Shown here: positions 1-64,000 of the stretch, piece after piece
How positions within the stretch are numbered: the stretch's first letter is position 1
How the letters are laid out: each line of letters starts with the position of its first letter
NCBI GenBank assembly: GCA_965248835.1
Contig: CBDFLJ010000001.1
Location: forward strand, 1,088,001 to 1,152,000
Direction: 5' to 3'
Length of the DNA stretch: 64,000 nt
Origin: Alphaproteobacteria bacterium
Lineage (GTDB): Bacteria; Pseudomonadota; Alphaproteobacteria; MPNO01
Program-made: the position numbers and the translations under genes
Notes under the pieces: generated by a model
Told to the model about the DNA's origin: nothing
Seen by the model: only the letters and a program-made list of their open reading frames with translations
Databases searched by the model: none

Positions 1-274
1 CATGATGGACCGGCGCTATCTTGCGACCATCGCCGAACACTATGGCGGCGGGCCGGTCGGGGCCGACACGCTGGCCGCTTCCCTGTCCGAGCAGCGCGAT
101 GCGATCGAGGAAGTCATCGAGCCTTTCCTGATCCAGCAGGGGCTGGTCCAGCGCACCTCGCGCGGACGGGTGCTGGGCGATGCCGGCTGGCGCCATCTGG
201 GCCTCGCCGCGCCGGCGGGCGCGAACAGCCAGCTCGACCTGCTGCGTGATGCGGAGGCGGCCGATGATGCCTGA
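1..274 (+). CDS. ruvB: Holliday junction branch migration helicase RuvB, C-terminal part (5' end outside window)
   Basis: [14 protein letters not shown]...[13 protein letters not shown]...RTSRGR is the RuvB C-terminal winged-helix signature; lies upstream of ybgC-tolQ as usual. Confidence 0.95.
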
Positions 275-725
275 CTCCGGCCGGTTCGACGGCGCCGAGC
301 ATGTCTACGGCCTGCGGGTCTATTACGAGGACACCGATGCCGCCGGCGTGGTCTATTACGCCGACTACCTGCGCATGGCCGAGCGCGCGCGCATCGAGAT
401 GATGCGGCTGCTGGGTGCCGGGCATGCGGCAATGGCCGCCGAGCACGGGCTGATGCTGGCGGTGCGGGAATGTTCGGTCGAATATTTCGCACCGGCGCGG
501 CTCGACGACATCGTCGAGATCCGCAGCCGGCTGACCGGGACCGGCGGCGCATCGATCCGACTCGAGCAGGTCTTCCGCCGCGGCACGACCGAGCTGGCGC
601 GGCTGCGCCTGCGGCTGGGCTGCGTCGGCGGAGCCAGGCAGCCGGCCCGCCTGCCGTCCTCCGTGCGCGCGGCGCTCGCGCGCCTGGAATCCGATTTCAT
701 GCCTGCCCAGAAACAGCGAGCCTGA
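264..725 (+). CDS. ybgC: Tol-Pal-associated acyl-CoA thioesterase YbgC
   Basis: [19 protein letters not shown] hot-dog motif; ATG 264/267 overlaps the ruvB stop; first gene of the tol-pal cluster. Confidence 0.93.
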
Positions 726-727
726 CC

Positions 728-1447
728 ATGCAGCCCCTCCAATCCAACAGCCTTGCCGGATCGATCACGACCGATCTCTCGATCTGGGGACTGTTCCTCC
801 AGGCCGATGTCATCGTCCAGCTCGTCATGCTGCTCCTGATCCTGGCGTCGTTCTGGTGCTGGGCGATCATCTTCGAAAAGGCGCTGAGAATGCGCCGGCT
901 CAACCGCCAGGCGGCCCAGTTCGAGGAAAGCTTCTGGTCGGGCGACTCGCTGGATGAACTCTATGAACGGATCGGCCAGCGGCCGGAAGAGCCGATGGCC
1001 GCGATTTTCGTCGCCGCGATGCGGGAATGGCGTCGGTCGAGCGCGCGCGGGGCGGCGGGCGAGGACTCGCGCCTGACGCTGGGCGGGCGGATCGACCGGG
1101 TGATGGACATCACGCTGGGGCGCGAGCTCAACCATCTGGAGCGCCATATGAGCTTCCTTGCCTCGGTCGGCTCGACCGCGCCGTTCATCGGCCTGTTCGG
1201 CACCGTCTGGGGCATCATGAACAGTTTCCAGGCCATCGCACTGACCAGGAACACCTCCCTTGCGGTGGTCGCGCCGGGGATCGCCGAAGCGCTGTTCGCG
1301 ACGGCGCTCGGTCTGATCGCCGCGATCCCGGCGGTGGTCGCCTATAATAAGCTGTCCAACGACATTGGCCGCTATGCAGAGCGACTAGACGCCTTCTCCG
1401 GCGAGTTCGCCGCCATCCTGTCGCGCCAGGCGGACGTGAAGGCCTGA
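728..1447 (+). CDS. tolQ: TolQ inner-membrane protein
   Basis: APFIGLFGTVWGIMNSF and VAPGIAEALFATALGL motifs of the MotA/TolQ/ExbB family; operon context. Confidence 0.96.
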   Translation: MQPLQSNSLAGSITTDLSIWGLFLQADVIVQLVMLLLILASFWCWAIIFEKALRMRRLNRQAAQFEESFWSGDSLDELYERIGQRPEEPMAAIFVAAMREWRRSSARGAAGEDSRLTLGGRIDRVMDITLGRELNHLERHMSFLASVGSTAPFIGLFGTVWGIMNSFQAIALTRNTSLAVVAPGIAEALFATALGLIAAIPAVVAYNKLSNDIGRYAERLDAFSGEFAAILSRQADVKA

Positions 1448-1450
1448 TCG

Positions 1451-1933
1451 GTGGCGGCCCAACTCAACAGCAAAGGCAATGGCCGACCGCGACGGCGCCC
1501 TCGACGCTACCAGCCGATGAGCGAGATCAACGTCACCCCGATGGTCGACGTCATGCTGGTCCTGCTGGTGGTGTTCATGATCACCGCCCCGCTGTTGACG
1601 GTGGGCGTCCCGGTCGACCTGCCCAAGACCGAGGCCTCGCGCATCGTCGGCCAGGACGAGCCGCTGGTGATCACCATGCGCGCCGACGGCAAGGTCTTCA
1701 TCCAGGATACCGAGATCGACATGTCGAGGCTGATCGCCCGGCTGAACGCGATCACCGACAACCGCAAGGAGACGCGGATCTTCGTGCGCGGCGACAAGGC
1801 GATCGCCTATGGCCGGGTCATGGAGGTGATGGGCTCGGTCAACCTGGCCGGGTTCGATCACGTCGCCCTGATCACCGAACTGCCGCGCCGCGACAAGGCG
1901 TCGGGCGCCGACGGGCGGAACGCGGAACGCTAG
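1451..1933 (+). CDS. tolR: TolR
   Basis: MSEINVTPMVDVMLVLLVVFMITAP and VRGDK..YG motifs; GTG start. Confidence 0.95.
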   Translation: MAAQLNSKGNGRPRRRPRRYQPMSEINVTPMVDVMLVLLVVFMITAPLLTVGVPVDLPKTEASRIVGQDEPLVITMRADGKVFIQDTEIDMSRLIARLNAITDNRKETRIFVRGDKAIAYGRVMEVMGSVNLAGFDHVALITELPRRDKASGADGRNAER

Positions 1934-1936
1934 CCG

Positions 1937-2839
1937 ATGCGCGAAGGGATCCTCATGTCGGTTGGGCTTCATGTCGGGATCGTCGCGGTGGCGATCACCG
2001 GGCTGCCCCGGCTGATGGATCCCACCCCCTTGCCGGACTCGCCGGTCATCATCGAAGTCGTGACGGTCGACGAAGGCGAGATCGAAAAACTCGAGCGGGA
2101 GCCGGAGCCGGAGCCGATAAAGCCTGCCCCGGAGCCCCCGGCGGCCCGGCCCGAGGCGCCGAAGCCGGCGCCGGTCTCGGTACCGCAGCCCGACCCCATC
2201 CAGCCGGTCCGCGCCGCGCCGCCGCCCAAGCCAGTCATCGCCGTGAAGCCGCCGCCGCCGGTCGCCCCGAAGGCCAAGCCGGAGCCCGCGGTCGAGCCCA
2301 AGCCGGAAAAACCGAAGCTGAAGAAGCTTGCCCGCAGGATCGTGGCGCCGCGGCGCAAGCCGCCGACGCCGGATGCCTTCGAGGCGTTGCTGCGCAACCT
2401 CGACAAGCAGCGCCGGCGCCGCGCCGCTCAGACGAAGGTCGCGAAGGCGCAGACGGAGACGCCGCGCCTGAAGCGCCCCGAACGTCCCGTGCGCGGCGCG
2501 CCATCTGGGATCGAGCACCAGCGCGTCATCGCCGCCCTGATCAAAAACATCCAGGACCAGGTGCGGCCGTGTTGGTACCCGCCCATCGGCGCCAAGGACG
2601 CTCACGAGATCCGCGTCGGGGTGCGGATCCAGCTCAATCCCGACGGGACGCTGATCGGCAGACCGTATATCGTCGACCGTGATCGTCTGTTCCGCGATCC
2701 GGCGTTCCAGGCCTTCGCCGAGAGTGCGACCCGTGCGCTGCAGAACCCGCGTTGCAGCCCTCTTCGGCTCCCGCTGGTCAACTACGAGACCTGGCGCGAG
2801 ATCTCGTTCAACTTCGATACCACGGAGCTGCTGCAGTGA
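1937..2839 (+). CDS. tolA: TolA (Pro/Lys-rich linker, TonB_C-like C-terminal domain)
   Basis: N-terminal TM with SxxLH, Pro-rich linker, C-terminal CW..P...SATRA..C.PL; lies between tolR and tolB. Confidence 0.88.
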
Positions 2840-4191
2840 AAATTCGGACCCCGTCAGATCACCGCCGCCGTGCGGTCAAACGGTTCCTGGCGGCGGTTGT
2901 CCTGAGCCTTGCCTTACCGGCGGCCGCCCGGGCCCAGCTCAGCGTCGATATCACCCGCGGCGATATCGAGCCGCTGCCGATCGCGATCCCGGACTTCCTG
3001 GGCGCCGCCGACAACGAAAAGACCTTCGGCCGCCAGGTCAGCCAGGTGATCACGGCCAACCTGGAGCGCTCCGGATTGTTCCGGGCGATCGATCGCGCGG
3101 CGTTCATCCAGTCACCGGAGGCGATCGGCATCCAGCCGCGGTTCGCCGATTGGCGTCTGATCAACGCCCAGGCGCTGGTCAACGGCCGTATCGAATTGAA
3201 GGACAACGGCCTGCTGGAGGTCGAGTTCCGGCTGTGGGACGTCTTCGCCCAGCAACAGCTTATCGGCATCCGTTATCGCACCGTGCCGGAGAACTGGCGC
3301 CAGGTCGCGCATCGGATCGCCGACAAGATCTATCAGCGGATCACCGGCGAGGACGGGTATTTCGACACCCGCGTGGTCTATATCGCGGAGTCCGGTCCGC
3401 CCTATCGGCGGGTCAAGCGCCTGGCGATCATGGACCAGGACGGCCAGAACCACCGCTATCTGACCAGCGGTGAGCACCTGGTGCTGACCCCGCGGTTCGC
3501 GCCGACGGAGCAGGAGATCACCTTCCTGTCCTATGTGCGCGAACGGCCGCGGGTCTATATCTACAACATCGACACCGGCCAGCAGGAGGTGCTGGGGGAC
3601 TTCCCCGGCATGACGTTCGCGCCGCGCTTCTCGCCCGACGGCAAGAATTTGGTCATGTCGATGGCCCAGGACGGCAACTCCGAGATCTACCTGATGGATC
3701 TCAGGACCCGGCGGACCCGCAGGCTGACCAACCATCCGGCGATCGACACCTCGCCGTCGCTGTCGCCGGACGGTTCCAAGCTGGTGTTCAATTCCGACCG
3801 CGGCGGGTCGCAGCAGATCTACGTGAAGAGCGTGGACGGCGGCGCGGTGCGGCGCATCAGCTTCGGCGAGGGCCGCTACGCAACGCCGGTGTGGTCGCCG
3901 CGCGGCGACCTGATCGCGTTCACCAAGATCCACCAAAGCAGGTTCTCTATCGGCGTCATGCGCCCGGACGGCACGGGCGAGCGCATCCTGGTGACGGACT
4001 TCCTGGTGGAGGGGCCGACATGGGCGCCCAACGGACGGGTGCTGATGTTTTTCCGCCAGCCGCGCCAACAGGCGGGCAAGGAAAAGCCCGGGCCGCGGCT
4101 CTATTCGATCGATCTGACGGGCTTCAACGAGCGCATGATCGGCACGCCGGGCGACGGATCGGATCCGGCATGGTCGCCGTTGAAACCATGA
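2836..4191 (+). CDS. tolB: Tol-Pal beta-propeller protein TolB
   Basis: Signal peptide, [23 protein letters not shown], repeated PxxSPDG motifs; GTG at 2836 overlapping the tolA stop is the likely start. Confidence 0.96.
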
Positions 4192-4368
4192 GCGTCGAAC
4201 ACGGGTTCGGAGAGCCGCGAATTGTCGAGGAAGCGGCGGAAATACCGCGCTTATGTCGTTGCCGCCGGTGTCGCCGGTTGAATTTCTCCGGTCCGTGGGT
4301 AATATGTTCGCTTCGATGCCGCGCCGGCGATTCAGCGTGCAGGGCGCGTAATCCTGGGGGTACGTCAA

Positions 4369-4935
4369 ATGTTGCTTAGGATTATGGCTGTTGCCATAAC
4401 CGTGTCGATGCTGTGGGCATGCAGCTCCACCCGGGACGAGGCGGAAACGACCTCGTCCTCGGGCGATGCGGCCACTGCCGCGGCGCCGACGGGTACCGAA
4501 TCGCCGTCGCCCCCGATCATTTCGGAACCCACCGACCAGCCGCCGGCCATACAGTCCGGAACGGTCGAGGACTTCGCGGTCAATGTCGGCGACCGCGTCC
4601 TGTTCGGCACCGATCGGTTCGATCTGACCGGCGATGCCCGCGAGGTGCTGCGGCGTCAGTCGCAGTGGCTGAACCAGTACCCGAGCGTGGCGATCACCAT
4701 CGCCGGCCACGCCGATGAGCGCGGGACTCGGGAATACAACCTCGCGCTGGGCGAGCGGCGGGCGATCGCGGTGAAGAACTATCTGGTCGCGCTCGGGGTC
4801 GATTCGCGCCGCATACGGACCATCAGCTACGGCAAGGAGCGTCCGGTCGATCCAGGGTCCAACGAGGAGGCCTGGGCGAAGAACCGCCGCGGCGTCACCC
4901 AGCTCGAAGACGCGACGCTCAGCCTGTCCAACTGA
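4369..4935 (+). CDS. pal: Peptidoglycan-associated lipoprotein Pal
   Basis: Lipobox LWAC; GHADERGTREYNLALGERRA and ISYGKERP (OmpA_C). Confidence 0.97.
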   Translation: MLLRIMAVAITVSMLWACSSTRDEAETTSSSGDAATAAAPTGTESPSPPIISEPTDQPPAIQSGTVEDFAVNVGDRVLFGTDRFDLTGDAREVLRRQSQWLNQYPSVAITIAGHADERGTREYNLALGERRAIAVKNYLVALGVDSRRIRTISYGKERPVDPGSNEEAWAKNRRGVTQLEDATLSLSN

Positions 4936-5053
4936 CCGCGCCGGGTTGCGGCCGCCGCGTGGGCACCGCCGCAAAATCGCCGGAATCGTGCCGCAACCTG
5001 GCATCCGGGCGCCGTGCGCTCGGCGTCGGACCAGGAAAGAGGGGCGAAATCCG

Positions 5054-6019
5054 ATGAATACACATCCCGGTCGCCTGCTCCGGTTTCCGTTCACAAGCCG
5101 GCTCGCGCTTGCCGTGCTGGCACTGGCGATGGTCTCCGGCGGGCCGGTCCTCGCGCAATCGGACCGGATGGGCGAACTGACCAACCGGATGGGCGAACTG
5201 ACCAACCGGATCGAGCGGCTGCAGCGCGAGCTCCAGACACTGCGGCAGACCGTCGACCGTGGCGCGCAATTCGCGGCCACCGTCGAGGTCCGGCTGGGCG
5301 AGCTCGAGAGGCTGATCCGCGGGCTGGAGCAGCGGATCGAGTCGCTGGAGATCGTTGGTCGCCGCGCCAAGCCCAAGCTCGAACGGCTGGCGGCCGACCT
5401 GGAGCACCGGCTGCGCACCCTGGAGCAGAGCGGGTTGCCGCCGTCGCCGGTCGCCGGGATCGGGACGGGCGCGGCGCGGGCCGCGACGATCATCGGCGGG
5501 ACCACGGCGCCGGATGCTCCGCCCAGGCCGCTGGGCACGCTGCGGCTGACCAAATCCGGCCAGCCGGTCGCCCCGGTCGGCGCACCACAGGGCGCCGGGG
5601 CCGCGTCGGCCGCACCGGTCCTGCCCGAGGGCGATCCCAAGGAGCAGTACGACTACGCGCTGTCGCTGATCCTGAACGCGCAGGACTTCGCCAAGGCGGA
5701 GAAGGCCTTTGCTGCCTTCATCGAAAGGCACCCCGAGCACGATCTGGCCGGAAACGCCTATTTCTGGCTCGGCCAGACCCATTTCGTCCGCAAGGATTTT
5801 CAGAACGCCGCCTTCGCGTTCGCCGACGGGTTCCAGAGATTCCCGCGCAGCGACAAGGCGCCGGAGAACCTCTACAAGCTCGGCACGTCGCTGGGCAGGC
5901 TGGGCAAGACCCGCGAGGCCTGCACCGCCTTCAGCCGGCTGCTGGAGACTTTCCCCAAGGCAAATCGAACCCTGAAGACCCGGATCTCGCGCCAGCGCAA
6001 ACGCCTGAAATGCACCTGA
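5054..6019 (+). CDS. cpoB: Cell division coordinator CpoB (YbgF)
   Basis: Signal peptide, coiled coil, C-terminal TPRs (AGNAYFWLGQ, KAPENLYKLG...EAC); follows pal. Confidence 0.92.
   Translation: MNTHPGRLLRFPFTSRLALAVLALAMVSGGPVLAQSDRMGELTNRMGELTNRIERLQRELQTLRQTVDRGAQFAATVEVRLGELERLIRGLEQRIESLEIVGRRAKPKLERLAADLEHRLRTLEQSGLPPSPVAGIGTGAARAATIIGGTTAPDAPPRPLGTLRLTKSGQPVAPVGAPQGAGAASAAPVLPEGDPKEQYDYALSLILNAQDFAKAEKAFAAFIERHPEHDLAGNAYFWLGQTHFVRKDFQNAAFAFADGFQRFPRSDKAPENLYKLGTSLGRLGKTREACTAFSRLLETFPKANRTLKTRISRQRKRLKCT
5163..5211 (+). repeat. Perfect 21-nt tandem repeat (2.3 copies) inside cpoB
   Basis: ACCGGATGGGCGAACTGACCA x2 plus ACCGGAT, encoding RMGELTN RMGELTN RI. Confidence 0.95.
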
Positions 6020-7359
6020 GCACGGACCCGCGCGCGTGCGCGGGACCGCCGCTGCACGACGATGAATTCGCCGGCCTGATGGCCCGCCTGGGTCCGTTCG
6101 AGCCGGCGCCGCGCCTCGCAGCGGCAGTCTCGGGCGGTGCGGACAGCTTGGCGCTTGCCATGCTCGCGGCCGCGTGGGCCAGCGCGGCGGGCGGGTCGCT
6201 GAGGGCGCTGGTGGTCGATCACCGGCTGCGCCCGGGCTCGACCGCCGAGGCCCGGCGCACCGCCAGGATGCTGCGCGATCACGCAATTCCGGCGGTGGTC
6301 CTGACCCGGGCGGGCGCGGTGCCGCGCACCGGCATCGAAGCCGCCGCGCGCCAGGCGCGCTATCACCTGATGGGCCGATGGTGCGCCGACCACCGAATCC
6401 TTCATCTCCTGGTCGGCCATCATCACGACGATCAGGCGGAAACCGTGCTGATGCGGCTTGCTGCCGGCAGCGGGCTGGACGGGCTGGCGGCGATGCCGGC
6501 GGTTCAGGAGACACGCTGGGGCCGGCTGCTGCGTCCGCTCCTGCCGGTGCCGCGCGAACGGCTGCGCGCGCTGCTGCGGGCGCGCGGGCTGGGTTGGATC
6601 GAAGACCCCTCGAACAGCGAGGAAGCTTTCGCCAGGGCACGCCTGCGCCGGTCCGCGTCCATCCTGGCTACGGAAGGCCTGACCGCCGGCCGGCTGTCAC
6701 GGACGGCGGCGCGTGTGGGCGCAGGCCGCACGGTGCTGGAGGGCGCTACAGCGGCGCTGCTCGCCTCCGGGGCCTGGATCCATCCTGCAGGCTTCGCGCG
6801 CCTGGACCGCGGCGTGATCGCGCAGGCGCCTGCCGATCTCGCCTGGCGCGCGTTGGAGCGGGTGATCCGGACCATCGGTGCCGGAGACTACCCGCCGCGC
6901 CGCGAACGGCTCCAGCTTCTGTTCGAGATGGTCCGCGGCGGGGGGGCGGTGAGCCCGCGCACGCTCGGCGGATGCATCATCCGGCCGGAGCGCACGGGGT
7001 TGCTCGTGGTGCGCGAGCCCGCGGCGATCGAGGCGGCCATCCCGGTCGGCGGCGGCATCGAGATCGTGTGGGACCGCCGTTTCCGGGTGTGTATCTCGCC
7101 GGCCGTGAGGACCGGACGCGGCCTGTGGATCGCCGCGCTCGGCCGCGCCGGCTGGCGGTCGGTCAAGGCCGCCGGTGCCGTCGAGGCCGCAAGGATCATC
7201 CCGCCGGCCGCACGCGCCGGCCTGCCGGCGCTTTTCGACCGCCGGGGCCTGGTCGAAGTGCCGCATCTGGCCTACGTCCGGGGCCGCGCCGCAGTGGTCG
7301 ATCGGCTGGTGTTCGCGCCCCCGCACCCCCTTGCCGCGGCGGAGTTTTCGGTTGTTTAA
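6010..7359 (+). CDS. tilS: tRNA(Ile)-lysidine synthetase
   Basis: [10 protein letters not shown]-loop, [29 protein letters not shown]; between cpoB and ftsH. Confidence 0.95.
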
Positions 7360-7466
7360 TTCACCGTCGGCACTATGTAATGATCCAACAGCGGCGGCGC
7401 TCGGTCGCGGTCCGGATCGGGCCGCCGGACGAGTGCTGCTTCGGCGTGACCCGGGAAAGCGAATCG

Positions 7467-9406
<1,940 letters not shown>

Positions 9407-9410
<4 letters not shown>

Positions 9411-10579
9411 GCGCCGGCACCCACCGATCCACCGCGTTCTCCGTCGAATGGAGCCCCGGGTTGCCCCGGGGCTTCGCCTTTGACGGGCCGCCGGAGACCG
9501 CGGTCGCACTGCAGCCGACCGGCTTCCTGACCGGCGATGCCGCGGACGCCACGGTCCTGGCCGGGACGGGACGGCCCGTGGCCGGCGGACCGGTAGCGTT
9601 CACCGGGTGCGTGGTCATGCTCGCCAACCAGCGCAGGCTCGTGCGGGCGGCGGCGAGCCTGACCGACATCGCGGACTGGCTGGGCGGCGAATCCGGCGCG
9701 CTGGAGGCCGCGGTCGCCGACAGGCTCGAGCGGATAAGCCGGCCGCGCCCGGACTTCGCGGGACTCGGGCTCGACCGGGCGCGTTTGATCGGGGTGGTCA
9801 ACGTCACCCCGGACAGCTTCTCCGACGGCGGCGACCGGCTCGATCCGCAAACCGCGATCGAAGCCGGGCTGGCAATGGCCGAGGCGGGAGCGGACCTGAT
9901 CGATATCGGCGGCGAATCGACCCGCCCGGGTGCGGCGGCGCCCGTTTCGGTGGACCGGGAATGCGCGCGCGTCCTGCCGGTGATCCAGGCGCTTGCCGGG
10001 CGCGGGCTGGCGGTCTCGGTCGACACCCGCCGGGCCGCGGTCATGGCCGCCGCGCTGCGGGCCGGGGCGGCGGTCGTCAACGACGTCAGCGCCCTGAGCG
10101 AGGATGCGCCGGCGCTCGGGCTGGTGGCCGAGACCGGCACGCCGGTCATCCTGATGCACAAGCAGGGCAGGCCGGCAACCATGCAGGATGCGCCGTCCTA
10201 CGCCGATGCGCCCTATGAGGTCTTCCGCTTCCTCGACGGCCGGGTCGCGGCGTTGCGGGGCCTGGGCCATCCCGACGGCGCGGCGGCGGTCGATCCGGGG
10301 ATCGGCTTCGGCAAGGACGACCACCACAACGGCGCCGTGCTTGCCGGGATCGGGTTGCTGCATGCCACCGGCTGTCCGGTCGTGCTCGGCGCCTCGCGCA
10401 AGAGCTTCATCGGCCGCATGTCGCGCGGCGAGCCGCCCAAGGAGCGGCTTCCGGGCTCGATCGCAGCACTCGCCGCGGCAGCGCTCCAGGGCGTTCAGCT
10501 CTTCCGTGTCCATGACGTCGCCGAGACCCGCCAGGCGCTCGCGGTTGTTGCAAGACTTGGCGGAACGGGCGTACCTTGA
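9407..10579 (+). CDS. folP: Dihydropteroate synthase with about 120-aa N-terminal extension
   Basis: [40 protein letters not shown]; ftsH-folP-glmM synteny. Confidence 0.95.
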
Positions 10580-10664
10580 TGCGCCGCGAAGCGCCGGTTT
10601 CCGCGGTTCGGAGCCGGGCGGCATTCAACGCCGCGCGCAAGATCATCGAACACCACAAACGGTC

Positions 10665-12011
10665 ATGACACGCCAACTCTTCGGTACTGACGGCATCAGA
10701 GGCTTGGCGAACGTGGAGCCGATGACCGCGGAGACGGCGCTTCGCGTCGGCATGGCTGCGGGCAGGATCTTCACCCGCGGCGATCACCGCAATCGCGTGG
10801 TCATCGGCAAGGACACGAGGCTGTCGGGCTACATGCTGGAGCCGGCGATGGCATCGGGTTTCCTCGCCATGGGCATGGACGTAACCATGATCGGGCCGAT
10901 GCCGACGCCTGCGGTCGCGATGCTGACCCGCAGCCTGCGCGCCGATATCGGGGTGATGATCTCGGCTTCGCACAACGCCTTCGAGGACAACGGCATCAAG
11001 CTGTTCGGCCCCGACGGCTACAAGCTGTCGGTTGCGACGGAGGCCGAGATCGAAGCGCTGGTGGACTCCGACCTCAGCGCCCATTACGCCCGCTCCGGCG
11101 ATCTCGGCCGCGCGCAGCGGCTCGACGACGCCGAGGGCCGCTATATCGAGTTCGTCAAGAACACCTTTCCCCGGGGGCTGCAGCTCGACGGTTTGAAAGT
11201 GGTCGTCGACTGCGCCCATGGCGGCGGATACAAGGTCGCGCCGAAGGCTCTTTGGGAGCTCGGCGCCGACGTCATACCGATCGGCGTGGAGCCGGACGGC
11301 TTCAACATCAACCGGAGCTGCGGCAGCACCGACACGTCCGCGATGCAGGAGGCGGTGCGCATGCACGGCGCCGATGTCGGCATCGCGCTCGACGGCGATG
11401 CCGACAGGGTCTTGATTGCCGACGAGACCGGCGCGCTGCTGGACGGCGACCAGGTCATGGCGATGATCGCCCGCTCATGGCACCAGTCCGGCCGGCTGAA
11501 GGGCGGCGGGCTGGTCACCACCGTCATGTCCAATCTCGGCCTGGAGCACTTTCTGCGGGAATACGGGCTGAAGATCGAACGCACCCGCGTCGGCGACCGC
11601 TACGTCGTCGAGCACATGCGCACACACGGCTTCAACGTGGGCGGCGAGCAGTCCGGCCATATCATCCTGAACGACTACACGACCACCGGCGACGGGCTGA
11701 TTGCCGCGCTGGAAGTCCTGGCGGTCATCGTCCAGTCCGGAAAGCCGGCGAGCGAGATCTGCCGGGTGTTCACGCCGCTGCCGCAGCTCCTGCACAACGT
11801 GCGCTTCGCCGGCGGGTTCCCGCTGGACAACGAATCGGTGCAAAGCGCGGTGCGCGAGGGTGAATCCAGGCTCGGCGAGAACGGCAGGCTGTTGATCCGC
11901 AAGTCCGGCACCGAACCGTTGATCCGCGTGATGGCCGAAGGACGCGACGAGACGCTGATCGCCGAGGTGGTGGGCAAGATCGTCAACGCCATCGAGCGGA
12001 CGGCGGCCTGA
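10665..12011 (+). CDS. glmM: Phosphoglucosamine mutase
   Basis: [34 protein letters not shown]. Confidence 0.97.
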
Positions 12012-12017
12012 GGCCGC

Positions 12018-12815
12018 ATGCCGGCCCGGGTGCTCATCGTCGCCGGCTCCGATTCGGGCGGCGGCGCCGGCATCCAGGCCGACATCAAGACCGTCACCGC
12101 GCTGGGCGGGTACGCCGCGACCGCGATCACCGCTCTGACCGCCCAGAACACCATTGGCGTCCACGGCGTGTTGCCGATCGAACCGGCGTTCATCCAGCGG
12201 CAGATGCGGGTGGTCATCGACGATATCGGCCTGGATTGCGTCAAGACCGGCATGCTGCACTCAACCGAAGTGATCGAAGCGGTGGCCGAGGTCCTGGACG
12301 AGATCGGCGACGTTCCGGTGGTGGTCGATCCGGTGATGGTGGCTAAGGGCGGTGCGCGGCTGCTGGAGCAGGAAGCGGTCTCGACGCTGAAGGCCCGGCT
12401 GCTGCCGATGGCCGCCGTGCTGACGCCCAATGTTCCTGAGGCCGAAGCGCTCACCGGGCTCGCGATCACCGACCTGGACTCCATGAGGCAGGCGGGCGGC
12501 GCGCTCCTGCGCGCGGGCTGCAGGGCGGTCTATCTCAAGGGCGGGCACCTGCCGGGCCCGCGGGTCCAGGACCTGGTCATGACCGCGGAATCCTCTTCGG
12601 TCCTGACCGGGAGGCGAATCGAGACCGCCCAAACGCACGGCACGGGCTGCACCCTGGCATCGGCGATCGCAACCGGCCTTGCCCAGGGCCTCGACCTGGC
12701 ACGCGCGGCGCGACGCGCCCAGGCCTACGTTCACAAGGCGATCGCGCAAGCGCCGGGTATCGGGGCGGGACACGGGCCGGTCTGGCACGGCCATACCGTC
12801 GCCGCGTTCGATTGA
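12018..12815 (+). CDS. thiD: Hydroxymethylpyrimidine/phosphomethylpyrimidine kinase
   Basis: AGSDSGGGAGIQADIK, DPVMVAKGG, TPNVPEA, THGTGCTLASA. Confidence 0.96.
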   Translation: MPARVLIVAGSDSGGGAGIQADIKTVTALGGYAATAITALTAQNTIGVHGVLPIEPAFIQRQMRVVIDDIGLDCVKTGMLHSTEVIEAVAEVLDEIGDVPVVVDPVMVAKGGARLLEQEAVSTLKARLLPMAAVLTPNVPEAEALTGLAITDLDSMRQAGGALLRAGCRAVYLKGGHLPGPRVQDLVMTAESSSVLTGRRIETAQTHGTGCTLASAIATGLAQGLDLARAARRAQAYVHKAIAQAPGIGAGHGPVWHGHTVAAFD

Positions 12816-13337
12816 TCAGCGGCGCTTGGACTCGGGCCGCGGGCCGGCGGCGGCAAGCCGTTCCAGCACCTTGCCCCGCTCGCTCTCGTTGATAATGCCG
12901 AGCACCACCTTGCGGTAGCCTTCCACCGCCTCGGCGCCGGCGTCGCGATAGGCCCGGGCGATGCGGGCGCGTTGGCTTTCGGACAGCCGGCGCTCCAGCT
13001 CGATTCCCTTCCCCGCCAGCTCCAGAAGCCGCTGGCGGCGGTCCCGCGTGCCGGGGCTTGCGATAATGAACCCTTCGCGGATGAGCTGCCCCAGCACGCG
13101 CGACAGGCTCTGCTTGGTGATCTTCAGGATGTCGAGGAGCTCGGAGACCGTGATCCCGGGGTTGCGGCCGACGAAATGGATAACCCTGTGGTGGGCGCGG
13201 CCGAACCCGTACTCGCTCAGGATCGCATCCGGCTCGGAAATGAAGTCGCGATAGGCATAGAACAGCAGCTCCATGCCCTGACGCAATTCTTCTTCACGCA
13301 GATAAAGCGGGTTGAAGCCTGATTTTATGTCAGCCAT
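12816..13337 (-). CDS. MarR-family transcriptional regulator (PetP-like)
   Basis: ELLFYAYRDF..PD..L..YGFGRAHHRV, ITKQSLSRVL, DRRQRLL winged-helix pattern; divergent from ilvE. Confidence 0.9.
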   Translation of the reverse strand: MADIKSGFNPLYLREEELRQGMELLFYAYRDFISEPDAILSEYGFGRAHHRVIHFVGRNPGITVSELLDILKITKQSLSRVLGQLIREGFIIASPGTRDRRQRLLELAGKGIELERRLSESQRARIARAYRDAGAEAVEGYRKVVLGIINESERGKVLERLAAAGPRPESKRR

Positions 13338-13343
13338 GTTGAC
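13329..13343. promoter_or_regulatory. Imperfect inverted repeat over the MarR start codon; candidate autoregulatory operator
   Basis: GTCAGC-CAT-GTTGAC in the AT-rich divergent region between marR and ilvE. Confidence 0.4.
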
Positions 13344-13463
13344 TTATATGCCTTATGAATGTTACCCCAGGCAAGGGTGTCCGCAGAATATTATGTCTCA
13401 GGACGGTGCTTCCCGCGACGGCATTGTCCGAGTCGGGGCCGGACGGACGTCGGGAAGGCGAGC

Positions 13464-14336
13464 ATGCTGAACTTCGACGATCAGGACGGAAAAATCTGGT
13501 TCGACGGGGCGCTGTGCGACTGGCGCGACTGCAGGCTCCATGTGCTGAGCCATGGCCTGCACTATGCGAGCTGCGTCTTCGAGGGCGAGCGGGTCTATGC
13601 CGGCCGCGTCTTCAGGCTGCGCGAGCACACGCAGCGGCTGATCGATTCGGCAACGGCCTTGGGCTTCGTCATCCCCTACGGGCTGGAGGAGATCGAGCAG
13701 GCGACGCTGGCGACCGTCGCCGCCCAGGGCTATCCGGACGCCTATGTCCGCCCGGTCGCCTGGCGCGGCAGCGAGATGATGGGGGTCTCGGCCCAGGAGA
13801 CCATGATCCACTTGGCGATCGCGGTCTGGGAATGGCCATCCTATTTCTCGCCCGAGGCGCGGATGAAGGGCATCAAGCTGCGCACCGCGAAATGGCGGCG
13901 CCCGGCACCGGATATGGCACCGGTGCATTCCAAGGCGGCCGGGCTCTACATGATCTGCACCCTGTCCAAGCACGACGCCGAGGCCGAAGGCTATGACGAC
14001 GCGCTGATGCTTGATTACCGCGGCCGGGTCGCCGAGACGACCGGCGCCAACGTGTTCCTGGTCCAGGACGGCAGCCTGCATACGCCGATCCCGGACTGCT
14101 TCCTGGACGGCATCACACGGCGGACGGTGATCGGACTGGCCGAGGAGCGCGGCATCGAAGTCATCGAGCGTGTCGTGATGCCCGAGGACCTCGCCAAATC
14201 CGATGAGATCTTCGTCACCGGCACGGCCGCCGAGGTCACCCCGGTCGGCGAGATCGACGACCTGAACTTCCAGGTCGGCCCGGTCACACGCACGCTGATG
14301 GCGGCCTACGACGATCTGGTTCGGGCCCCCGATTAA
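13464..14336 (+). CDS. ilvE: Branched-chain amino acid aminotransferase (class IV PLP)
   Basis: HGLHYASCVFEG, YVRP, KAAGLY, ETTGANVF, LDGITR, FVTGTAAEVTP. Confidence 0.93.
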   Translation: MLNFDDQDGKIWFDGALCDWRDCRLHVLSHGLHYASCVFEGERVYAGRVFRLREHTQRLIDSATALGFVIPYGLEEIEQATLATVAAQGYPDAYVRPVAWRGSEMMGVSAQETMIHLAIAVWEWPSYFSPEARMKGIKLRTAKWRRPAPDMAPVHSKAAGLYMICTLSKHDAEAEGYDDALMLDYRGRVAETTGANVFLVQDGSLHTPIPDCFLDGITRRTVIGLAEERGIEVIERVVMPEDLAKSDEIFVTGTAAEVTPVGEIDDLNFQVGPVTRTLMAAYDDLVRAPD

Positions 14337-14358
14337 GAAGACCGGCGCCCGCGCGGGC

Positions 14359-15372
14359 TCAGGCTCGGAACGCGGGCAGCACCTCTTCGATGCAGCGCTG
14401 GAGCTGATCGCGCGGCCGGGCCGAGACGAACCGCAGGATCGGCATCGTGCAGCCGGCCTCGATATAGGCGGCGATCTTGTCGATGACCGCCTGGGGCGAT
14501 CCGTAAGCAAGCCAGGTCTCGGCGCGCTCGCGGCTGATGTGCCCGGCGCCGTAATAGGACGTCAGGAAGGTCGTTGCCTCCTCGAACGCCCGGTCACGGT
14601 CCTCATCGATGTTGACCATCATGTGCAGCGAGCCGTCGAAATCGGCGGTATCGCGGCCGAGTTCCTGGGCATAGTCGCGGATCCTGTCGAACCGCGCGCG
14701 GAAGGTCTCCACCGGGGTGCTGTCGGTCTGCCAGCCATCGGCGTGTTTGGCCACGCGCCTGAGGATGCGCTCCAGCGTCCGGTCGTCGACCGCATCCACC
14801 ATCGGGTTGACCGCGATCAGGATCGGCATCGGCGATTGAACCGGCTTGGGATGCAGGTCGACGTCGCGGAACCGGTGGAACCGGCCGGAATGGCTCACCA
14901 CCTCCTCGCTCCACAGGCGGCGCAGGATCGAGATGCCTTCCACGACCCGCCCGGCCCGCTCGCCGGACTTGACCCCCATCACCTCAAGCTCGTGAGCGAA
15001 TTGCGGCCCGTCATGCATCGAGCCGCCGTTGCAGACCGCGAGGATCATGCGGCCTTTCGACAGCACGTCCAGGCTCGCCCATTGCAGCGCGAACAGGATG
15101 GGATCGCGCATCGGGAAGCTCGCCAGGCACACCGTCCCGAGCCTGACCTGCCGGGTGCGCGTGGCCATCGCCGACAGCGTGACGATCGCCTCGATCCGCG
15201 GCTTGGACAGCAGGTTGTCGCCGATCCAGACGCCGTCGAACAGGCCCGAGGCTTCGGCGGTCTCGGCCATGTCAAGCAGATCATCGAGCGTGCCCCAGTC
15301 GAACAGCACCGCCCGGGTCGACAGGCTGAGGCCGAACTTCGCCGTCATCGCGATGGGCGCCGTGTTCGCCAT
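14359..15372 (-). CDS. LLM-class flavin-dependent oxidoreductase
   Basis: AEASGLFDGVWIGD, RLGT, ASLDVLSKGR, PKPVQSPMPI, RRVAKHADGW (luciferase-like fold). Confidence 0.88.
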   Translation of the reverse strand: MANTAPIAMTAKFGLSLSTRAVLFDWGTLDDLLDMAETAEASGLFDGVWIGDNLLSKPRIEAIVTLSAMATRTRQVRLGTVCLASFPMRDPILFALQWASLDVLSKGRMILAVCNGGSMHDGPQFAHELEVMGVKSGERAGRVVEGISILRRLWSEEVVSHSGRFHRFRDVDLHPKPVQSPMPILIAVNPMVDAVDDRTLERILRRVAKHADGWQTDSTPVETFRARFDRIRDYAQELGRDTADFDGSLHMMVNIDEDRDRAFEEATTFLTSYYGAGHISRERAETWLAYGSPQAVIDKIAAYIEAGCTMPILRFVSARPRDQLQRCIEEVLPAFRA

Positions 15373-15389
15373 ACCGGTCCGCTCCGTGG

Positions 15390-16580
15390 CTATTGGAGAT
15401 AGGCGAGGATGGCCCGGGTGATGACCCGGGCCACGTTGTCGAGATGGCTGAGCGGCACGAAATCGTCTTCGAGCACGCCCGCACCGCCGCCGACGCCGTA
15501 CATTACCGCCGGGACGCCGGCCGCGCACGGCCCGCCGGCATCGAACGTGCCCTGGCCGTAATAGGTGGCCGGCTCCTCGCCGTGGACCGCCGCATGGGCC
15601 TCGACAAGCAGCCGGACTCCGCGATGGTCCGGGTCGACCAGGGCAGGCCACATGTGGTTGCCCTGCTCGACGGCGACCTCGTAGGGCGCCAGATCGCCGA
15701 TCGCCGCGCGGACCTCGCCGGTCGCCTCGGCCGGATCGTCGCCCGGCAGGAGCCTGCGGTCGATCCGCATGAAGGCGGTATCGGGCAAGGTGTGGGGGGC
15801 GAGCGGCCGGTAGGTCACCTGATAGGGGATGACATGCCGGCCGCCGAGCTGCGGGTGCCCGCCGGGCAGATCCATCCGCTTGAGGCGGCTCATCACCTCA
15901 TAGGCGCCGTCGATGGCGCTGAGGCCGGTGCCGGGCACGCTCGAATGGACCGCCTTGCCGCGCACCGTGACGTTGACGTCCACCCGGCCGCGGTTGCCCA
16001 GGGATATGGACTGACCGGTTCTGGTCATCAGGACGGCGAACGACGGCTTGACCGGGAGTGCCTCGAGAATCGCCTCGGAGCAGGCATGGCTGCTGCGGCC
16101 CTCATTGTTGACCGCGACGTAGAGCGTGCCGGCGAGCTCCACCCGGTGGTCCAGGAGCAGCTTCAGAATCGCCAGCGCGATCGCCTGATGGGCCTTGTTC
16201 TGGGTCACCCCCTGGCCGAACACGCAGGGCTCGTCATAGCCCCATCGCGCGGCGCGGGCGAGCTTGCCCGACCAGGGATCGGACATCTGGTTGTGGTGCT
16301 GGACGGGGGTGTAGACCTGGATCAACAGGCACGCATCGGAGCGGCCCTGGCCGAGCCGGGCGACGATCTGGTTGCCGGGGGCATCGATCAGGTCGTAGGC
16401 GCCGATTTCCACCAGCCGCGGGCGCAGCACCGCCTGGACGTAGTGCACCAGCTTGGGATCGTCCGGCTCGATGAAGACCTCGGTGCCCATCGCAACGTCG
16501 GCCGGCACCTTGGCAAGCGCGACCAGGGTCTTGGTCAGGTAGTCGGTGTCCAGGTGCGCGAGGATGGCTTCGGTCTGCAT
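15390..16580 (-). CDS. M20/ArgE-DapE-like protein with non-canonical active site
   Basis: M20 architecture: DPWSG, GK.VHSS.P..G.SAI dimerisation domain, DRRLLPG, TFDAG...GVPAVMYG; metal ligands substituted. Confidence 0.85.
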   Translation of the reverse strand: MQTEAILAHLDTDYLTKTLVALAKVPADVAMGTEVFIEPDDPKLVHYVQAVLRPRLVEIGAYDLIDAPGNQIVARLGQGRSDACLLIQVYTPVQHHNQMSDPWSGKLARAARWGYDEPCVFGQGVTQNKAHQAIALAILKLLLDHRVELAGTLYVAVNNEGRSSHACSEAILEALPVKPSFAVLMTRTGQSISLGNRGRVDVNVTVRGKAVHSSVPGTGLSAIDGAYEVMSRLKRMDLPGGHPQLGGRHVIPYQVTYRPLAPHTLPDTAFMRIDRRLLPGDDPAEATGEVRAAIGDLAPYEVAVEQGNHMWPALVDPDHRGVRLLVEAHAAVHGEEPATYYGQGTFDAGGPCAAGVPAVMYGVGGGAGVLEDDFVPLSHLDNVARVITRAILAYLQ

Positions 16581-16593
16581 CAAACGGCCGTGC

Positions 16594-17349
16594 TCAATGC
16601 ATCGCCGAGCCGCCGTCGCATACCACCGTCTGGCCGGTGACGAAATCGCTGTCCGATGAGCACAGGAAGACCATGGTCCCCATCAGGTCCTCCGGCGTCT
16701 CCTCGCGTTTGATCGCCCGGCTGTCGAGGTTGCGTTCCCTGAGCGGCGCCCACTGGTCGTCCTCGGCGACCTTCTCGCTGATCGTCAGGCCCGGCGCCAG
16801 CGAATTGACGCAGATCCCGTCATCGCCGACCTCCCGGGCAAGCGAGCGCGAGAACGCGATCACCGCTCCCTTGGAGGCGACGTAGTGGAGCATCATCGGC
16901 ACCCCCTTGTGCACCGTCGAAGAGGCGATGTTGACGATCTTGCCGTAGCCGTTCTTCTTCATCTCCGGGACCACCGCCTTGGCGCAGCTGAACACCCCGC
17001 GGGTGTTGATCTCCATCATGCGGTCCCACTCCGCTTCGTCGATCTCCAGGAACGACTTCACCCTGATGTCGGCGAACAGAGCGGCGTTGTTGACCAGGAT
17101 ATCGATCTTGCCATAGGTCTCGATCGTTCGGGCGACCATGGCCCTGATCTGGTCGGGCTCGGTGACGTCGCAATGCATCCCGATCGCCTCGCCGCCGGCC
17201 TGCTTGATGATGTTGACCGTGCGCTCGGTATCGACGATGTCGCTAACCACGACCTTGGCGCCTTCGGCGGCCAGCGCCTTGCAATAGGCAACGCCGATGC
17301 CCCGCCCGCCGCCGGTGACGATCGCAACCCGTCCGTCCAGTCTCGCCAT
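16594..17349 (-). CDS. Short-chain dehydrogenase/reductase
   Basis: TGGGRGIG, NNAA, YVASK; GGAGG RBS before ATG 17349. Confidence 0.93.
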   Translation of the reverse strand: MARLDGRVAIVTGGGRGIGVAYCKALAAEGAKVVVSDIVDTERTVNIIKQAGGEAIGMHCDVTEPDQIRAMVARTIETYGKIDILVNNAALFADIRVKSFLEIDEAEWDRMMEINTRGVFSCAKAVVPEMKKNGYGKIVNIASSTVHKGVPMMLHYVASKGAVIAFSRSLAREVGDDGICVNSLAPGLTISEKVAEDDQWAPLRERNLDSRAIKREETPEDLMGTMVFLCSSDSDFVTGQTVVCDGGSAMH

Positions 17350-17470
17350 GTCGTCCCTCCCCACGCGTTCGACCGCTCGATGGCCCGGCGGGCCTGGCGG
17401 CCGCCAAGGGTATCATCGCCCTACCGCGTACCCTCCCGGCCATCCACTATAACCGAGTTTTCAAGGCCGC

Positions 17471-18367
17471 CTAACGCCTGGCCTCGACGCGGGCAATGTA
17501 GTAGGTGCTGGCGGCGATGATCAGCGCCCCGGCGACGGTCCAGAGCGAGGGGATTTCGGCGAACAGGAAATAGCCGAACAGGGCCGCATAGATCAGCCGC
17601 AGGTTCTCCGAGGGGCCAACGGCATTGGCTTCGCCAACCGAGAACGCCTGCAGATAGCAGAAGATGCCCGCGGTGGTAAGCGCGCCGATAGCGCCCATCA
17701 TCACCCATTCCATGCCCACCGGCGTCCGCCAGGTCCAGGCGGCGGGGCCGGCGAAGACCGCCATCCCGCCGATGTGATAGTAGAACAGGATCCGGTTGGT
17801 CGGCTCGGTCCGGGCCAGCACCCGGATCAACACGTTGGCGATCGCAAACGCCAGCGCCGCGCCGACCGCGACCAGCGCCATCAGGTCAAGCCCGCCGCCG
17901 GCCGGCCGGATCATGACAAGCACCCCGAGGAAGCCGACGGCAGTCGCTGTCCACCGCCGTCCATCGACGACCTCGGACAGGACGATCACCGCAACCACGG
18001 TGGTGAACAAAGGCTTGGAGAACATGATCGCCGTGGCATCGGCCAGCGGCAGGTAGATGATCGACAGGAACACCCCGAGCTGGGCGACGAAGGCGAACGA
18101 CATGCGCATCAGGTGCAGGCCGATCCGCTCGGTCTTGAGGTCCTGCCAGCCCATGCGCACGAAGACCGGCATGAGCAGGACCATGCCGACGCAATACCGG
18201 AACAGGGTGATCTCCAGGGGATCGAACTTGCGCCCGAGCGCTTTGACGCACACATCGGCGACCGAGAGCATGAAGGCGCCGATGCTAAGCCAGGCAATGC
18301 CGCGCAGGTTACCCGGCAGGCCCGTCCAGTAGCGTTCCAGCGGACCGGCGGCCTGGGGCGCGCTCAC
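17471..18367 (-). CDS. DMT/EamA-family transporter
   Basis: Ten hydrophobic segments; LPLADATAIMFSKPLF, GFLGVLVMIRP; start overlaps the upstream Rieske gene stop. Confidence 0.9.
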   Translation of the reverse strand: MSAPQAAGPLERYWTGLPGNLRGIAWLSIGAFMLSVADVCVKALGRKFDPLEITLFRYCVGMVLLMPVFVRMGWQDLKTERIGLHLMRMSFAFVAQLGVFLSIIYLPLADATAIMFSKPLFTTVVAVIVLSEVVDGRRWTATAVGFLGVLVMIRPAGGGLDLMALVAVGAALAFAIANVLIRVLARTEPTNRILFYYHIGGMAVFAGPAAWTWRTPVGMEWVMMGAIGALTTAGIFCYLQAFSVGEANAVGPSENLRLIYAALFGYFLFAEIPSLWTVAGALIIAASTYYIARVEARR

Positions 18368-19500
18368 ATCTGCTCCAGAACCTGGTCGAGGATCCAGTTA
18401 TCGACCGCGTGCACCCCGGCCTCGCGGTGGCTGAACCGGCCGGGACGGGCGTGCGGGGAGGCAAGCCCAAGCTGCTGGTTCTCGGTCGCGGCGTTGTCCT
18501 CGGGATGGGACGCCTCGGTCCGGGCGTAATACCCGCCGACGATCGCGTCGAAGTCCGGATCGCGCGGCGCGGCTTCGGCGAAGCACGAGCCGACCACCAC
18601 CTTTGTCCTGTCCGGCGCCACCGGCCGGAAGGACATCCACCACATGCAGTCGATGGAAAAGACCAGGAACGAGCCCGGGTAGAGCCCGATGAAATACGTC
18701 CCCTCGGCCGCCGGGCCCTGGAGCGACTCAATCGGCGGAAGAATTGCAGCCGCCCCGAGCCGAGCCGCGATCGAGCCGTCGTGGCGGAAGAACGAGCCCG
18801 ACCAGTGGCCGGTTGCGGCAAGCTGGACGGGAAGCTGGTCCTTCAGCGTCGTACGGTGGACGGTGGCGACGTGGTAGCTCTCGCGCTGGTTCTCCAGGCA
18901 GAGCTTCCAGTTGCAGGCCAACGCGTATTCACGCAGGCGGGTGCAGACCATGGTCTCCGCGCGATGGGAGCCGACGAGCTCCGGCAGATTGCCCAGATGC
19001 GCGGCCAGATCCGGCCCGTCTTCGGCGAAGCAGACGAACACGAAGCCCGCCCATTCGGCGAGCCGGATGGGCGCCAGACCGTAGTCGGCGCGGTCGAATC
19101 CCTCGGTCGTTTCCATGCCGGAGGCGGCGAGCAGCGATCCGTCGCGCGCGTAGGTCCAGCCATGGTAGGGACAGCTCAGCGCCCGGCAGGTGCCGCTGCC
19201 CGAGACCAGCCGCGCGCCGCGATGCCGGCAGCTATTGGCGACGGCGCGCAGAACGCCGTCATCGCCGCGCAGCACCACCAGCGGCACGCCGGCCAGATCG
19301 ACGGCCAGGAAATCGCCCGGTCCGGGGACCTGCTCCGCCCGGCCGATCAAGTTCCAGTGCCGGCGAAAGATCCGCTCGACCTCGCGGGCGAAAAATTCGG
19401 GCGCGGTGTAGCATTGCGGCGGCAGGGTCTCCGCGGCAAGCAGCGGCCGGCGAACCGCCGCGTAGCGCACCGGGTCGAACAGGTCGCGATCGCTCGCCAA
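18364..19500 (-). CDS. Rieske non-heme iron oxygenase alpha subunit (choline monooxygenase-like group)
   Basis: NSCRHRG...CPYHGW Rieske motif, NWKLCLENQRESYHVATVH, ED...ENQQLGL; TTG at 19500 has an AAGGAGG RBS (alternative ATG 19560). Confidence 0.9.
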   Translation of the reverse strand: MASDRDLFDPVRYAAVRRPLLAAETLPPQCYTAPEFFAREVERIFRRHWNLIGRAEQVPGPGDFLAVDLAGVPLVVLRGDDGVLRAVANSCRHRGARLVSGSGTCRALSCPYHGWTYARDGSLLAASGMETTEGFDRADYGLAPIRLAEWAGFVFVCFAEDGPDLAAHLGNLPELVGSHRAETMVCTRLREYALACNWKLCLENQRESYHVATVHRTTLKDQLPVQLAATGHWSGSFFRHDGSIAARLGAAAILPPIESLQGPAAEGTYFIGLYPGSFLVFSIDCMWWMSFRPVAPDRTKVVVGSCFAEAAPRDPDFDAIVGGYYARTEASHPEDNAATENQQLGLASPHARPGRFSHREAGVHAVDNWILDQVLEQM

Positions 19501-19531
19501 GACCGCCTTCGCCTCCTTCGGATCGGCTAGA

Positions 19532-20284
19532 TCAGGTCCGCACCCAGCCGCCGTCGACATACAGCGTCTGTCCGGTCATGAAGGCGGCATCGTCGCTGGT
19601 CAGGAAGGACATCGCGCCGACCAGGTCGTCAGGCACCTGCTCGCGCTTGATAGCCTGGTTTGCCGCCACGGTGGCGAACCGCTCTTCGGAGCGCGGCTCG
19701 GTCACGGTGGTCCCGTAGGTGCGCACCAGGCTCGGCGCGATGGCGTTGACCGTCACCCCGGTCCCGCCCAGATCGCTCGCCAGGGCCCGGGTGAAGCCGA
19801 TCACCCCGGCCTTGCTCGCAACATAGTGGGTGTAGCCGGTCACCGGGGTGGCCACCGTGTTGGAAGCCATGTTGACCACCCGCCCCCAGCCGCGCGCGGT
19901 CATGCCGGGCACGAACGCCTTGGCCGTCAGGAACATCGAATCGAGGTTGATTGACAGCACCCGGCGCCAGTCCTCGAAGCGCACGTCCTCGAACGGCAGG
20001 TTGGGGAAAATCCCGACATTGTTGATCAGGATGTCGCAGCGCTCGAAGGCTTGCTCGACCGCCGCGGCAAGCGCAGCGACGCTGTCCGGGTCCGCGACGT
20101 CGACCTTCACGCCCAGCGCCTCGACCCCTGCCGCGCGGACGGCCTGCTCGGTCTCCGCCGTGGAGTCCTGATCGGCGATCACGATCCGGGCGCCGTCGGC
20201 GGCCAGCCGCCTGGCGTAAGCCTGGCCGATCCCCTTCGCGGCGCCGGTGATGACCGCGACCTTGTCCTGGTGGCCTTTGCTCAT
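19532..20284 (-). CDS. Short-chain dehydrogenase/reductase (pyridoxal 4-dehydrogenase-like subgroup)
   Basis: TGAAKGIG, INNVG, MASNT, YVASKAGVIGFTRALA; GGAGGG RBS. Subgroup assignment is tentative. Confidence 0.9.
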   Translation of the reverse strand: MSKGHQDKVAVITGAAKGIGQAYARRLAADGARIVIADQDSTAETEQAVRAAGVEALGVKVDVADPDSVAALAAAVEQAFERCDILINNVGIFPNLPFEDVRFEDWRRVLSINLDSMFLTAKAFVPGMTARGWGRVVNMASNTVATPVTGYTHYVASKAGVIGFTRALASDLGGTGVTVNAIAPSLVRTYGTTVTEPRSEERFATVAANQAIKREQVPDDLVGAMSFLTSDDAAFMTGQTLYVDGGWVRT

Positions 20285-20441
20285 GGCTGTCCCTCCGTCT
20301 GCTCTGCGCCGGACCCGACGGAATGATATCGGAGTTCGCGTCCGGCCGCCCGCAGGCATGTTCCGAACAAACCGGCGTTGCGGGCCGGGCCGCCGATCCG
20401 ATCCGAACATGCTTTAGTATGCCGGCAGGAGGCGCTGCTGC

Positions 20442-21218
20442 GTGACGGCCGGATACAGCCTGGAGCGGACCGAAGGCCGCGAAGTCGTGCGGATGTCCGC
20501 GGTATCGAAGATTTTCGCCAACGGCACCGTCGCGTTGTCGGGGCTCGATCTCGCGGTGCGCGAGCACGAATTCGTCAGTTTGCTCGGCCCGTCGGGCTGC
20601 GGGAAGTCGACCGCGCTCCGGCTGATCGCCGGGCTCGCCGCGGCGAGCACGGGTACGATCACCAAGACCCGGCAGCCGATCGGCTTCGTTTTCCAGGAGC
20701 CGACGTTGATGCCCTGGGCGACGGTGTTCGACAACGTCCGCCTGCCGCTCAGGCTCGCCGGCAGGCAGGCGGCGGACAGCCGGACGAAGATCGACGAGAC
20801 TCTGGCGATGGTGGGGCTCGACGGGTTCGCCGGCGCCTATCCGCGCGAGCTGTCCGGCGGGATGAAGATGCGGGTCTCGATCGCCCGCGCGCTGGTCACC
20901 GAGCCGTCGTTGCTGCTGCTGGACGAGCCGTTCGCGGCCCTGGACGAGATCACGCGGATGCGGCTCAACGACGACCTGCTCGCGCTGTGGCGCGGCCAAC
21001 GCTGGACGGTCGTCTTCGTCACCCACTCGGTGTTCGAGTCGGTCTATCTGTCAAGCCGGATTCTGGTGATGACCGCACGCCCGGGCCGCATCGTCGCCGA
21101 GGTCGCGATCCCGCGGGCCTATCCGCGCGATACCGGTTTCCGCATGTCGGAGGACTATAACGGCTACTGTCGCGCGGTCTCCGCACGGCTGTCCGAGGCG
21201 ATGTCCGACGGGCTTTGA
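20442..21218 (+). CDS. ABC transporter ATP-binding protein, NitT/TauT family
   Basis: GPSGCGKST, FVFQEPTLMPW, LSGGMKMRVSIARAL, LLLLDEPF, FVTH. Confidence 0.93.
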   Translation: MTAGYSLERTEGREVVRMSAVSKIFANGTVALSGLDLAVREHEFVSLLGPSGCGKSTALRLIAGLAAASTGTITKTRQPIGFVFQEPTLMPWATVFDNVRLPLRLAGRQAADSRTKIDETLAMVGLDGFAGAYPRELSGGMKMRVSIARALVTEPSLLLLDEPFAALDEITRMRLNDDLLALWRGQRWTVVFVTHSVFESVYLSSRILVMTARPGRIVAEVAIPRAYPRDTGFRMSEDYNGYCRAVSARLSEAMSDGL

Positions 21219-21314
21219 AAGGCCGCAAGACCGGCGAGGTCGGTCATGTCCGCCCCTTGCCGTTTCCGCGCAATGTGGCACCGTGCGGCTTTGGGCGGAC
21301 AAGGGCGGGCGGTC

Positions 21315-22541
21315 ATGGACGAGGACCACGCCACGGCGCGCGCGGCAACGCTCCACAACCTGGGGGTCGGGCTTGCCCGGGCCGGCGATCCGGTTGCCGC
21401 GCTCGCCCGCTTCGATGCCGCGATAGCCTTGCGCCCGGACTACGCCCACGCCCATGTCAACCGCGGCGGGGCGCTGCACAGCCTCGGCCGCTATGCCGAG
21501 GCGGCCGAGGCCTACCGCGCGGCGCTCGCGCTCGAGCCCGGTCTTTACGAGATCCACCTGCGGTGCGGCCAGGTCCTGCTCGCAATCGGCCGGCGCGAGG
21601 AGGCGCTTGCCCATTTCGACCGCACCCGCGCGCTGCGCCGCGACCCGGCGGTCATAGGCGATGATCATCCCTCTTTCGCGCAGACATGCCGGCTCAAGCT
21701 GGTCCACGACGCCGCCCAGCTCCGCTACCTGGAGACCCGCGGCATCGAGACCGGGCTGGCCGGGCTTTACGAGGCGGCGGTCGAGGATATCGCCTGGCCC
21801 GAGGACCCGGCCGCTTCCATCGACATCCCGCCCGCCTGGCGCCACCGCCTGGCCGGCAGCTACAACCGCCCAATCCATGCCGGTCCCGCACCGGCGGTCG
21901 CGGGCGGCGCGATCCGGCCGGGAATCGCGGCCGCGCCCGGCATCGCCGTGATCGACGACCTGCTGGAGCCGGACGCGCTCCAGGCACTGCGCCGACACCT
22001 CCTGGAAAGCACGATATGGCACGATTTCAGCCATATCGGCGGGTTTCTCGCCGCCTACCTGGAAGACGGGCTGGCGAGCCCGCTGCTGCTCCAGATCGCG
22101 GCCGAGCTTCGCGCGGCGCTGCCTGAGCTTCTCGGCCCGCACCCGCTGCAGCAGGCCTGGGCCTTCAAATGCCTGACCGGCGCAAAGGGCATCGACGTCC
22201 ATGCCGATTCCGGCGCGGTCAGTGTGAATTTCTGGATCACCCCCGATTCCGCGAACTGCGATCCCGGGGCCGGCGGGCTGATCATCCATCGCGCACCGCC
22301 GCCCGAATTCTGGGCGGTCGAAGACTACGCCAAGGACATCGTCCGCATCCGCCGGATGATCGCCCGCAGCGATCAAGGGGTCGTCGAAGTCCCCTACGCC
22401 GCCAACCGGGCCGCGGTCTTCCGGTCGGTGCTGTTCCACGAGTCCGGCGCGGTCCGGTTCCGACCGGGCTACGAGAACCAGCGCATCAACATCACCCTGC
22501 TCTACGGCGAAGGCGAGCAGGACAGACCCGCCGAACTGTAA
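21315..22541 (+). CDS. TPR-repeat protein with C-terminal putative 2OG-Fe(II) oxygenase-like domain
   Basis: Three TPR-like repeats, then WAFK...IDVHADSGAVSVNFW...GGL...NRAAVF...LFHES...RINITLLY; start uncertain. Confidence 0.75.
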   Translation: MDEDHATARAATLHNLGVGLARAGDPVAALARFDAAIALRPDYAHAHVNRGGALHSLGRYAEAAEAYRAALALEPGLYEIHLRCGQVLLAIGRREEALAHFDRTRALRRDPAVIGDDHPSFAQTCRLKLVHDAAQLRYLETRGIETGLAGLYEAAVEDIAWPEDPAASIDIPPAWRHRLAGSYNRPIHAGPAPAVAGGAIRPGIAAAPGIAVIDDLLEPDALQALRRHLLESTIWHDFSHIGGFLAAYLEDGLASPLLLQIAAELRAALPELLGPHPLQQAWAFKCLTGAKGIDVHADSGAVSVNFWITPDSANCDPGAGGLIIHRAPPPEFWAVEDYAKDIVRIRRMIARSDQGVVEVPYAANRAAVFRSVLFHESGAVRFRPGYENQRINITLLYGEGEQDRPAEL

Positions 22542-22638
22542 CAAAACTGGAAAAATAATTTTTTTTGGAACGATCCTGGGCTACAGTGCCGGCCATGCGG
22601 ATTGACAGTCCGGCCCGGAGATCGGAGACAATCGCCAG

Positions 22639-23511
22639 ATGCACGACCTGACGGCGTCCGACAAGTACCCGGCGGCCCCAGTTCGCCTGGGCCAGCCCGA
22701 CCCCTACCCCGAACGCAAGGCGGGCGAGTTCATCTGCAACGTGGTGAGCAACGACTGGGTCAACGACGAGTATCGGCTGATGGTGCTCGACGTGCCGGCC
22801 CGCGCGCTGACGGCAGAGGCCGGCCAGTTCTTTCACCTGCTGTGCCCGACGCCCGACGGCGCCGAGGTGTGGATGCGCCGGCCGATGAGCATTTACCGCG
22901 TCGACCGGCCCGAGGCGCGGCTGGAGTTCCTCTACAAATGCGAGGGCCGCGGCACAATCGGCATGGGCACTCTCGGTCCGGGCGATGAATTCAACATTTT
23001 CGGCCCGCTGGGCATCGGGTTCCGGCTGGCGCCGGCGTGGCGGAACATCGTCGTCCTCGGCCGCGGCGTCGGGCTTGCAACGCTCGCGCCGCTGTCCCAG
23101 CTCGCGGCCGCGCGCGCGGTGCATGTCACGGCGATCCTGAGTGCGCGCAGTGCCGAGGTCTTGATGTCCAAGGACCTGTTCGAAGGGCTCGGAGCGGACG
23201 TGATCACCGTCATCGACAGCGACGGCAGCAGCGATGTGGACAACGTCGCGGCGATCCTCGAGCGCCTGATCGCCGGGGGCAGGGCCGATGCCTTCTTCAC
23301 CTGCGGATCCAACCGGCTGCTCAAGCTGATGCAGCGCCTGGGCGCGGCGCACGGCGTGCCCGGGCAGGTCGCGATGGAGCAGCTCATGTGTTGTGCGCTG
23401 GGCGCCTGCTACATCTGCGTCCGGACCTTCCAGATCGACGGCAAGAAGGTCCTCAAGCGGGTCTGCCGCGAAGGCCCGGTATTCGACATCCAGGAGGCGG
23501 TGGGATGGTAG
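22639..23511 (+). CDS. Dihydroorotate dehydrogenase electron-transfer subunit (PyrK-like; FAD, [2Fe-2S])
   Basis: RRPMSI FAD motif, GPLG.GF, GRGVGLA, CG, MCCALGACYIC...VCREGPVF. Confidence 0.9.
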   Translation: MHDLTASDKYPAAPVRLGQPDPYPERKAGEFICNVVSNDWVNDEYRLMVLDVPARALTAEAGQFFHLLCPTPDGAEVWMRRPMSIYRVDRPEARLEFLYKCEGRGTIGMGTLGPGDEFNIFGPLGIGFRLAPAWRNIVVLGRGVGLATLAPLSQLAAARAVHVTAILSARSAEVLMSKDLFEGLGADVITVIDSDGSSDVDNVAAILERLIAGGRADAFFTCGSNRLLKLMQRLGAAHGVPGQVAMEQLMCCALGACYICVRTFQIDGKKVLKRVCREGPVFDIQEAVGW

Positions 23512-24452
23512 ATCTATCGATCCAGATCGGCGACGTGCTGCTGTCCAACCCGGTGATGCCGGCATCGGGCGCGTTTAGCTGGGAATATGCCGACGTGATC
23601 GACCTCAACCGGCTGGGCGGGCTGGTCGCCAAGACCATCTGCAAGGAGCCGCGCAACGGCAACCCGACCCCGCGCATGGCCGAGACCGAGGCCGGGATCA
23701 TCCAGTCGATCGGCTTGCCGGGCAAGGGGGTCCACTACTTCCTCGACCACATCGTGCCCGAATACAAGAAATTCACCCCGCCGTTCATCGCCAGCGTCTC
23801 GGCCGAGACGGCCGAGGAGTTTGCCGAGATGTGCCGCATCCTGTCGGTGCCGGAGATCGACGTGCTGGAGGTCAACATCTCCTGTCCGACGCGCAGTGCC
23901 ACCGGCGGCAACTTCGCGCTCCACAACGAGCATACCAAGCGGGTGATGAGCGACATAAGGGCTGCCACCGACCATCCGGTGTGGGCAAAGCTGTCGCCGA
24001 ACGCCGGCGACATCGTCTCGATCGCGGTCGCGGCCGAGGAGGCCGGCGCCGATGCGCTGGTCATCGCCAACACCTTCCTGTCTCTCAAGATCCGCACCGA
24101 CAACTTCCGCCCGGCGCTCGGCAACAAGTTCGGCGGTCTGGTCTCGCCCGCTCTCAAGCCGATCGTGCTGCGGATGGTCTACCAGGTGGCCAAGGAGGTC
24201 TCGGTTCCGGTGATCGGCATCGGCGGGGTGACCAAGGCGGAGGACGTGGTCGAATATATGCTGGCGGGCGCCTGCGGGGTCGGCATCGGCTATGCCGGCT
24301 TCCGCAACCCGACGGCGCTGACCGCGATCATCGACGACCTGGAAGCCTGGTGCGACGACCGCGGTATCGAAAGGGTCAGCGAACTGATCGGCGCGGTGCG
24401 CGACGACGACATGGAGACCGACACGCTGGCCGCCGCCGCGGTCGGCGTCTGA
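23505..24452 (+). CDS. Family 1B dihydroorotate dehydrogenase-like FMN enzyme (divergent)
   Basis: NPVMPASG, K....PR.GNPTPR.AET, EVNISCP, KLSPN, ANT, GGL, IGIGGV; overlaps the pyrK-like stop. Confidence 0.88.
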   Translation: MVDLSIQIGDVLLSNPVMPASGAFSWEYADVIDLNRLGGLVAKTICKEPRNGNPTPRMAETEAGIIQSIGLPGKGVHYFLDHIVPEYKKFTPPFIASVSAETAEEFAEMCRILSVPEIDVLEVNISCPTRSATGGNFALHNEHTKRVMSDIRAATDHPVWAKLSPNAGDIVSIAVAAEEAGADALVIANTFLSLKIRTDNFRPALGNKFGGLVSPALKPIVLRMVYQVAKEVSVPVIGIGGVTKAEDVVEYMLAGACGVGIGYAGFRNPTALTAIIDDLEAWCDDRGIERVSELIGAVRDDDMETDTLAAAAVGV

Positions 24453-24467
24453 GGCGAACGCGCGATC

Positions 24468-24644
24468 TCAGTTCGTCGATTGGGTGTCCTGTTCGGCCGC
24501 CTCGTAGGCGCGCAAGCGCTCTTCCCTGTCGGATTCAGCCAACGCGAGCACGCGTGCCAGCACCTGTTCGTCGGTCTCGCCCGCCGTCTCGCGCAGCGAG
24601 CGGATCCGTTGCAGGACACCATCGGAGACCATGATCGACGGCAT
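24468..24644 (-). CDS. Small (58 aa) putative ribbon-helix-helix protein
   Basis: GGGGAGGG RBS before ATG; MPSIMVSDGVLQRIRSLRETAGETDEQVLARVL fits a strand-helix-helix pattern; fills the intergenic gap. Confidence 0.55.
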   Translation of the reverse strand: MPSIMVSDGVLQRIRSLRETAGETDEQVLARVLALAESDREERLRAYEAAEQDTQSTN

Positions 24645-24728
24645 TGAGCCCTCCCCGATCCGGCTTGTTCGGAACATCCACTATGATGACGCGGACTCCG
24701 GATCGTCAACCGGCCGGCCGATGACAGC

Positions 24729-25972
24729 ATGAACGAGACCAAGCCGCAGGCCTTCGCCGCGCTGCGCCATCCCGGCGGGCGCGCCTATCTCGGCGGCGCG
24801 ATGCTGGCGATGATGGCCGACAACATCGAGCACGTGATCAGCTACTGGATGATCTTCCAGAAGTTCGAATCACCCGCGCTGGCCGGGTTCGCGGTGTTCT
24901 CCCATTGGGTCCCGTTCCTGCTGTTCTCGGTCTATGCCGGCGGCTTGCCGACCGGTTCGACCCGCGGCGGATCATCCAGGTCGGCATGGTGCTGTTCATG
25001 CTGGTCTCGTTCGGCTGGGGCGTCCTGTTCCTGACCGATTCGATGCAGATGTGGCACGCCGCCGTCCTTCTGGTCATCCACGGCTTTGCCGGCGTCATCT
25101 GGGCCCCGGCGGCCCAGCTCCTGGTCCACGACATCGTCGGCCGCGACCAGCTCCAGAGCGCGGTGCGCATGATCGCCTCGGGCCGGACGCTGGGCGTCCT
25201 GCTGGGTCCCGCGGTCGGCGGCGCGCTGATGCTGTCGTTGGGGCCGGCCTACGGCATTCTCTTGAACATCTTCATCTTCCTGCCGCTGACGCTGTGGCTT
25301 TGGAAGGCACCCTACGGCCCGGCTTTTCGCGGCACCCCGCGCGCGGCGCGGCAGGCGATCTCCGGTCTTGCCGATATGCTGGCGACCCTGCGCACCATCG
25401 CCTCCGACAAGACCATCCTTTCGATGCTCGTGCTGGCCGGATGCGCATCCTTCCTGGTCGGCAACGCCCACCAGGCGCAGATGCCGCAATTCGCCCGCGA
25501 CCTGGGACATGGCGGCGGCGGGCTGCACTATAGCGCGCTGCTCGCCGCCAACGCGGCGGGCGCTCTGATCGCCGGCATCGCGCTGGAAAGCCGCGGACTG
25601 CTTGCTGCGCGCCCCCGGACCGCCTTCTTCCTGGTGTTCGTCTGGTGCGCGATCATCGCGGGGTTTGCGGCCGCGACCAGCTACCCGTTGGCGCTGGGGC
25701 TGCTGGTCGTCGCGGGCTTCCTCGATCTGTCCTACAACGCGATGGCGATGACCCTGGTCCAGCTCAACGCCCCGCCGGAGATCCGCGGCCGGGTGGTCGG
25801 GCTCTACAACATGTCCTCGCTGGGCCTGCGCTCGTTCAGCGGCATTACCGTCGGGCTCGGCGGCAGCCTGATCGGCATCCACTGGTCGCTGGGCCTGAGC
25901 GCCGGCGCGCTGCTGGCGGCGACGATCGTCCTGCTGCCGCTGATGCTGGGCGGCGGCGCGCGGCGCGGATGA
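24729..25972 (+). pseudogene. MFS transporter interrupted by a one-base frameshift near 24943 (pseudogene or sequence error)
   Basis: ORF 24729 reads ...LFSVYAG and the 24905 frame continues LADRFDPRRII; joined they restore MFS motif A (G.LADRF.PRR). Confidence 0.85.
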
Positions 25973-26668
25973 CTATTCCGCCGCCGCCAGGCCGGCCTGT
26001 TCCATCATGGCGATGGCCTGCTCGGTGGTGCGCACATCGCCCGAGACCTGGATGAAGTTGCCGAGCGTGGCCTCGTGCAGCGCCGGCACGGCCGCCGCGC
26101 ATCCGTCGGAGATCATGATGGTCTTGAAGTCCATCATCATCGCGTCGCGCGCGGTGCATTCGCAGCACGTGTTGGTCACCGTGCCGGTCACCAGGACCGT
26201 GTCGATGCCGGCCGCACGCAGCCGTTCGGCGATGTCGGAGCTGTTCGGCAGGAAGGCGCTGAACCGGGTCTTGTCGATAATCATGTCGCCGTCGACGACC
26301 GCGAGCTCCGGCCACAGCGCGTGACCGTCCGAGCCCGGGACGAAGCCCGCCTTGAGCTGCCGGGCGAGCTCGGGGCGGATCATGTCGTCGTAGAAAATGC
26401 GCCAGGGGCTGGCCGGATCGTAGGTCATCCGCACCCAGGCGACCGTCCCGCCGCGGGCGCGCAGGGCCTCCGCCAGCCGGTTGACGTCGGGGACGATCGC
26501 CCGGGCATCGGCGACGGCGTAGTCCGACCAATCGGCCATGAAGATGTTCTGCAAGTCGATCACCACCAGCGCTGTCTTCGCCGGCTCGATGTGCTCGAAA
26601 GGGTGCAGCCGGCCGCGGATCTTGACGATCCTCTCGGCCAGGCCCGGTGCAAGGTCGCTCTGCTTCAT
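25973..26668 (-). CDS. Cysteine hydrolase (isochorismatase family amidohydrolase)
   Basis: ALVVIDLQN (Asp), KTRFSAF (Lys), GTVTNTCCECTARDA (Cys) triad. Confidence 0.9.
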   Translation of the reverse strand: MKQSDLAPGLAERIVKIRGRLHPFEHIEPAKTALVVIDLQNIFMADWSDYAVADARAIVPDVNRLAEALRARGGTVAWVRMTYDPASPWRIFYDDMIRPELARQLKAGFVPGSDGHALWPELAVVDGDMIIDKTRFSAFLPNSSDIAERLRAAGIDTVLVTGTVTNTCCECTARDAMMMDFKTIMISDGCAAAVPALHEATLGNFIQVSGDVRTTEQAIAMMEQAGLAAAE

Positions 26669-26681
26669 TTTCCGGTCCTTC

Positions 26682-27449
26682 CTATCGGCCCATCAGATGG
26701 GTCTTGAACATGGCCATGATCGCGGCCCAGTCCTTTGCGGTCGCCTGGGCGTCGTGGATGTCCCGGTCGGGCAGGGCATAGCCGTGATCGACCCCGGTAT
26801 GGACCGCATGGGTATAGTCGACCTCCAGCGGCGCGCAAAACGCCCCGATCGCCTCGATCACCTCGGGCGGCGAGAAGCGGTCGAGCGCGCCGAACCCGCA
26901 ATAGAGCCCGCCCCCCATGCGCGCGGCCAGCAGGTGCGGCGAGCCCGGGCCGTCGGTGACCAGCGCCGTTCCGTGCAGACTCGCCACAGCCCGAAAGTTC
27001 TCCGGGTAGTGCCCGGCGGCATGGAAGACATGCCGGCCGCCCATGCAATAGCCCACGCCGCCCATCGCCGAGACATCGACCGGTTCGGTGAGCGCCAGAT
27101 GGCCGATGATGGCATCGAGGTCGGCAACGACCAGCTCGTCGCTCAGCCGCTCGCCGGTCGCGATGATCTCGCGCTGGGTCGGCTCGGGGAGTCGATGGAG
27201 CGAGATCATCCGCCCGTCATCGTCGTGATAGGCGAACCGGACCTTGCCCATGCGGTAGTAGAAGTCGGGCACCAGGGCGAAATATCCCGCCGCGGCAATG
27301 TCCCGCGCGATGCCGTAGAGCTCCGCGCGCACGCCCCAGATGTCCTGGAACACGACCACGACCGGATGGGGGGCCAAGTCCGGCGGCTCAACGGCGAAGG
27401 CTTCCATCGTACCCGCGCCGGTGGTGATCTCGATGGTCCTTTCGCGCAC
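26682..27449 (-). CDS. Dienelactone hydrolase family protein
   Basis: QDIWGVR, GYFALVPDFYYR, GYCMGG nucleophile elbow, HGY; GTG start with GGAGG RBS. Confidence 0.9.
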   Translation of the reverse strand: MRERTIEITTGAGTMEAFAVEPPDLAPHPVVVVFQDIWGVRAELYGIARDIAAAGYFALVPDFYYRMGKVRFAYHDDDGRMISLHRLPEPTQREIIATGERLSDELVVADLDAIIGHLALTEPVDVSAMGGVGYCMGGRHVFHAAGHYPENFRAVASLHGTALVTDGPGSPHLLAARMGGGLYCGFGALDRFSPPEVIEAIGAFCAPLEVDYTHAVHTGVDHGYALPDRDIHDAQATAKDWAAIMAMFKTHLMGR

Positions 27450-27509
27450 CGCGCACCTCCGGAACGACAGCTTCGGCCAAGCCGGGCGCGCGCGCAAGCC
27501 GGGCGTTGT

Positions 27510-27538
27510 TTCACCCCGCCAGGGTGGTGCGCTATAAC
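27510..27538 (+). promoter_or_regulatory. Candidate sigma70 promoter for the Mo-hydroxylase-ubiD operon
   Basis: TTCACC-17 nt-TATAAC, about 75 nt upstream of ATG 27615. Confidence 0.4.
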
Positions 27539-27614
27539 CGGGCCGGGAGCGGGGACGGACACGGATGGGCGAGACCGCAACACACGCGTGGCTTGCGCGC
27601 AAGCAAAACCGCCG

Positions 27615-28472
27615 ATGAAGCCCGCGCCGTTCGAATATCACGCGCCGGCCACCGTCGATGATGCGGTGGCCATCCTGGGCGAGGTCGCGCCCGAGGACGG
27701 CAGGGTGCTGGCCGGCGGCCAGAGCCTCGCGCCGACGATGGCATTCCGCCTGGCCCGGCCGGCGCACCTGGTCGATATCAACCGGATCGCCGGGCTCGAC
27801 GCGATAACGCTCGAGGACGGATTGCTGTCGATCGGCGCGACCGCCCGGCACGCGGCCTTTCACCGGCCGGTCGTCGATGGTCCGCTGGGCGCGCTCCTGA
27901 GCGGCGTGGTCCGCCACATCGCCCATTATCCGATCCGTATCCGCGGGACGTTCTGCGGCAGCATCGCCCATGCCGACCCGGCCTCGGAATGGTGCCTGGT
28001 AGCCGCCACGCTGGATGCGGAGATGACGGCGCGCAGCACGCGCGGCGTGCGCACGATCGCGGCCGACGACTTCTTCGACTGGGTGATGCTCACCGCGCTT
28101 GCCGAGGACGAGATCCTGGTCGCGACCCGGCTGCCGCTGCTTGCCGAGGACGTGCGCTGGGGGTTCTGCGAATTCTCCCGTCGCGCCGGCGATTTTGCGA
28201 TCGCGATGGCGCTGGCGGTATACCGCGACGTGGACGGTGTGATCGTCGAGCCGCGGATCGGCGTCGGCGGCGCCGAAGGCCGGCCGCGGCGCATCGCCGA
28301 GGCGGAAGCCGTGCTGGCCGGCAAGCCGGCCGAGACGGCGCTGTTCGGCGAGGCGGCACAGGCCGCGGCGGCCGCGCTCGATCCGATGGAGGACCACCAG
28401 GCGAGCGCGCTCTACCGCCGCGAGCTGGCTGCCGCCATGGTCGACCGGGCGCTTGAAAGTGCGGCATCGTGA
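27615..28472 (+). CDS. Molybdenum hydroxylase FAD-binding medium subunit (CoxM/CutM family)
   Basis: MKPAPFEYHAP, LAGGQSL, R.RGT.CGSIAHADPASE, RRAGDFA. Confidence 0.93.
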   Translation: MKPAPFEYHAPATVDDAVAILGEVAPEDGRVLAGGQSLAPTMAFRLARPAHLVDINRIAGLDAITLEDGLLSIGATARHAAFHRPVVDGPLGALLSGVVRHIAHYPIRIRGTFCGSIAHADPASEWCLVAATLDAEMTARSTRGVRTIAADDFFDWVMLTALAEDEILVATRLPLLAEDVRWGFCEFSRRAGDFAIAMALAVYRDVDGVIVEPRIGVGGAEGRPRRIAEAEAVLAGKPAETALFGEAAQAAAAALDPMEDHQASALYRRELAAAMVDRALESAAS

Positions 28473-28954
28473 GCGGCAAACTCGCAATCACGCTCACCGT
28501 CAACGGGCGCGCCTACGAGATCGAGGTCGAGCCGCGCCGGACACTCGCCGATACCATCCGCGAGCGCTGCGGGCTGACAGGCACCCATCTCGGCTGCGAG
28601 CACGGGGTGTGCGGAGCGTGCACGATCCTGTTCGACGGGGCGCCGATCAGGAGCTGCCTGATGTTCGCCGTCCAGGCCGACGGCGCGGAGCTGCGCACGG
28701 TCGAGGGGCTTGCCGACGGCGAGGTTCTGCACCCCCTGCAGCGCGCCTTCATCAAGAATCACGGCCTGCAGTGCGGCTTCTGCACCCCGGGCTTCCTGAT
28801 GCTCGCCGCCGGCATCCTGGAGCGCGAGCCCGGCATCGGCGAGGAAGCGCTGCGCGAGGCGCTGTCGGCGAACCTGTGCCGCTGCACCGGCTACGTCAAC
28901 ATCCTCAAGGCCGTCCAGGAAGCAGCCGTCGAGATGGCGGGCGCCCGCGAATGA
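28469..28954 (+). CDS. Molybdenum hydroxylase 2x[2Fe-2S] small subunit (CoxS/CutS family)
   Basis: GCEHGVCGACT...SC, QCGFCTPG, NLCRCTGY. Confidence 0.95.
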   Translation: MSGKLAITLTVNGRAYEIEVEPRRTLADTIRERCGLTGTHLGCEHGVCGACTILFDGAPIRSCLMFAVQADGAELRTVEGLADGEVLHPLQRAFIKNHGLQCGFCTPGFLMLAAGILEREPGIGEEALREALSANLCRCTGYVNILKAVQEAAVEMAGARE

Positions 28955-31263
28955 CCGACAGCCGGGCCGAGACCTTCATCGGCAGGCGTGTGACCCGCCT
29001 GGAGGACGGACCGCTGGTCACCGGCCAGGGCCTGTTCGCCGCCGACATCGCCTTCGATCACCAGCTCCACATGCGCATCGTGCGCGCCGATCGCGCGCAT
29101 GGCCGGATCGTCTCGATCGACACAAGTGCGGCCTTGGCCGCGCCAGGCGTGAGCGCGGTATGGACGGCGGCCGAGGTTGCGGACATCGGTCCGATCGCGT
29201 TCCGCCCAACCCGGGTCACCGGACTCGAGCCCTACCGCCAGCCGATCCTCGCATCGGGAAGAGTGCGCTATGTCGGCGAGCCGGTCGCGGCGGTCTTCGC
29301 CGATGATCCCTATCGCGGCGAAGACGCGGCCGAGCTGGTCGTCGCCGAAATCGACGATCTGCCACCGATCCTCGCCGCCGATGCGGCCCCCGGGCCGTTC
29401 GATGAGGGGCGCGATACCGAGGCGCATGTGCTGCGCAAGAGCCGCGGCGAGATCGGACCGGCCTTCGCCGCCGCCCATGCGGTGGTCGAGCTCGACCTCG
29501 AGATCGGCCGGCATTCCGCCGTGCCGATGGAGACAAGAGGCGCGCTCGCCCGCTTTGACGCCGCGCGCGACGTCCTGGAGCTGCACGGCGCGGCCAAGCG
29601 GCCGCATTTCAACCGCGACCAGCTCGCCCGCGCGCTCGGCCGCAGCCCGTCGTCGGTGCAGCTTTACGAGAGCCATATCGGCGGCGGGTTCGGCGTGCGC
29701 GGCGAGCTCTATCCCGAGGACTACCTGGTCTGCCTCGCGGCTCTGCGGCTCGGCCGGCCGGTCAAGTGGATCGAGGACCGCTGGGAGAACCTCCAGGCCG
29801 CCAACCAGTCGCGCGGCCAGCGCCACCGGATCCGCGCGGCCGTCGATGCGGACGGACGGCTGCGCGGTATCGAGGACAGGTTCTGGCACGACCAGGGCGC
29901 CTATATCCGCACCCATGGCGTCCGGGTGCCGGATATGACCGCCGGCATGCTGACCGGCCCGTACCGCGTGCCGGCCTATGCGGTGACCGGCCACGTGCGG
30001 CTGACCAACAAGACGCCGTGCGCGACCTACCGTGCGCCCGGCCGCTACGAGGGCACCTTCGTGCGCGAGCGGCTGATGGACGCGATCGCGGACCGGCTGG
30101 GCCTGGATCCGGTCGCGCTGCGCCGCCGCAACCTTCTGGATTCCGCCGACATGCCCTACGGGCTCGGCATCGACACCATCGACCACGAGGTGATTTACGA
30201 TTCGGGCGACTACGCCCTGTTGCTCGACAAGGCGCTCGAGCGCGCCGGCTGGGAAGCGCTCCAGGAGAGCCTTGCCGAACGCCGCGCGGCCGGCGAACTG
30301 GTCGGCGCCGGATTGGGGTTGTTCGTGGAAAAGAGCGCGCCGGGGCCGGCCGACGGCGTGCGCCTGCGGGTGGATGCGACCGGCGCCGTGGAGCTGGTGA
30401 CCGGGGGCGCCGCGCTCGGCCAGGGCTTCGCAACGGCGATGGCCCAGATCTGCGGACACACGCTGGGCGTCGACTACCGACGCGTACGGGTGGTCCACGG
30501 CCGCACCGACCGGATCGATTACGGCGGCGGCGCCCACTCCTCGCGCGCCACCGTGATGATCGGGGAGGCCACCAGGATCGGCGCGGCCAAACTGAGGGCG
30601 CGGGCGATCGAGGTCGCGGCGGCGCTGATGCAGGCCCCAGCCGAGAGCCTCGACGTGGTCGATGGCGAGGTCGTGCGGGCCGACGGCGGCGCCTCGATGC
30701 CGCTGGCCGAGATCGCCCGCACGTTGGTGCCGTCGTCCGGGCTCGTCGGCGATACCGGCCCCGGGCTCCACGCCGAGGGCTGGTTCCGCACCGACCTGAT
30801 GGTCTATCCCTACGGTGTCCACATCGCCGTCGTGCGGGTCGACCCGGCGACCGGCGCGGTCGCAATCGAGCGCTTCGTGATCGCCTACGACGTCGGCCGG
30901 GCGGTGAACCCGATGATGGTCGAGGGCCAGCTCCACGGCGGCTGCGTGCAGGGGATCGGCGGCGCGCTCTACGAGGAGTTCGCCTATGATGACGCCGGCG
31001 CGCCGCTGTCGGTGACGTTCGCGGACTATCTGCTGCCGGGGCTTTCGGAGACGCCGGCAATCGAGACCCTGCTCACCGAAGACGCGCCGAGCCCGCTCAA
31101 CGGGCTGGGGGTCAAGGGCGCGGGCGAGGGCGGGATCAACGCCGTCGGTGCCGCCGTCGCCGCCGCGATCGATGCCGCGATCGGCGTTCCCGGCGCGATC
31201 AGGCGGCTGCCGGTGACACCGGAGCGGCTGATGACCATACTGAAGCGGGCGGGAAAAGCGTAA
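28951..31263 (+). CDS. Molybdenum hydroxylase large subunit (xanthine dehydrogenase/CoxL family), paralog 1
   Basis: GGGFGVRG, active-site loop ATYRAPGR, YDSGDY, GQG, KGAGEGG; lacks AYRCSFR, so not a form I CO dehydrogenase. Confidence 0.93.
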   Translation: MTDSRAETFIGRRVTRLEDGPLVTGQGLFAADIAFDHQLHMRIVRADRAHGRIVSIDTSAALAAPGVSAVWTAAEVADIGPIAFRPTRVTGLEPYRQPILASGRVRYVGEPVAAVFADDPYRGEDAAELVVAEIDDLPPILAADAAPGPFDEGRDTEAHVLRKSRGEIGPAFAAAHAVVELDLEIGRHSAVPMETRGALARFDAARDVLELHGAAKRPHFNRDQLARALGRSPSSVQLYESHIGGGFGVRGELYPEDYLVCLAALRLGRPVKWIEDRWENLQAANQSRGQRHRIRAAVDADGRLRGIEDRFWHDQGAYIRTHGVRVPDMTAGMLTGPYRVPAYAVTGHVRLTNKTPCATYRAPGRYEGTFVRERLMDAIADRLGLDPVALRRRNLLDSADMPYGLGIDTIDHEVIYDSGDYALLLDKALERAGWEALQESLAERRAAGELVGAGLGLFVEKSAPGPADGVRLRVDATGAVELVTGGAALGQGFATAMAQICGHTLGVDYRRVRVVHGRTDRIDYGGGAHSSRATVMIGEATRIGAAKLRARAIEVAAALMQAPAESLDVVDGEVVRADGGASMPLAEIARTLVPSSGLVGDTGPGLHAEGWFRTDLMVYPYGVHIAVVRVDPATGAVAIERFVIAYDVGRAVNPMMVEGQLHGGCVQGIGGALYEEFAYDDAGAPLSVTFADYLLPGLSETPAIETLLTEDAPSPLNGLGVKGAGEGGINAVGAAVAAAIDAAIGVPGAIRRLPVTPERLMTILKRAGKA

Positions 31264-31278
31264 GGCTGGGAGAGTCCG

Positions 31279-32709
31279 ATGGCCAACAGGGACCTCAGGG
31301 ACTGGATCGCAGAGATCGACAAGGTGGGCGAGCTGCGCCATGTCTCCGGAGCCGAGCGCGAGGAGGAAATCGGCGGGATCACCGACATCTACCAGCGCAG
31401 GATGGGCAACCCGGCGGTGATGTTCGACGACATACCGGGCTTCGCCAAGGGCCATCGGGTGCTGTCCAACCTGCTGACCTCGGTGCCCCGGATCAACATC
31501 ACGCTCGGCCTGCCGGTCGATGCCCCGGAGATGGAACTGATCCGCTACTGGCGCGACTACATGAAAGACGCGCCCACCATCCCGCCGACCACCGTCAACG
31601 GCGGCGCGGTGATGGAGAATTTCTGCGAGGGCGCGGAAATCGACATCGGCAGGATCCCGACGCCCAAATGGCACGAGCACGACGGCGGCTACTTCATCGG
31701 CACCGGCTGCATGGTGATCATGAAAGACCCCGACACCGGCTGGATCAACTACGGCGCCTACCGGGTCCAAGCCCATGACCGCGACGTCGCCTCGGTGATG
31801 ACGTCCAAGGGCAAGCACGGCAACCTGATCATGCGGCGCTACCACGAGCGGGGCGAGGCCTGCCCGATCGCCGTCGTGGTCGGCATGCACCCGGCGCTGT
31901 TCACCATCGCGGGCCTGGAGATTCCCTACGGCAAGAATGAATACGATGCTGCCGGCGGCGTGCTGGGCGAATCGGTCGAGGTCATCAACGGCCCGCATAC
32001 CGGCCTGCCCATCCCGGCCAACGCCGAGATCGCCTTCGAGGGCTGGGTCCACCCGGACGATCTGGTCGAGGAGGGTCCGCTCGGCGAATGGACCGGCTAT
32101 TACGCCGGTGGCCAGCGGCCGCAACCGGCGATCCGGATCGCTTCCTTGATGTACCGCAACAATCCGATCCTGCTGGGCGCGATCCCCGCGGTACCGCCCA
32201 ACGACGATACTTTCTTCCGCGGCACTTATCGCTGCGGAGCGGTGTGGAACCAGCTCGAAGCCGCCGGCGTGCCCGAGGTCAAGGGCGTGTGGTCGCACGA
32301 AGCCGGCGGCTCGCGCATGTGGCTGACGGTGTCGATCAAACAGATGTATGGCGGCCATTCCAAGCAGGCGGGGCTGATCGCCTCGCAATGCCATGCCGGC
32401 GCCTACGCCAACCGCTGGGTGGTGGTGGTCGACGACGACATCGATCCGACCAACATGAACGACGTGGTCTGGGCGATGTGCACCCGTTTCGATCCGCGCG
32501 AGGGGATGGAAACCCTGCGCGGCTGCTGGAGCACCCATCTCGATCCCATGGCCTACAGCCACGACGACCCGCGCAACGCGCGCGTGGTGATCGATGCCTG
32601 CCGGCCGTTCAACCGCCGCGAGACCTTCCCCGTTGTCGCCCGCTCGAGCGCCGAAATGGACGACAAGATGCGCAAGAAGTGGTCGAAGGTCCTGCCGAAG
32701 GGCAGTTAA
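31279..32709 (+). CDS. UbiD-family prFMN-dependent (de)carboxylase, paralog 1
   Basis: DPDTGWINYGAYR, IPANAEIAFEG, EGPLGEWTGYY, VVVVDDDIDP...VVWAMCTR. Confidence 0.93.
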   Translation: MANRDLRDWIAEIDKVGELRHVSGAEREEEIGGITDIYQRRMGNPAVMFDDIPGFAKGHRVLSNLLTSVPRINITLGLPVDAPEMELIRYWRDYMKDAPTIPPTTVNGGAVMENFCEGAEIDIGRIPTPKWHEHDGGYFIGTGCMVIMKDPDTGWINYGAYRVQAHDRDVASVMTSKGKHGNLIMRRYHERGEACPIAVVVGMHPALFTIAGLEIPYGKNEYDAAGGVLGESVEVINGPHTGLPIPANAEIAFEGWVHPDDLVEEGPLGEWTGYYAGGQRPQPAIRIASLMYRNNPILLGAIPAVPPNDDTFFRGTYRCGAVWNQLEAAGVPEVKGVWSHEAGGSRMWLTVSIKQMYGGHSKQAGLIASQCHAGAYANRWVVVVDDDIDPTNMNDVVWAMCTRFDPREGMETLRGCWSTHLDPMAYSHDDPRNARVVIDACRPFNRRETFPVVARSSAEMDDKMRKKWSKVLPKGS

Positions 32710-33941
32710 ACCGTCACCGGAGCCCGCCGTTCCGCGCTCGCCCGCGTGGCCGTCAGAACGAAGATCGAGGCGAACCAGAGGATGGCCACGCAGAGGAAGG
32801 ATTCGCGCGGTATGCCGGTGTCGATGAACCAGCCGAAGGCCACCGGTGTTGCCAGCGAGCCCACATCCATGCCCGAGTAGACGAACCCGAACACCGTTCC
32901 CGAAGCGCCCTTGGGGGTCGAAGCGCGCACGATCAGGTCGCGCGAGGGATAGGCGAGCCCGAACAGGAGTCCGCAGGCGAGGAAGACCGCGCCGATGCCG
33001 GCCACCGGCAGGTCGGCCAGCCAGACCAGGAACATCAGCGCCGATCCGATGCCGTAGCCGACCGCCACGACCGGCTGGTGATTCCGGGTGCGGTCGGCGA
33101 TCAGCCCGCCGCCGAGCACGCCCGCCGGCACCGCGAACAGGAAGACCGAGACGATCAGCCCGGCCGTCTCCAGGTCGATATTCCACGTGCCGGGCAGGGT
33201 GAGCAGGCTGGTCGCCTTGGTCGAAAGCCCGATCTGGGCCATCGAGACCAGCACGAAGAATGTCCAGCACAGCAGGATCGGCGCACCCGACAGCACCGCA
33301 AAGGCCGCGCGCGCCGATGACCGGGACGGGCCGGAAGCCGGCCGATCGGCCTTCTCATCGGTGCTGTCGCGGAAATCCCCGCTGCCCGCCGCGACCAGTG
33401 CCACCGCGGCGAAGCCGACCAGCCCGCCGGCGATGATCGCGGCGCGCCAGCCCCACACGGCACCGATCCCGGCCATCGCGATCGGCGCCAGGGCATAGCC
33501 CAGATAGCCGATGAAGATGTGCGCGCTATAGGCCCGGCCTAGCCGTTCGGGCGCGATTGTTGCGGTCATCACCGAGTAGTCACAGGGGTGAAAGACCGCG
33601 TTGCCGGCACCGGCCAGGACCGCGAGCGCGAACAGCACCTCGTAGTCGCTGAACAATCCATAGCCGAGCGTCGCGCCCGCCATCAGGCCGAGCCCGGCCA
33701 GCAGAACGAAGCGGGCGCCGATTCGATCGACCAGAACGCCGGCCAGCGGCATCAGGACCGCCGATGACAGGAACATCGCCATCACCAGGGCACCGAGCTC
33801 GGTGAAGCTCAGCCCGAGGTCGCGGTGGATCAGCGGGAACAGCGGCGGCAGGGCGAGCTGGTAGAAATGGCTGAAACCGTGCGCGGTCCCGATCAGGGTC
33901 ATTACGCGCAGGTCGCGGCGCACCGCGACGGGAGAACGCAT
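32706..33941 (-). CDS. MFS transporter
   Basis: HGFSHFYQL, GVLVDRIGAR, GNAVFHP.D, GLIADR; about 12 TMs. Start uncertain. Confidence 0.88.
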   Translation of the reverse strand: MRSPVAVRRDLRVMTLIGTAHGFSHFYQLALPPLFPLIHRDLGLSFTELGALVMAMFLSSAVLMPLAGVLVDRIGARFVLLAGLGLMAGATLGYGLFSDYEVLFALAVLAGAGNAVFHPCDYSVMTATIAPERLGRAYSAHIFIGYLGYALAPIAMAGIGAVWGWRAAIIAGGLVGFAAVALVAAGSGDFRDSTDEKADRPASGPSRSSARAAFAVLSGAPILLCWTFFVLVSMAQIGLSTKATSLLTLPGTWNIDLETAGLIVSVFLFAVPAGVLGGGLIADRTRNHQPVVAVGYGIGSALMFLVWLADLPVAGIGAVFLACGLLFGLAYPSRDLIVRASTPKGASGTVFGFVYSGMDVGSLATPVAFGWFIDTGIPRESFLCVAILWFASIFVLTATRASAERRAPVTV

Positions 33942-33960
33942 GGAAAACGATGCCGGGGTC

Positions 33961-34371
33961 TTAGGGGGCCAAGAGGTCCCGGCTGGACAGGTGCGGCACG
34001 GTCTCGCCGGTATCGGCGAAGGTTCGGGTGACATCCTCGCTGGTGTAGATCCACAGGATGGTCAGCGGACCCTCGCCGTTGTTCTCGAACCGGTGCGGCT
34101 GGCCGGCGAGGATGTAGGTGGTGTCGTGCACCCCGACGGTGGTTGTCCTGCCGTCGATCTCGACCAGCCCCCGGCCGCCCAGGACCGTGACCTGCTCGTC
34201 GCAGTTGTGGGTGTGCATCCTCGCGCCCTCGCCCTTGGGGAAGGCGGTGATCCCCGTAGTGATCAGGCTGGTCGGCGCATTGGCGCGGGTGATCAACGGG
34301 CGGGTCGCAACCCCGCCGCCGCGCTGGATGACGCTGACGTCATCGATCTTCACCACCGTGCTTTCGCTCAT
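33961..34371 (-). CDS. Cupin domain protein
   Basis: HTHNCDE...G.G and AGQPHRFEN cupin motifs; AAGGAG RBS. Confidence 0.88.
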   Translation of the reverse strand: MSESTVVKIDDVSVIQRGGGVATRPLITRANAPTSLITTGITAFPKGEGARMHTHNCDEQVTVLGGRGLVEIDGRTTTVGVHDTTYILAGQPHRFENNGEGPLTILWIYTSEDVTRTFADTGETVPHLSSRDLLAP

Positions 34372-34399
34372 GATCCAGCTCCTTGTCGAGGCATCCATA

Positions 34400-35887
34400 T
34401 CAGGCCCGGCGCCGGCGCACCAGCAGCAGGAACGGCAGCGCCGCCGCGCAGGCCGCGGTATAGAGCACGAAGGCGTTGATATAGCCGACCATGCCGGCCT
34501 GGCGGGCGATCTCGCGGCTGATCCCGATCAGCCCGGGGACGGTCTCGAAGTTCCACAACACGGTGGCCGCAGGGACCTTGAGCGCCTCGTTGAACGGGCT
34601 GACGGTCTGGCTGAGCTCGGCATAGCTGATGTTGCCGGTGCGGATGACCACCATCACGCTGAGAGAGATGAAGATGCTCGAGCCGTAATTGCGCAGCAAA
34701 TGAAAGATCGCCGAAGCGTCGGGCAGCAGCCTGGGATCGAGGGTGGAGAAGGCGATCAGCGAGACCGGCACCCACATGATGCCGCAGCCGAAGCCCTGGA
34801 GCACGCCGGTCCAGGCGACCTCCCAGGCAGTGACGTTGAGGTCGAAGGTCGTGGTGTTCAACCCGCTCAGGCCGACCGCCAGCAGACCGACCGCGATGCC
34901 GATCCGCGGGTCCAGCCGCCCCATCCTGGCCGCGGCATAGAACCCGACCGCGAGCCCGAGGCCGCGCATCGCCAGGATCCAGCCGATGGTCGAATCCGGA
35001 AAACCCTTGAGGTTCTGCAACATGGGCGGCAGCATCACCGTCGGCGTCACGTTGAGCATGCCGTAGACGAAGACCAGCAACAGCCCGACGTTGAAGTTGA
35101 CGTCGCGGAACAGCGCCGGGTTTATGAACGGCCGGTCGTGCGTTGCGGTATGGACCACGAAGACATACGCGCTCACCGTCATCGCCACGGCGACGAGCAC
35201 GATCTCGGGGCTTTCGAACCAGTCCAGCCGCTCGCCGCGGTCGAGCAGCAACTGCAGACAGGTCACGGCGATCGACAGCGCCAGGAACCCCGTCCAGTCG
35301 AGCCGGGCCGCGCGGTCGCGGTCGCTGCCCTTGATGAAGGCGAGCACCGCGATCAGCGCCAGCACACAAAGCGGCAGAAGGAGCAGGAAGACCCAGCGCC
35401 AGTTATAGGCCTCGGCCAGATACCCGCCTACCGCCGGTGCCAGCGCCGGGCCGATCACCACCGACAGGCCGAAGACTCCTTGCGCGAACGCGCGCCGATC
35501 CGGCGGATAGACGGCGATCAGGATCGCCTGGGAGATCGGCACCAGCGGCGCGCCGAACGCGCCCTGGCCGACGCGGTACACGAGCAGCGCGCCCAGCGTG
35601 TCGGCGGTCGCGCACAGGAAGGTGCTGAGCGAGAAGCCGACCACCGACCAGATGAGGACCCGGCGCTGGCCCCAACGGGAAACCAGCCAGCCGGTCATCG
35701 GCGTCATGACCGCGGTGGCCACGAGGTTGAGCGTGACCACCCATGAGATCTGGTCGGGCGTCGCCGAAAGCGCTCCCTGCATCTGAGGCAGCGCGACGTT
35801 GACGATCGTCAAGGTCGCGACATAGAGCATCGTGCACAGCGACACCGTCATCAGGATGATGCCGCGAGAGAATTCTTCGGACTTCAC
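34400..35887 (-). CDS. DHA2 (EmrB/QacA) MFS efflux permease
   Basis: TIVNVALPQMQGALSATPDQISWV, GPALAPAVGGYL...NWRWVF, LDRGERLDWFES. Confidence 0.92.
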   Translation of the reverse strand: MKSEEFSRGIILMTVSLCTMLYVATLTIVNVALPQMQGALSATPDQISWVVTLNLVATAVMTPMTGWLVSRWGQRRVLIWSVVGFSLSTFLCATADTLGALLVYRVGQGAFGAPLVPISQAILIAVYPPDRRAFAQGVFGLSVVIGPALAPAVGGYLAEAYNWRWVFLLLLPLCVLALIAVLAFIKGSDRDRAARLDWTGFLALSIAVTCLQLLLDRGERLDWFESPEIVLVAVAMTVSAYVFVVHTATHDRPFINPALFRDVNFNVGLLLVFVYGMLNVTPTVMLPPMLQNLKGFPDSTIGWILAMRGLGLAVGFYAAARMGRLDPRIGIAVGLLAVGLSGLNTTTFDLNVTAWEVAWTGVLQGFGCGIMWVPVSLIAFSTLDPRLLPDASAIFHLLRNYGSSIFISLSVMVVIRTGNISYAELSQTVSPFNEALKVPAATVLWNFETVPGLIGISREIARQAGMVGYINAFVLYTAACAAALPFLLLVRRRRA

Positions 35888-35975
35888 GGCGTCTCCCGGG
35901 TCCGGGGACCTTGGCCTGCGGGCCAGGTTATGTCTAGATCGGCCGGCGGCAGATCGACGTGGGGAGGCGGGCGCG

Positions 35976-38318
35976 ATGACCGGCGCGGCAAGCAGCGGAA
36001 AAGGAGTCGGTGCGCGCCTGCCGCGCAAGGAAGACAGGCGCTTCCTGCGCGGACACGGCCGCTACGTCGCAGACGTCCAGATCCCCGGCACAAGGGAGGT
36101 CGCTTTCCTGCGCAGTCCGCTGGGCCACGCGCGCGTGCGCGGCATCGCCCGGCCGGAAGACGGCGCCGAGCGGGTGTTCCTGGCCGATGACCTGCCGCGG
36201 ATCAGCCCGGTCCGCGTGGTGCCCGACGTCACCGGCTTCAAGGCGTCCGACCACTGGGCGCTGGCGCGCGACAAGGTGCGGTTTGCCGGCGAGCCGATCG
36301 CCGCCTGTGTGGCCGAGACAAGGGCGGCGGCCGAGGATCTCGCCGGGCGCGTGGTCGCCGACTTGGAGCCGTTGCCGGCGGTCATCGAGCCCCTGGCCGC
36401 GCGCCGGGACCCGCCGGCCCTGGTCCACGAGGCCTGGGGCGACAACATCTACGTCGCCGCGTCGTTCGGCGGCGGCGATATCGAATCGGTGCGCGGCCTG
36501 CCGGTGGTCCTCACCCGCGACTACCGCATGAACCGGCAGTCGACGGTGCCGATGGAGGGCCGCGCGGTGCTCGCTCATTGGGACGAGCGCGCCGACGAGC
36601 TCGTGGTCTATCTCACTTCGCAGATCCCCCACCTGCTGCGGATCGGGCTCGCCCAGACGCTCGGGCTCCAGATCCGGCAGGTCCGGGTGATCTCGCCCGA
36701 TGTCGGCGGCGGGTTCGGCGGCAAGGCACGCATGATGCCCGAGGAAATCGTGGTCTCGGCGATCGCGCTTCAGACCGGGCTGCCGGTACGCTGGGTCGAG
36801 GATGTCGGCGAGCACCTGCAGGCCGCGTGCCAGGTGCGCGAGCACGTCTACCGCATCACCGCCTATGCCGACGCGCGCGGGCTGATCAAGGGAATCGATG
36901 CTGAGATCACCATCGACGGCGGCGCATACGCGCTATGGCATACCGGCCCGTTCATGGAGACCGGGATGGCCGCGCGCAACCTGCCGGGGCCCTACCGGAT
37001 CGAGCATTTCCGCGCGCAGACCTGGACGGTCGCCACCAACAAGGCGCCGCTGGGAGTCTATCGCGGAGTCGCCCGGCCGGGCGCCTGTTTCGCGATCGAG
37101 CGGACCATCGATGAGGTCGCCCGCGCCGTCGGCCGTGATCCGATGGCGGTCCGCATCGACAACATGGTGCCGCCCGAGGCGATGCCCTACCGCACCGTGG
37201 GCGACATGAAGTTCGACAACGGCGACTACCCCGAATCGGTGCGCCGCGCCGCCGCGCTGGTCGACCTGGGCGGCATCCGAAAGCGCCAGGCAACGAAGCT
37301 GCCCGACGGAAGGCTGCTCGGGTTCGGGCTCGGCAGCTTCACCGAACAGTCCGCCCACGGCGCCGAGGAATGGGTCAAGCGGCGCACCCCCATCGTCGCC
37401 GGCTACGAGACCGCGACCGCGCGGATGCATTCCGACGGCTCGATGCACCTGCTGGTCGCCATCCATAGCCACGGCCAGGGGATGGAGACCACGCTTGCAC
37501 AGATCGCCAACGAGGAGATCGGCATCGACCCCGACGACGTCTCGGTGCGCTTCGGCGATACCGCGGTCTCGCCCTTCGGTATGGGCACATTCGCCTCGCG
37601 CTCGATCGTGATGGGCGGCGGCGCAGTGTCCAACGCCTGCATCGCGCTGCGCGCGAAGATGGCCCGGATCGCCGCCCATCATTTGCAATGCGAGGCCGCC
37701 TCGGTGCGCTTCGAGGACGGCGCGGCGCACGGGCCGTCGGGCTCGATGACGCTGGCCGAGATCGGCCGCATCGCCCACCTGCGCCAGGAGCTGCTGCCCG
37801 AGGGAACCGATCCGGTGCTCGACGTGACCGCGACCTACGAGCCGACGGAGACGACGGGCGTCTTCTCGTATTCGACTCATGCCGCGGTCATCGCCGTCGA
37901 CCCGGCGACCGGCGCGGTCGAGATCCTCGATTACGCGGTGGTCGAGGATTGCGGCACCGTGGTCAACCCGATGGTCGTGGACGGCCAGATCCTGGGCGGC
38001 ACCGTGCAGGGGATCGGCACCGCGCTCTACGAGGAGGTGGTCTTCGACGCCGACGGCCAGCCGATGGCAACGACCTTGGCCGATTACCTGCTGCCCGGCG
38101 CGGCGGAAATCCCCGATATCAAGATCGGCCACATGGTCACGCCGGCGACCTCAACCCGGTTCGGCATGAAGGGCATGGGCGAAGGCGGTGCGATCGCCCC
38201 GCCGGCCGCGATCGCCAACGCGCTCGCCGATGCGTTCGGCGCCCATGGCGTGCAGTTCAACGAGACCCCGTTGACCCCGCGCCGGGTTCTCGCCGCGATC
38301 CGGGCCGCCGGACGTTGA
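35976..38318 (+). CDS. Molybdenum hydroxylase large subunit, paralog 2 (stand-alone)
   Basis: RKED.R.L.G.G.YV.D, DVGGGFGGK, loop GVYRGVAR, SHGQG, GTFASR, KGMGEGG. Confidence 0.93.
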   Translation: MTGAASSGKGVGARLPRKEDRRFLRGHGRYVADVQIPGTREVAFLRSPLGHARVRGIARPEDGAERVFLADDLPRISPVRVVPDVTGFKASDHWALARDKVRFAGEPIAACVAETRAAAEDLAGRVVADLEPLPAVIEPLAARRDPPALVHEAWGDNIYVAASFGGGDIESVRGLPVVLTRDYRMNRQSTVPMEGRAVLAHWDERADELVVYLTSQIPHLLRIGLAQTLGLQIRQVRVISPDVGGGFGGKARMMPEEIVVSAIALQTGLPVRWVEDVGEHLQAACQVREHVYRITAYADARGLIKGIDAEITIDGGAYALWHTGPFMETGMAARNLPGPYRIEHFRAQTWTVATNKAPLGVYRGVARPGACFAIERTIDEVARAVGRDPMAVRIDNMVPPEAMPYRTVGDMKFDNGDYPESVRRAAALVDLGGIRKRQATKLPDGRLLGFGLGSFTEQSAHGAEEWVKRRTPIVAGYETATARMHSDGSMHLLVAIHSHGQGMETTLAQIANEEIGIDPDDVSVRFGDTAVSPFGMGTFASRSIVMGGGAVSNACIALRAKMARIAAHHLQCEAASVRFEDGAAHGPSGSMTLAEIGRIAHLRQELLPEGTDPVLDVTATYEPTETTGVFSYSTHAAVIAVDPATGAVEILDYAVVEDCGTVVNPMVVDGQILGGTVQGIGTALYEEVVFDADGQPMATTLADYLLPGAAEIPDIKIGHMVTPATSTRFGMKGMGEGGAIAPPAAIANALADAFGAHGVQFNETPLTPRRVLAAIRAAGR

Positions 38319-38346
38319 TCGGGCGCTTCGTCGTCGCGCCCGGCGC

Positions 38347-39255
38347 CTAGCCGAACGCCCGCTCGGCGCGGAGGTGGACGTCGATTTCGGCGAATACGGC
38401 ATCGAGGATCGCATCGCTTTCCATCAGCAGCTCGTGCCGAGCGTGCGCGAAGACCGCCAGGCGGCCGGCGGGAAGCCGGTCGGCGATACGCCGATGGCTG
38501 CGCTGGTCGACGACCCGGTCTTCGGCCGCGCTCAGCACGGTGACCGGCAGATCCGGCGGGCAAGCGGCGGCCTCACCATCGAGAGCGCGAATCGAGGCAA
38601 GCCCCGCCCGCAGCCAGGCATAGGTCGGCCCGCCAAGATGGAGGTTCGGCGCGTCGATCCGCGCGCGCCGCGAACGCTCGAACCGCGCCTGATCGCCGGT
38701 CAACCTGTTATTCTCGAACGTCTCTGCCGTCGGGTCGCGGGCCTTCCGGCCGGGCAGAAAGGCGGTACCGAGACCGAGCTTGCAGGCGATCGCGGCGGCT
38801 GCGGTCAGCGCCCACAGCTTCGCCCGGCCCAGCGGCAGGCCCCATAACGGCGAGACGAAGATCGCCGATGCGAACACGTCCGGTCGCCGGATGAGAAACC
38901 GCATGCCCACGTTGGCGCCGGTGGAGTGGGCCATGAGGATCAACCGACCGGTCCAGCGCGGGCGCACCACCGACTCAAGCACCCTTTGGAGATCGGCGAT
39001 GTAGGTCTCGAAATCCTCGACATGGCCCTTGTGGCGGTCGGCCAGCGGGCGCGAAGACAGACCTTGGCCGCGCCAATCGAAGGCGATCACGCCGAGGCCG
39101 CGCGCGGCAAGCCGGTCGATCACTTCGCGGTATTTCTCCAGGAACTCGCCCCGGCCCTGAAGCAGCACGACCACCGCGGTGCTGTCGGCGTCGATCCCGG
39201 CCGCGCACCAGCGCAGCCAGTGGCCGTCATCGATGTCGAGCCTGTGGAACTCCAT
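38347..39255 (-). CDS. Alpha/beta hydrolase, lysophospholipase L2 (PldB)-like
   Basis: GRGEFLEKY, DWRGQGLS, AHSTG nucleophile, GGPT..W, ARHELLME. Confidence 0.88.
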   Translation of the reverse strand: MEFHRLDIDDGHWLRWCAAGIDADSTAVVVLLQGRGEFLEKYREVIDRLAARGLGVIAFDWRGQGLSSRPLADRHKGHVEDFETYIADLQRVLESVVRPRWTGRLILMAHSTGANVGMRFLIRRPDVFASAIFVSPLWGLPLGRAKLWALTAAAAIACKLGLGTAFLPGRKARDPTAETFENNRLTGDQARFERSRRARIDAPNLHLGGPTYAWLRAGLASIRALDGEAAACPPDLPVTVLSAAEDRVVDQRSHRRIADRLPAGRLAVFAHARHELLMESDAILDAVFAEIDVHLRAERAFG

Positions 39256-39272
39256 CGCCGCCGGCGCCGCTG

Positions 39273-40673
39273 CTAAAGCCGAAGCCCGGCCTTGATCACC
39301 TTGCCCGCCGGGCCTTTGGGGAGGTCGGAGGCGAAACGGACATGGCGCGGGTACTTGTAGCCGGCCATGCGCGCGCGGCAGAAGGAGATGATCTCCTCGG
39401 CGCTGGGATCGGTATCCGGCTTGACGGTGACGAAGGCCGCGATCTCCTCGCCGAGGTCGGCGTCGGCCACGCCGATGACCGCCGCATCGGCGATTGCCGG
39501 ATGGCTCAGCAGCATCGCCTCGACCTCGCCGGCGGCCACCGTATAGCCGCCGCGGATGATCATGTCCTTCTTGCGTCCGACGATGCGCACGTAGCCGTCC
39601 TCGGAGAGGATCGCCAGATCGCCGGTCCTGAACCAGTCGCCGGCCAGCACCTCTTCGGTCTCCGCCGGCCTGCCGAAATAGCCGCTCATGCGCGCCGGAC
39701 TCTTGATCCACAGCTCGCCGGTCTCGCCGGCTGCCAGCGGCACCTCGTCCTCATCGACCACGCGCAGCGCGACGTCTGGCACCGCGCGGCCGATCGAGTC
39801 GGGCCGGTCCGCCGGATCGGCCGCGCGGTAGGAGATCGGACGGAACAGCTCTGTCATGCCGTATCCGCGCACGATCCGCGCGCCGGTGGCCGCCCGCCAG
39901 GCTTCGGCCAGATCCCACGGGCACGGCGCGGCGCCGGACAGCGCATAGCGCAGGCTGGCGAGATCGGCGGTCGCCAGGGAAGGCGTCTCCAGGATGCGGC
40001 GGAACATCGTCGCGACCCCGGGAAAGACCGTCACCCGGTGGCGGGCGATCGCGGCCAGCGAGTCCTCGGGGGTGAACCGGGGCAGGAAGACCACCGACCC
40101 GCCGGCCAGCAGCGGCGCCATCACCGCGCCGAAGATCCCCAGGGAATGGGCGAGCGGCAGCGCCGACAGCGAGACGTCATCGCAGGACAGGTCCATCACC
40201 GGATCGCGCCAGGAGACCAGCGCGAACGCCGTCGCACGGTGCGACAGCCGCACGCCCTTGGGCGCCCCCGTGCTGCCGGAGGTGTAGAGGATGATCGCGC
40301 AGTCCTGCGCATCGACCGCGCGCGCCGGGAAGTCGGCCTCGCCGGCGGGGATGGCGTCGATCACCCGGACCGGCGCGAGATCGCCCAGGATCCTGGCCCG
40401 CTCGTCGTCTCTCAAAAGCGGGTTGAGGGGGGTGACGCTCGCCCCGGTCTTGAGCACGCCGAACACGGCGACGATCAGATCCGCGGGATCGTCCAGGCCG
40501 ACCGCGAGGCGGTCGCCGGGCCCGACGCCGTCCTCGGCCAGGCTCTTGGCGAGCGCGCCCGCCCGCGCCTCGAACACCGTCCAGTCGATCGCCGACTCAC
40601 CGGAGATCAGGACCGGCTTGTCAGCCCATCGCCGGGCGGTCTGCTCGAGCAAGCATGCGAGGTTGGCCGGCAT
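39273..40673 (-). CDS. Class I adenylate-forming enzyme (acyl/aryl-CoA ligase)
   Basis: YTSGSTGAPKG, GYGMTE, FRTGDL, GRKKDMI, YKYPR, LPKGPAGK. Confidence 0.93.
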   Translation of the reverse strand: MPANLACLLEQTARRWADKPVLISGESAIDWTVFEARAGALAKSLAEDGVGPGDRLAVGLDDPADLIVAVFGVLKTGASVTPLNPLLRDDERARILGDLAPVRVIDAIPAGEADFPARAVDAQDCAIILYTSGSTGAPKGVRLSHRATAFALVSWRDPVMDLSCDDVSLSALPLAHSLGIFGAVMAPLLAGGSVVFLPRFTPEDSLAAIARHRVTVFPGVATMFRRILETPSLATADLASLRYALSGAAPCPWDLAEAWRAATGARIVRGYGMTELFRPISYRAADPADRPDSIGRAVPDVALRVVDEDEVPLAAGETGELWIKSPARMSGYFGRPAETEEVLAGDWFRTGDLAILSEDGYVRIVGRKKDMIIRGGYTVAAGEVEAMLLSHPAIADAAVIGVADADLGEEIAAFVTVKPDTDPSAEEIISFCRARMAGYKYPRHVRFASDLPKGPAGKVIKAGLRL

Positions 40674-40679
40674 TGCGGC

Positions 40680-42038
40680 TCAGGACAAGAGCGCCTTGAC
40701 GTCGATGCCGTCCCATACCGCCGACGGGAAGCTGTGGCGCGGGGTGTAGGCGGCAAGGCTGGGCTTGGCCGTCGCGTCGACGCCCCATTTGGCGGTGAAG
40801 CCGTCGTTCCCGGCGGTCGACGGGTCGAGGTCCGAGCCCCGCGCGCCGGTGATGACCGTCAGGTCCTTGTCGGGCTGGCAGCGCGTGGCGATCGCCCAGT
40901 TGACCTCCCGGTCGTTGAACACGTCGACATCGTGATCGACCACGACCACCCGCTTCATGTAGAGGTCGGCGCCGAGCACGGCGAGGATGGCGTTCTTGGC
41001 CTGGCCGGCCAGCCGCTGCTCGATCGAGACGTAGCAGGTGAACGGGCTCGGCACGCGCACCGCGGTGACCGAAGGGATCATCGCCCGCACCGCCCGGTAG
41101 AGGTTGGCCTCCATCGGGATGGTCGACAGCAGCATGTGGTCGAGATGGCCGACCGAGATGTCGTGGAACATCGCACCCCTGCGGTGGGTGAGCGCGTTGA
41201 TTTTGACCACCTCGCGGTCCCGCGCGCCGAGGCTGTAGCCGGTGAACTCGCCGAACGGACCTTCGGCGATGCGCTGGCGCGGCAGGATCTCGGCCTCGAT
41301 GATCATCTCGGCCTGGGCCGGCACCAGCACGTCGGAGGTCTCGCAGCGCACCAGCTCCAGCGGCTCACCCAGCAGCCCGCCCATGATGCCGCGCTCGTCC
41401 TCGTCGATCGAGCCGATGGCCAGACAGCCTAGCGCAATCGCCGGATGGACGCCGACGGCGAAGGCCACCGGCAGCGGCTCGCCGCGGGATTCGGCGATCT
41501 GGTAATACTCCCACAGGTGCTTGCCGAGCGTCAGATGGATCGAGGTGCTGTCCGGGCCGGTGATCATCAGCCGGTTGTAGGCGCAGTTCCACATCGCGCT
41601 GTCGGGGTCCTTGGCGAACGAGATCGCCGCGGTGATGTAGGCACCGCCGTCGCCCTGGTGATGCTCGAGCTGGGGCAGCGCGCGCATGTCGAGATCCGCG
41701 CCGGTCAGCACCACGTCCTTGCACAGCCCGGTGTTGACCTCGCGCGGCGGCACCGGCCGGTCCATCGCATCGAGGTACTTGCGCAGCATCTGGTCGGGCG
41801 CGGCCCCCATCGCCATCGCCAGCCGCGACCGGCTGGCGTGGAGGTTGGTGATGACCGGGAACGCGGTGCCCTTGACGTTCTCGAACACCAGGACGGGGCG
41901 GCGGCGCGCTTCCTTTTCGATCTTGACCACCGCCGCGGTGATCTCGTGACCGGGGTCCATCTCGCGCGAGACGGTGACGAATTCGTCGGGCCGCTCCGAC
42001 TTTATGCGCGCCAGATAGCTCGGAAGGTCCTGCGCCAT
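40680..42038 (-). CDS. UbiD-family prFMN-dependent (de)carboxylase, paralog 2
   Basis: DGGAYIT, NCAYNR, VPAQAEMIIE, EGPFGEFTGY, VVVVDHDVDV...WAIATR, KWGVDAT. Confidence 0.93.
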   Translation of the reverse strand: MAQDLPSYLARIKSERPDEFVTVSREMDPGHEITAAVVKIEKEARRRPVLVFENVKGTAFPVITNLHASRSRLAMAMGAAPDQMLRKYLDAMDRPVPPREVNTGLCKDVVLTGADLDMRALPQLEHHQGDGGAYITAAISFAKDPDSAMWNCAYNRLMITGPDSTSIHLTLGKHLWEYYQIAESRGEPLPVAFAVGVHPAIALGCLAIGSIDEDERGIMGGLLGEPLELVRCETSDVLVPAQAEMIIEAEILPRQRIAEGPFGEFTGYSLGARDREVVKINALTHRRGAMFHDISVGHLDHMLLSTIPMEANLYRAVRAMIPSVTAVRVPSPFTCYVSIEQRLAGQAKNAILAVLGADLYMKRVVVVDHDVDVFNDREVNWAIATRCQPDKDLTVITGARGSDLDPSTAGNDGFTAKWGVDATAKPSLAAYTPRHSFPSAVWDGIDVKALLS

Positions 42039-42115
42039 TCGCTTGCCGGTTCCCTTGAAGGCCTTGCGGATCGGTCGGCCACGCTAGCGAAGCGGCGCGG
42101 TGCGGACAAGACGGC

Positions 42116-42577
42116 TCAGTCGGGCGTATAGGCTTTCAGCCCGGGAAGCCTGGCTGGATCCTCCGAGCGCCCGCGCAGCTCCAGCACGTTCAGGTCGGGA
42201 TCGCGCACGAACAGCGAGACATGGTCGCTTTCGCCGAACTGGACCGGACCCTGGCGGATCTCGATGCCGTTCCTGGCCAGCGCCTTCATCGTCGCCTCGA
42301 TCGACCTCACCCGCAGCGCGACATGGGTGAAGCCGGCATATTTCTTGCCCATTTCGTCCATCAGGATATTGCGATTGCCGTTGTCGTCGTTGGCGTTGAC
42401 GATCAGGTTGATCTCGACCCCTTGCGGATTCCTGATGATGATCACCGCGTCGTGGGTGACGCGCTCCAGCAGCTCGAACCCGAGCGCCTCGTAGAAGGCG
42501 ATCGCCCTGTAGGGGTCGCGCACCCGGATCCCGAGATGGTCGACCTGCTCGATGTGGATGGTCTCATCGGCGGCCAT
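42116..42577 (-). CDS. VOC/glyoxalase family protein
   Basis: DHLGIRV....AIAFYEALGF, HVALRV, FVRDPD.NVLE; GGAGG RBS. Confidence 0.88.
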   Translation of the reverse strand: MAADETIHIEQVDHLGIRVRDPYRAIAFYEALGFELLERVTHDAVIIIRNPQGVEINLIVNANDDNGNRNILMDEMGKKYAGFTHVALRVRSIEATMKALARNGIEIRQGPVQFGESDHVSLFVRDPDLNVLELRGRSEDPARLPGLKAYTPD

Positions 42578-42660
42578 GGCGCTGTCCTCCGGTCTTTCGC
42601 TTGTCTTGCCGGCCAAGTGTAGCATTGCCGCGCCCGATTTCGGCCAGGTGATCCCGGGGC

Positions 42661-43506
42661 TCAGCCCTCGCGCACGCGGGCGCTTTCGTGCCAGTGGCGC
42701 AGCGCCGCGTTCTGCAGCCAGGTCAGCGCGGCAAAAATCGCGATGCCGGCCAGTGAGATCAGGAACAGGGCCGCGAACATGCGCGGAATGTTGAGACGAT
42801 AGCCCGATTCGAGGATCCGGTAGGCAAGCCCCGATTCCGTCCCCCCGGTCCCGGCGACGAACTCCGCGACCACCGCGCCGATCAGGGCGAGCCCGCCGGC
42901 GATCCGGAGCGAGGACAGGTAATAGGGCATCGCCGCGGGCAACCGGAGCTGCCAGAGGATCTGCTTGCGACTGGCACCGTAGAGTTCGAACAACTCGAGC
43001 AGGTTGTGATCGGCGCTGTTGAGCCCGAGCGTCGTGTTGGCCACGACCGGGAAGAACGCCACGATCCAGGCGCAGACCACCAGCGATGCCTCGATGTCCT
43101 TGACCCAGATAATGATCAGCGGCGCGATGGCGACCACCGGCGTGACCTGCAGGATCACCGCATAGGGGAACAGGCTTGCCTCGATCCATTTCGACCGGGC
43201 GAAGACGACCGCGATCCCGAGCCCGCCGAACGCGGCCAGCAGGAATGCCGCGATCGTTGTCTGCAGCGTGCTCAAGAGCGAGCCGAACAGGGTCCGCCAA
43301 TCGCTGAGCAGGGTCTCGACGATCAGGAGCGGGCCGGGAAGGACGTAGTGCTTGACCTCGAAGAAACCGACCGCTGCTTCCCAGCCGATCAGGAACATCA
43401 GGCCGACCAGGACGGGTGCCAGACGGCGACTCATGCGGCCGGACGCCGCGCCATCGGCGGCGGACTGCCCCTGTGGCTGGGCGAAATGCTCCGATGTGTC
43501 TGACAT
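42661..43506 (-). CDS. ABC transporter permease, NitT/TauT family
   Basis: LQVTPVVAIAPL, FFPV.ANTTLGL, LRLPAAMPY, IGAVVAEF. Confidence 0.92.
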   Translation of the reverse strand: MSDTSEHFAQPQGQSAADGAASGRMSRRLAPVLVGLMFLIGWEAAVGFFEVKHYVLPGPLLIVETLLSDWRTLFGSLLSTLQTTIAAFLLAAFGGLGIAVVFARSKWIEASLFPYAVILQVTPVVAIAPLIIIWVKDIEASLVVCAWIVAFFPVVANTTLGLNSADHNLLELFELYGASRKQILWQLRLPAAMPYYLSSLRIAGGLALIGAVVAEFVAGTGGTESGLAYRILESGYRLNIPRMFAALFLISLAGIAIFAALTWLQNAALRHWHESARVREG

Positions 43507-43561
43507 GATGTCCGGTCGGCGCCGATATAGCCTTGGCAAGCCATGGAACACAACGCCGGCG

Positions 43562-44251
43562 TCAGGCGAAGGCGAAGCGTTGTCTCAGCAGGAACGGCGA
43601 ATCGGTCGTGTCCTGCTCGAACAGGCAGATCCCATCGAGTGTGACCGAGCAGAGACCGGCCGTTGCGAAGAGGTCCGCCAGCGCCGCTGCGGCGCGTGCC
43701 CGCTCCTCGGCGGCAAGCCGGCCGGTCAGGGTCATGTGGAACCGGAACGCCTCCAGGACGTACGGGTAGCCCCATTGGGCGAGGTTCCGCTCTTGCGCGC
43801 CGGTCAGCCCTGACGGTCGGCTGTCGGCGCGCTCGGCACCGTCCATCGGGCTGCGGAACCGATCGAAGCGGCGCAGGCAGTCTTCGGCCAGACGGTCTAT
43901 TTCCGGGCAGGCCCGCGTGCAGGTCAACGCCAGGAACCCGCCCAGAGCGGTGACCGCAAGCGGCGGCAGGACGATCGCGGTGCGTTCGCGGGCAAACGCG
44001 GCCAGGGCCGCGATCAGCGCCGCTTCCCGGCAGCCCGGCGCCATCCGAAAGGGCGGCTTCAGGGTTGCATGGAAGCCGTAGTGGCGCGGCGCCTCGGTGA
44101 TCTCCGCGCACCGGGCGGCGCTGAACCCGGCGAGCGCGGACCGTGCCAGCGCCGCCCCGCTCGCCGGATCGCGCCCGAGCCACGCGTTGGCCACCTGCCA
44201 CAGCGCGCCGTCCGCGCGCGGGGCGGCATAGATCGCAAAGCGCCGGGCCAT
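43562..44251 (-). CDS. DUF1045 family 2H phosphoesterase-like protein
   Basis: RFAIY.AP, YGFHATLKPPF and FRFHMTLTG (two HxT motifs), WGYPYV. Confidence 0.88.
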   Translation of the reverse strand: MARRFAIYAAPRADGALWQVANAWLGRDPASGAALARSALAGFSAARCAEITEAPRHYGFHATLKPPFRMAPGCREAALIAALAAFARERTAIVLPPLAVTALGGFLALTCTRACPEIDRLAEDCLRRFDRFRSPMDGAERADSRPSGLTGAQERNLAQWGYPYVLEAFRFHMTLTGRLAAEERARAAAALADLFATAGLCSVTLDGICLFEQDTTDSPFLLRQRFAFA

Positions 44252-44261
44252 GGCGGGCCGG

Positions 44262-45149
44262 CTATCGCTCGATCCCCGCCAGGCGTTCGAGGACGGCGCA
44301 GACCGCGGCGGTGTCCTTGGCCTCCAGGCCCTGCGCGAGCGCGTCGCGGTAGACCTGGCCCGAGGCCTCGAACAGCGGGACGGTGCAGCCGAGCCCAGCG
44401 GCGAACGCACCGATGATCTGCATGTCCTTTTGCCACAGGCCGATCGACATGGTGGCCGGGTCGTAGTCGTTGGCCGCCATCATCGGCCCGCGCACCTCGA
44501 ACACGCGCGAGGTCCCGGCGCCGGCGCCGATCACGTCGAGAATCTGCTGCGGCGCGAGCCCCGCCTTGATGCCCAGCACCATTGCCTCGGCCGCGGCCAC
44601 GTTGTGGATCGCGACCAGGAGGTTGGCGACAAACTTCATCCGGCTGCCGTTGCCGAACGGGCCGACATCGAAATGCAGGCGGCTGAAACCGTCGAACACA
44701 TCGGCGCAGCGGGCGATCGCCGCGCTGTCGCCGCTGGCATAGACCACCAGGTCCTTGACCGCGGCCTGGGACCCGGTGCCGCTGAGCGGGGTATCCAGCA
44801 GCACGATCCCGGCCTCGGCGAGGACCGCCCGGCCGCGCTCCTTCGCCTCGATCGGCAGCGTGCTGGTCTCGCATACGATCAGCCCGTCACGGGCCGAGGC
44901 GGCGAGCCCGTCGGCGCCGCCGGTCACGGCTTCGAAGGCCGCGACGCTGGGCAGCGAGGTGATGACGATCTCCGCCTGCTCGGCCACCGCGCGCGGGCTC
45001 GCCGCGATCCTTCCGCCAAGCGCGGCAAGCGCCGCCTCTCGGTCGGCCGAAGGATCGCGGCCGATGACCGGGAACCCCGCCGCGATCAGGTTCTTCGCCA
45101 TCGCCCCGCCCATCGTGCCTGCGCCGATCACGCCGACGGTTCCCGTCAT
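44262..45149 (-). CDS. NAD(P)-dependent beta-hydroxyacid dehydrogenase (3-hydroxyisobutyrate dehydrogenase family)
   Basis: GVIGAGTMG, DTPLSG, G..MKFVAN, KDM. Confidence 0.9.
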   Translation of the reverse strand: MTGTVGVIGAGTMGGAMAKNLIAAGFPVIGRDPSADREAALAALGGRIAASPRAVAEQAEIVITSLPSVAAFEAVTGGADGLAASARDGLIVCETSTLPIEAKERGRAVLAEAGIVLLDTPLSGTGSQAAVKDLVVYASGDSAAIARCADVFDGFSRLHFDVGPFGNGSRMKFVANLLVAIHNVAAAEAMVLGIKAGLAPQQILDVIGAGAGTSRVFEVRGPMMAANDYDPATMSIGLWQKDMQIIGAFAAGLGCTVPLFEASGQVYRDALAQGLEAKDTAAVCAVLERLAGIER

Positions 45150-45222
45150 CCCCAGCCCTCCGATTGCCGTGCCGCTGTGTGCTATAAGCCGGGGCAGGAT
45201 AACCAGCCCGGGCGGGGAGGTC

Positions 45223-47571
45223 ATGGCGAATACGGGAACGCATCCGGGCCAGGGCGTCGGCGCGGCGATCCCGCGCAAGGAGGATGCGCGGCTGATGCGC
45301 GGGCGCGGCCGCTATGTCGGCGACTTCGCCCTGCCCGGCCAGCTCGAAATCGCCTTCCTCAGGAGTCCCGTGGCGCACGCCCATATCCGCGGGATCGAAA
45401 TTCCCGATGAGATTCGCGAGCAGGTGTTCGTCCACGACGACCTCGCCGGCGTGCAGCCGATCCGCGCGGTTTCCGGCCTGCCGGGCTTCAAGCCGTCCGA
45501 CCAGCCGGTTCTCGCCCTGCACAAGGTCCGTCAGGTGGGTGAGATGATCGCGATGTGCGCGGCCGAGACTCGCGCCGAGGCGGAGGATCTGTGCGATCGG
45601 ATCACCGTCGACTTCGAGGCGCTGCCCGCGGTCACCGACATGAGGAAGGCGCGCGATGACCAGGCACCGCTGGTCCACGAACCGTGGGGCGACAACGTCT
45701 TTCTCGAGACCTTGGTCGACGGCGACATCGGCCCGGCCGCCGCCGCCGCCGCGGTCACCGTCACCCGGCGCGTGCGGACCGCGCGTCAGTGCATGGCGCC
45801 GCTCGAGGGCAAGGGCGTGCTGGCCGAATGGGACGGCAGGCTGCGCCAGCTCGTGGTCACCTCCGCCACCCAGCTCCCGCACATCGTCCGCACCGGCCTC
45901 GCGGAATGCCTCGGGCTCGATCAGGCGAGCGTCCGGGTGATCGCGCCCGATGTCGGCGGCGGGTTCGGCTACAAGGGTATCCTCGCACCGGAGGAGATCT
46001 GCGTGGCCTGGCTCGCCCGGCATCTGGAGCGGCCGGTTCGCTGGCTGGAGGATCGGCGCGAGCACCTGACCGCCAACGCCAATTGCCGCGAGCACGATTA
46101 CCTGATCACCGGCTATGCCGACGCCCGCGGCAGGCTGCTTGCGCTCGAAGCCGAGGCGATCGTCGATGCCGGAGCCTATTCGGCCTATCCGTTCTCGGCC
46201 TGCCTGGAGGCGGCTCAGGTCGCCTCCATCCTGCCCGGGCCCTACGTGTTCGATGCCTATCGCTGCCGCACCTATTCCATCGCCTCGAACAAGCCGCCGA
46301 TCCTGCCTTTCCGCGGTGTGGCGCGCACCGGGGTTTGCTTTGCCTTGGAGCTGGTGATCGATGCCATCGCGCGCGCGGTCGGACGCGAGCCGCACGAGGT
46401 CCGGCTCGACAATCTGGTCAAGCCCGAAGCGATGCCGTTCGACAACATCACCGCCAAGCATTTCGACAGCGGCGACTATCCCGAATGCGTCAGGCGCACG
46501 GCCGCGGCGATCGCGGTGCCCGCAGTCCGCGCACGCCAGCGCGCCGGCGAGCCGGACGGACGGCGCATCGGCCTCGGCTTCTCGATCTTCTGCGAGCAGG
46601 CCGCCCACGGCACCTCGGTCTATTCCGGCTGGGGCATCCCGATGGTCCCGGGCTTCGAGCAGGCCGGCGCCCGGCTCACCGCCGACGGCAAGCTGGAGCT
46701 CCGGGTCGGCGTGCACAGCCACGGCCAGGGGCTGGAGACCACCCTCGCCCAGGTCGCCCACGAGGAGCTCGGCATCGATACCGACGATGTCCGGGTGGTG
46801 CTGGGCGATACCGCCTATACGCCGTACTCGACCGGCACCTGGGGGTCGCGCTGCATGGTGATGGCCGGCGGTGCGGTCGCCGAGGCATGCCGGCTGATGG
46901 CCGGCCGCATCAAGAGCATCGGCGCGACGCTCCTGCAGGTCCCGGTGTCCGAGGTCCGGCTGGCAGAGGGGCGCGTGGACGGCCCGTCAGGCAGCGTCAC
47001 CTTGGCCGAAGTGGGAAAAACCTGGTACCTGCGCCCGCAGGATCTGGCCGAGGACACCGATCCGCAAGGGCTTGAGGTGACCGGCGGCTACAAGCCGGTC
47101 CGCGATTCCGGGACCTTCAGCTATGCCTGCCACGCCGTGGTCCTCGCCGTCGATACCGCGACGGGAGAGGTCGAGATCCTCGACTACGCGATCTGCGAGG
47201 ACGGCGGGGTGCTGGTCAACCCGCTGATCGTCGACGGCCAGGTCCACGGTGGCACCGGCCAGGGCATCGGCACCGCGCTCTACGAGGAGATGCCCTATGC
47301 CGCGGACGGCCAGCCGATGGCGCCGACCCTGGCCGACTATCTGTTGCCCGGCCCAACCGAGATCCCGGCAGTCCGCATCGACCACATGCAGACCCCTTCG
47401 CCCTACACCACCTTCGGCCAGAAGGGGATCGGCGAGGGCGGAGCGATCGGCCCGCCGGCGGCGATCGCCAACGCCGTCAACGACGCGCTGGCGCCTCTGG
47501 GGGTCGAGATAAGCGAGTGCCCGATCACCCCGCGCCGGCTTCTGGCGGCGATCCAGGCGGCGGCGGGCTGA
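45223..47571 (+). CDS. Molybdenum hydroxylase large subunit, paralog 3 (stand-alone)
   Basis: RKEDARL, DVGGGFGYKG, loop LPFRGVAR, FDSGDY, SHGQG, GTWGSR, KGIGEGG; GGAGG RBS. Confidence 0.93.
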   Translation: MANTGTHPGQGVGAAIPRKEDARLMRGRGRYVGDFALPGQLEIAFLRSPVAHAHIRGIEIPDEIREQVFVHDDLAGVQPIRAVSGLPGFKPSDQPVLALHKVRQVGEMIAMCAAETRAEAEDLCDRITVDFEALPAVTDMRKARDDQAPLVHEPWGDNVFLETLVDGDIGPAAAAAAVTVTRRVRTARQCMAPLEGKGVLAEWDGRLRQLVVTSATQLPHIVRTGLAECLGLDQASVRVIAPDVGGGFGYKGILAPEEICVAWLARHLERPVRWLEDRREHLTANANCREHDYLITGYADARGRLLALEAEAIVDAGAYSAYPFSACLEAAQVASILPGPYVFDAYRCRTYSIASNKPPILPFRGVARTGVCFALELVIDAIARAVGREPHEVRLDNLVKPEAMPFDNITAKHFDSGDYPECVRRTAAAIAVPAVRARQRAGEPDGRRIGLGFSIFCEQAAHGTSVYSGWGIPMVPGFEQAGARLTADGKLELRVGVHSHGQGLETTLAQVAHEELGIDTDDVRVVLGDTAYTPYSTGTWGSRCMVMAGGAVAEACRLMAGRIKSIGATLLQVPVSEVRLAEGRVDGPSGSVTLAEVGKTWYLRPQDLAEDTDPQGLEVTGGYKPVRDSGTFSYACHAVVLAVDTATGEVEILDYAICEDGGVLVNPLIVDGQVHGGTGQGIGTALYEEMPYAADGQPMAPTLADYLLPGPTEIPAVRIDHMQTPSPYTTFGQKGIGEGGAIGPPAAIANAVNDALAPLGVEISECPITPRRLLAAIQAAAG

Positions 47572-47581
47572 GCGGGTCCGC

Positions 47582-49033
47582 TCAGCGGCCGGAGAAACCC
47601 TTCAAGCAGGAAGCGGCCTCGCCATTGCCGAAATCGGCAAAGGCGAGGATCGCGGCCGGCGGAAAAACGACCGCCCCTAGCAGCCGGCCGAGACGGGCGA
47701 CGGCGCCGAGCGCGTCCGGGCGGACGGTCGGTCGCCCGAGGCTGCCGCTGATCCTGATCGGGACCGCAACATTCAGGGTGGGCGATTTCGCCCGCGGCGT
47801 GAGCTTCATCTCGATCCGATCCTTGGCGAGGTCGATCTTACCCTCCCCGGTCACGGTCGATGCGCCCGTGTCGACAAGCAAGAGCTTGTGAGTCCCGACC
47901 CCCTTGTCGAAGACGACCCGGCTGACGGCGCAGTTGAGCGCCGACCATTCGCTGTCCTTTTCGAACAAAGAGCCGAGCACGGTGGTCAGACCGCCAACAG
48001 CGAGGTCGAGCGCTTGTGCCTTGATCCTGCCGTTGCCGACGAAAAGCTTCGATTCGCCGGCGAGACTCGCGGCCATCTCGGCGGCCGAGCGGCCGCGGGA
48101 GGTCAGCCGCAGATCGATGCTGCCTTCGGCGACGACCAACTGGCCGGCGCCGGCTTCCTGGGCGAGCCGGCCGATTTCAATCCCGTTGCCCCGCAGATCG
48201 AAAGATGCCGTGGCGCTTTCGCCGTCCGGGCCGAACATAAGCGCCCCGGCGATCTTGCCGCCGCCAAGATCGAAGGAAAGCGGCGCAACGTCGAGCCGCC
48301 CGTCCTTGAGGCTGATCGTCGCCGCAAAATCCCGAAATACGGCCGAGGGCGTCTCCAAGGCGCCCAGTTCGACCGTGGCCTCGACGGCAAGGCCGGCAAG
48401 CGCATCGAGCGGCAGCGGTGTGGCGGGGAAGAGCTTGGCCGAAGGCGCCGTTGGCTTCGGCTTTCCGAGCGGTCGGAGCGCCAACCGGCTTGCCTTCACG
48501 GCCGCGCGGACCACGCCGCGCTCGGTCTCGGCTTCCAGCTTCTCGACCACGAGATCAAGTGCCAGCTCCTTCGAGCGATAGACGATCCGCGCGTTTTCGA
48601 CGATCACGAAGCCCGGCATCGGCGGCGGCTCCGTCGACGCGGCGCCGACGCCAAGCAGCCAGTTGTTCCCGCCATCCTTGCCCTCTTCAAGGGCAAGATC
48701 GAGGTCCTTCAGGACAACTTGCCGGACGGTGAAGTCGCCACCGAGCGCGGCAAGCAGGTCGAAGCGCAGCTCGAGATAGGCAAGGCGGGCCAAGGCGGGA
48801 GCCACCCCGCCCGCGGAATTCGCGATCCGGATGTGGCGCGCGCGCACCGTCGTCTTGCGCCCGAGATCGAGGGCCAGCGGCCCGTCGAGGGTGACCGTCC
48901 TGCCAAGCGCGGCGGAGGCCTCCGCCGCAATCTCCTCGCGCCAGTCGTCGATGGCGAACGCGGTGAAGAACAACCCGGCCGCGATGACCACGACGGCGAC
49001 GGCCGCAGCCAGGACATGGACGGCCCTTTTCAT
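47582..49033 (-). CDS. AsmA family protein
   Basis: N-terminal TM, ALGR.V.LDG.L, G..NW, glycine-rich beta-groove repeats, NCAV...G.G.IDL, P..I.G.L..P. Confidence 0.82.
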   Translation of the reverse strand: MKRAVHVLAAAVAVVVIAAGLFFTAFAIDDWREEIAAEASAALGRTVTLDGPLALDLGRKTTVRARHIRIANSAGGVAPALARLAYLELRFDLLAALGGDFTVRQVVLKDLDLALEEGKDGGNNWLLGVGAASTEPPPMPGFVIVENARIVYRSKELALDLVVEKLEAETERGVVRAAVKASRLALRPLGKPKPTAPSAKLFPATPLPLDALAGLAVEATVELGALETPSAVFRDFAATISLKDGRLDVAPLSFDLGGGKIAGALMFGPDGESATASFDLRGNGIEIGRLAQEAGAGQLVVAEGSIDLRLTSRGRSAAEMAASLAGESKLFVGNGRIKAQALDLAVGGLTTVLGSLFEKDSEWSALNCAVSRVVFDKGVGTHKLLLVDTGASTVTGEGKIDLAKDRIEMKLTPRAKSPTLNVAVPIRISGSLGRPTVRPDALGAVARLGRLLGAVVFPPAAILAFADFGNGEAASCLKGFSGR

Positions 49034-49055
49034 AGAGCTGCACCCCGGCGCGCCG

Positions 49056-49643
49056 TCACAGGATGATCGAGGGGTTGCGGATGTTCTGGTCGCGGTCGAT
49101 CAGGTTGACCTGCTTGACCAGCACCTCCCAGCCGGCGCCCCGGCGGCGCAGCCGATGGCCGGCCCAGCCCGACCACAGGCGCGTCTCGCCCGCCCGGAAC
49201 TCGCTGATGAAAACGTTCGAACGCATCATGACGATCGCCGGATCATCGGTCTCGTAGGCCTCGATATTGGAGACCAGCCGCACCGTGCGCGAGGCTGGTG
49301 CCTGGGACCAGGCGATCCCGGTGCCGAGGCGGTAGATCCGATCCTCCAGCCGCCTGCGGTCGTCGAATGCGATGGCGACCTCGCGCCTGGGATCGCCGCC
49401 CGACACGGTGCCCGGCACCCAATAGGCGCATTCGCCGGCATAGAGCGCGAGCCAGTCATCGAGGCGGTTCTCGTCGAGCATCCGCGCCTCGCGCTCGAGC
49501 ACGCGGCGCAGCGTGTCGCGCACGCCGGGGTCGGTGATCTCCCGATCCTCGCGCCGCCAGTTGGCGAAGGCCTCGATCAGCATGTCGTAATAGTCGTTGC
49601 TGACGTAATAGGACGACCGCGACGGATCGGGGCTCTCGGGCAT
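49056..49643 (-). CDS. Aromatic ring-hydroxylating dioxygenase beta subunit (TdnA2/AtdA4-like)
   Basis: REARMLDE..LDDWL.LY...C.YWVP, DDRRRLEDRI.RL, Q.P.SRT.R.VSN, KQVNLID. Confidence 0.92.
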   Translation of the reverse strand: MPESPDPSRSSYYVSNDYYDMLIEAFANWRREDREITDPGVRDTLRRVLEREARMLDENRLDDWLALYAGECAYWVPGTVSGGDPRREVAIAFDDRRRLEDRIYRLGTGIAWSQAPASRTVRLVSNIEAYETDDPAIVMMRSNVFISEFRAGETRLWSGWAGHRLRRRGAGWEVLVKQVNLIDRDQNIRNPSIIL

Positions 49644-49651
49644 GGTCCGGC

Positions 49652-51013
49652 TCACGGCGCCCGCTTGACGGCGATGCGCGGGTCGGCGGTCATCAAGCGC
49701 TTCCAGACCTTGGTGTGCTCGCGCATGAAGACCTCGTCGGTCGAGGGGCCGGTGATCACCCCGCGCGCATCGACCTCGATGCGGCCGGGCAGGCCGAGTC
49801 CGCGGTGCATGTAGACCCATTCGTCCTCCTCGGCGGCGAGCCCGACCTGGATCTGCTCGAAGTTCGCCAGGTCGTCGACCTCGCCGAAATTCGGGAAGGA
49901 TTCCTGGGTGCGCATCCTGAGCGCGTTGATGTCATCGACGGTGCCCTCCAGCACGCCGTCCTCGTCGATGACCGCGGTGCCGTACCAGGTCGTGTCGGTC
50001 TCGTCGACCGAGACCGGATGGGAGACCTGGATGTGGTTGCCGAGGATGTGGAGGTTGGGAAAGACGTTGATGTTGACCGGCTCGGAGGAGGCCAGATCGA
50101 GCGCGTAGTCGGCCTTCTCGCCCAGCCTCTGGCGCAGCGAGGCCTCGAAATGCTCCATGCCCGGGTGGGGTCCCTCGATCTCCCACAGCGCGCCCGGCCG
50201 ATCCTCGACATTGGGCCGCTTGTCCTTGTAGTGGTGGCCGTTGGCGTAGCACTGGACATACATCGCCGCATCGTCCGGACTGCCGCGGTAGAACGCCATG
50301 CCCTTGTCGCCGTCCTCGACCATGCGGTTCTCCATCGCCAGCAGCGACTGGTGGGAGAACAGCACGTGGTAGCCGTCGGCCGAGTTGTCGTAGAGCAGCT
50401 TCCAGTTGCCCTTGAACTTCAGCCGGTTGGCCTCGCACAGCGCGATCCTGCCGCCGGGATGGCGGTCGAGCCATTCGTCGATCGGCCGCGCCACCGGGCC
50501 GAGATACGCGGTCAGCGGCGGCGCATCGAGGTTGAGCGTGCCGAAGATGAACCCGCGATAGGACTCGACCCGCGGCACCTGGGCGAGGTTGAACTTGTCC
50601 TCGCTGAAATCGGTCGCGTAGCCCTCCGCCCACGGCACGCCCTGGATCTTGCCGGAATTGAAAAAGCTCCAGCCGTGATAGCCGCACATGAACGACTTCG
50701 CCTTGCCCCGGTCCTGGCGGCAGACGGTCGAGCCGCGATGGGTGCAGCGGTTGTAGAGCGCGCGGATCACCCCCCGGGAATCGCGGACCAGGATGATCGG
50801 CCGCAGACCGAGTCGGGTCCGCACGAAGTCGTCGTTCTCCGGGATCTGGCTCTCGTGGCCCAGAAAGACCCAGACCGCGCCGAAGATCCTGGTCATTTCC
50901 TCGCGGAAGATCGCCGGGTCGGTGTAAAGCAGCCGGTGGACCCGGTCCTCGTGGACCAGCGCCTCGTAGTCGTAGCAAGGTGCCCCGTTGGGCAAGCCTT
51001 CGGTCCTGTTCAT
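49652..51013 (-). CDS. Aromatic ring-hydroxylating dioxygenase alpha subunit (TdnA1/AtdA3-like)
   Basis: DRVHR.LYTDP.IF.EE, NRCTHRG...CGYHGW, NWKL..DN..DGYHV.FSH, DD..NFE.IQ.GL. Confidence 0.93.
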   Translation of the reverse strand: MNRTEGLPNGAPCYDYEALVHEDRVHRLLYTDPAIFREEMTRIFGAVWVFLGHESQIPENDDFVRTRLGLRPIILVRDSRGVIRALYNRCTHRGSTVCRQDRGKAKSFMCGYHGWSFFNSGKIQGVPWAEGYATDFSEDKFNLAQVPRVESYRGFIFGTLNLDAPPLTAYLGPVARPIDEWLDRHPGGRIALCEANRLKFKGNWKLLYDNSADGYHVLFSHQSLLAMENRMVEDGDKGMAFYRGSPDDAAMYVQCYANGHHYKDKRPNVEDRPGALWEIEGPHPGMEHFEASLRQRLGEKADYALDLASSEPVNINVFPNLHILGNHIQVSHPVSVDETDTTWYGTAVIDEDGVLEGTVDDINALRMRTQESFPNFGEVDDLANFEQIQVGLAAEEDEWVYMHRGLGLPGRIEVDARGVITGPSTDEVFMREHTKVWKRLMTADPRIAVKRAP

Positions 51014-51046
51014 GACCTTCTGCTCCTCGGTTGGGCCGCGCGGTGG

Positions 51047-52537
51047 TCAGAAGAAATCAAAATACTCGTTCTGCTCCCATTGGGTGACGCCGTTGATGCG
51101 CGCATCGCCCTCATTCTCGCAGGCCTGCCCGAAGCGGTCGATCTCGGCGCGCTTCAGGGCGATGAAATAGTCCACGAAACGGGCGCCGAACGCATCGCGA
51201 AAAACGCATGCGCCCTCCAGCAGCCCGATCGCCGCATCGAGCGAGTCCGGCAGCTTCGGCCGGTCGGCGCTATAGGGCTCATCATCGGCCGGCGGCGGGG
51301 CTAGGCCGCGCTCGATCCCGTCGAGCCCGGCCGCGATCTGCGAGGCGATGAACAGATAGGGGCTTGCCGCCGGCTCGGCCGCCCGGTTCTCCAGCCTCGT
51401 TGCCGGATCGCCCGGCCCGCCCAGGACGCGCACCATCGTTCCGCGGTTATCGAACCCCCAGCCAGCCCGGTCCGGCGCCAGCGAGTTCGGCCTGAACCGG
51501 CTGTAGCCGTTGACCGTGGGGGTGGCGAAGGAAGTGCCCGGTCCGGCATGGGCAATCAGCCCGGCGAGGAAGGACCGGCCCGACGGGCTGAGGAGCTCGG
51601 CGCCGTCATCGGGCGTGAACAGGTTGCGCCCGCTCTGCCGATCGGCGAGCGATTGGTGCAGGTGCCAGCCGCTGGCGAAGAACCCTTCGAAGGCCGGCCG
51701 GCACATGAAGCTCGCGAAATGGCCGAGCCGGCGGCACACCTGGCGGGTGGCGGTGCGGAAGAGCACGTAGTCATCGGCCGCGCGCATCGCCTCGTCGGCG
51801 GCAAAGGTGCATTCGACCTGGCCGGGGCCGAACTCGTTTTCGATCGAACGCAATCTCAGGCCGAGCGCCCGGTAGGTCCGGGCGAGCTCGCTCATGACCG
51901 GCTGCATGAGATCGAGATTGGTCTCGCAGTGATAGGCAAAGCCCGGCTCGGCCGGGGCCGTCGCGATCGGCCGGCCCGGCCGTCCCTGATGGGAGGTCTC
52001 GGCCGGGCCGATCCGGTCATCGAGGATCCGCGCCAGGTACCATTCGACCTCGAGCCCGACGATCAGCCGCATGGCGCGCGCCTCGAGGCGGGCGATCTGG
52101 CGTTTCAGCAGATGCCGGGTGGAGAACGGGAACGGGCTTCCGTCGCGGAAATACTCGTCGCCCAGGACCCAGCCGATCCCCGGCGCCCAGGGCAGGATCC
52201 GGAAGGTCAGCGGATCGGGCACGTAGACCAGATTGGGCGAGCCGGTCATTTCCTCGAGCCCCATCCCGCCGCCGCGGGTAAACGAGGAGAACACCCGGCC
52301 GCCGGAAGCATCGAGCGTCGCGCTGGCGACGTTGATGTTGTAGCCGTTGCGCAGCGCCTCGCCGAAGGCCGGCGGGCTCAGCGCCTTGGCTCTGGCGACA
52401 CCGTGGGTGTCCGCCCAGGCAACGCGGATCAGATGCAGATCCTCGCGCTCGATCAGGCGCGGCAGTTCGGCCGCGCGCGCGGCCTGCTCCTCGGTCCACA
52501 GGCCGTGGCGTTCGATGAACCCCGGGGTTTGCGCCAT
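51047..52537 (-). CDS. Glutamine synthetase-like gamma-glutamylating enzyme (TdnQ/AtdA1-like)
   Basis: GLEVEW, ENEFGPGQVE, SGWHLHQSL, DNRG.MVRV, RLENR; FIERHGLWT N-terminus; adjacent to dioxygenase alpha/beta. Confidence 0.9.
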   Translation of the reverse strand: MAQTPGFIERHGLWTEEQAARAAELPRLIEREDLHLIRVAWADTHGVARAKALSPPAFGEALRNGYNINVASATLDASGGRVFSSFTRGGGMGLEEMTGSPNLVYVPDPLTFRILPWAPGIGWVLGDEYFRDGSPFPFSTRHLLKRQIARLEARAMRLIVGLEVEWYLARILDDRIGPAETSHQGRPGRPIATAPAEPGFAYHCETNLDLMQPVMSELARTYRALGLRLRSIENEFGPGQVECTFAADEAMRAADDYVLFRTATRQVCRRLGHFASFMCRPAFEGFFASGWHLHQSLADRQSGRNLFTPDDGAELLSPSGRSFLAGLIAHAGPGTSFATPTVNGYSRFRPNSLAPDRAGWGFDNRGTMVRVLGGPGDPATRLENRAAEPAASPYLFIASQIAAGLDGIERGLAPPPADDEPYSADRPKLPDSLDAAIGLLEGACVFRDAFGARFVDYFIALKRAEIDRFGQACENEGDARINGVTQWEQNEYFDFF

Positions 52538-52541
52538 CGCC

Positions 52542-53366
52542 TCAGATGAAGCTCGAGCCGCCGTCGACCACGAGGTTCTGGCCGGAAACGTAGGAGGCTT
52601 CCTCCGAGCACAGGAACAGCATCGCCTTGGCGAGGTCGTGAATCGTGCCCTGGCGCTGCACCGCCTGGGCCTCGGTCATGGTCTTGAACATATGCCGCGG
52701 CACCGAGGGGCGGTCGATCTCGGTCTGCATCACGCCGGGCCAGAAGGTGTTGACGGTGATGTTCCACGCGCCGAGCTCGCGCGCCATCGACCGCGTCATG
52801 CCGACCATCGCCGATTTCGAGGTGATGTAGTGGAGGTAGTTGGGCCGGCCCTTCACATGGGTGCCCGAGGAGATGTTGATGATCCGCCCCCAGCGCGCAT
52901 CCATCATCGCCGGCACGACGGCGCGCGCGCACAGCATCGAGCCGGTGATGTTGACGTGCATGGCGGCCTTCCATTCCTCGACAGGGAGCTCCCAGAACGG
53001 CGCCATGGTGATCTTCGAGAACACCGCGGCGTTGTTGATCAGCACGTCGATCCGACCGAACCCCTCCAACGTCCCTGCCGCCAGCGCCTCGGCGGATTGC
53101 TCGTCGCCGACATCGGTCGGGATCGCCAGCGCCCGGCCCTGCTTGGCCCGGACCTCCTCGGCAACCCGCTCGCCGTCATCGCCGTTGATCTCGGCGATCA
53201 CCGGGATCGCGCCCTGGGCGGCGAAATAATGAGCATAGCCGCGGCCGATGCCCTGGCCGCCGCCGGTGATGATCACCACCCGGTCCTTGAGGCTGTCGTA
53301 ATGGGCGGTCTTGTCGACATCGATCCGCGCGTAGTCGATATTGCCGAAATCGAAATCCTCGTCCAT
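52542..53366 (-). CDS. Short-chain dehydrogenase/reductase with short acidic N-terminal extension
   Basis: TGGGQGIG, INNAA, YITSK; GGAGAGG RBS. Confidence 0.92.
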   Translation of the reverse strand: MDEDFDFGNIDYARIDVDKTAHYDSLKDRVVIITGGGQGIGRGYAHYFAAQGAIPVIAEINGDDGERVAEEVRAKQGRALAIPTDVGDEQSAEALAAGTLEGFGRIDVLINNAAVFSKITMAPFWELPVEEWKAAMHVNITGSMLCARAVVPAMMDARWGRIINISSGTHVKGRPNYLHYITSKSAMVGMTRSMARELGAWNITVNTFWPGVMQTEIDRPSVPRHMFKTMTEAQAVQRQGTIHDLAKAMLFLCSEEASYVSGQNLVVDGGSSFI

Positions 53367-53379
53367 CGCCCTCTCCGGC

Positions 53380-54003
53380 TCAGCTTTGCTGCGGCTTGGC
53401 GCCGGCATGCTCCATCAGCTTGACCAGCACCTCGTAGGGCTGGGCGCCGACCACGCCGTAGCCGGCAGCGGCATAGGTCGGCACCCCGGTCACGCCCATG
53501 TCGCGGGACCGCGACCAGTCCTCGTCGACGGCGTCCTTGAAGGTCCGGTCCGCCAACACCGCGCGCGCGGCCTCGCCCGATAGCCCGGCCTCCTCGACGA
53601 GGGCGATCAGCGTGTCGGGATCGCCGATATTGCGGCCGTCGACGAAATAGGCGCGATAGAGCGCCTCGTGCAGCGCAGCGCCGCCGTCCTGGGTGTCGGC
53701 CCACTTGCCGACCTCCTGGGCGAGCCGGCTGTTGTAGGTGTGGGTGCGGCGGTTGTATTCCAGACCCTCGGCATCCATCAGGCCTTTCATGCGGTTGTAG
53801 GACGCATCGAGGTCGACGTTGCGGCCGGCGAACAGCGACTCCAGGGTCATGCCCTCGGCCGGGGTTTCGGGGTGCAGCGGGAAGTGCACCATCCTGACAT
53901 CGACGTCATAGGCCTGGCTGAGCTTTTCAATACGCACGGTACTGAGATAGCACCAGGGTCAGACGTAGTCGGTGAACACTTCCAGCGTGATCGGCTCGGC
54001 CAT
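53380..54003 (-). CDS. DsbA/FrnE-family oxidoreductase, predicted selenoprotein (Sec15, UPWC motif)
   Basis: AAGGAGG RBS, ATG at 54003, MAEPITLEVFTDYV-TGA-PWCYLS, then in frame into the 185-aa ORF (FPLHPE, NSRLAQE, YFVDGRNIG, GVTGVPT, GAQPY). Confidence 0.88.
53913..53958 (-). promoter_or_regulatory. Bacterial SECIS-like stem-loop directly 3' of the in-frame TGA
   Basis: C-CCTGG-T-GCT-ATC-TCAGTAC-[CGTGC]-GTATTGA-AA-AGC-TCAG-CCAGG; nested stems with a 5-nt apical loop containing GU, starting 21 nt after UGA. Folded by eye. Confidence 0.75.
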
Positions 54004-54133
54004 CGGCGGCCTCCTTGCGGCTGGTTGGGTCCGCGCAGTCTAGAGCAGTTTGCCGGCGCGCGAAAACGGCGCTTCATACGGGGTGATCGAGGCGCGTTCG
54101 TCTCGCGGGCGGCGCCGGCGCGCGGCAGGTTGC

Positions 54134-54161
54134 TTGACCGTGGTCCTGCGTCGCCTACGAT
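54134..54161 (+). promoter_or_regulatory. Candidate sigma70 promoter giving a leaderless transcript of the Rieske oxygenase
   Basis: TTGACC-16 nt-TACGAT, then 7 nt to ATG 54169; no SD sequence. Confidence 0.45.
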
Positions 54162-54168
54162 GGCCGGC

Positions 54169-55500
54169 ATGATCCCGGCCGATGAGAACGAGCGCCTGAC
54201 CCGGACCGGCCACGGCACGCCGATGGGCGCGGTGATGCGGCACTACTGGCAGCCGCTGGCGCTCACCGAAGAGTTGCCGGCCGCACGCCCGCTCACGGAG
54301 GCCCGCGTGCTGGGCGAGGATATCGTGGTCTTCCGCAACGAGGCCGGAAGCTATGGCGCGCTGGCCCGGCAGTGCGCCCACCGCGCCGGCGATCTCGCCT
54401 ACGGCCGGCTCGAGGACGGCGGGCTGCGCTGCCCCTATCACGGCTGGCTCTACGACATCGCCGGGCGCTGCCTGGAGCAGCCGGCCGAGCCGGCCGGCTC
54501 GCGCTATCACGACAGGATCCACCATACCGCCTATCCGTGCATCGAGCGCAACGGCATCGTCTACGGCTACATGGGCCCGGGCGCGCCGCCCGCCCTGCCC
54601 GGCTTCGATTGGCACGACGCGCCGGCGCCGCACATCTTCGTCTTCAAGGGGCTGCAGCGGGCGAACTGGCTGCAGGCGGTCGAGGGCGAGATCGACCCCT
54701 CGCACCTGTCCTATCTCCACCGCTACCTGCGCGAGGAGATCGATGCCGACGCCTCCTACGGGTTCAAGCAGTTCCGCGAGACCGCGGGCGATACCGAGGT
54801 TTCCGTCACCCGGATCCTGCGCGAGGTGCCCAACCCGCGGCTGGAGATCGAGCGCACCGATTTCGGCGTCCGCGTCTATGCGCTGCGCGATGCGGGGGGC
54901 TTCACCTACACGCGGGTGACCAACTTCTTGTTCCCGAACACTGCCGTGGTCGCGATCGGCGACTGGTCGCTGGTCCAGACCCACGTGCCGATCGACGACG
55001 AACACAACTGGCGCTACGACATCTTCTACGCCTTCGACGATTCGCTGGACCGCGACGGGCTGCGGCGCGAGCGGTTGAAGACCTATTGCGTCCCCGGATA
55101 CCGGCCAACGCGCAACCTGGAGAACCGCTACGGCTTCGATCCGGACGAGCAGCGCGCCGGCACCTATGCCGGGGTGGGCTTCGACTTCAACGTCCACGAC
55201 ACGATGATCCTGGAGGGCCAGGGTGCGGTCCAGGACCGCACGCGCGAGAACCTCGCCTACACCGACATGGCGATCATCGCGGCCCGCAAGATGCTGGCCG
55301 AAGCGATGGAGGACGGCGCGGTGCTGCCGATGACCGGCCCGGACGGCGCGGCGCGGCGGTTCGACGACCTGGTGAGCATCGATGCGGTGACCGGCTCCGA
55401 GGACTGGCGCACCGGCTGGGTCGACAAGCAGATCGCCCGCCGCGCCGCCTCCCCCTGGGCCGGGACGATCGCCGCCCCGCGGCTGGCGGCGCTGGGCTGA
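54169..55500 (+). CDS. Rieske oxygenase, phthalate 4,5-dioxygenase/LigXa-like group
   Basis: NERLTRTG.GTPMG.VMR.YWQP, CAHR...CPYHGW, NWLQAVEGEIDPSHLSYLH, HD....EGQG...DRTRENL...D.AI. Confidence 0.92.
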   Translation: MIPADENERLTRTGHGTPMGAVMRHYWQPLALTEELPAARPLTEARVLGEDIVVFRNEAGSYGALARQCAHRAGDLAYGRLEDGGLRCPYHGWLYDIAGRCLEQPAEPAGSRYHDRIHHTAYPCIERNGIVYGYMGPGAPPALPGFDWHDAPAPHIFVFKGLQRANWLQAVEGEIDPSHLSYLHRYLREEIDADASYGFKQFRETAGDTEVSVTRILREVPNPRLEIERTDFGVRVYALRDAGGFTYTRVTNFLFPNTAVVAIGDWSLVQTHVPIDDEHNWRYDIFYAFDDSLDRDGLRRERLKTYCVPGYRPTRNLENRYGFDPDEQRAGTYAGVGFDFNVHDTMILEGQGAVQDRTRENLAYTDMAIIAARKMLAEAMEDGAVLPMTGPDGAARRFDDLVSIDAVTGSEDWRTGWVDKQIARRAASPWAGTIAAPRLAALG

Positions 55501-55525
55501 GCCGCCCGGCCGGCAGGCAGGCCGA

Positions 55526-57232
55526 TCAGGCCGGGTCCATGCCGTCGACCGGGCCGGGGTCGGAGATGCCGGGGCCGAAGACCTCGCGGCCGCCGACGAA
55601 GGTGTGCTCGACGCCGATCGCGCCCAGCGCATCCTCGGCGCAGGTCAGCGGGTCGGCGTCGAGCACCACCATGTCGGCCATCTTGCCGGCTTCGAGCGTG
55701 CCCTTGCGGTCCTCTTCCCAGGTCACCAGGGCGCCGGCCTGGCAGACCAGACGCAGCGCCTCCTCGCGGGTCAGCCGGCTGTCGCCGAGGCGGCGGCCGG
55801 AATCGGCGTCGTAGCGGGCAAGCGCCTCCCACATCGTCCACAGCATCGAGTACGGCACGTTGTCCGAGGACAGCGCCACCGGAACGCCTTCATCCAGCAG
55901 GGCGCGGATCGGCATCGCGCGGGCGCCGATCTCGTGCAGGTTGAAGCGGTCCGAGGCCATGTACATGAAGTTCGGCGTCACGGTGGCGATCACCCCGAGC
56001 GCCTTCATGCGCCGGATCTGGTCGGCGCTCGCCTCGATGACGTGGATCATCACCCATCGCCGGTCGCGGATCGAGACCTGCGCATCGATCGCCTCGTAGG
56101 CCTTGAGCACCCGCTCGAGGTCATAGCAGATCAGGCAGCTCAGCCGGATGCCCAGCCGGGCCGCGTGGACGCCGATCTCGACGAAGCGGTCGTGCGCAAG
56201 ACAATGATAGAAATGCCCGGCCCAGGCCTCGTAGGGGTAGTCGGCGCCGATGATGGCGGCGGCCTCGGCATTGGCGACGTCCACGCACGCGCCCTCGAAG
56301 CGCAGCATGTCATCGCCGCTGCCGCGCCCGGCAAGGCGCGTGGCCCATTCGTCGAGGATCCCGGCGAGCCTGCGGTCCTCGACCGAGGCGCCGGGCACGC
56401 TGAGCGGCAGGTGGGCGCGGACCACCAGATCGCCGTCCTCGTGGATCCGGCGGTAGGCCTCCAGGATCGCCGGTGTCAGCCCGTGTCCCTCGTAGATGCT
56501 GGTCGTGCCGGCCGCCGCGTAGGCCGCCGCTCCCAGCCGGCAGCCGGCAATGCGGTCCTCGAAGGTGATGCGGGGCGCCTTGCGCATCAGCGTGTACTCG
56601 ATCACCGGGGCATAGGAGTGGTCGAGGAAGACGCCGGTCGGATCGCCCCGCTCGTCCTTGAGGATCTCGACGTTGTAGGGCGCCGCGGTGTCGCGGCCGA
56701 TGCCGCAGGCAAGCAGCGCCGCGCTGTTGGCGACGCAGACGAACGGGCGGTGGACCCACCATCCCCAGGGCACACGGATATAGACCGGGTTGTCCGGTGA
56801 GACAGCGTCGAGGTCGTGGCGGGTGGGAAACCGGCCTTCGGCGAGCTGATCGGGTCGGCTGATATAGCTGAGCTTGGGCGTGCCCATGGGCATGAAGACC
56901 ACCCATTCGCCCTTGGGCGTGCGCGCGACCGCGCTGCGGACCGCCTCGGTGATCGAAGCCACCGAATGCCGTCCGGCCAGCGAATAGCCGCCGCGCGCCT
57001 TCAGCCCTTCGCGGTCCATATGGGCGTGGGTGTCGATGAAGCCGGGACAGACGACGCGCCCGGCCAGATCGATCACCCGGCTGGCGCGGCCGCGCCCGGC
57101 CAGGACCGCATCATCGGAGCCCACCGCGGAAATGCGTCCGGCCCGCGCCGCGACGGCCTCGGCGATCCGCGATCGACCGTCCAGGGTGATCACCGTCCCG
57201 CCGTGCAGAATCAGATCGTGTTCGGGAAACAT
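55526..57232 (-). CDS. Amidohydrolase 3 (YtcJ-like) family protein
   Basis: AEAVA...GRI.AVG, PGFIDTHAH, LDAVSPDNPV, SSD, KGTLEAGKMADMVVLD.DP. Confidence 0.9.
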   Translation of the reverse strand: MFPEHDLILHGGTVITLDGRSRIAEAVAARAGRISAVGSDDAVLAGRGRASRVIDLAGRVVCPGFIDTHAHMDREGLKARGGYSLAGRHSVASITEAVRSAVARTPKGEWVVFMPMGTPKLSYISRPDQLAEGRFPTRHDLDAVSPDNPVYIRVPWGWWVHRPFVCVANSAALLACGIGRDTAAPYNVEILKDERGDPTGVFLDHSYAPVIEYTLMRKAPRITFEDRIAGCRLGAAAYAAAGTTSIYEGHGLTPAILEAYRRIHEDGDLVVRAHLPLSVPGASVEDRRLAGILDEWATRLAGRGSGDDMLRFEGACVDVANAEAAAIIGADYPYEAWAGHFYHCLAHDRFVEIGVHAARLGIRLSCLICYDLERVLKAYEAIDAQVSIRDRRWVMIHVIEASADQIRRMKALGVIATVTPNFMYMASDRFNLHEIGARAMPIRALLDEGVPVALSSDNVPYSMLWTMWEALARYDADSGRRLGDSRLTREEALRLVCQAGALVTWEEDRKGTLEAGKMADMVVLDADPLTCAEDALGAIGVEHTFVGGREVFGPGISDPGPVDGMDPA

Positions 57233-57359
57233 GGTCCGGCTTCTCTCCCACGGCGCAACCGGCGTCGGCTTTGATCAACGAAACGATCTTGCATGGGAAG
57301 TCCCGCCCGCCGCAACACCCCCGCCCGTGGGCGCTGCATGCGCGCGGTGCGCGGCGTAG

Positions 57360-57386
57360 GGTAGACGATGCAGATCATGATCTACC
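57360..57386. promoter_or_regulatory. Inverted repeats upstream of vapB; candidate TA operator
   Basis: GGTAGA (57360-65) ... TCTACC (57381-86), with the perfect palindrome AGATCATGATCT at 57372-83. Confidence 0.55.
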
Positions 57387-57398
57387 TTGGGGTTGGCA

Positions 57399-57656
57399 AT
57401 GAGCCTCAACATCAAGAATGAAGAGACCTGCCGGCTGGCGGGCGAGTTGGCGCGGCTGACCGGCGAGACCATGACCGGCGCGATCACCGTCGCGCTGCGC
57501 GAGCGCCTGGAGCGTGAGAAGCGGCTGCGCGACGTGGAGGCCCGCATTGAAGAGCTGGTTGCCATCGGGCGCCGCTGCGCCAAGCTTATGGGGCCTGGGC
57601 CGTCCGCCGCGGAGCACGGCGACATGCTCTACGACGAGCGGGGATTGCCCAAGTGA
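57399..57656 (+). CDS. vapB: Type II TA antitoxin VapB (Rv0623/VapB30-like)
   Basis: MSLNIKN.E..RLA.ELA.LTGETMT.AI..ALRERL...YDE.GLPK; GTGA overlap with the toxin. Confidence 0.92.
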   Translation: MSLNIKNEETCRLAGELARLTGETMTGAITVALRERLEREKRLRDVEARIEELVAIGRRCAKLMGPGPSAAEHGDMLYDERGLPK

Positions 57657-58039
57657 TCGTCGACAGCTCCGCAATGTTGGCTGTCCTGCTCGACGAAACC
57701 GACGCGAAGCACTATGACCAGGCGATCATGACGGCAGCACCCTGCCGCATGTCGGCCGCCAACGTGTTGGTGGTATCCATCGTTGTCGAAAGCCGCGGCG
57801 GCGCGGCGGCGGGGCACGAACTCGATATATTCCTGGGACACGCCGCGATCGAACTGGCGACGGTCACGGTGGAACACATGGAAGCGGCCCGGCGTGCCTG
57901 GCAGCGCTTCGGCAGCGGCAACCGCCCGGCGGCGCTGAACTTCGGCGACTGCTTCGCCTACGCGCTCGCCAGCGTCACCGGCGAGCCTCTGCTGTTCAAG
58001 GGCGAAAATTTCTTCCGAACCGATATCGCGGCGGCGTGA
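57653..58039 (+). CDS. vapC: Type II TA PIN-domain toxin VapC (VapC30-like), active site apparently degraded
   Basis: MIVDSSA, LNFGDCFAYALA, PLLFKG..F..TD. Confidence 0.9.
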   Translation: MIVDSSAMLAVLLDETDAKHYDQAIMTAAPCRMSAANVLVVSIVVESRGGAAAGHELDIFLGHAAIELATVTVEHMEAARRAWQRFGSGNRPAALNFGDCFAYALASVTGEPLLFKGENFFRTDIAAA

Positions 58040-58150
58040 ACGCGAAGACGGAACAGCGTAACCCGGTGGCGGGGCGCCGCGCGTGCCGACGGCGCAAGAA
58101 CAGGACACGCTGGTCTCGGAACTCGCCGAGCGGCCCGGCCACAAGAAGGT

Positions 58151-58303
58151 CCGCACGCGCGAGAACCTCGCCTACACCGACATGGCGATCATCGCGGCGG
58201 TTCGACGACCTGGTGAGCATCGATGCGGTGACCAGCTCCGAGGACTGGCGCACCGGCTGGGTCGGCAAGCAGATCGCCCGCCGCGCCGCTTCCCCTGGGC
58301 CGG
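58151..58303 (+). repeat. Degenerate direct copy of 55236-55463 (3' end of the Rieske gene) with a 74-nt internal deletion
   Basis: 58151-58198 equals 55236-55283; 58199-58303 matches 55358-55463 with 3 substitutions and a 1-nt deletion. Confidence 0.95.
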
Positions 58304-58441
58304 AACGGCGTTCCGGTTTGCCGGCTCACCCCGCATGGGCGCCGGGTCGTAACGGTGAAAAAAAGCGATCGATAACGGACCGTGAACGGCACACGCTCCA
58401 TCGAGTCGTCGAGGTTCGAGCAGACGCGACGGGCGATCCTC

Positions 58442-61400
58442 TCACAGATCGATCTTCGCAGCCGGGTCGCCGGCCGCCAGCGCATTCATCCAAGCAAGGC
58501 AGAGGTCGCGGGAGCGGTAACCGCCGTAGGCGTCCGTCTGCTGGCGCTCCACGATGGGAAAAGTCGAGAAGACGTGGCGGACATCGTCGCGGTCGGTGAC
58601 GCCGTAGAGGTGGAAGAACACGGCATCGAGCTTGGCACGCAGATGCAGCCGGCGTTCCTCGTCCCAGGAGAAGGGCGGAAGAACCGCGCCGGTTTCGTCC
58701 ACATGCCCCATGTCGCGGGCGAACGGCGCCATGTCGTGGGCCGTGTAGGTCAGTTCCAGAACCGCCTCGCGGACGATCTCTCCTGCCGTCTTGGGACCGA
58801 AGCGGATGGATCTATATTGCTCTGGTAGGACGATGGGGAGCTGCTCGACAATATACCAATTGAGGTGAGTGCTTTGAGCTTTCCGGCGGACCACGAAATC
58901 AAGGACGACGGCACCAAAATTAGCCAGCAACAGCGCAGCCGATCGATCGCTGTGCATGTCTTCGAGAAAAATTGCCGGCGCGGTATTCCCCAATCCGACC
59001 AAAGGCACGGCCGATGCGATCATGGTCCGAGCGTCAGTCGCACGGGCAATGTCACGGAAAGCAATCGTCCATTTTAGACCGTGTGGAAACGATACGTTGC
59101 TCGCCGGCACCCAGTACTGTGGAATGGGTGTGAAATTCGGGTTAGCCTTTTGCTCCAACGTGATTTTGTCGCTCAAGGCCGGGTTGTGCAGGTTCTCCGC
59201 GTTGGCCTCAATCGACGCGGCGCGATGGTCGAACTGGTGGATCATGCGGCCAACATAGAGCGGCACCCACGCACCGGTCGGGCTATCGAAGCGGTTGCCG
59301 CCGACAGACCATGCGCCCTCCTTCTCCTCCAACTCCTCGCGGGTGCGGAACAGGCCGGAGTCGTTGGTCATATCGAACATGCGGGTGTATTTCACCGGCC
59401 ACGCCTTCACTTCCTTGCCCAACGAGCGGTCCACCAGCACGGGCAGGCGCTCGTAGATCGTAGTGGTCAGTTTGGCGTCGCGGCGCGTGCGGAAGATCGG
59501 CGCGGTGCCGGTATTCGGATTGACGCGGGCGAAATCCACCGGTGTCAACGGAAAGCAACGCTCGGGGTCGTCGAGTTCGGCGACATCGTGAAGATAGAAA
59601 GCACAGTTGGCCGGTTCGTCCATTTGCGTTCGGCCGGCGATGAAGACGCAAAATTTGAACGACGCGTGGACATCGGGAAAGAAGACCTTTTTGTTCTCGA
59701 AGTCGTAAAGCGTCCTCAACCGCCCCTCCGTCGCCACGCCCTTGAAAAACTTTGCCGCCGTCTTGTCCGACGCGATGCCGGACGGAGTGAGAAGTCCGAC
59801 CATGCCGTGGGGTTTGACCAGCGTCATCGCGCGTTCGACGAAGAGCGAGTAGAGGTTTACGTCGCCGCCGGAAAGCAAGGGATAGTCGCCCAAACTTCGC
59901 GCCACGCGGACCGCGGCGGCTGCGCGTTCGCTGGCCAAGGAAAAGTCTTTCGCCAGCGCATCCCCGGCCTTCTCCAAATCGGCGATCAGGCGCTTGCGGT
60001 CCGCGGCGCGCTGGGCGATCGCGATCTCGCGCCGCCGCGCGGCGAACCATTCGACCTGTTGCAGCTTCATCCGGTCCCACGGCGGATTTCCGATCACGGC
60101 GTCGAAACCGTCATGCAACGAGGCGCTTTGCCAGTTCGACCACACACCGGGAAAGGCCGCTTGCCAGTTGAGGAAACGCTCCTCCGAGACGAGTTGCCGG
60201 ATCTCATTCAGCAACCCGGCAAAACGCTCGCTTTCCCGGTGTTCCGCAAGGGGCGCGACCTTTCCCAACGTGATATCGATGGGATCGCCGAACTGACCGC
60301 CGAAAAAGGCCTGCAACGCCGTCTTGCCGTCCCGGTCCCGAACGTCCAGCCAGTCGATGGCGTGCACCAGGGAGAGGACGGCATCGAGCGGCGCGGTCAT
60401 CTCCTCCACTTCAGCAAAGGCCACGGCGGAACGGTGTGCCTCAGCGATCTCGGCATCGGTCAGACTCTCGATCGTTTGCATCGAGCGCGCCGCGCGTTCC
60501 GCCCGGGTCACGGAAGCGTGCAACAGCAGCGGGCTGCCGAACGCGGTCGCCTTGTCTATGCCGCTCCGAGCCCACGCGCCGAACAGGCTGTCGCCGCAAC
60601 GCAGGTGGTGATCCAGAAAGCTCAACGGTGCGCCGACCGTGAAGGTGTGCAGCCAGAGCGCGACCTTGGCCAGTTCGACGGCCATGGGATTCTTGTCGAC
60701 CCCATAGATGCAGCGTTTGAGAACCATGCGCCGGACGATGTGGCGGTCGTCGAGCCGCGCCGGATCGATGGTCCAGCCGCGCTCTCGGGCGTTGGCCGTG
60801 ATGGTGCTGCGGATGACATCGATCCGCTCGGTCAACGGCGAGACATAGCCGTCCACGGCGGCTTCCGCCTCGGCCATGGCCGCGATCACCCGGTCTGCGA
60901 GATAGTCCACGAGGTTAACCAGAAAGTGCCCCGAGCCCATGGCGGGATCGCAGACCTTCAACTCGAGCAGCTTCTCGGCAGGATCGAGCCGCTTCAATCG
61001 CCCGATAAGGCGGTCCATGGGCAGGGCGACCGTGGCACGTTCTGAAACCCCAGCCGCGAAAGCCGCCATTCGCGAGGACACCAGGGGTTCGATCGTTTCC
61101 CGGATGATCAGGCCGACCAGATCGTCGGGCGTGTAATAGCTGCCCGATCCCTTGCGGGCGAATATGTTGGGCCGGACGGCGATCCCGTCGCCGTCGCGGA
61201 CGATCTCGTGCTCGAGAAGCCGCTCGTAGATCGAGCCGAGTTGCTGCACCCCGAGGTCGCGGTAGTTGATATAGCGTCGCCCCTCGGGGGTGCGCTCGAA
61301 CGACAGCGCGTCGATCACCGCGGCCATGACTTCGTCGCTGAGACGAACCCGCCCCAGCAGCGGCGTGCGCTCCCGGTCGAACAGCCCGCCATTGTATGGC

Positions 61401-62500
61401 GGCAGACCGATCGAGGCGTCGCCCTCGTCGATGGCCCGGCAGAGATCGTCGATGGCCGACCAGTAGCGCGAGGCGCTGGCGGAGAACACGTCGTCCACGT
61501 CCTTGCGACGACCGACATCGCCGCGAATTTTCTCGCGCAGCGCGTAATCGTCGTAGCGTGAGTCGCGCACCGGCAGCAGGTCGCGGTCTTCGGCATAGAG
61601 AATGAACAACAGCCGGTAGAGAAGGACCAAGGCGGCCTCGCGCACATCCTCCAACGGTGCGTCGGGCGCGGCGATGGCGATGGCTCGGGCAAGGCCCGGA
61701 AAGACCTGGCCGAAGACCAGATCGGAGAGACTCGCGGCGACACGCTCCTCGTAGAACCTGCCTTCCTCGATCGCGCGCTGATGGAACGTGCGAGGATCAC
61801 CGGCGGCGGGCAGGAAAGCCTCCCGCCGGAAGACAAGAGTGAACACCTTCAGGCCGTGACGGCGTTCCGCCTCGGTGAGGGCGAACAGGCCGTCATTGTG
61901 GCCGGGAAGATCGAGAAGCGCCGCGAGATCAGCCTCGAAGAACTGTTCCGAGACCGACCGGGCGCCCTGGTAGTAGAGCCGCCAATGCATCCCGTTGGTG
62001 AGGACGCCCCAGCGCAGCTTGCCGGTCGTCAGGTCGTCAACCCGCCGCAGATAGCGGAGCATCTGAGTCGACGGCGCGGTCTGCTCGCCCGCGCGGTCCG
62101 ACCGGCGGTCGAGCGGTCGAAGCCAGCGCTTGGACTCCACGATCGCGAGCCCGAACTCGTAGCGCCGCCATTCCTCGGCAAGATCGTTCGCGCGGTCCTT
62201 CATCGCATCGTCCGCGAATAGCAGACCGTCGGGAACGTCCTCGCGGCCGCGGGTGCTGAGATTCTGCTGCCGCAGGCTGGCCGTCCATCCGAGACACGCC
62301 AGCACGGGCCAGATCAGATCATCCTCGGTCTGGCTTTCGTTAGGTGTCTGGGTGGTGGGAAAGCGGTCGAAAACCGCTCGCAGTGCGCCTTCGAGCTCAT
62401 CTACGGATGAGTCGTTCAGGTCTCGCCAATCGGGCAGCGCGACAATCGACTCGCCAAGGAAATCGTTGGCGAACAGATTTCCGCGAAAAGCGTTCTCCAT
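58442..62500 (-). CDS. Type IIG (Eco57I-like) fused restriction endonuclease/N6-adenine methyltransferase
   Basis: N-terminal PD...ESK nuclease motif, LTNG..WRLY, YNGGLF, LGSIYERLL, GSYYTP, DPAMGSGHFL (motif I), GNPPW (motif IV), C-terminal TRD. Confidence 0.92.
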   Translation of the reverse strand: MENAFRGNLFANDFLGESIVALPDWRDLNDSSVDELEGALRAVFDRFPTTQTPNESQTEDDLIWPVLACLGWTASLRQQNLSTRGREDVPDGLLFADDAMKDRANDLAEEWRRYEFGLAIVESKRWLRPLDRRSDRAGEQTAPSTQMLRYLRRVDDLTTGKLRWGVLTNGMHWRLYYQGARSVSEQFFEADLAALLDLPGHNDGLFALTEAERRHGLKVFTLVFRREAFLPAAGDPRTFHQRAIEEGRFYEERVAASLSDLVFGQVFPGLARAIAIAAPDAPLEDVREAALVLLYRLLFILYAEDRDLLPVRDSRYDDYALREKIRGDVGRRKDVDDVFSASASRYWSAIDDLCRAIDEGDASIGLPPYNGGLFDRERTPLLGRVRLSDEVMAAVIDALSFERTPEGRRYINYRDLGVQQLGSIYERLLEHEIVRDGDGIAVRPNIFARKGSGSYYTPDDLVGLIIRETIEPLVSSRMAAFAAGVSERATVALPMDRLIGRLKRLDPAEKLLELKVCDPAMGSGHFLVNLVDYLADRVIAAMAEAEAAVDGYVSPLTERIDVIRSTITANARERGWTIDPARLDDRHIVRRMVLKRCIYGVDKNPMAVELAKVALWLHTFTVGAPLSFLDHHLRCGDSLFGAWARSGIDKATAFGSPLLLHASVTRAERAARSMQTIESLTDAEIAEAHRSAVAFAEVEEMTAPLDAVLSLVHAIDWLDVRDRDGKTALQAFFGGQFGDPIDITLGKVAPLAEHRESERFAGLLNEIRQLVSEERFLNWQAAFPGVWSNWQSASLHDGFDAVIGNPPWDRMKLQQVEWFAARRREIAIAQRAADRKRLIADLEKAGDALAKDFSLASERAAAAVRVARSLGDYPLLSGGDVNLYSLFVERAMTLVKPHGMVGLLTPSGIASDKTAAKFFKGVATEGRLRTLYDFENKKVFFPDVHASFKFCVFIAGRTQMDEPANCAFYLHDVAELDDPERCFPLTPVDFARVNPNTGTAPIFRTRRDAKLTTTIYERLPVLVDRSLGKEVKAWPVKYTRMFDMTNDSGLFRTREELEEKEGAWSVGGNRFDSPTGAWVPLYVGRMIHQFDHRAASIEANAENLHNPALSDKITLEQKANPNFTPIPQYWVPASNVSFPHGLKWTIAFRDIARATDARTMIASAVPLVGLGNTAPAIFLEDMHSDRSAALLLANFGAVVLDFVVRRKAQSTHLNWYIVEQLPIVLPEQYRSIRFGPKTAGEIVREAVLELTYTAHDMAPFARDMGHVDETGAVLPPFSWDEERRLHLRAKLDAVFFHLYGVTDRDDVRHVFSTFPIVERQQTDAYGGYRSRDLCLAWMNALAAGDPAAKIDL

Positions 62501-62808
62501 GCTCACGCGCCGATCATCTCCGAATTGACTCCTTCCACACTGTGTCACGGCACCGGCAAAGTCGCCCGCCTCCAATCGGGCGTCCTCCACGCCGCAAGAA
62601 ATCGGCTGGCGCGAGCGGCCCCGACGCGCTATCGGCGCGCACGCCGCCGCCGGACATTACCCGAGCATGCCGGCGATCCCGTCGGCGAGGGGCACCGACG
62701 GACGGTCCATATCCGCGCGCCCACGGCTTGCTATGTGCCTATGCACATAGATCCGCGGCCGGCCGCTTCATTTTGGCCTCGAACGGCTTGTCGTTTGTGG
62801 GCCGCATG

Positions 62809-62901
62809 TGAGCATCAAAACGCCTTTTGGATCACTTTTCTCCTAAAATCGAGACACAAAATATTTCCTGTGTCGTCTCTGAGCATCAAAAAAACCGCCT
62901 T
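62809..62901. promoter_or_regulatory. AT-rich regulatory-like element: direct repeats flanking an inverted repeat
   Basis: TGAGCATCAAAA at 62809 and 62880, each followed by CGCCTT; GACACA-N10-TGTGTC at 62853-62874. Confidence 0.5.
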
Positions 62902-63060
62902 CCCTCCCGCAACGTTCAGGAGGGCCGGAGGCCGAGGACGACGCGCCTGTCTTCGGCCGGCCGCGTCTCCATCCGCGCGGTGCCGTCGATTGCTTTCTTT
63001 CCTTGACAGGCAGGGCCGAACTTGGGCGTGGTCCCGGAAACCATCAACGGGGGGCGAGCG

Positions 63061-63945
63061 ATGGCCCGGGACCGCGGTGACGGCGGGTTCCACAGCGTGT
63101 GGTCGGACCTGCAGGGGGTGGCGTTCCAGCAGGGCTACGCCGAGGCCGGCGGGATCAGAACCCGCTACCTGCACGCGGGCACGCCGGGCAGCCCGGGCCT
63201 GATCTTCCTGCACGGCACCGGCGGGCATGCCGAAGCCTATGTGCGCAACCTCGCCGCGCACGCGCCCCATTTCGACACCTACGCCATCGACATGCTCGGC
63301 CACGGCTATACCGACAAGCCGGACTACGATTACGAGATCCCGCGCTACCTCGAGCATCTGCTGGCGTTCATCGACGCGGTGGGCATCGGCAAGGTCTCGC
63401 TGTCCGGCGAATCGCTGGGCGGCTGGGTTGCCGGCGCCTTCGCCGTCGCCCATCCCGAGCGCGTCGACCGGCTGGTGCTCAACACCGCCGGCGCCGACAA
63501 GGTCAAGCCGGACGCGCTGGCCGCCCTGCGCGCCTCGACCCAGGACTCGGTCGACGACCCGAGCTGGGAACGGGTGCGCAAGCGCCTGGAATGGCTCATG
63601 TTCGACCCCGCCGACGTCCATGACGATCTGGTGGCGAGCCGTCGGCGCATCTATTCGGCACCCGAGATGAAAGCGGGCATCCGCCGGGTGCTGTGCCTGC
63701 ACACGATCGCTGCACGCAAAGCCTTTGCCGTCACCCCCGAGCAATGGGGCGCGATCACCGCGCCGACCCTGGTGCTGTGGACCTCCCACGACCCGACGGC
63801 CGCGGTTCCGGTCGGCGAGGAGCTCGCGGCGATGATCCCGGGCGCGCGGTTCGCGGTGATGCGCGATTGCGGGCACTGGCCCCAGTTCGAGGACCCGGAG
63901 ACCTTCAACCGCATCCATCTCGATTTTCTCCTGGATCGATCCTGA
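63061..63945 (+). CDS. Alpha/beta hydrolase, meta-cleavage product (MhpC/BphD-like) hydrolase family
   Basis: FLHGTGGH, DMLGHG.TDKP, GESLGG nucleophile, RLVL, HDP, CGHWPQFE.P..FN. Confidence 0.88.
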   Translation: MARDRGDGGFHSVWSDLQGVAFQQGYAEAGGIRTRYLHAGTPGSPGLIFLHGTGGHAEAYVRNLAAHAPHFDTYAIDMLGHGYTDKPDYDYEIPRYLEHLLAFIDAVGIGKVSLSGESLGGWVAGAFAVAHPERVDRLVLNTAGADKVKPDALAALRASTQDSVDDPSWERVRKRLEWLMFDPADVHDDLVASRRRIYSAPEMKAGIRRVLCLHTIAARKAFAVTPEQWGAITAPTLVLWTSHDPTAAVPVGEELAAMIPGARFAVMRDCGHWPQFEDPETFNRIHLDFLLDRS

Positions 63946-63973
63946 CAGCCGCAGATTGACGAAAGGCAGGACG

Positions 63974-64000
63974 ATGAGCGACGGACCTCCCCCGATGGAC
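63974..64000 (+). CDS. Possible start of the next gene (truncated by window end)
   Basis: GAAAGGCAGGA then ATG, 28 nt after the hydrolase stop; too short to identify. Confidence 0.4.

Follow-up and report, generated by a model that had tools for sequence, protein, structure and literature searches.

The window analysed here, a 64,000-nucleotide stretch of an alphaproteobacterial contig, carries on its minus strand a reading frame of the DsbA/FrnE type that is interrupted by a TGA at its fifteenth codon. The question raised by this locus is whether that UGA ends translation, or is an error or a nonsense mutation, or is decoded as an amino acid, and if so as which. On the evidence presented below, the gene very probably encodes a cytoplasmic selenoprotein, a thiol-disulfide oxidoreductase placed in the FrnE branch of DsbA-family proteins, with selenocysteine (Sec) in a U15-P-W-C18 motif and its insertion directed by a SECIS hairpin.

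Reading frame and protein family

The mechanical listing of open reading frames starts the gene at GTG 53937, which yields a product of 185 aa. A sequence-only reading of the window had pointed instead to an upstream ATG at 54003 with a strong AAGGAGG ribosome-binding site, and this site is located at 54016-54010. From the ATG the frame comprises 14 sense codons (MAEPITLEVFTDYV), followed by TGA (53961-53959) and CCC TGG TGC, i.e. P-W-C. Downstream of the putative Sec-UGA it is open until a second TGA (53382-53380), so that direct reading agrees with the frame proposed earlier. Translated with TGA as U, the minus-strand interval 54003..53380 holds a DsbA/FrnE-like selenoprotein CDS of 207 aa plus stop, with Sec at codon 15. 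The features of the gene and of its flanks are:

54010..54016, minus strand: Shine-Dalgarno-like AAGGAGG, by direct reading; spacer of 6 nt to ATG 54003-54001
53380..54003, minus strand: full predicted selenoprotein CDS, translated with TGA=U; PF01323 on residues 6-196, FrnE 5cnw on residues 3-200
53959..53961, minus strand: putative Sec-UGA, codon 15, at the first Cys of the C-P-W-C redox motif, from reading, FrnE alignment and orthologs
53935..53937, minus strand: GTG taken as start by ORF and gene callers (ORF 53380..53937); codon of Val-22 inside the SECIS apical loop
53380..53382, minus strand: true stop TGA, read as stop, by direct reading; orthologs end at codons 206-213
53668..55500, plus strand: ORF of a Rieske/LigXa-like oxygenase, upstream and divergent; Rieske domain from residue 194
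53366..52542, minus strand: SDR gene, 13 nt downstream

The protein matches the DSBA family (PF01323) over residues 6-196 with an E-value of 1.1e-35 and 123.6 bits (cut-off 25.6), hence the domain begins upstream of the TGA. The best match among solved structures is FrnE 5cnw (E 4.2e-26), in which residues 3-200 align to residues 10-218 of the 260 of FrnE. FrnE 5cp1 (E 4e-26) and SCO1869 (3gl5) are also close, and FrnE and SCO1869 as closest solved relatives are consistent with a COG2761 (FrnE-type) assignment. In the alignment the CPWC of FrnE falls on U15-P-W-C18, which bears out the earlier claim that the TGA occupies the site of the first Cys in the family motif.

The codons in front of the TGA behave as coding sequence. 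Over the 13 codons before it, the variability by codon position is 0.183/0.097/0.284, with the third position highest and the second lowest. This coding-type pattern, together with the alignment to FrnE residues from position 10, indicates that the upstream codons are translated. A GGAG-type purine-rich stretch is present at the equivalent upstream site in nearly all of the 30 aligned ortholog loci.

If the UGA at 53961-53959 were a real stop, the protein would be the 185-aa form from GTG 53937 and the 14 upstream codons a leader ORF or untranslated. The 185-aa form is what the mechanical ORF listing and the public gene calls give: the public record of this very gene (P0002) is a 185-aa protein starting with MRIEKL, and public protein sets list many relatives at 183-190 aa. 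Such a product, however, would be devoid of the entire redox motif and of the first DSBA strand, whereas the Pfam and FrnE alignments start at residues 6 and 3, respectively. Moreover, conservation of the 14 upstream codons is at the protein level and their variability is of the coding type, ATG and ribosome-binding site are kept as well, the supposed GTG start falls in the SECIS loop, and the Cys-form relatives in the database are full length. Termination at codon 15 is therefore extremely unlikely, and the reading as a 207-aa selenoprotein is preferred.

The recorded 185-aa product confirms the earlier statement that standard pipelines truncate this gene. An NCBIfam profile search of the protein returned a single match, in which a (seleno)lipoprotein family distinct from this one scored 37 bits, below its cut-off of 190, and no NCBIfam model attains its cut-off. 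Specific to the present case is that databases carry the gene's product as a fragment of 185 aa and that NCBIfam lacks a model covering the family. The main worth of the finding is an annotation correction, the recorded fragment being without its active site. Because the recorded products are short, such proteins will be undercounted when redox enzymes or selenium use are surveyed in Alphaproteobacteria of soil and aquatic habitats.

The hairpin 3' of the UGA

The minimum free energy (MFE) fold of 53961-53900 contains three stems and a CGUGC loop at -18.1 kcal/mol, the value for the core alone being -8.1 kcal/mol. Its elements are:

53922..53951, minus strand: conserved SECIS core, from fold and covariation over 80 distinct sequences
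53951-53949 with 53924-53922, minus strand: 3-bp stem of the SECIS, from fold and covariation
53945-53939 with 53933-53927, minus strand: 7-bp apical stem of the SECIS, from fold and covariation
53938-53934, minus strand: apical loop CGUGC of the SECIS, from fold and covariation
53913..53957, minus strand: lower CCUGG/CCAGG stem around the core (53957-53953 with 53917-53913), from the MFE fold; register not conserved

All three stems and the loop that had been drawn by eye are accordingly present in the MFE fold, with the qualification that the CCUGG/CCAGG stem is not conserved in the register drawn. As a single sequence, the folded stretch is within chance expectation (z-score -1.68; 15 of 200 shuffles fold equally well or better). 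A generic hairpin rule is passed by 864 of 3000 random TGA sites of the genome (29%). Since the lone fold is within chance and generic SECIS rules are unspecific in this GC-rich genome, the significance of the hairpin comes from comparison across genomes, and reliance is placed on covariation and on the Cys-form control given below.

According to the available part of a 2026 review, the bSECIS model has an apical loop of 3-9 nt with G in its first two positions, an upper stem of 4-16 bp, a spacing of 16-37 nt and an MFE of at most -7.5 kcal/mol (PMC13188914). The element of the window, with a loop of 5 nt, a stem of 7 bp, a spacing of 20 nt and an MFE of -18.1, lies inside all four published ranges, and the G that precedes U at loop positions 2-3 falls within the first two positions, as the model wants. 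A search of 53300-54150 against Rfam (E up to 10) gave three chance-level matches elsewhere in the interval and none on the hairpin.

The structure was tested as ten pairs (the 3-bp stem and the 7-bp apical stem) on two alignments. In the smaller one (30 sequences, 25 distinct), 96.8% of the cells are paired, compared with 25.2-42.0% when the 3' partners are slid; changes on both sides occur in five of the ten pairs, and none of 500 shuffles attains the covariation score. The larger one (109 sequences, 80 distinct) is nearly the same, with 97.3% of the cells paired, 25.8-43.4% with slid partners, both-side changes again in five of ten pairs and the covariation score again attained by none of 500 shuffles. 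Both-side changes in the larger alignment replace, for example, U-A by C-G in 18 rows, C-G by U-A in 28 rows and A-U by U-A or G-C in 6 rows, these rows being non-independent since the sequences are related and the locus sets overlap. Over the 80 distinct orthologs, pairing reaches 98.4% in the 7-bp apical stem and 94.6% in the 3-bp middle stem; the lower CCUGG/CCAGG stem is paired in 51.8% of the cells and is peculiar to the window's own fold. Loop positions G25 and G27 are invariant.

Codon choice in the hairpin is likewise restricted. For the 12 codons that follow the TGA, third positions show a variability of 0.199; two stretches further downstream have 0.352 and 0.358. The remark that the hairpin uses codons rare in this genome holds for AGT (1.8% of Ser), CGT (5.4% of Arg) and ATT (5.5% of Ile), as counted over 2552 long high-GC3 ORFs.

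Conservation of the TGA, Sec machinery and Cys forms

A six-frame search of 60 relatives of the order, belonging to five families, recovered an ortholog-grade match in 54 (E <= 2.4e-80), each with the in-frame TGA. Among the other six, five gave no match at all (completeness 77-99%) and one a paralog-grade match only. Paralog-grade matches (12, E 3.9e-24 to 8e-21), one of them in the source genome, are all without the stop, and the paralog of the source genome reads CPWC. The aligned loci have TGA at codon 15 in 30 of 30 cases, within the consensus M-x-E/D-P...F-T/S-D-Y-V-TGA-P-W-C-Y-L-S-T-V-R. In an even sample of 401 genomes of the class, 12 were matched at E <= 1e-30, every one with TGA; the sample includes genome G000, and the 12 contain G000 and one genome already counted among the relatives. 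Among the best 80 loci of 474 related stretches in a public genome collection, the codon is TGA in 79 and TGC in one (L105). The U-P-W-C motif is kept in all 109 TGA-bearing sequences (30 aligned and 79 public loci). As the locus sets overlap and the organisms are related, these counts describe breadth rather than independent events. By record title, the related stretches are mostly from alphaproteobacterial MAGs (Defluviicoccus, Stellaceae, Rhodospirillales), with a few from Beta- or Gammaproteobacteria.

This distribution bears on the explanation that the TGA is a private nonsense mutation, and the gene a pseudogene, or an assembly or sequencing error. Such an explanation has in its favour only that a stop codon occurs at all, in an assembly that is MAG-like and has an estimated contamination of 9.51%. 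Set against it are the equivalent TGA in 54 of 60 relatives, in 12 of 12 matches of the class sample and in 79 of the best 80 public loci, orthologs with TGA from many unrelated assemblies, and a frame that is open and conserved downstream of the TGA. The public runs consisted of contigs throughout; among the matches listed, those of X1 and X3 differ from the window by 0 letters over 53655-53959 and 53950-54150, and as both runs probably represent the source sample they constitute no independent confirmation. The sequence-only reading had itself named a private mutation with no TGA in homologs as the outcome that would speak against Sec, and the wide conservation of the codon contradicts it. 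Mutation or error has a practically negligible probability, and a functional, Sec-encoding UGA is retained as the reading. The RNA libraries X19 and X20 contributed only short contigs of relatives on the gene, one of which (X20 record 22) covers 53921-53999 and hence extends across the UGA; they are no proof of transcription.

The source genome possesses the complete machinery for Sec, for which the sequence-only reading had asked: selA (TIGR00474, 559 bits, cut-off 268), selB (TIGR00475, 444 bits, cut-off 242) and selD (TIGR00476, 307 bits, cut-off 125), all above their NCBIfam cut-offs, besides a tRNA-Sec (selC) with anticodon TCA. The gene, selA, selB, tRNA-Sec and selD are all situated on one contig of 2.29 Mb, with the selA-selB pair at:

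C1:1178748-1182172: selA and selB, overlapping by 4 nt, approximately 27 kb past the end of the window and 37 kb from the gene

The tRNA-Sec lies 2.2 kb beyond selA-selB, past an acetolactate-synthase-like gene, and selD is fused to an N-terminal pyridine-nucleotide-disulfide oxidoreductase domain. Every genome searched in the relatives' set (61 of 61) yielded a selA, a result that agrees with the use of Sec without discriminating.

The immediate neighbourhood tells little about function, as the adjacent SDR gene adjoins in 18 of 109 ortholog loci only, all of them close kin (80-86% identity). Another 23 of the 109 loci have distant SDRs elsewhere in their flanks. The remaining neighbours differ between loci, and over the 109 loci no operon partner common to the family was found. 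Past the SDR gene the window continues with a glutamine-synthetase-like gene and a Rieske alpha/beta oxygenase pair. On the other side, the Rieske domain of the divergent Rieske/LigXa-like ORF begins only at residue 194, so the true start of that gene lies downstream of 54003.

Cys at position 15 occurs naturally in this family. L105, the only TGC locus among the best 80 public loci, encodes a protein 69% identical to that of the window and supplies, beside the FrnE alignment, the Cys/TGA pairing that had been looked for at position 15. Its next codons specify L-A-T-A-R-I, compared with L-S-T-V-R-I in the window, and the common CGC and ATC are used. The hairpin is lost in L105: its core folds at -3.5 kcal/mol in a different shape, compared with a mean of -8.06 (range -12.4 to -3.8) in the 109 TGA sequences. 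L105 offers a natural Sec/Cys partner for comparing both chemistries. Position 15 in 14 full-length database relatives is C in ten, W in two (P0032, P0064) and R in two (P0017, P0022); the ten C records include P0018, the product of L105. Cys forms are interspersed with Sec forms in a tree of 114 rows built by a quick search, which needs seven Sec/Cys changes; of its 111 inner branches 51 are unresolved, its root rests on a very long outgroup branch (5.62), and its well-supported branches force only one change. The pattern suggests that reversion from Sec to Cys may have occurred repeatedly.

The W and R records are also what favours a third explanation, namely read-through of the UGA with an amino acid other than Sec, by near-cognate insertion of Trp or Cys or under a reassigned code. 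W is, however, what a gene call under code 4 prints for TGA, and W15 in P0032 and P0064 probably is such a TGA; R15 is unexplained. Reassignment disagrees with the use of TGA as the gene's own stop 193 codons further on, from which it follows that the code is not reassigned. Read-through without Sec also leaves aside that the genome has complete Sec machinery and that the hairpin agrees with the SECIS model and is lost where the codon is TGC. It is very unlikely, and decoding of the UGA as Sec remains the favoured reading. The 207-aa UxxC selenoenzyme proposed at the outset is in this way supported by sequence, homologs, hairpin and machinery together.

Other candidates, proposed function and known systems

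A Sec-type formate dehydrogenase was sought in the genome: of 19 formate-dehydrogenase-like matches, none is above the family cut-off and none has an in-frame TGA, for which reason all TGA sites were screened genome-wide. A first motif screen that admitted S/T partners gave 142 candidates, mostly gene ends and terminators, and was replaced by a screen for TGA in coding-like flanks with a Cys-partnered motif, supplemented by a scan for the CGUG[C/A] loop; the screen is incomplete and its false negatives are uncontrolled. It produced at least 12 further candidates with a Pfam domain spanning the TGA. Two are of the AhpC/TSA type (Prx-like, UxxC), six CMD/AhpD-like (CxxU), one of these below the Pfam cut-off, two UGSC, one Rdx/SelW-like and one deiodinase-like. 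All 12 fall in selenoprotein families already published.

Of the 109,131 TGA sites of the genome, 68 are followed by a CGUG[C/A] loop that is closed by C-G and sits on a stem of 5 bp or more. These 68 include the DsbA-like gene and six other Pfam-supported candidates, i.e. 7 of 13. Measured against the threshold of six genes given for selenoprotein-rich organisms in the accessible text of PMC5029168, the candidate count makes this a selenoprotein-rich genome. We tentatively consider, at somewhat less than even confidence, that the genome and perhaps the whole order may keep the Sec machinery solely for selenoproteins of the thiol-oxidoreductase type (at least 13 candidates), with no Sec-containing formate dehydrogenase, that CGUG[C/A] may be a lineage-specific SelB signature, and that the DsbA-like clade may be almost obligately Sec, with occasional reversion to Cys and decay of the SECIS. 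If true, the loop could be used for a direct read-out of the selenoproteome. A selenoprotein-rich genome in which no Sec-formate dehydrogenase was found among the matches searched, and in which a common loop type recurs, is a more interesting lead than the DsbA-like gene itself.

To our knowledge, the DsbA-like selenoprotein family has never been characterised at the bench. Selenium insertion, catalytic chemistry, substrates and reductant are here inferred from sequence, and the function is that predicted by a similarity to FrnE at the level of approximately 30%. Translation would start at ATG 54003. At UGA 53961-53959 the downstream hairpin, with its CGUGC loop starting 20 nt past the UGA, the 7-bp apical stem and the 3-bp stem beneath, would recruit SelB with Sec-tRNA(Sec), whereby Sec would be inserted in place of termination. 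The second TGA (53382-53380), lacking a SECIS-like element, would then terminate translation. With the redox motif at residue 15, as read from the sequence, a signal peptide lacks room. Sec is a more reactive nucleophile than Cys. The enzyme is expected to cycle between the selenol/thiol form and a U15-C18 selenenylsulfide, thereby reducing or isomerising disulfides of partner proteins. C18 is the single Cys among the 207 residues, and the protein ends at residue 207, therefore a C-terminal CxxxxC of the FrnE type is absent. The lack of this tail implies that an external reductant would be needed for recycling, and the U15-C18 selenenylsulfide would accordingly be reduced by an external system.

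FrnE is described in the available text of PMC8945050 as a predicted cytoplasmic thiol oxidoreductase of the DsbA family with disulfide isomerase and insulin-reduction activity, reducible by thioredoxin reductase, with a C-terminal CxxxxC (residues 239-244) for which a role in regenerating the active site is proposed. The window protein resembles FrnE of Deinococcus radiodurans (DR_0659; 5cnw, 5cp1) in its CP(W/F)C active site at the equivalent place, in a motif that begins at approximately residue 15-22, and in the T-G-V-P (cis-Pro) loop, which aligns. In contrast to D. radiodurans FrnE, it has Sec for the first Cys and is without the CxxxxC tail, a tail that according to the same text is also absent from FrnE of S. 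roseofulvus and D. maricopensis (PMC8945050).

Compared with SECIS elements of the E. coli fdhF type, as far as these are treated in the accessible part of PMC13188914, the hairpin is alike in being a stem-loop directly 3' of the UGA and inside the coding region, with a small apical loop, G then U, a 20-nt spacing and a presumable dependence on SelB. No relationship in sequence to the E. coli elements could be detected, and the CGUGC loop is here closed by C-G.

The gene belongs to a selenoprotein family known since 2005, when a 'DsbA-like protein' of COG2761 with a UXXC motif was presented from nine Sargasso Sea sequences (Zhang, Fomenko & Gladyshev 2005, PMC1088965). Among sequenced genomes, four genes were listed in 2006 (Zhang et al., PMC1794560), a later survey counts 45 genes in 41 organisms (Peng et al. 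2016, PMC5029168), and the 2026 review names a 'DsbA-like protein form 1' (PF01323, UxxC; PMC13188914), each as given in the accessible portion of the source. The term 'hidden selenoprotein', chosen in the sequence-only reading, is consequently apt for the annotation, with its 185-aa record, and not for the family, as Sec-containing DsbA-like proteins are already published. The accessible passages of papers on DsbA-like selenoproteins in Alphaproteobacteria do not deal with the present clade, which figures or supplementary lists may include. Like DsbA-like protein form 1, the gene encodes a PF01323 domain whose UxxC motif has Sec as its first redox residue, its UGA is followed at once by a SECIS whose small apical loop contains G, and Cys homologs exist; nothing in the accessible descriptions sets it apart in kind. 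To this family the present locus and its orthologs add a well-supported and near-obligately Sec clade.

Catabolic-looking setting and position 15 of the DsbA-like protein

The surroundings of the DsbA-like gene (window 54003-53380, minus strand; candidate Sec-UGA at codon 15) look catabolic in their gene content across window 49056-57232:

49652-51013 and 49056-49820, minus: Rieske oxygenase alpha/beta pair
51047-52537, minus: glutamine-synthetase-like gene
52542-53366, minus: SDR gene
within 53668-55500, plus: Rieske/LigXa-like oxygenase gene, divergent from the DsbA-like gene
55526-57232, minus: amidohydrolase gene

Where the DsbA-like gene has Sec, the full-length database relatives P0017 and P0022 carry R and P0032 and P0064 carry W, and all four retain the SECIS-encoded peptide. 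The W of P0032 and P0064 may represent a TGA called under code 4. The source genome, G000, also possesses a Cys-form DsbA/FrnE paralog (C2:1205163-1205774, locus L036) with CPWC and no internal stop, 36% identical to the product of the DsbA-like gene.

The UGA-SECIS stretch and its apical loop

Summed contig depth peaks at window 53938-53966, the UGA-SECIS stretch, with 1087 in X1 (a public metagenome run, probably the source sample) and 1058 in X20 (a public RNA library, here represented by contigs of relatives); over most of the flanks, X1 reaches only about 20-40. Exact-match contigs break at this same near-invariant stretch, which is evidently common to many community members and may fragment assemblies at the DsbA-like gene.

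The apical loop of the DsbA-like gene (window 53934-53938) is of the CGUG[C/A] type. In a whole-genome scan of G000 for this loop with a closing stem of at least 5 bp, 16-37 nt 3' of TGA, it follows only 68 of 109,131 TGA sites, and it is present at 7 of the 13 selenoprotein candidates. The loop may constitute a lineage-specific SelB recognition signature.

selD and further candidate selenoproteins in G000

NCBIfam profiles locate selD in G000 (C1:494570-496525; L137:571-2526, minus strand), joined in one gene to an N-terminal pyridine-nucleotide-disulfide oxidoreductase domain. This fusion scores 307 bits with TIGR00476 and 314 bits with TIGR03169 (cut-off 310).

Formate dehydrogenase is the most widespread bacterial selenoprotein. 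None of the formate-dehydrogenase-like molybdopterin oxidoreductase matches in G000, among them C2:748875-751499, C1:819054-821126 and C2:1462350-1464338, contains an in-frame TGA or reaches the TIGR01553 cut-off, and formate dehydrogenase seems not to be a selenoprotein in this genome.

Genome TGA screens combined with Pfam detected 12 further candidate selenoprotein genes, all outside the window, with a Pfam domain spanning the in-frame TGA (coordinates denote its T):

C1: 455054(+), 758609(-), 746915(+), 1326363(+), 1772552(+)
C2: 2479877(+), 280977(+), 2106078(-), 2091287(-), 185657(-), 932162(+), 858062(-)

According to Pfam they comprise six CMD/AhpD-like candidates with CxxU (the one at C1:746915(+) scoring under Pfam's cut-off), two AhpC/TSA candidates with UxxC, two UGSC candidates, and one Rdx/SelW-like and one deiodinase-like candidate. 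A passage in PMC5029168 sets the threshold for a 'selenoprotein-rich' genome at six genes; with at least 13 candidates, the DsbA-like gene included, G000 is therefore 'selenoprotein-rich'.
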